A DNA stretch of 24,977 bases from Thalassospiraceae bacterium (GTDB taxonomy: Bacteria; Pseudomonadota; Alphaproteobacteria; Rhodospirillales; Magnetovibrionaceae), in contig DAOWFT010000076.1 of NCBI GenBank assembly GCA_030637845.1, forward strand, positions 1-24,977, read 5' to 3'. Below the pieces are notes generated by a model that had not been told where the DNA came from, made no database searches, and worked only from the letters and a program-made list of their open reading frames with translations. How positions within the stretch are numbered: position 1 is the first letter of the stretch; each line of letters starts with the position of its first letter. Shown here one piece after another: positions 1-24,977 of the stretch. A program made the position numbers and the translations under genes.

Positions 1-832
1 AATCGGGCTGCACGCCATATTTGGTGGCGGCAAAGGCCGATCCGAGCCTGCCAAAACCGGTGATGACCTCATCAAATATAAGCAAAATCCCATGTTTATC
101 ACAAATGCCCTGAAGCCTTTGCAGGTATCCGGTGGGGGTAATATAGACCCCGGCCGAACCGACCATGGGCTCAACAATGACCGCGGCAATTATGCTTGCA
201 TCATGCAGTGCCACCAGATTTTCCAGCGCATCGGCTGCGCCCTCCCCGGTGGTGGGCTCGCCCTTGGAGAACCCCTGAACATTGCGATCATAAAAGAACG
301 GCAGATGGTCAACTCCGGGAAGAAGGCTGGCAAATTGCTTTTTATTGTTGCCCAAGCCGCCTACGGAAATACCGCCGAAACCCACGCCGTGATAGCCCTT
401 TTCCCGGCCTATGAATTTGGTGCGGGTGCCTTGGCCGTTCGCCTTGTGATAGGCCAGTGCAATTTTCATTGCGCTATCAACGCTTTCGGAACCTGAGTTG
501 GTAAAAAACACATGGTTGAGGTCGGGTGGCGATATTTCGCTCAAACGGTTGGCCAGCTCGAACGCCGCCGGGTGCGCCATCTGGAACGGTGGGGCGTAAT
601 CCATTTCGGCAGCCTGCTTTTGAATGGCTTCAACAATCGGCCCTCGACCATGGCCGGCATTGCAACACCAAAGCCCTGCGGTACCGTCCAGCACCTGACG
701 CCCGTCATGGGATGTGTAATGCATATCCTTGGCCGCAACCAATAGGCGCGGATTTGATTTGAACTGGCGATTGGCGGTAAATGGCATCCAATACGCATCA
801 AGATCGTTGGGGGTTAACACCGTATCAGACAT
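1..832 (-). CDS. bauA: Class III PLP-dependent omega-amino acid (beta-alanine):pyruvate aminotransferase, 3' end truncated by the window edge
   Basis: Not in the ORF track because it has no stop in the window. Manual minus-strand translation from ATG at 832 (GGAG RBS upstream): MSDTVLTPNDLDAYWMPFTANRQFKSNPRLL...DGTAGLWCCNAGHGR...FFTNSGSESVD...HGILLIFDEVITGFGRLG. This contains the class III aminotransferase signature, and the WMPFTANRQFK N-terminus is typical of beta-alanine:pyruvate transaminases. Confidence 0.92.
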   Translation of the reverse strand, partial: MSDTVLTPNDLDAYWMPFTANRQFKSNPRLLVAAKDMHYTSHDGRQVLDGTAGLWCCNAGHGRGPIVEAIQKQAAEMDYAPPFQMAHPAAFELANRLSEISPPDLNHVFFTNSGSESVDSAMKIALAYHKANGQGTRTKFIGREKGYHGVGFGGISVGGLGNNKKQFASLLPGVDHLPFFYDRNVQGFSKGEPTTGEGAADALENLVALHDASIIAAVIVEPMVGSAGVYITPTGYLQRLQGICDKHGILLIFDEVITGFGRLGSAFAATKYGVQPD

Positions 833-939
833 TGCAATTCTCCGTTATTGATGGCTGGCGATAACCTATCATGGCCATTAATTCCATATTATTTTAGTTT
901 TAACCAATGGGGTAAGTATTTATCAGCGCACAACCCAAC

Positions 940-969
940 AAAAATCCCCAACTCCGAAGAGCTGGGGAT
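940..969 (-). terminator. Rho-independent terminator downstream of the cytochrome c gene
   Basis: Minus strand reads ATCCCCAGCTC-TTCG-GAGTTGGGGAT-TTTT: 11-bp stem (one G-U pair), C(UUCG)G tetraloop and U-tract, 53 nt after the stop at 1023. Confidence 0.8.
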
Positions 970-1022
970 AATTATCAGTGATTACAAGGGCGAGGCATGC
1001 CGCTAATCATTGCTGTTGGGAA

Positions 1023-1481
1023 CTAGTTACCGACGCTAAAGCTATAGGCCTCGTGACAAGATATGCATTTTCCCAGGTTTGCCTCAAGTGACTCCAGCAC
1101 AGCCTCGGGGCCAATTTCGGCGGCAAGACCCACTTCATCAAAACCGTCATGCGTAGACATACCCAGTTGCTTGAACGCCATGGGTAGCTTGAGCATGGTT
1201 TCAGGCGGCACACTTTCGACCTCGGCACGACCGACCCGATGGGCGGTCTCCTTGACGGCGCTCATATCGTTATCATTGGCCGCAGATATAATTTCCTGAA
1301 CGGCAACCAGAAAGCCACGCATTTCGGCAAGAATGAAGTCGCGCTCCGACGTTTCCAACACTATGGCCTCGCGGCCATCGGTGGCGGTAACCGTGGTGCC
1401 GCTGATAAATTTGAAGCCAACAAACGCGGCCGTGGCCACCCATAACACGATGGCGATTATGGCAAAGAACTTGGTGCTCAT
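1023..1481 (-). CDS. Membrane-anchored/exported monoheme class II (cytochrome c'-like) cytochrome c
   Basis: Hydrophobic N-terminal segment (KFFAIIAIVLWVATAAFVGFKFI), helical body, and a single C-terminal CXXCH (CISCH-EAY), the class II arrangement. ATG at 1481 is preferred over the track's start at 1502. Confidence 0.8.
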   Translation of the reverse strand: MSTKFFAIIAIVLWVATAAFVGFKFISGTTVTATDGREAIVLETSERDFILAEMRGFLVAVQEIISAANDNDMSAVKETAHRVGRAEVESVPPETMLKLPMAFKQLGMSTHDGFDEVGLAAEIGPEAVLESLEANLGKCISCHEAYSFSVGN

Positions 1482-1562
1482 TAAAAAACCTTTCTGTAAC
1501 AATTGTTTTTCATCCGCTTTTTCCCGACACGGTGTCGGGTAAGGGCAGCTAATGCTTGATGC

Positions 1563-1594
1563 TTGACATTTTCCATATGTAAGTATTTACTCAC
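1563..1594 (+). promoter_or_regulatory. Sigma70 -35 hexamer plus imperfect 16-bp palindrome (candidate TetR operator)
   Basis: TTGACA at 1563-1568. GTAAGTA-TT-TACTCAC at 1579-1594 (6/7 dyad match) ends 4 nt before the TetR ATG and lies between two divergent genes. Confidence 0.55.
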
Positions 1595-1598
1595 TTAT

Positions 1599-2210
1599 AT
1601 GGATAGCCCCAAACGCAAAAGCACACAAGAGCGAAAATCGGAAATTGTCGATGCGGCGCTCAACCTATCCGCAGACGCGGGTCCGGGCCAGATAACAACC
1701 GAGGCTCTGGCCAAGCGGGTCGGGGTAAGCCACGGCGCTATTTTCAGGCACTTCCCCACCAAGGCAGCCATATGGAATGCGGTGTTTGAAACAATCGCTA
1801 AAAAAATGGAACAGGGGTGGCATCGCATCAAGCCATCACCATCCCCGTGCGAACGGTTGCGCTTTCTAGTTCGGGCACAATTGCGGCTTGTGGTGGCCAT
1901 ACCCGCGCTTCCCTCAATTATATTTTCCCGGGAACTACATAAAAAAAATGCCGGCATCCAAAAAGGAGTGTTGGCGCTGATGAAGCGCTTTCATGGTGTT
2001 ATTTCGAGCGAGATTCAAGCGGGTATAGACAGCGGAGAGTTGCGCGCCGATATAGATGTGCCCGAAACGGCAAATTTAGTCATCGCCATCTTGCAGGGAA
2101 CCGTTCTGCGCTGGTCTGTCACCCAAGGAAAATTCGACCTTGTCGCCGAGGGTGATAAAATGCTCACCCTGGCCTTGTCTGGTTTTCAAAATCATAAAAT
2201 GAACAAATAA
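1599..2210 (+). CDS. TetR/AcrR family transcriptional regulator
   Basis: N-terminal HTH motif (ITTEALAKRVGVSHGAIFRHFPTKAAI). ATG at 1599 chosen over the track's TTG at 1563, which coincides with the -35 box. Confidence 0.93.
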   Translation: MDSPKRKSTQERKSEIVDAALNLSADAGPGQITTEALAKRVGVSHGAIFRHFPTKAAIWNAVFETIAKKMEQGWHRIKPSPSPCERLRFLVRAQLRLVVAIPALPSIIFSRELHKKNAGIQKGVLALMKRFHGVISSEIQAGIDSGELRADIDVPETANLVIAILQGTVLRWSVTQGKFDLVAEGDKMLTLALSGFQNHKMNK

Positions 2211-2236
2211 AAAAACCGCCACAGGCTAGTTGCGAT

Positions 2237-3709
2237 TTAGTGGAGTGTGTCGTTTTTATCCAATGTAGCGGGCAAGGTATCTTCTGTTGCGCTATGCTGG
2301 TTCGGAGTATTTTTTACAATACGCCACGCGGGAATAATCATCCGCACTGTTGTTCCCCGATCGGGGGCGCTATCCATCTCAATGCCGCCACCGTGCATTT
2401 CCATCAGACGAAGACTTAACGGCAAGCCAAGGCCGGTGCCCTTGATCGAACCGGTTAGCTTGTTTTCCACCTGCTCGAATTCATCAAACACCCTTTCTTG
2501 GCTTTCCAATGGAATACCGATTCCATTATCCTCGATCTCAATCACCAAGAAATCGTCCTGTTTTTTATAAATTCGAATACATACCTCACCCCCCTCGGGG
2601 GTAAATTTAATGGCGTTGGATAGCAGGTTTAGCAAAACCTGCCTGAGCTTTTGGGAGTCACCCCTTATTTTTTCACCAATGTCGGTTTGGCTAACCGTAA
2701 GTTTAACGCCCGCTTTTTCCGCAAGACTGGAGGTCAGGGACTGACAGACATGCACCAGATTAACAATGCTCAGGTCTTCTTCGCTTAAGCTTTCCTTGCC
2801 GGCCTCGACCTTTGACAGATCAAGCACGGTATCAATTAGACCGCGCAAATGATCAGCTGATTCGTGAATATGGGATACATAATCAAGATATTTTTCATTT
2901 TTTATTGGACCCAGAACCTGTAACGCCATGGTTTCTGAAAACCCGATGATTGCGTTCAGGGGCGTACGTAGTTCATGGCTCATATTCGATAGAAATTTGG
3001 ATTTTGCAACGCTGGCCATTTCTGCCTTTTGCAGAGTAGTAGAAAGCTCTTCTTCGATCCGCTTGCGATCGGTGATGTCTTCTTTAATGCCAATAAAATT
3101 CTTGATCTCCCCGGTTTTTCCAAACACCGGAGATATTGACACATCTTCCCAAAACAAAGACCCATCCTTGGCCTTGTTGATCATCTCTCCGTGCCATTCC
3201 TTACCGGACATAATGGTTTGCCATAGATCAAGGTGGGTTTCGGGGTTTGTCAATTCTGATTTGAATATACTCGGGGTATTTCCGACTACCTCAGACAATT
3301 TATACCCGGACATTTCCAGCATCTTCGGGTTGGCGTATTCGATTATACCGTCTTTACCGGTAATAATTATGCCCACCGAGGCCTGATCCACAGCAAGGGA
3401 CAACTTTTTTCGCTCGACCTCCAGACCGCCATAACGAAAAATTAAAACTGCGGTTATCCAAATCGCAAAAATTGCCAGCATTCTGTTTGTAAAGACAATC
3501 CATGGAATCCCACCGGGGGGAGATAGCGCATAACCGACCAGCGTTAGCCCGATACCTATGGCAGCCAGTATTAAAACGTGTTCACGACGAGGAAACCAAA
3601 GACCGATCATGACCAGGGCGACATAAGGAACGCCGCCGGCAACCCCAAGGGGTAACATAATATCGAACGCAAGAATGGCCGCGGCCACAACCAGCGACAG
3701 CAACACCAA
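2237..3709 (-). CDS. Membrane-bound PAS-domain sensor histidine kinase (TM-PAS-HisKA-HATPase_c)
   Basis: Several N-terminal TM segments; PAS (ITGKDGIIEYANPKMLEMSGY...LWQTIMSGKEWHGEMINKAKDGSLFW); H-box MSHELRTPLNAIIGFSE; N-box NLLSNAIKFT; G boxes DNGIGI and GTGLGL. Start codon uncertain: no in-frame ATG upstream before the stop at 3778, TTG 3709 or GTG 3706 possible. Confidence 0.93.
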   Translation of the reverse strand: MVLLSLVVAAAILAFDIMLPLGVAGGVPYVALVMIGLWFPRREHVLILAAIGIGLTLVGYALSPPGGIPWIVFTNRMLAIFAIWITAVLIFRYGGLEVERKKLSLAVDQASVGIIITGKDGIIEYANPKMLEMSGYKLSEVVGNTPSIFKSELTNPETHLDLWQTIMSGKEWHGEMINKAKDGSLFWEDVSISPVFGKTGEIKNFIGIKEDITDRKRIEEELSTTLQKAEMASVAKSKFLSNMSHELRTPLNAIIGFSETMALQVLGPIKNEKYLDYVSHIHESADHLRGLIDTVLDLSKVEAGKESLSEEDLSIVNLVHVCQSLTSSLAEKAGVKLTVSQTDIGEKIRGDSQKLRQVLLNLLSNAIKFTPEGGEVCIRIYKKQDDFLVIEIEDNGIGIPLESQERVFDEFEQVENKLTGSIKGTGLGLPLSLRLMEMHGGGIEMDSAPDRGTTVRMIIPAWRIVKNTPNQHSATEDTLPATLDKNDTLH

Positions 3710-3821
3710 GAGTCTAAAATCGTGATTATCTCTATGCAGGTGCGATTTCCCCCCGAAAGAACGCCCAAATCTATTTTATTACAATATGATAATCTCTATC
3801 ATAGCTAGATATGCATTATAC

Positions 3822-3835
3822 TTGATTGCGGTCAA
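3822..3835. promoter_or_regulatory. FNR/FixK-type binding site upstream of the PAS kinase
   Basis: TTGAT-tgcg-GTCAA, 9/10 match to TTGAT-N4-ATCAA, in the intergenic region between the ccoS stop and the kinase start. Confidence 0.72.
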
Positions 3836-3923
3836 ATACGGTGATGACTAAACATAAAATCAGGTAATGCGTTGATGTTATGGGTAAATTTCTTCAAATA
3901 ACCCCCGCGCTAATACCCGCCGC

Positions 3924-4106
3924 TTAATCATCTTCGTTGGTGTTTGTGGTATTTTTCTCCTGAATATCATCATCATCGAACAAAATTCGATTGGCCGAAC
4001 CCTCCATATCATCAAACTGCCCTGATTTAAGCGCCCACAGAAATGCCGCCAGAGCTACTCCGCCCAACAACAGTGCCACGGGAATAAGATAGAGCAAAAT
4101 ATCCAT
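3924..4106 (-). CDS. ccoS: cbb3-type cytochrome oxidase assembly protein CcoS/FixS
   Basis: 60 aa with MDILLYLIPVAL...FLWALKSGQFDDMEG...ILFDDD, the CcoS signature; last gene of ccoGHIS, TGATG-coupled to ccoI. Confidence 0.95.
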   Translation of the reverse strand: MDILLYLIPVALLLGGVALAAFLWALKSGQFDDMEGSANRILFDDDDIQEKNTTNTNEDD

Positions 4107-6478
4107 CAGTTTTTACCCCTTTCGCCGCTCTGACTACCCAGCCCACCCAGCCTAAGAGAATTACCAATTACCACCAGCGATGATGATGACATGGCGATGG
4201 CGGCGATCAGTGGCGTCACCAACCCCAGCATCGCCAGTGGAATGGTAGAGGCATTATACACAAATGAAAGCGCAAAGTTTTGCTTAATCAGGTTATCTGC
4301 ACGGCGGGCTACTTCCAGAGCCTCAATCACCGGCGCCAACTTATCTCCCTGATAAATAATATCAGCGGCGGTTTGTGAAATATCCGCAGCGCTTGATGGT
4401 GACAGCGATACATGCGCGCCCGCCAATGCCGGGGCATCGTTTATGCCGTCACCCACCATCAGCACATGACGCCCCTCAGCCGCAAGCTCTGTAAGGCGTG
4501 CAGCTTTATCGGTGGGTGTAAAACCTGCGTTCCAATTTTTTATATTTAGCGTTTTGGCAATCTGGGCAACCGTTTCTATTCGGTCACCGGAAAGAAGCTC
4601 GACCCCAAGCCCCATTCCCTGCAATTCATTTACCACCTTGGCAGCATCGGAACGCAATCGATCAACAAAGGCAAAGCAAATCGGAGAAAAATCTGGCCGC
4701 ACCAGCCATAACTCCGGACCGATTGCGGCAACGCTATCATCGACCCCGCACCAATCACGTCGCCCCAAACGAATTTCCCCCGCATCGGTTTTAAGCAACA
4801 ATCCAGCCCCGGGAACCTCCTGCACCCCTTCAATCGGCGTTACGCCATCGCCCACCACCCGCGTTATGGCGCGGGACAAGGGGTGCTTACTAACCGCCGC
4901 CATGGCGGCTGCCAGCTCAAGGTCGTCATTATTGATGTCATCACGGTTGGAAAGTTCCGGTCTGCCCATTGTCAGGGTTCCGGTTTTATCAAGCACAACA
5001 TAATCCACCTCGGCCAAGCGCTCCAGCGCGGTGCCGGATTTAAGCAACATTCCCCGACGCAAAAACCGCCCACTCGCCACAACCTGCACCGCCGGCACCG
5101 CCAGAGCCAACGCACATGGACAAGTAATAATCAGCACCGCCACCGAAATCATCAGCGCTTGCTGCCACGGGGCACCGACCACCAGCCACCAAATGATAAA
5201 TGCTATCAACGCAAGGCTATGAACCACCGGGGCGTACAGCGCCGAAACACGGTCAGCAATAGCAACGTAGCGTGCGCGCCCTTCTTCGGCGAGTTCCATC
5301 AGCCGCAGTATTTCCGCCAGCAATGTATCCTCGCCCACAGCGGTTACACGAATGATTAGGGGGCTGGTTATGTTCATTGTGCCGGCAAACACATCAATTT
5401 CCGGCTTGGCAACTGCCGGGATGCTTTCGCCATTGATAAGCTGTGTATCGATATCGCTGATGCCATCCACAACCCTGCCATCAACCGAAATTCGTTCCCC
5501 CGCACTTACCAGCACCCGCATACCCGGCGCAACCTTGGTTGGGGGCACTACGTGGCGGATGCCGTTATCATCTAAAATCGTTATTGCCCTGGCACCAAGG
5601 GCCAGTAAATGCTCACCCATGGAGCGGGCCCGGCCACGGGCGCGGCTATCTAGGTAACGACCGACCAATAAAAAGAATAATAACGTAATGGCAGAATCAA
5701 AATATACATGCTCACCGCCACGAACGGTTTCAAACAGGCTCATGCCCGATGCCAGCAGAACCGCTATTGAGACCGGAACATCCATATTGGTGCGCCCGGC
5801 CTTAAGTGCGATTATGGCGGAGCGATAAAACGGCACCCCGGAAAAAGCCACGGCCGGAAGCGCAATTAACGCCGATAACCAATGCATCAGATCGCGCGTG
5901 GCCGGGCCCATACCTTGAAAATAACCGGCCCACACCGAAACAGAAAACAACATGACATTACCGGCGGCAAAACCGGCAACGGCCATGCTGATAAGCAGGT
6001 TTTTTTCATAGGCCCGGGTTTCTTCCCCCAGAACCAGGGGATCAAACGGTGCCGCCTTGTATCCCAATTGGCCGATTAAACCTACAAGCTCCGATATATC
6101 GGCCTTGTCCGGATGCCATTTTAATACCAGTCGTCGGGTGGTCATATTAATGCGCGCATGCACGACCCCAGCCTGACGCGCCAGCACGCTTTCTATCAAC
6201 CATACACAAGCCGCACATTGCATTCCTTCGATCATCAGGTGCAATGATGAGATTCCGTCATCTTCGGTTTTTACATAAGAGGAAAAGTCAAAGAGCGTTT
6301 CGTCTTCATCCGGTCGCATGGGGCGTATATCGGGGTCAATGCAGCGCTGGCTATAATATTTTTCCAGCCCCAACCCCTGCACCATGCCATAAGCCGCTTG
6401 GCAACCGGCGCAGCAAAATTCTTTCCCGCCACTACTTTTGCCGGGAATCGGTAATCCGCAATGCAGGCAATCAGACAT
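4106..6478 (-). CDS. ccoI: Cu-transporting P1B-type ATPase CcoI/FixI
   Basis: N-terminal CLHC/CCAGC metal motif, HMA domain (CAAC), CPC transmembrane motif, DKTGT phosphorylation site, GDGIND motif; position within the cco cluster. Confidence 0.95.
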   Translation of the reverse strand: MSDCLHCGLPIPGKSSGGKEFCCAGCQAAYGMVQGLGLEKYYSQRCIDPDIRPMRPDEDETLFDFSSYVKTEDDGISSLHLMIEGMQCAACVWLIESVLARQAGVVHARINMTTRRLVLKWHPDKADISELVGLIGQLGYKAAPFDPLVLGEETRAYEKNLLISMAVAGFAAGNVMLFSVSVWAGYFQGMGPATRDLMHWLSALIALPAVAFSGVPFYRSAIIALKAGRTNMDVPVSIAVLLASGMSLFETVRGGEHVYFDSAITLLFFLLVGRYLDSRARGRARSMGEHLLALGARAITILDDNGIRHVVPPTKVAPGMRVLVSAGERISVDGRVVDGISDIDTQLINGESIPAVAKPEIDVFAGTMNITSPLIIRVTAVGEDTLLAEILRLMELAEEGRARYVAIADRVSALYAPVVHSLALIAFIIWWLVVGAPWQQALMISVAVLIITCPCALALAVPAVQVVASGRFLRRGMLLKSGTALERLAEVDYVVLDKTGTLTMGRPELSNRDDINNDDLELAAAMAAVSKHPLSRAITRVVGDGVTPIEGVQEVPGAGLLLKTDAGEIRLGRRDWCGVDDSVAAIGPELWLVRPDFSPICFAFVDRLRSDAAKVVNELQGMGLGVELLSGDRIETVAQIAKTLNIKNWNAGFTPTDKAARLTELAAEGRHVLMVGDGINDAPALAGAHVSLSPSSAADISQTAADIIYQGDKLAPVIEALEVARRADNLIKQNFALSFVYNASTIPLAMLGLVTPLIAAIAMSSSSLVVIGNSLRLGGLGSQSGERGKN

Positions 6479-6957
6479 CAGAGAACCTGAACGCGCCGCC
6501 TTAGGCGAAATGCATCACCATCACGTCTTGCGCTTATGTGTACTTCCCACAATCCGGGCAAAGGCAGCTGTAATTTCGTACTATAGGTTCCGGCAATTGC
6601 GCCCGTCTTTAAACCCACATCGTAATCGACATCGTCTTGTGATGGGCGGTACATGCGCGCCATAACCATAAGGCCGTCCAACGGTGCGCCGTCCTTACCG
6701 GTAAAATGAACCGATAAATTTCCGTCAGGATTGAAATTAAAATCTACTTTCCAGCCCAGCTCGCCCTGCTGGCGTTTGGCATCTAGGGTTTGGTTAAAGG
6801 CAAGACCCTTGGCGTAATGGTCTTCGGTAGAAAGGCCAGTCCACGAGTTTACGGCGAAATACGTAAGAAACCCGTTCACAATAACGACAATACCCAAGCC
6901 GCCAACAAACAACCAAGGATACCACCAACCGGGTTCACGACTACCAGCAATTGCCAT
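6478..6957 (-). CDS. ccoH: FixH/CcoH family protein
   Basis: WWYPWLFVGGLGIVVIVNGFLTYFAVNSW...DHYAKGLAFNQ pattern, located between ccoG and ccoI. ATG at 6957 preferred (AGGTGG upstream); the track's start at 6966 is the alternative. Confidence 0.9.
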   Translation of the reverse strand: MAIAGSREPGWWYPWLFVGGLGIVVIVNGFLTYFAVNSWTGLSTEDHYAKGLAFNQTLDAKRQQGELGWKVDFNFNPDGNLSVHFTGKDGAPLDGLMVMARMYRPSQDDVDYDVGLKTGAIAGTYSTKLQLPLPGLWEVHISARRDGDAFRLRRRVQVL

Positions 6958-7006
6958 ATTTACCACCTATCGTATTAGATATTGTTCATCTCATTACTTA
7001 TCTTAA

Positions 7007-8452
7007 CTAATCATCTGGGCCATAGAATACAGTTTCCTGCTCTATTTCCATACCGGTTTTCAGGTTAATCAGCTTAAATTCCAATTTGCTGGATTTACTT
7101 TCCAACCGTTCCGACGATACCCGTACAAAAACCCTGAAAGTTCCAATGCTATCGGGGTCAACATCCAATATAACCTCTTTGGCGCCCTTACTTTCAATGC
7201 CGACAACGGTTATCAGCGCGTTATCCAGCTCATCTGCAAGTAATATATAAGAATTGGCATGGGCCTCCATATTAAGAATCTTGAAGGTGTAACCATTGCG
7301 GATATCGCCGTTTGAAAGGGTTACAAACAGTGGGGAGCGATCACGCTGAATATTGATTTCAATTCGGTCACGGGTTGCCAGCGAAAGCACCATAATCCCT
7401 ATTACGCTGATAAGAATTGCCACATAGGCAAGAACCCGTGGGCGGAAAAAGCGTTTCTTTGCTGGGCGGCCTTCGGCTCGTGCAAGTTGATTGGAAATGG
7501 AATCATAAGCAATAAGGTTCGCCGGGCGATCAAGTTTGCTCATAATTGAGTTACAGGCATCAATACACAGCGCACAGCCGATACAGGTAAATTGCTGACC
7601 TAAACGTATATCGGTTCCGGTCGGGCAAACATTGACGCAAAGCCCGCAATCAACGCAATCACCCAAATTATTGTCGCTATCTTTTTGTTTTGCCTTGCCC
7701 CGTGGTTCGCCGCGCCATTCCTCATAGGTAACAAGCAGGGAATCTTCATCAAACATCGAGCCCTGAAAACGTGGCCACGGACACATATAAATACACACCT
7801 GTTCCCGCGCCCAGCCAGCCAATAAATAGGTAAACCCGGCAAACAGCGCGACAAACCCATAAAGCGTGCTTGAGGCGCTGCCGCTTAGCATATCCACCGC
7901 GGCGGTTGGGGCGTCGACAAAATAGAAAATCCATGCCCCGCCGGTAAGCAGGGCAATAAGTATCCAGACAATGTGCTTGATAATTTTTTTTACCGCTTTT
8001 GATATGGTTAGCGGAGAATTATCCAGTTTTATCCGTTTGTTGCGATCACCCTCTATGAAGCGCTCGGCCAACAAAAACAGGTCAGTCCATACCGTTTGCG
8101 GGCAGGTAAAACCACACCACACCCGACCCGCCAGTGCGGTTGCCAAAAATAATCCAACCGCACCTAAAATAAGAATTCCGGTCAGGTAATAAACTTCCTG
8201 CGCCCAAATTTCGATATTTAAAAAGTAACCTCTTCTTCCGGCCAGATCGAGCAGCACCGCCTGATTAGGCATATCCGGACCGCGATCCCACCTCAGCCAC
8301 GGAACCACATAATAAGAACCCAACAACACGCCCAACACTATCCATTTGAGCTGACGAAAGGTTCCCGCAATACGCTGCGGATAGACCTTGAGGTGCTTGG
8401 AGTAAAGCGAGGCATTTACCTGTTGACTATTATTGTCCGGTTCGGCGTTCAT
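7007..8452 (-). CDS. ccoG: Cytochrome c oxidase accessory protein CcoG/FixG (polyferredoxin-like)
   Basis: GRVWCGFTCPQT, CIYMCPWPRFQ, CVDCGLCVNVCP and CIGCALCIDAC motifs; multiple TM helices; C-terminal FixG-type domain (NGDIRNGYTFKILN). Confidence 0.96.
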   Translation of the reverse strand: MNAEPDNNSQQVNASLYSKHLKVYPQRIAGTFRQLKWIVLGVLLGSYYVVPWLRWDRGPDMPNQAVLLDLAGRRGYFLNIEIWAQEVYYLTGILILGAVGLFLATALAGRVWCGFTCPQTVWTDLFLLAERFIEGDRNKRIKLDNSPLTISKAVKKIIKHIVWILIALLTGGAWIFYFVDAPTAAVDMLSGSASSTLYGFVALFAGFTYLLAGWAREQVCIYMCPWPRFQGSMFDEDSLLVTYEEWRGEPRGKAKQKDSDNNLGDCVDCGLCVNVCPTGTDIRLGQQFTCIGCALCIDACNSIMSKLDRPANLIAYDSISNQLARAEGRPAKKRFFRPRVLAYVAILISVIGIMVLSLATRDRIEINIQRDRSPLFVTLSNGDIRNGYTFKILNMEAHANSYILLADELDNALITVVGIESKGAKEVILDVDPDSIGTFRVFVRVSSERLESKSSKLEFKLINLKTGMEIEQETVFYGPDD

Positions 8453-8463
8453 ATACGTTACCT

Positions 8464-8503
8464 AAAACAAGGGGCGGCACCGAAAATTTTCGGCCACCGC
8501 CCC
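8464..8503 (-). terminator. GC-rich stem-loop between ccoP and ccoG (internal terminator or mRNA-stabilising hairpin)
   Basis: GGGGCGG-ca-CCGAAAATTTTCGG-cca-CCGCCCC at 8471-8503, followed on the minus strand by TTGTTTT. Confidence 0.55.
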
Positions 8504-8527
8504 CCACGTTGATTTATAGTCCGGGCT

Positions 8528-9397
8528 TTATTGCTGCCCGCCACCTAACGAGTGAACATAGATGCTTACTTGTTTGATGGATATATCGTCCAAACGACCG
8601 TTCCATGCCGGCATAGAGCCATGTTTGGGTGTGCTTATTTGCGACATGATTTTTTCTTTGGAATTACCGTATAGCCAGATGCCATCGCTCAAACGCGGCG
8701 CACCCATATCCTGAACGCCCTCGGCGCTTTCACCGTGACAGCTAGAACATTCTTCGGCAAATATTTCCGTGCCCCGCATGGCGGCGTCCCGGTCAGATGA
8801 ATTTCCCGACAAGGACAACACATACTCTGTCACATCGGATATTTGTGCCTTGGCAAGCATATCTTCGTCACCAAAATTAGGCATCTCACCCAAGCGCGTA
8901 TCATCGTGGGTCGAGCGGATACCATAATTTATCGTGGTATAAATATCGCCAACGGTGCCACCCCACAGCCAATCATCATCGGCCAGTACCGGGTAGGAAG
9001 CGTTTCCAGAACCCGACGCGCCATGACACGGCGCACAGTTTTCGGCAAAAATCACACGCCCGCCAGCCATGGCATAATTCAAAAGTTCTGAATCCTTGGC
9101 TATGCCGCCAACCGAAAGTGCGGAGAATCTGTCCGTCCATACGGTGCGTGATTTATCGCGGGCCGCAAGTTCTTTTCGCAATTCACCGCGCGATGAATAA
9201 CCAATAACACCCTTGGTGTAACCGCTAAGTGTCGGCCATGCCGGATAAACAATCCAATAGCCAACCGACCATAGGATGCAGACATAAAAAGTATAGAGCC
9301 ACCAACGCGGCAAGGGCGTGTTCAGCTCCTTGATACCGTCCCATTCATGGCCAGTGGTTTCACGTCCGCTGACGGCGTCTTTTTCAATTTCCGCCAT
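8528..9397 (-). CDS. ccoP: cbb3-type cytochrome c oxidase subunit III
   Basis: MAEIEKDAVSGRETTGHEWDGIKELNTPLPRWW N-terminus, two CXXCH motifs (CAPCH, CSSCH); GGAGGAG RBS supports ATG at 9397. Confidence 0.97.
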   Translation of the reverse strand: MAEIEKDAVSGRETTGHEWDGIKELNTPLPRWWLYTFYVCILWSVGYWIVYPAWPTLSGYTKGVIGYSSRGELRKELAARDKSRTVWTDRFSALSVGGIAKDSELLNYAMAGGRVIFAENCAPCHGASGSGNASYPVLADDDWLWGGTVGDIYTTINYGIRSTHDDTRLGEMPNFGDEDMLAKAQISDVTEYVLSLSGNSSDRDAAMRGTEIFAEECSSCHGESAEGVQDMGAPRLSDGIWLYGNSKEKIMSQISTPKHGSMPAWNGRLDDISIKQVSIYVHSLGGGQQ

Positions 9398-9563
9398 GGT
9401 TTGCTCCTCCGTTTTCATCATCTTTGAAAATCATTTTTGCATCTTCTTCGAAACGTTTTTTGTTTTTTGGACGAAAGGCCCAAAACACAATGAAGATAAA
9501 AAGGGCCATAAGCCACAGAACCCAGCTAGATTTGGCCATTTCTACGATTGTTGCAAAGTCCAT
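9384..9563 (-). CDS. ccoQ: cbb3-type cytochrome c oxidase subunit IV (missed by the ORF track)
   Basis: Manual translation, 59 aa: MDFATIVEMAKSSWVLWLMALFIFIVFWAFRPKNKKRFEEDAKMIFKDDENGGANHGGN*. GGAGG RBS, single TM helix followed by the WAFRPKNKKRFEE motif, located between ccoO and ccoP; overlaps the ccoP start by 14 nt. Confidence 0.93.
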   Translation of the reverse strand: MDFATIVEMAKSSWVLWLMALFIFIVFWAFRPKNKKRFEEDAKMIFKDDENGGANHGGN

Positions 9564-9574
9564 TGCCTGCCCTC

Positions 9575-10300
9575 CTATCGTTCAATTGCTTTGGCATCGA
9601 GGCTGGAGAAATCAACCAACGTGCCAAGCATCTGTAGGTAGGCAATCAGGGCGTCCATTTCGGTTAACCGGGTCGGGTCGCCATCAAAATCGCCCAATGG
9701 GGCCTTGGCGTAACGGCTCTGGAAACCTTCGATGTCGCCATCGCCATCTTCGCCTGTGGCCTGTGCGTTCAGATCGTCTATTGCCCTAGCAATTTGCTCA
9801 TCGCTATAGGGTACACCGACTGCGCGCAGAGTTTTCAGATGCTCGGCGGCATCATCAAAACCAAGCAGGGTTTCTGCCATAAACGAATACCCCGGCATAA
9901 TTGATTCCGGCACCACGGCACGCGGATTTATCATATGTTCGGTATGCCATTCGTTGGAATACTTGCCGCCAACACGAGCCAAATCAGGCCCGGTACGTTT
10001 TGATCCCCATTGAAATGGATGGTCATACATGCTTTCCGCCGCCAATGAATAATGGCCATAACGTTCCGCCTCGTCGCGGAACGGCCTAATCATCTGGCTG
10101 TGACAGAGGTAGCAACCTTCGCGGATGTAAATGTTACGTCCGGCCTGTTCCAACGGGGTATAGGGGCGCATTCCATCGACCTTTTCGATGGTGTTTTCAA
10201 TTGTATAAAGCGGCACAATTTGCACCAACCCGCCAATTGATACCGTTATCAAAATGGCAATGGATAGAAGGATCGCATTGCGTTCCAAAAGTGATTGCAT
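9575..10300 (-). CDS. ccoO: cbb3-type cytochrome c oxidase subunit II
   Basis: [21 protein letters not shown] and [18 protein letters not shown] signatures. Confidence 0.98.
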
Positions 10301-10317
10301 GGTTCTGCTCCCTTCCC

Positions 10318-11772
10318 TTAATTGCCAGCGCTTGACGCAGAAGGCGCCAGAGCAATGGGTGCTTCGTCACGGGTTCTGCCCTTGGCGGTCATCCACAGAT
10401 TGTAAACCATGATAATCGCGCCAACTAGGAACAGTACGCCGCCAACTGCACGTATTACATAGTACGGATGCATGGCTTCAACCGATTCGATAAACGAATA
10501 CTGCAAGAACCCAAGCGAATCATAGGTTCGCCACATGAGGCCCTGCATAATGCCGGAAATCCACATGGCGGTGATGTAAAGAACGATGCCCATGGTCGCA
10601 AACCAGAAATGCAGGTTAACCAGACGCAGTGAATAAAGCCGTTCGCGGTTCCATAGTTTTGGAACCAGATAATAAAGCGCACCAAAGCTAACCAGCGCGT
10701 TCCAGCCCAAGGCCCCGGAATGAACGTGACCGATTGTCCAATCGGTATAATGGCTGAGCGAATTAACAACCTTTATCGCCATAAGCGGGCCTTCGAACGT
10801 GCTCATACCATAGAACCCGACCGAGGTAACAAGGAAACGCAGCACCGGATCGGTGCGCAGTTTATCCCACGCCCCTGACAGGGTCATAATGCCGTTTATC
10901 ATTCCGCCCCACGATGGCATCCACAACATGATGGAGAACGTCATGCCCAGTGTCTGCGCCCAATCGGGCAGCGCGGTGTAATGAAGATGGTGAGGACCGG
11001 CCCATATATAAAGAAACGTAATGGCCCAAAAATGAATTACCGATAAACGATACGAATAAACCGGGCGCTGGGCCTGTTTGGGAATGAAGTAATACATCAT
11101 GCCAAGGAAGCCAGCGGTGAGAAAGAAGCCAACCGCATTATGCCCATACCACCACTGGGTCATGGCATCGCGCACGCCTGCCCAGGCAATGTAACTTTTG
11201 GCACCAAACCACGAAACGGGAAGTGCCACGTTATTGCCAATATGCAACAGGGCAACGGTGATTATAAAGGCAAGGAAAAACCAGTTGGCCACATAAATAT
11301 GAGATTCTTTGCGCTTAATCAGCGTACCGGCAAACACAACCAGATACATAACCCAGATAACCGTCAGCCATATATCGGTATACCATTCGGGTTCGGCATA
11401 TTCTTTACTTTGGGTAACGCCAAGAACATAGCCCGATGCCGCCAAGACGATAAATATCTGGTATCCCCAGAAAACCATGTTGGCCAGTTTCGGCCCGCCA
11501 AATAACGGAACCCGGCAGGTGCGCTGAACAATATAAAGAGAAGAACCGATAAGGATGTTTCCGCCAAAGGCAAAAATAACCGCCGAGGTATGAACCGGGC
11601 GCAAGCGACCAAAACTTGTCCATTCCAAATCTAAATTAAGTATCGGATAAGCTAACTGAAAAGCAATTGTTATGCCGACAAGAAAACCGACTATGCCCCA
11701 AAAGCTCGCCGCTATGACGAACTTTTTCACGACCTCATCATCATAGGTCGGCATTGCTATTGCTTGATTCAT
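10318..11772 (-). CDS. ccoN: cbb3-type cytochrome c oxidase subunit I
   Basis: [28 protein letters not shown] and [11 protein letters not shown] heme/CuB ligand motifs. ATG at 11772 has a GGGAG RBS (the track starts 30 nt earlier). Confidence 0.98.
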
Positions 11773-11963
11773 GGATGGTCTCCCTCGGTAGACGAATGGC
11801 ACTATTAATATTGCGCTCTTATATTCAAAGTACTAACAGCTATAAAAGTAGTGACAACAGTAACAGATTTCAGCATTTAATTAACTACACAATTTTATAT
11901 GTAATGCATTAGTCTTGCCTTATATATATTTATAGCTTGTAGCTTAAACGACAGCGCCTAGAT

Positions 11964-11977
11964 TTGACATAAATCAA
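11964..11977. promoter_or_regulatory. FNR/FixK-type binding site between divergent ccoN and the TauE/DsbD_2 gene
   Basis: TTGAC-ataa-ATCAA, 9/10 match to consensus; FNR/FixK control of ccoNOQP is established in proteobacteria. Confidence 0.8.
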
Positions 11978-12013
11978 AAGAGCTAAAAAACCCGGAAAAG
12001 AGCTAAAAAACCC
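11976..12013. repeat. Perfect 18-bp direct repeat with 20-bp period
   Basis: AAAAGAGCTAAAAAACCC at 11976-11993 and 11996-12013, separated by GG. Confidence 0.9.
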
Positions 12014-12046
12014 AACTTAGCCAAATTACTGTGGAGCATCGGCACT

Positions 12047-12826
12047 ATGGAACAGGACCCGGCATTTACCCATCTTCTTGTTGCAGGGCTTGCATACTGC
12101 CAAACAACTGCCAGCGACAATGCCACCACACTTATTAGCCTGTTTCTGGCGGGATTGGCTGGCAGCGCCGCCCACTGTGTTGGCATGTGCGGGCCGTTTG
12201 TGCTGTCTCAGGTTACGGCCCGACTAGAAAATGTCCCCGCATCTCAAATGCATGAATTTCACCGCATCAGGGGTGCGGCACTTGTCCCCTACCATCTGGG
12301 GAGGCTTACCACCTATGCGGCGTTGGGTGGGGTTGCGGCATTTTTGACCGGTGGGGTTTATGAGTTGATGAACCTTGGCTGGATAGCGTCCCTGCTGCTG
12401 GTATTTGCCGCAATATTTTTTGCGGGCTATGCCTTGCAGGTATTAAAGATCCCCCTGCCCCGCTTTTTTTCCAACAAAACCAAAGGCACCACAGGGCCAA
12501 TTACCAAATATATGGATAAATTTGCCCGGCCATTGTTCAACCGCCCAACGGGATTGCGCGGATACGCCCTTGGTATAACGTTGGGATTCCTGCCCTGCGG
12601 ACTTCTTTACGGTGCGCTGGCAGCAGCATCGGCACCCGGAGATGTGCTGGCAGGTGTTTTTGCAATGATGGCGTTTGGTCTGGGAACCATTCCGGCATTG
12701 TTGGGCATTGGCATTATTGGCCATGTGGCGGGTGGGCGCTGGCTAGGTGTCACGCACTGGCTGGCACCGGGATTGCTTTTGATTAATTCTGCGGTATTGC
12801 TGTTTATGGCGTGGCGATTGGTTTAG
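12047..12826 (+). CDS. Sulfite exporter TauE/SafE / DsbD_2-type multi-pass membrane protein (probable heavy-metal or thiol-handling cbb3 accessory)
   Basis: HCVGMCGP and GFLPCGLLY motifs, YHLGRLTTY, about 6-7 TM segments; GGAG RBS. Such proteins commonly neighbour cco clusters. Confidence 0.85.
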   Translation: MEQDPAFTHLLVAGLAYCQTTASDNATTLISLFLAGLAGSAAHCVGMCGPFVLSQVTARLENVPASQMHEFHRIRGAALVPYHLGRLTTYAALGGVAAFLTGGVYELMNLGWIASLLLVFAAIFFAGYALQVLKIPLPRFFSNKTKGTTGPITKYMDKFARPLFNRPTGLRGYALGITLGFLPCGLLYGALAAASAPGDVLAGVFAMMAFGLGTIPALLGIGIIGHVAGGRWLGVTHWLAPGLLLINSAVLLFMAWRLV

Positions 12827-12931
12827 TGGCTGTTTTAGTGACTATTATATAAGTGATTGGCATCACTGCGCCACAGCACCAACTATGGCAAAAACATAGC
12901 CACCGATAGGTAGGCCAATACTGAACAAAAG

Positions 12932-12959
12932 CTGAATTTCAGGTTCAACCTTAATTCAG
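12932..12959. other. Imperfect inverted repeat (possible operator)
   Basis: CTGAATT-tc-AGGTT-c-AACCT-t-AATTCAG, about 70 nt upstream of the candidate small ORF. Confidence 0.35.
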
Positions 12960-13028
12960 GTATGTGCCTCTATAACGGTATTTGTATCTAATATATTGTG
13001 ATATCGCCTGAATAAAGGATTTTTAACA

Positions 13029-13109
13029 ATGTTTCGTCGTATAGATTTCGCCCTATGGGCAATGGCAGTTTCATGGGTGCTGGTTGGGCTTGGCGGTAAA
13101 ATTGCCTAA
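13029..13109 (+). CDS. Candidate 26-aa single-pass membrane peptide
   Basis: MFRRIDFALWAMAVSWVLVGLGGKIA*; AAGGA RBS 9 nt before the ATG; basic N-terminus followed by a hydrophobic stretch; sits in an otherwise empty ~340-nt intergenic gap. Confidence 0.5.
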   Translation: MFRRIDFALWAMAVSWVLVGLGGKIA

Positions 13110-13130
13110 GCTTGCTGGTTTTAGCAAAAA

Positions 13131-13166
13131 CAGAACAAACAAAAAGCCCGCAACTTTCGGGCTGCC
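13131..13166 (-). terminator. Rho-independent terminator of the binding protein-kinase operon
   Basis: Minus strand AGCCCG-aaagttg-CGGGCT followed by TTTTGTTTGTTCTG, directly after the stop at 13167. Confidence 0.75.
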
Positions 13167-15488
13167 TTAGGCGTCATCCTGCCTTGATGTTTCATTTGTT
13201 GTCGGCATGACAATAGTGAAATTCGCCCCGCCGTTCTCATTGTTGGCCCCGATGTGCCCTCCCATTTCGGTGATAATACCGTAGCTGATGGAAAGGCCCA
13301 GACCCGTTCCGTGGCCGACTTCCTTGGTGGTGAAGAAGGGCTCAAAGATATGATCAATCACATTTTCCGCTATGCCTCCGCCGGTATCCGTAACCGTAAG
13401 GATCACATCTTCTGATTCCGGGTCATCTACAATGCCTACCGATATTTTCTTTACTTCTTGGCCGGTGTCTTTATTTGTCATGATGGCGTCACGGGCATTG
13501 GTCAACAGGTTCAGTACCACCTGTTCCAACTGAAGCTGTTGTCCCAAAACTTTCCGGCAGGTTTCGGGCAGATCCACGATCAGGTCGATATCGCTCAACC
13601 GTAGTTGCTGGCTAACCAGCCCAACGGTACCTCGTACCACTTCATTTAAATCCACTTCTTCCAGCTCACCCGGCTCGGCACGGCCAAACGTCCGCATATG
13701 TTTGATGATAGCCGATGCCCGGTCCACCTGATTTTCAATTCTCTTCAGCTTTTCGGTCAGGATGTTGCTGGGGACATCCCCGTCCTCAACCTCATCAAGC
13801 AGAGATTCGGCTACCATGTGGATGATGTTGAGGGGCTGGTTCAGTTCGTGCGCAATCCCCGTCGTCACCTCGCCCAGAGTGGCCAGCTTGTTCGATTGAA
13901 TCAGCTGAGCCTCGGCGCGTTTACGTTTTGTAATGTCAAAACCGCTGGCGCCCACGGCAATAATATTGCCGTCGGAATCTCTAATCGGAAACTTAACCGT
14001 AAGGAAGGTGTGGACACCATCAGCCAAATGGAATTCCTCCTCTGCTTCAACGGCCTCTCCCTTTTCGAGAACGATATGGTCATGGGCATCAAAAACTTCA
14101 CTAATTTCATTTGGAAAAATATCGCTGGCTGTCCTGCCTTTGACTTCTTCGTTGGTGATGCCGAACAACTCTTCGCTCTTACGGTTGATCAGGATATAAC
14201 GCCCTTTGGCATCCTTGATGTGGAGCTTGTTGGGCGTGTTATCAGCCAAGGCACGGAACCGTTCCTCGCTTTCACGCAATTTCATTTCTCGCTCATGAAT
14301 GGAATCGGACATGGAATTGATAGACTGAGCGAGGGTGGATAGCTCATCACTGCCGTCAAAACCGGCAAGGTGTTCGTGCCCGCCCTTACGCAAGCCCTCC
14401 ACTCCAGACATCAGGCGCTTAATGGGTGATGTAAAAGTTCTGTTCAGATAATAAGCGCCAGCAGGTGCAACCACCAAAATTGTGAACACAAACACCGCCA
14501 ATATGGCCCACTCCAAAGACGTAAAGCCTTGGGCTAATTCTGCTTTATTGCTTCCGAATATAAAGTATGCCTGCTGCCCATCAGACAGGGCAATCCGTGT
14601 TACACCAAACTCAAAACCATCCGAGCTAACCCGATGGAAATTTTGTCCGTCGTCAACGCGCGGGGATAAGGGCGGGGCCTTAATAAGGTCGTCTGGGGCC
14701 AGCAAATCTGTTTTCAGCCCACCAAAGCTGGTGCCATTGGGCAACAGAAGGGCAGCCTCAGTCTTCGTCTTGATGGATATCTCTTTAACAAGGCGCTCGT
14801 CCAGCAGGAAGGTGGCGTGAACTTCTCCAACTGTATTGCTGGATCCATTGGGAAAAACCTTCACCACGGGAGTGAGTGTTTCCATTTTAATTCCCCGCCT
14901 TATGGCGTGGAAATCTATGCTGAAGCTGTTGTGCCTGTGGGAAATATTGGTTTGTTCACGGATATCCAATATATCCTCTTTGCTCAGAGCGATCTTCTTC
15001 TCGTTATCGATTAAAATAAAAACCGGCATACCACCAAGGAATGAGAGGAAGCCTTTCTGTACATTGGCGTCGCGGCCTTTAATAAAAAAGCTGGCAAGAA
15101 TGGTTTTGCTATCGTGAATTGACAGATGGTCAAACCCTATGTCCATTGCATGGCTTGCCAAATTTTTAGCTAACCTCTTTTTTTCCAGATCAAAAACCTG
15201 AGGAAGATAATTTTCAATGTCTTGATAGGTATCGATCATGCCTATGATGTTTTTGTGGTCATCATTTTCGGCAAAGCTTTTGGTTTTGGTCAGCAGTAAC
15301 TTTTTACGTTCTTCAATTTCGGCACTAAGAATAGAAAAGGAATTTTCAATGCGTTTCAAAGAGATATCTTCGAGGTAGGTGTTTTGCAAATAAATATACA
15401 CCATACCAACCAGAGACAAGGCAGCCACGACCGAGCCAAGCCAAAAAATCAGGAGCCTGTAGTGAAATGAAATTTTTAGTCCTGTCAT
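13167..15488 (-). CDS. Sensor histidine kinase (TM-periplasmic sensor-TM-HAMP-PAS-HisKA-HATPase_c; NtrB/DctB-type H-box)
   Basis: Two TM segments flanking a ~290-aa extracytoplasmic region; HAMP (FTSPIKRLM...DELSTLAQSINSM); PAS (IKDAKGRYILINRK...FLTVKFPIRDSDG); H-box IAHELNQPL; N-box NLLTNARDAI; DTGGGI and GTGLGLSISYGII. Confidence 0.94.
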   Translation of the reverse strand: MTGLKISFHYRLLIFWLGSVVAALSLVGMVYIYLQNTYLEDISLKRIENSFSILSAEIEERKKLLLTKTKSFAENDDHKNIIGMIDTYQDIENYLPQVFDLEKKRLAKNLASHAMDIGFDHLSIHDSKTILASFFIKGRDANVQKGFLSFLGGMPVFILIDNEKKIALSKEDILDIREQTNISHRHNSFSIDFHAIRRGIKMETLTPVVKVFPNGSSNTVGEVHATFLLDERLVKEISIKTKTEAALLLPNGTSFGGLKTDLLAPDDLIKAPPLSPRVDDGQNFHRVSSDGFEFGVTRIALSDGQQAYFIFGSNKAELAQGFTSLEWAILAVFVFTILVVAPAGAYYLNRTFTSPIKRLMSGVEGLRKGGHEHLAGFDGSDELSTLAQSINSMSDSIHEREMKLRESEERFRALADNTPNKLHIKDAKGRYILINRKSEELFGITNEEVKGRTASDIFPNEISEVFDAHDHIVLEKGEAVEAEEEFHLADGVHTFLTVKFPIRDSDGNIIAVGASGFDITKRKRAEAQLIQSNKLATLGEVTTGIAHELNQPLNIIHMVAESLLDEVEDGDVPSNILTEKLKRIENQVDRASAIIKHMRTFGRAEPGELEEVDLNEVVRGTVGLVSQQLRLSDIDLIVDLPETCRKVLGQQLQLEQVVLNLLTNARDAIMTNKDTGQEVKKISVGIVDDPESEDVILTVTDTGGGIAENVIDHIFEPFFTTKEVGHGTGLGLSISYGIITEMGGHIGANNENGGANFTIVMPTTNETSRQDDA

Positions 15489-15501
15489 TTGACCGCCCTG
15501 T

Positions 15502-16428
15502 TTAGAAAATTGGTTCGACTTCCCCGACGTTCTCTTTGGTTATGAGCTTGAATGGCACCGCAATAAAACGTGGCACCGTTTTACCGTTCAAGATTTTGAT
15601 AGCCGCTGCCACCCCCTCCTTACCGCATGTCGGGTAAGTAAAGCTGGCTAGCTGTTCACCCTTGGCTATGGCAACCTTGGTCTCAGGCAGGAAGTCAATG
15701 CTGACGGTTGGTATACTGCCGGGGTCTATTCCGTTTTCCCGAAGAGCCATCCGCGCCCCAATTGCCATGTCATCGTTATGGGCGTAAATGGCATCAAAGG
15801 CCTGACCATCTAGCAATACCTCTTCGATAGCCCTAATGGCCTCGGCGCGGGAATAATCGGCAACTTTTGATATAATGTTGATGTTGGGGTAATTCAATAG
15901 TCCGGATAGAAACCCATCTTTTCTTTGAATTGCCGTGGTGGTGCTCTGCACCCCCTCCAACATTAGTATTTGACCGCTACCACCCAAATGTTTCGCCAGA
16001 AACAGTGCCGCTTCATATCCGATCTTGAAGTCGTCTGGACTGATGTAAGTGTCGTAGTCCTCGCTATTGAGCTTGCGAGTCAGCAATACAATGTGTATGC
16101 CCTGCTTGCGCAAACGAGAGACCACCATTCCAATAGCATCCGGATTCCTGGGCCCCAAAAACAGGAGTTGAGCCCCCTTGGCGACCATTGTTTCGATATC
16201 GGCAATGTTTTTCGCCACATCGCCCCCTGCATCCGCCATGAGAAATTTAACATTGGGATGCTTCGCCAACTCCTCCCTGATTTCGTTCATTTGTTCTTTG
16301 CGCCAGACGTTCGACATATTGTCTTCGGGGAACCCGATTATAAATTCAGGTTCGGCTGCTATGGCTTGGGCCGTTAAGACGATAACGGCAAAAAGTGCGG
16401 CGAGCGGTCTAATTAAGAACGGTTTCAC
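15502..16428 (-). CDS. Periplasmic sugar-binding-type (ribose/LacI-fold, class I) substrate-binding protein
   Basis: Signal peptide (KPFLIRPLAALFAVIVLTAQAIAA); SPDDFKIGYEAA, ILMLEGVQSTTTAIQRKDGF and AIYAHNDDMAIGA motifs of RbsB-like proteins. GTG at 16428 preferred. Confidence 0.9.
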   Translation of the reverse strand: MKPFLIRPLAALFAVIVLTAQAIAAEPEFIIGFPEDNMSNVWRKEQMNEIREELAKHPNVKFLMADAGGDVAKNIADIETMVAKGAQLLFLGPRNPDAIGMVVSRLRKQGIHIVLLTRKLNSEDYDTYISPDDFKIGYEAALFLAKHLGGSGQILMLEGVQSTTTAIQRKDGFLSGLLNYPNINIISKVADYSRAEAIRAIEEVLLDGQAFDAIYAHNDDMAIGARMALRENGIDPGSIPTVSIDFLPETKVAIAKGEQLASFTYPTCGKEGVAAAIKILNGKTVPRFIAVPFKLITKENVGEVEPIF

Positions 16429-16558
16429 AATCCATCGCCTTCCTTGCAAGGTATTTCAGGGCCAGAGATTACGCCAAGCAGACTTATAATTGTCGCCTGT
16501 TTTTAATATTGCCCGACGCTGGAATAAGGTTGATTAAAGCTTCTGATATAACAATGTG

Positions 16559-16583
16559 GTTGTATTATAATGTATAATGCAAC
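16559..16583. promoter_or_regulatory. 25-bp imperfect palindrome containing two TATAAT hexamers in a divergent promoter region
   Basis: GTTGTATTATA-ATG-TATAATGCAAC (10/11 dyad match); TATAAT at 16566-16571 and 16573-16578. Confidence 0.45.
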
Positions 16584-16751
16584 TTAATTACAACCGCAGT
16601 CCGGGTTATACGCAGGGCGCGCGTGCAAATAAAATGGGGCTACCTGCGGATTAAATGGTGCAACGCCCCGTCAAGGACATGAGAGAAAACTCGCGTTTTT
16701 CCTCAGGTTTAATTACGATGGTGCCGATTACTCAAGACTGGACACTCGGTC

Positions 16752-17417
16752 ATGGACGATTTTTCATTTGAACTATTGGATTGGGCGCGCGGGCCGGGGT
16801 TAGAAATCGCCAGCGTGCTATTTGTCTTGGGCATAGCATTGCGCTTGGGCGAGATAGCCTATATCGGACGCAAGCCCAACTTTGCCCCAGCCCGGGGCAA
16901 TCCGGTTGTCCAAGGCATCAAGACCATATTTACGCGCACCGCCCCTGCTCCGGGTATGGTAAAGCGCGCGCCGGCAATCCATATCGGCGGCTGGATTTTC
17001 CACATTGGCTTCTTTGTTACCATCTTATTCTATTCCGCCCACATCCGTGTATTTGACGATTGGTTCGAGGTGCCGTGGTCACGGTGGCCCAGCTCCATCA
17101 TTGCTTTTGTTGCTGTCATCACCATGGTTGCGCTGATTGTCCTGCTGCTCACCCGCATTGCCCATCCGGTGCGGCGAAAAATTTCAACCGCTGGCGATTA
17201 CGCCGTCTGGGCGTTGACCTTTGCCCCGCTAGTGACGGGGTACATATCCGCGCACGACCTGACGGATGCTCCTGCTCTGATGAAAGCCCTGCACATTCTT
17301 TCGGCTGAAGCCCTCATGGTCGCCTTTCCCTTTACCAAGTTGATGCACGGCATCACCACCTTTGTTGCGCGTTACTACAACGGCGCAATTCAAGGCCGCA
17401 AGGGGGCCAAGTCATGA
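16752..17417 (+). CDS. NarI/DsrM/HdrE-like diheme-b membrane anchor subunit
   Basis: About five TM helices with four appropriately spaced His (IFHIGFF, YSAHIR, ALHILS, KLMHG) and the PFTKLMH motif typical of the NarI/DsrM family. Confidence 0.82.
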   Translation: MDDFSFELLDWARGPGLEIASVLFVLGIALRLGEIAYIGRKPNFAPARGNPVVQGIKTIFTRTAPAPGMVKRAPAIHIGGWIFHIGFFVTILFYSAHIRVFDDWFEVPWSRWPSSIIAFVAVITMVALIVLLLTRIAHPVRRKISTAGDYAVWALTFAPLVTGYISAHDLTDAPALMKALHILSAEALMVAFPFTKLMHGITTFVARYYNGAIQGRKGAKS

Positions 17418-18667
17418 CCGATGCGTTGCTGAAGAACGGTATAAAAGCCCTGCGCCAGCAGATAGACGCCCCGGTTGCAGCCTTTTTCAGCAGTTGCGTG
17501 CATTGCGGCCTGTGCGCGGAGGCGTGTTTGTTTTATGTCGAAACCAAAGACCCCCGGTACACCCCGATTTACAAGTTGGAGCCCATGCGCCGCCTATGGC
17601 GTAATGAGTTCACGGTGGTGGGGCGCATCGCCACCTGGCTGGGCCTGACCAAGTCGATTACGGATGATGAGCTAACCCAGTGGGAAACGCTGGTTTATGA
17701 TTCTTGCACAATGTGTGGACGGTGTTCTCTGGTATGCCCCGTGGGCAACGACATAACTTATATGGTGCGCAAGATGCGCGAAGGCATGAGCGTCTCCGGC
17801 CACGCCCCGGTTGAATTGACCGAGGCCGCAGCGCGTCACCTCGACCTGGGCAGTCCCATGGGAAAATTATTGCCGGCCCTTGAGGCACAGGTCGCCCACG
17901 CGCGCGCCGATACCAACATCGACATTACATTCGACACCCCCGGGGTTGACTATATGGTTATCTTATCGGCTCAGGAAACAGCGGTATATCCAGGCGTCAT
18001 TGGGGCCATGGCGCAATTATTCAAGCAGGCGGGTGTGACTTGGACCATTTCGAGCGAATGCTTCGAGGCTTCCAACGTCGGCGTACAAATTGGCAACCGC
18101 GACCTTGCCCGGACTTTGATACAGCGGATTGTCGATGCGGCTGAAAAACTAAACGTCAAAGGCGTCATTAGTCCTGAATGTGGTCACGCCTATCAGGCAT
18201 TGCGTTGGGAAGGTCCAAACTTGATTGGCCGCGCGTACGACTTTGAAGTCATCCACATCATTGAGCTGCTTGATAAATTGCGCGCCCAAGGCCGCTTAAA
18301 GACCAAGGGGCAGTTCCCCGGTCGCGTGACCTTCCACGATCCGTGCCAGATTAATCGTCGTGGCGGCATTGATGCCGAACCCCGGCGGTTGCTCAATATG
18401 GTCGCCGCCGACTTCGTTGAAATGGAAGACGCCGGAACTTGGAGCTGGTGCTGTAGCGGCGGCGGTGGGGTCGGCGCAAACCGGCGCGCTGATGCTCTGC
18501 GTAAAAAAGCATTCGGACGCAAGAAACGCCAATTAGAAAATACCGAAGCCGCAACCATCGTCACCATGTGCGCTTACTGCCACCACACCATTGAAGATGC
18601 ATTGGAAGAAAACAACATGGAGATGGAGGTTGTCAGTTTGACCGAATTGATGGCGGCCTATTTGTGA
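17414..18667 (+). CDS. DsrK/HdrD/TmcB-like (Fe-S)-binding oxidoreductase with a CCG domain
   Basis: Two ferredoxin motifs (CVHCGLCAEAC, CTMCGRCSLVCP), a degenerate first CCG domain (SPECGH), and a complete C-terminal HDPC...CCSGGGG...CAYCH motif; ATGA overlap with the upstream gene. Confidence 0.88.
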   Translation: MTDALLKNGIKALRQQIDAPVAAFFSSCVHCGLCAEACLFYVETKDPRYTPIYKLEPMRRLWRNEFTVVGRIATWLGLTKSITDDELTQWETLVYDSCTMCGRCSLVCPVGNDITYMVRKMREGMSVSGHAPVELTEAAARHLDLGSPMGKLLPALEAQVAHARADTNIDITFDTPGVDYMVILSAQETAVYPGVIGAMAQLFKQAGVTWTISSECFEASNVGVQIGNRDLARTLIQRIVDAAEKLNVKGVISPECGHAYQALRWEGPNLIGRAYDFEVIHIIELLDKLRAQGRLKTKGQFPGRVTFHDPCQINRRGGIDAEPRRLLNMVAADFVEMEDAGTWSWCCSGGGGVGANRRADALRKKAFGRKKRQLENTEAATIVTMCAYCHHTIEDALEENNMEMEVVSLTELMAAYL

Positions 18668-18683
18668 GAAAGTTCGTCCAGCC

Positions 18684-20189
<1,506 letters not shown>

Positions 20190-20314
20190 TGGGGGGGTCC
20201 TTTAGTTGGCCAGCATTACGGCAGCAATGGCTGCAAACAGGCTGCTCTATGGGGTTGATACATTTTTCTCCACTGTTTGTCGAGGCCGGACAATCAGCCG
20301 TTTTTGCATACACT

Positions 20315-20338
20315 CCACCAATCTGGCCACCAATCTGG
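20315..20338. repeat. Perfect 12-bp tandem repeat upstream of mmsA
   Basis: CCACCAATCTGG twice (20315-20326, 20327-20338); partial third copy GCCACCAAT at 20397-20405. Confidence 0.85.
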
Positions 20339-20427
20339 GTGCCGCCGCTGGCCACCCAAGAAATTGGGCCAAACTACGGACATACATACAATTAAAGCCA
20401 CCAATGAATAGGCTAGCCCTATACAGA

Positions 20428-20458
20428 AATGTCCGCTCTGCGGCCTGCAGCAGATAGC
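20428..20458 (+). repeat. Degenerate ~30-bp palindromic repeat, copy A (9-nt spacer)
   Basis: AATGTCCGCTC-tgcggcctg-CAGCAGATAGC; the left arm matches the family consensus well and the right arm (AGCAGA) partly. Confidence 0.5.
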
Positions 20459-20583
20459 CTAGGGGGCTGGGGCTACGTACGGAACTCTTGCGCCGTAAAG
20501 ACTCGTAAGGTGTTTTACTCTAACCGGAGTTATTGCATACTAAAGCTGTGGGATAACATTTAATCTGAATGTGAGCTAAAGCC

Positions 20584-22284
20584 GTGGCGAGTACGATAAA
20601 TTACCTGACGGACATTGTGATCCTGCTCGCCGCTGCCGTCGTTGCTGTTCCGCTTTTCCAGTCCATGCGCATGGGAGCCATACCCGGATTTGTAATCGCT
20701 GGCGTGATTGTCGGCCCCTACGGCTTGAAGCTCATCGGAAACGTAGAAGATATAGGTCAACTCGCAGAGCTTGGCGTCGTTTTGCTGCTGTTTATCATCG
20801 GAATCGAACTCAAACCCGCGCGCCTATGGATGATGCGAAGATTGTTGTTCGGTCTGGGCTCTCTCCAATTGCTCTGCACCAGTGTCGCCCTTGTGGCCGC
20901 CGCCCACTATTTGTTTGGCATTCCTCTTCGGGCCGCAGTTCTCATCGGCCCGGCGCTGGCGCTGTCCTCCACGGCCTTCGTGCTCCAGTTGCTTACCGAA
21001 AATAAGATGCTGTCCTCCGAACAGGGCCGAGCTTCCATTGCCATCCTTTTGCTGCAAGATTTAGCCGTTGTCCCTTTGCTGGCCTTGGTATCACTCCTCG
21101 CCATGCCGGCCCTAACCTTGGCCGAAGATCTCGTGATTGCGCTGGGCGAGGCGGCCCTTATCATTGGCTTGGTTATTCTTGCTGGGCGTTACCTTCTGCA
21201 GCCGATCTTTCACCTTATGGCCAAGTCACGTAATCCAGAGGTGTTTACAGCATCCGCCGTATTGCTTGTTCTGGGCGCCGCCGTATTGATGGAACACATC
21301 GGTCTTTCGATGGCCATGGGGGCGTTTCTGGCTGGATTGATGATCGCCGATTCCACATTCCGCCATCAGGTCATTGCCGAAACACAGCCTTTTCGTGGAC
21401 TGCTGCTTGGGTTGTTCTTCATGTCGATGGGTATGACCCTGAACCTCGATCAACTCTTCCATCAACCTTTATTCCTACTCAGTTTGGTTGCGGCTTTGAT
21501 TGTCTTGAAAGCCGTTGTGATCTGGCCCTTGGCGCGCTTGTTTGGGCTCAGCGGGAAAAGCGCCCTCACGGTTGCGCTTCTGCTCGCCCAAAGTGGGGAG
21601 TTTGCACTCATCGTGTTTACGGTGGCGTTCGGGACAGGCCTCTTGGATGAAGACTTGTTCCAGAGGCTTCTTTTGGTGGTCATACTCAGCATGCTGGTGA
21701 CGCCGATTCTGGCCAGACTGGCGCGGAAAATTAAGAAATCAGAGGAAAAAAAACATGTTGTCGCACCAGTTCATGCGGCTGCCGAAGAACCTATCCCCGC
21801 ACCTGTTTTTATCATCGGCTTCGGTCGGGTTGGGCGTAAAATCGGCAGCATCCTCGAATTGGCCAAGGTGCCGTTTTCGGCAATCGACAACGACCCGACC
21901 CTCGTCGCGCGAGAACATGCCCGAGGGCGCCCGGTGTTTTACGGTGATGCCGAAAGGCCCGCCGTCTTGAAAGCCATGGGAGTTGAAGGGGCACGCTTGG
22001 CAATTGTCGCACTGGACGACTTTGAGATAACAGAACAGCTTGTATCCACATTGCGCGACAATTTTCCCGAACTGCTGATTCTTGCCCGTGGGCAAAATAG
22101 GGAGCTTTGCGAGAGACTCAAGGCCCTTGGCGTAGATGTGGTTGTATCGGAAACCTTAGAGACCAGCGTAGAGCTTGCACGCGCTGCGTTGAGCAAAATT
22201 AGCACCCCGGAAGATGAAATTAGCTTATTCATCGAGGACTTCCGGCGCAGCTACCGTGAACAGCATAAAATCGGGAGGCCCTGA
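20584..22284 (+). CDS. CPA2-family cation:proton antiporter (KefB/KefC-like) with C-terminal TrkA_N/KTN domain
   Basis: LAELGVVLLLFIIGIEL, LSSTAFVLQLL, LLLQDLAVVP, SMAMGAFLAG and LAQSGEFA motifs; Rossmann IIGFGRVG and FYGDA in the C-terminal domain. Confidence 0.95.
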   Translation: MASTINYLTDIVILLAAAVVAVPLFQSMRMGAIPGFVIAGVIVGPYGLKLIGNVEDIGQLAELGVVLLLFIIGIELKPARLWMMRRLLFGLGSLQLLCTSVALVAAAHYLFGIPLRAAVLIGPALALSSTAFVLQLLTENKMLSSEQGRASIAILLLQDLAVVPLLALVSLLAMPALTLAEDLVIALGEAALIIGLVILAGRYLLQPIFHLMAKSRNPEVFTASAVLLVLGAAVLMEHIGLSMAMGAFLAGLMIADSTFRHQVIAETQPFRGLLLGLFFMSMGMTLNLDQLFHQPLFLLSLVAALIVLKAVVIWPLARLFGLSGKSALTVALLLAQSGEFALIVFTVAFGTGLLDEDLFQRLLLVVILSMLVTPILARLARKIKKSEEKKHVVAPVHAAAEEPIPAPVFIIGFGRVGRKIGSILELAKVPFSAIDNDPTLVAREHARGRPVFYGDAERPAVLKAMGVEGARLAIVALDDFEITEQLVSTLRDNFPELLILARGQNRELCERLKALGVDVVVSETLETSVELARAALSKISTPEDEISLFIEDFRRSYREQHKIGRP

Positions 22285-22324
22285 AACGCCCTCGCTGCAA
22301 CTGACCTCGCAGGAGCAATGCAGG

Positions 22325-22354
22325 GTCGCCTGCTTATGACCCAAAGCGGTTATT
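22325..22354 (+). repeat. Degenerate ~30-bp palindromic repeat, copy B (8-nt spacer), overlapping the kinase stop codon
   Basis: GTCGCCTGCTT-atgaccca-AAGCGGTTATT; 15/17 identical to copy C over 22332-22348. Confidence 0.65.
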
Positions 22355-24062
22355 CCGAGGTCCGCATTGTAAAGAAGAAAGCGCTCCCCTCTCCCGGGTC
22401 ACTCTCAGCCCAAATACGCCCCCCGTTCTTCTCAACCATTTCCCTGCAAAGCGGAAGCCCCAAGCCGGTGCCCTCTTCACCCGCCGTGCCCGTGGTCGAG
22501 GTTCTTTGATCAAGGCTGAAGATCGTTTTCGCCTGTTCCTCCGACATGCCGACGCCGGTATCGGACACCATTACCTGAGCCATATCTCCATCCTGCAGGG
22601 ACGACACTGTGACCGATCCACCGGACGGTGTGAACTTCAGGGCGTTGGCGACAAGATTGCGGATGACCGTATCCACCATATTTGGGTCGGAGAAGACAGT
22701 GGTTTCCTGAATTTCGTTTATCAGCTCAATTTCTTTCTGCTGGGCGACCGGCTTTAGAACCTCGATGCTTTTGTGGGCGATACCCCGCAACGGAACCATC
22801 TTCTGTTCTAGCGTCGTGCCCTCCATTTGCAGGAGGGACCAGTCGAGAAGGTTTTGCAAAAGCTCAAAGACCCGGTTTCCCGCCTGATTCGTATGCATTG
22901 CGTATTCGGTTAAATCTTCCCTGCTGAAACTGTCCGACATGTTCGCCATCATATCGGTCATGCCAAGGAGGGCGTTAAAGGGGCTCCTGAGATCGTGAGC
23001 GATGATGGAGAAGAACCTGTCCTTGGTGCGGATTTCATGCTTGAGTTGCTCCCGGCTTATTTTAAGCTCATCCTCTGCCTTCTTTCGCTTAGTGATGTCT
23101 TTGAAGGTAACAACGGCCCCAATGATTTCTTCGTCCTTAAAGATGGGGGTTGATGCGCACTCAACCGGAAAGTGCGACCCATCCTTACGCCACATGACCT
23201 CATCGGTTATGTGGTGCATCTTGCCGTCACGAAAAGCAGCGCACAACTGACATTCCTCGTATGAATAGGGGGTACCGTCGGAATGACTATGGTGGATAAA
23301 TGCATGCGTCAACTGGCCGATCAGTTCGCCTTCTGAATAGCCCAGCATCTCGCATGCAGCCGGATTGATAAAAGTCGTGTAGCCATCAGGGTCCAGCCCA
23401 AAAATTCCATCCCCCACCGATGCAAGAAGTAACCTGTTTTGTTCTTCGGAAAACAAAAGCAACCGATCTGCTTCTTTGCGCTCGGTAATGTCGTGAACGG
23501 TCCCCATCATTTTCACAGGGGCTCCGCTCTCGTCGAAAGTCACTTTGGCTTGTTCGTGAACGATCCTCTCGCTACCGTCGGGAAGAGCGATCCTGTGTTC
23601 GATGTTGTAGGGTTTATTTTCGTGCAGCGCAGCATTGACAGACTGCGCCACGAGCGCCCGGTCATCCGGATGCACGGCCTCAATGAATACATCATAGGTT
23701 GCCTTGAACGCACCCGGGCGGGCGCCGAAAATACGGTAGATTTCATCCGACCACCACAGGTCGCCTGTCGCAATATCCCAATCCCAGTTGCCCATGCGGG
23801 CAATACGTTGCGCTTCGTTCAGTCTCGCTTCCGCACGGGACAGGGCTTGGTGCGACAGCTTTTGCAGCTGAATTGTCCGGAGCGAAAGCCCGATAACAAA
23901 GCCGGCTACGCTACCGAAAAAAATGGGCACAAAAAACCCTTCGGCAATGAGCGGGGCGCCGGTGGCCAGTTTTTGAATAACCGCAAGCACCACAAGCAAA
24001 GCCGCGCCCAGGGTAGCGTAGAGAAAAGGTTTAATGCCGATGTTACCAAGAAGGCTGTGCAT
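22350..24062 (-). CDS. Membrane-anchored PAS-PAS sensor histidine kinase
   Basis: Two N-terminal TM helices; PAS_3 (MGNWDWDI...VHPDD...EHRIALPDG); second PAS (GLDPDGYTTFINPAA...RKDGSHFPVE); H-box IAHDLRSPF; N-box NLVANALKFT; DTGVGM and GTGLGL; GGAG RBS. Confidence 0.94.
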   Translation of the reverse strand: MHSLLGNIGIKPFLYATLGAALLVVLAVIQKLATGAPLIAEGFFVPIFFGSVAGFVIGLSLRTIQLQKLSHQALSRAEARLNEAQRIARMGNWDWDIATGDLWWSDEIYRIFGARPGAFKATYDVFIEAVHPDDRALVAQSVNAALHENKPYNIEHRIALPDGSERIVHEQAKVTFDESGAPVKMMGTVHDITERKEADRLLLFSEEQNRLLLASVGDGIFGLDPDGYTTFINPAACEMLGYSEGELIGQLTHAFIHHSHSDGTPYSYEECQLCAAFRDGKMHHITDEVMWRKDGSHFPVECASTPIFKDEEIIGAVVTFKDITKRKKAEDELKISREQLKHEIRTKDRFFSIIAHDLRSPFNALLGMTDMMANMSDSFSREDLTEYAMHTNQAGNRVFELLQNLLDWSLLQMEGTTLEQKMVPLRGIAHKSIEVLKPVAQQKEIELINEIQETTVFSDPNMVDTVIRNLVANALKFTPSGGSVTVSSLQDGDMAQVMVSDTGVGMSEEQAKTIFSLDQRTSTTGTAGEEGTGLGLPLCREMVEKNGGRIWAESDPGEGSAFFFTMRTSE

Positions 24063-24215
24063 TGCGATCTCCCGATGGCGTATCGATCGCCAACCTAATT
24101 ACTCACATAAGGGAACATTAGAATTATGTCATATAATGCTTTGGGAGTCACCAGATGCCAACTTTGGCGAACTATCGTAAACCCAGAATAGTTGACCAGC
24201 ATGCTCCCTGCTGTA

Positions 24216-24245
24216 AACGTCAGCCTATGACCCAATGCGTGAATT
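24216..24245 (+). repeat. Degenerate ~30-bp palindromic repeat, copy C (8-nt spacer)
   Basis: AACGTCAGCCT-atgaccca-ATGCGTGAATT; spacer identical to copy B; lies between the kinase promoter region and the GNAT stop. Confidence 0.65.
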
Positions 24246-24266
24246 AAATGTGGGTGGTTTGGCTAT

Positions 24267-24794
24267 TCAAGAAGTCCAAAGTGCAATTTGACGCCATGGT
24301 TCTGGCACGGATATTTTTCCTTCATGGGGCGCTTCTGCATCGCATAGCTTGAGGGACTGCCATGCTCCATGCCATTCCGTCGGCAATGGATATGGTGTAG
24401 TGACTTTGTCTTCTGCCTTGAATCCAAAGCGACTGTAATAAGCAGGGTCGCCGAGAACAAAGATATAGCCAATTGTAGCGCTTTCCATTTGCTTAAAACT
24501 CGATTGAACCAACGCGCTTCCGATCCCCTGTTTATGCAGAGCTGGTGTGACCGCAAGCGGACCTAAAAGTGCGACCTTATCTTTCCCTCCCTCAACGTGG
24601 CAAAACGTGAAACTGATATGCCCTACAATTATCTTTTCACGTATCGCAACGAGCGATATTGCTCTCTGCCCAAGATTCAGAAGCCCCCTCACCAGCGGCA
24701 ACAGGTCTTCGTCAGGGAAGGTGTCCACATACAGTTGTTCGATCCCGGCGGCATCACTGGGTCGGCTTTCCCGAATTTCAAGATTGCTAATCAT
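24267..24794 (-). CDS. GNAT family N-acetyltransferase (YhbS-like)
   Basis: LLGPLAVTPALHKQGIGSALV acetyl-CoA motif A and VLGDPAYYSRFGF motif; ATG at 24794 with AAGGGA RBS. Confidence 0.93.
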   Translation of the reverse strand: MISNLEIRESRPSDAAGIEQLYVDTFPDEDLLPLVRGLLNLGQRAISLVAIREKIIVGHISFTFCHVEGGKDKVALLGPLAVTPALHKQGIGSALVQSSFKQMESATIGYIFVLGDPAYYSRFGFKAEDKVTTPYPLPTEWHGAWQSLKLCDAEAPHEGKISVPEPWRQIALWTS

Positions 24795-24832
24795 TTTCCC
24801 TTTATAGATGTGGTTGTGCTGGCGAAACAGCA

Positions 24833-24862
24833 ATTATCTGCTTCTGGCTAAAAGCAGACGTT
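24833..24862 (+). repeat. ~30-bp palindromic repeat, copy D1 (8-nt spacer; best-preserved dyad)
   Basis: ATTATCTGCTT-ctggctaa-AAGCAGACGTT; 7 contiguous base pairs of perfect dyad (TCTGCTT/AAGCAGA). Confidence 0.65.
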
Positions 24863-24878
24863 TCCTGAGGATTGCTAT

Positions 24879-24909
24879 TATGACCGCTTTAAAGCCGAAG
24901 GCAGGTGCT
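24879..24909 (+). repeat. Degenerate ~30-bp palindromic repeat, copy D2 (9-nt spacer)
   Basis: TATGACCGCTT-taaagccga-AGGCAGGTGCT, starting 16 nt after D1. Confidence 0.5.
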
Positions 24910-24977
24910 ATCGCCTCCTCCTCATAAGTGAGTTTATGGTATATAAATAATGTCATAGTTTTGGTTTTGTTTCTGTG

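What the first reader, a model, noticed from the sequence alone, without database searches (positions are those of the whole stretch)
20428..24909. Cassette-like array: unrelated accessory genes each bounded by co-oriented ~30-bp palindromic sites
Seen: every gene junction in the right 4.5 kb carries a degenerate copy of one motif, and by shared spacers or arm similarity they appear co-oriented. A 20428 AATGTCCGCTC-N9-CAGCAGATAGC; B 22325 GTCGCCTGCTT-atgaccca-AAGCGGTTATT; C 24216 AACGTCAGCCT-atgaccca-ATGCGTGAATT; D1 24833 ATTATCTGCTT-ctggctaa-AAGCAGACGTT; D2 24879 TATGACCGCTT-N9-AGGCAGGTGCT. Layout: A-[Kef antiporter]-B-[PAS-PAS kinase]-C-[GNAT]-D1/D2. The 'atgaccca' spacer type sits at the 3' end of both minus-strand genes. 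The cargo genes have no functional link to each other. Established: tyrosine-recombinase core sites (loxP, dif, FRT) are two inverted arms around a 6-8-bp asymmetric spacer, and integron and pdif systems build single-gene modules between such sites. Inference: the 11+8+11 geometry and one-gene-per-interval spacing suggest a gene-cassette or module-shuffling system that is neither attC nor dif, with the enzyme encoded elsewhere. From memory, similar GTCCGC...GCGGAC palindromes occur as intergenic repeats in other alphaproteobacteria, but I cannot name a described family or cognate enzyme.
Basis: partly seen in the sequence, partly recalled or inferred. Interest (0 to 1): 0.82.

Follow-up and report, generated by a model that had tools for sequence, protein, structure and literature searches.

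The report
Worn hairpin repeats bordering imported genes
The five sites are real but mostly decayed copies of a widespread 24-25-bp DNA hairpin family that marks the borders of horizontally moved gene modules, from marine bacteria to the cargo slot of P2-like coliphages, and the enzyme that acts on it, if any, is still unknown.

Summary
The letters and coordinates are as reported. Tested with models built only from other genomes, A, B, C and D1 each exceed background. D2 qualifies only as D1's partner at the family's 46-bp spacing. No other junction of the window carries a copy. Only D1 can still pair, so the rest are relics.

The family consensus is AAT-GTCCGCTT-(8/9-nt loop)-AAGCGGAC-ATT, with a few recurrent loop classes.
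- It is abundant and perfect in a congener and patchy across Rhodospirillales.
- There it forms 46-bp doublets at gene junctions, co-oriented along contigs.
- It flanks a GNAT module shared between Alphaproteobacteria and Nitrospinota.
- It bounds the swappable Z/fun cargo slot of P2-like coliphages, where GenBank records of 2004 already annotate the repeats.

No RAYT, integron integrase or small integrase tracks the family.

Best reading (0.55): kef, kinase and GNAT are three imported hairpin-bounded modules, and the array is a fossil. Main rival (0.33): REP/BIME-like repeats that spread on their own. This scan met the same family before on other DNA (e1-221627, e1-5208428).

The parts
20428..20458 (+). 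Site A: decayed hairpin copy (GTCCGC left arm intact, right arm GCAGAT, 9-nt loop plus TC/CA) in the divergent aldehyde-dehydrogenase/kef spacer, about 130 nt before the kef start
   Evidence: Independent arm PWM score 13.0, reached by 2e-6 of MAG positions. Orientation cannot be assigned.
20584..22284 (+). Kef-type cation/proton antiporter gene (Na_H_Exchanger + TrkA_N), module 1
   Evidence: Pfam. Best DNA matches are 71-76% in other families and genera; congeners give only short partial hits. The G037 homologue carries a type-a-like site about 110-170 nt upstream.
22325..22354 (+). Site B: decayed type-a copy (loop ATGACCCA) between the convergent kef and kinase genes; the kinase stop codon (22350-22352) lies in its right arm
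   Evidence: 22/28 to the type-a consensus derived from G001, the best match in the MAG. Arm PWM 6.9.
22350..24062 (-). PAS-PAS-HisKA-HATPase sensor kinase gene, module 2
   Evidence: Pfam. Among 40 relatives only the kinase core matches, at 65-67%. One low-depth Logan contig joins 22291 to 24260 and so lacks B, the kinase and C (weak).
24216..24245 (+). Site C: decayed type-a copy (loop ATGACCCA), same orientation as B, 21 nt beyond the GNAT stop; it can no longer pair
   Evidence: 21/28 to the type-a consensus, second best in the MAG. GNAT homologues in 6 other taxa carry a family hairpin at the equivalent place.
24267..24794 (-). GNAT acetyltransferase gene (175 aa), module 3; horizontally shared across phyla
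   Evidence: Pfam. 89% nt identity to G039, of another family. Homologues of 73-85% aa identity in Nitrospina, Nitrospinaceae, Anderseniella, Hyphomicrobiales and Thalassospiraceae MAGs.
24833..24862 (+). Site D1: type-b copy (loop CTGGCTAA), the only one that still forms a hairpin (TCTGCTT/AAGCAGA); it abuts the conserved GNAT promoter region
   Evidence: Arm PWM 18.5, best type-b match in the MAG. Near-identical copies in G003 and G036. The conserved upstream flank of GNAT in other taxa begins at this hairpin's arm.
24879..24909 (+). Site D2: badly decayed second member of a D1-D2 doublet, offset 46 bp
   Evidence: Arm PWM only 1.9, but at the canonical 46/47-bp doublet spacing (p about 4e-4). 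G039 has a triplet of hairpins at the same place upstream of its GNAT.

Best explanation
The five sites are worn copies of one widespread family of DNA hairpin palindromes. The consensus is AAT-GTCCGCTT-(8 or 9 nt loop)-AAGCGGAC-ATT. The loops fall into a few recurrent asymmetric classes: a ATGACCCA, b ATGGCTAT/CTGGCTAA, d TACCCCCGA.

Shown:
- The family is fresh and abundant in some genomes.
- It stands as 46-bp-period doublets at gene junctions, co-oriented along contigs.
- Its members delimit gene modules that occur in different genomic contexts and in distant hosts.

Inferred:
- kef, the PAS kinase and GNAT are three imported, hairpin-bounded modules laid side by side.
- The hairpins act at the DNA level as the end or junction sequences at which such modules are joined. 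The enzyme would act in trans, is not encoded in this window and is not identified.
- In this genome the array is a fossil, because four of the five copies can no longer pair.
For: Family and membership:
- Exact GTCCGC-N11-14-GCGGAC counts are 19 in the congener G001, against 2 for the reversed control. G036 has 12 against 2, and G039 9 against 3.
- The strict pattern occurs in 18 of 151 Rhodospirillales genomes, with controls near zero. Counts reach 30 and 26 per genome, and the same loop classes recur across families.
- The window's sites score far above background with models built from other genomes.

Grammar:
- Copies form doublets, triplets and quadruplets at 45-47 bp. The loop classes follow a fixed order and the 22-nt linkers vary in sequence.
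- Type-a and type-b orientation is uniform within every G001 contig examined (13 within-contig agreements, p about 1e-4), whatever the gene strand.

Module borders:
- GNAT homologues in Rhodospirillales, Hyphomicrobiales and Nitrospinota share conserved flanks. Those flanks begin and end at family hairpins, and the neighbouring genes differ.
- The Nitrospina genomes have no genome-wide family (0-2 exact copies). They nevertheless carry three sites in a row beside GNAT.
- In P2-like phages the G-FI (Z/fun) slot is bounded by two members. Homology between P2 and P24C9 stops at their inner edges.
- Enteric arrays read [b]cargo[c][b]cargo[c].
- GenBank records AJ512677-85 annotate these as left and right inverted repeats.
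- Yersinia phage P37 has an empty slot without either hairpin.

Synteny:
- The site-free part of the window (3968-13113) is syntenic at about 80% identity in congeners.
- The three right-hand genes are not found together anywhere.
- Genes between doublets in G001 are non-syntenic in G002-G005, and their orthologues there lack sites.
Against: - No enzyme was found.
  - Y1_Tnp (RAYT) is absent from G000, G001, G036, G039, G085 and G048.
  - No integron integrase scores above the cut-off.
  - A small FimB-like recombinase stands beside a doublet once, but it has no homologue in G001 or G036.
- No recombination product was shown. The read-level joints are one weak low-depth contig plus artefacts from other family copies.
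- In G001 doublets occupy nearly every junction over several kb, including junctions next to long genes and a tRNA gene. That looks like REP/BIME spread.
- Decay is by uncompensated single transitions: CG 42, TG 14, CA 14, TA 3. There is little sign of selection on pairing.
- The upstream regions of kef in this window and in G037 do not align beyond about 40 nt. The two sites there are positional analogues only.
Confidence: 0.55

Rival explanations
1. REP/BIME- or REPIN-like selfish or structural repeats. The hairpin doublets multiply on their own into intergenic DNA of some lineages. They are carried along passively when DNA is transferred. They coincide with module borders only because dispersed repeats offer short homology for ordinary recombination. 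In this window they are decayed leftovers with no role in moving the three genes.
For: - Copy number is high, copies are near-identical and the distribution among close relatives is patchy.
- Doublets consist of two hairpins in inverted loop orientation, like REPINs, and tandem clusters resemble BIMEs.
- Copies occur in divergent, convergent and tandem spacers and beside a tRNA gene.
- Orthologues of the flanked genes in congeners lack the sites, which fits insertion of repeats in G001.
- No dedicated recombinase was found.
- An earlier follow-up in this scan reached this reading on another genome (e1-5208428).
Against: - No cognate RAYT. Y1_Tnp is absent from six genomes that carry the family, and the RAYTs of G152, G161 and G077 are flanked by quite different palindromes.
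- Doublet linkers keep their length but not their sequence, unlike copied REPINs.
- Nitrospina and E. coli have no genome-wide spread, yet carry the hairpins exactly at the borders of foreign modules.
- The same stem and loop classes occur in hosts of different phyla, whereas REP families are usually lineage-specific (established knowledge of REP/RAYT systems).
Confidence: 0.33
2. RNA-level elements: terminator-like or 3'-end-protecting hairpins that belong to each gene's transcription unit and travel with it.
For: - B and C lie just beyond the stop codons of the kinase and GNAT. GNAT homologues keep a hairpin 20-95 nt after the stop.
- D1 is flagged as terminator-like on the minus strand.
Against: - The consensus flank is ATT, not a U-tract. 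The terminator scan finds no more than shuffles give.
- Orientation follows the contig, not the gene strand.
- Copies lie in divergent promoter regions (site A, D1/D2).
- There is no preference for G-U over C-A on either strand.
- Rfam finds nothing.
Confidence: 0.05
3. Chance resemblance picked out by eye among about 800 nt of spacer DNA.
For: - The sites were chosen by hand.
- Arm complementarity of A, B, C and D2 is near chance.
- MAG-wide counts of weak matches equal Markov background.
Against: - Models built from other genomes rank B, C and D1 first in the whole MAG for their loop classes.
- Per-position tail frequencies run from 3.6e-7 to 1e-4.
- Homologous loci in other genomes carry good copies at the same places.
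Confidence: 0.02

Closest known systems
[quoted passage not shown]
   Same: - The stem is the same 8 bp (GTCCGCT[CT]/AAGCGGAC) and the loops are related: TGTGCCAG is close to the reverse complement of type b, and TGAGCGAA is close to type a.
- The hairpins stand exactly at the borders of unrelated, swappable cargo genes.
- Tandem cassettes are joined by hairpin doublets.
- No enzyme is known.
   Different: - In the phages the hairpins lie inside longer annotated repeats of 91-113 bp, with a short outer inverted repeat (AATCTGACAG). I did not find these in the marine modules.
- The doublet period is 40-42 bp, not 46 bp.
- E. coli carries only 1-6 copies per genome.
- What the 2004 paper proposes in detail could not be checked.
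REP sequences, BIME clusters and REPINs mobilised by RAYT (Y1 HUH) transposases
   Same: Short GC-rich intergenic palindromes; tens of copies; inverted doublets and tandem clusters; patchy among relatives; decay where inactive.
   Different: - No cognate RAYT is flanked by these hairpins.
- There is no 5' GTAG tag.
- Linkers within doublets are not conserved.
- The same family occurs in different phyla and in phages.
- The family is associated with the borders of transferred modules.
Integron gene cassettes (IntI, attI, attC)
   Same: Unrelated single-gene units in co-oriented arrays, each with a folded-DNA-type site at a gene end; GNAT acetyltransferases are common cargo.
   Different: - The hairpins are 24-25 bp rather than 57-141-bp attC sites with R''/L''/L'/R' boxes and a GTTRRRY core.
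- No IntI was found.
- Genes of 1.7 kb are long for cassettes.
- Each junction carries two distinct hairpins.
dif and pdif modules (XerC/XerD) of Acinetobacter plasmids
   Same: Sites of about 28 bp with dyad arms that delimit discrete single-function modules; the enzyme is encoded elsewhere.
   Different: - The arm sequences bear no likeness to XerC/XerD arms.
- The sites are co-oriented rather than alternating.
- The arms are a perfect palindrome in fresh copies.
PeSL 'mobile regulatory cassettes' of T4-type phages (Arbiol, Comeau and Krisch 2010; from memory)
   Same: Short conserved stem-loop motifs flank small accessory genes and are thought to promote modular shuffling.
   Different: PeSLs include an early promoter, are phage-clade-specific and are thought to act through homologous recombination. 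No sequence likeness was tested.

Membership tests
GTCCGC hairpin family (as defined here from G001/G039 copies) | Arms AAT-GTCCGCTT / AAGCGGAC-ATT separated by 8 or 9 nt | tested here: met
   Independent PWM scores: D1 18.5, A 13.0, B 6.9, C 2.2, D2 1.9. Tail frequencies run from 3.6e-7 to 1e-4.
GTCCGC hairpin family (as defined here from G001/G039 copies) | Loop of one of the recurrent classes (a ATGACCCA, b CTGGCTAA/ATGGCTAT, d TACCCCCGA) | tested here: met
   B and C carry the exact type-a loop, and D1 a type-b loop identical to a G036 copy. The loops of A and D2 are only loosely alike.
GTCCGC hairpin family (as defined here from G001/G039 copies) | Doublets at 45-47-bp period | tested here: met
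   D1 and D2 are offset by 46 bp. The MAG's other locus, C40:7688/7735, is offset by 47 bp.
REP/REPIN-RAYT systems | Multi-copy intergenic imperfect palindromes, often as inverted doublets | tested here: met
   (in relatives; only about 9 decayed copies in this MAG).
REP/REPIN-RAYT systems | A cognate RAYT (Y1_Tnp, PF01797) gene in the genome, itself flanked by the family's REPs | tested here: not met
   No PF01797 match in G000, G001, G036, G039, G085 or G048. The Y1_Tnp genes of G152, G161 and G077 are flanked by other palindromes. MAG incompleteness (63-94%) leaves some room.
REP/REPIN-RAYT systems | Conserved 5' GTAG-type tetranucleotide next to the hairpin | tested here: not met
   The consensus flanks are AAT and ATT.
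Integron cassettes | Integron integrase IntI (TIGR02249) present | tested here: not met
   Best score 86 bits against a cut-off of 265 in G001, G085, G152, G036 and G039. These are generic Xer-type hits, as in all 14 control genomes.
Integron cassettes | attC architecture (57-141 bp, R''-L''...L'-R', GTTRRRY core) | tested here: not met
   Direct reading: a 24-25-bp self-paired hairpin with no GTTRRRY core.
dif/pdif Xer modules | XerC and XerD arm consensus around a 6-bp centre; sites alternate in orientation | tested here: not met
   The arms GTCCGCTT/AAGCGGAC bear no likeness to the dif arms (recalled consensus). The sites are co-oriented.
P2 Z-region inverted repeats | Family hairpins at both borders of a variable cargo segment | tested here: met
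   For GNAT: C and D1 in the window, and equivalent hairpins in 6 other taxa. The P2 hairpins themselves score 19.8-25.1 with the marine PWM.
P2 Z-region inverted repeats | Longer flanking repeats (91-113 bp) with the outer inverted repeat AATCTGACAG | not tested
   Seen in AJ512685/AJ512680. Not searched systematically in the window; none noticed by eye.
Intrinsic terminators | GC-rich stem followed by a U-tract, downstream of genes in the sense orientation | tested here: not met
   4 terminator-like sites against 5.9 in shuffles. Only D1 is flagged, with a poor tail. Orientation does not follow the gene strand.
IS200/IS605-type single-strand transposons (hairpin ends, Y1 HUH TnpA in trans) | Distinct left and right subterminal hairpins on one strand, orientation tied to replication, TnpA present | tested here: inconclusive
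   The two-hairpin grammar and the contig-wide co-orientation fit. No Y1 transposase is present in most carrier genomes. Replication direction cannot be known in MAG contigs.

The most novel reading that the evidence does not exclude
A hairpin-directed gene-module system of very broad host range. Modules carry a distinct left (a-type) and right (b-type) GTCCGC hairpin and are inserted, stacked and swapped by a still unidentified trans-acting enzyme. The system would work in marine Alphaproteobacteria, Nitrospinota, uncultured phages and the Z/fun cargo slot of P2-like coliphages. It would be a cassette system distinct from integrons, Xer/pdif modules and RAYT/REP.
Probability: 0.35. Interest if true: 0.85.

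Novelty: new member of a known kind. Interest (0 to 1): 0.55.

Why it matters
How phages and bacteria swap small accessory and defence genes at fixed hotspots is an open question. For the P2 hotspots the published discussion I could read offers only speculation about recombination near cos (PMC9122126).

The P2 Z-slot border hairpins belong to a family that also borders moving modules in distant environmental bacteria. That gives a concrete cis-element to test in E. coli genetics, and a sequence tag for finding exchangeable modules in metagenomes.

For this window alone the result is modest. The three genes are imported and the sites are fossils.

Tried and rejected
- **Leave-one-out PWM from the five sites themselves**. 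It gave strong scores but is circular, because the sites were hand-picked. I replaced it with models from other genomes.
- **Dyad-consensus scan of the MAG**. Counts equal Markov background apart from the known sites, so the family is not abundant in this genome.
- **Rfam**. Nothing relevant; one weak CRISPR-DR hit lies elsewhere.
- **RAYT, IntI and a small FimB-like integrase as cognate enzyme**. None tracks the family.
- **Compensatory covariation and strand-specific wobble**. Neither was found.
- **Exact-protein look-up of GNAT**. Not on record.
- **Literature.** A search by sequence strings gave only noise. Nilsson 2004 and Odegrip 2006 are not held. Papers that cite them do not describe the repeats.
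- **Read laying for circles**.
  - The back-joint 24857 to 22327, with 23 nt between, and the joint 22349 to 24840 are best explained as other family doublets in the metagenome, not circles.
  - The joint 22291 to 24260 is a single contig of depth 2.3 with 30 nt on one side. It is too weak to count.
- **Alignment of kef upstream regions, window against G037**. They are not homologous beyond about 40 nt.
- **A 30-nt match at window 13125-13154 to G003**. It is an ordinary terminator-like motif and is unrelated.
Full report
**Setting**

The window is contig C5 of a 1.40-Mb MAG with 208 contigs and 50% G+C, 76% complete. Cold-seep metagenomes hold it. One congener, G001, is a Thalassospiraceae MAG, identified by matching contig lengths.

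The right 4.5 kb encodes three genes:
- a Kef-type antiporter at 20584-22284 (+);
- a PAS-PAS histidine kinase at 22350-24062 (-);
- a GNAT acetyltransferase at 24267-24794 (-), whose true start is the ATG at 24794.

**The observation**

As palindromes they are poor. Arm complementarity is 6, 5, 5, 8 and 4 of 11, and only D1 is a real hairpin.

A leave-one-out matrix from the five sites scored high, but it is biased by hand-picking. The MAG-wide dyad scan pointed to one more locus, C40:7688/7735. Its two sites lie 47 bp apart and their loops resemble those of B/C and D1.

**The family**

Relatives show what the motif is. The pattern GTCCGC-N11-14-GCGGAC occurs:
- 19 times in the congener G001, against 2 for the reversed control;
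- 12 times in G036, against 2;
- 9 times in G039, against 3.

The copies read AAT-GTCCGCTT-loop-AAGCGGAC-ATT. The loops fall into a few classes: ATGACCCA, ATGGCTAT/CTGGCTAA, TACCCCCGA and a GC-rich class. Copies stand in tandem doublets, triplets and quadruplets at a 45-47-bp period.

A strict pattern search of 151 Rhodospirillales genomes finds the family in 18, with controls near zero. Counts reach 30 and 26 copies per genome, and the same loop classes recur in different families.

With a matrix and full-length consensuses built only from G001 and G039 copies:
- D1, A and B lie far in the tail of the MAG's score distribution;
- B and C are the two best matches in the whole MAG to the type-a consensus;
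- D1 is the best match to type b;
- D2 is convincing only as D1's partner at +46;
- none of the window's ten other spacers scores 4 or more.

The MAG holds about nine copies, all decayed. Five of them lie in these 4.5 kb.

**Are they module borders?**

*Synteny.* None of 40 relatives keeps the three genes together. The site-free stretch 3968-13113 is syntenic at about 80% identity in four congeners.
- kef matches best outside the genus, at 71-76%.
- The kinase has no orthologue among the relatives.
- GNAT is 89% identical to G039, which belongs to another family, but only 78-79% identical to the congener.

*GNAT across phyla.* GNAT homologues of 73-85% amino-acid identity occur in Rhodospirillales, Anderseniella, Hyphomicrobiales, Thalassospiraceae and Nitrospina/Nitrospinaceae MAGs.
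- Many carry a family hairpin 20-95 nt after the stop.
- Many carry a type-b hairpin abutting a conserved 55-nt promoter region.
- Beyond the hairpins nothing is shared, and the neighbouring genes differ.
- The Nitrospina genomes have no genome-wide family. One of them still shows three sites at three successive junctions beside GNAT.
- In G039, four junctions in a row carry hairpins around a phosphofructokinase, GNAT and a racemase-like gene. The next 10 kb has none.

*P2-like phages.* The same palindrome turned up in IMG/VR contigs. Many are P2-like coliphages.
- In P24C9 a NUDIX+HAD cargo lies exactly between two family hairpins in the G-FI (Z/fun) slot.
- P2 itself has them on either side of fun(Z).
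- Homology between P2 and P24C9 stops at the inner edges of the hairpins.
- Yersinia phage P37 has an empty slot with neither hairpin.
- Enteric contigs show arrays of the form [b]cargo[c][b]cargo[c], with 40-42-bp doublets at the joints.
- GenBank records AJ512677-85, which match the cited 2004 study by Nilsson et al. in their P2-EC phage names and Z-region titles, annotate a 'left inverted repeat' that ends at one hairpin and a 'right inverted repeat' that starts at the other.
- I could not read that paper. Its title shows that site-specific recombination was proposed.

**Grammar in the congener**

In G001, doublets occupy almost every junction of some contigs. The first hairpin is type b, and the second is type a or d with its loop inverted. 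The 22-nt linker keeps its length but not its sequence.

Type-a and type-b orientation is uniform within each contig, whatever the gene strand. Genes between doublets in G001:C322 lie on different contigs in G003. Their orthologues in G002-G005 have no sites.

By this grammar, C-GNAT-D1 is a complete a...b unit, and D2 opens the next unit. B, C and D1 are co-oriented.

**Mechanism**

No enzyme emerged.
- Y1_Tnp is absent from six carrier genomes. Where it is present, it is flanked by its own, different REPs.
- No IntI was found.
- A truncated FimB-like recombinase stands next to one doublet but has no homologue in G001 or G036. The 'small integrase' lead of an earlier scan note was therefore not reproduced.

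The variable stem position changes by single, uncompensated transitions without strand bias. This argues against an RNA hairpin under selection and fits decay of DNA elements.

Terminator features are lacking, and Rfam is silent.

Logan contigs gave one weak joint that skips B, the kinase and C. The other joints are best read as other family doublets.

**Verdict**

Identity is secure. The sites are decayed members of a widespread hairpin family.

The family stands at the borders of horizontally exchanged modules in three independent settings: GNAT across phyla, the P2 Z slot, and non-syntenic genes in the congener. I therefore favour the reading that the hairpins are the junction sequences of mobile modules and that this window holds a fossil array of three such modules (0.55). 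The REP/BIME-like reading remains a strong rival (0.33). What would settle it is listed under next steps.

This scan met the family before on other DNA, with opposite conclusions (e1-221627, e1-5208428). My data add the cross-phylum GNAT module, the link to the annotated P2 repeats, the negative enzyme tests and the co-orientation.

Noticed in passing
window 24267-24794 (-); L050-L066: The GNAT gene has homologues of 73-85% amino-acid identity in MAGs of two phyla (Alphaproteobacteria and Nitrospinota) from oxygen-minimum-zone and seep samples, with a conserved 55-nt upstream region. This is a clear case of recent cross-phylum transfer of a small acetyltransferase of unknown substrate.
   Followed up: partly
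window 20314: Contigs from three of the four metagenome runs carry an extra 12-nt unit (CCACCAATCTGG) in a short tandem repeat of the aldehyde-dehydrogenase/kef spacer. This is strain-level repeat-number variation.
   Followed up: no
G000:C40:7688-7765 (L001) and G000:C18:5955, 6593: These are the only other recognisable copies of the hairpin family in this MAG: a 47-bp doublet on C40 and two decayed copies on C18. Their neighbouring genes were not annotated.
   Followed up: partly
L217, L218, L222 (G161:C207, G152:C47, G152:C4): Y1_Tnp (RAYT-like) genes are each flanked, about 750 bp apart, by two copies of their own AT-rich palindrome (for example AATAAAGGTTCC/GGAACCTTTATT). These are classic RAYT-REP pairs of other, separate repeat families in the same order.
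   Followed up: no
L155 and L131 (IMG/VR contigs of 6.5 and 7.1 kb): Both contigs carry hairpin doublets or triplets of the family at both ends, in opposite orientation, enclosing about 6 kb of co-oriented genes. This could be a larger hairpin-bounded element or an assembly break at repeats.
   Followed up: no
L231:1128-1262 (Yersinia phage P37, NC_070907): A P2-like phage whose G-FI slot is empty. The G stop runs straight into the terminator before the FI promoter, with neither border hairpin nor the flanking repeats. It would serve as the 'unoccupied site' reference.
   Followed up: partly
L156:3083-3688: A 201-aa FimB/FimE-like tyrosine recombinase reading frame stops before the catalytic tyrosine region. 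It lies 140 bp from a perfect hairpin doublet in a phage-like contig, and a 53%-identical relative is in L079.
   Followed up: partly
window 3968-13113: This 9-kb block is collinear at 79-80% identity in four congeners. Synteny ends at 13113, just before the solute-binding-protein/kinase pair, at an ordinary terminator-like motif. This is a second synteny break in the window, without family hairpins.
   Followed up: partly
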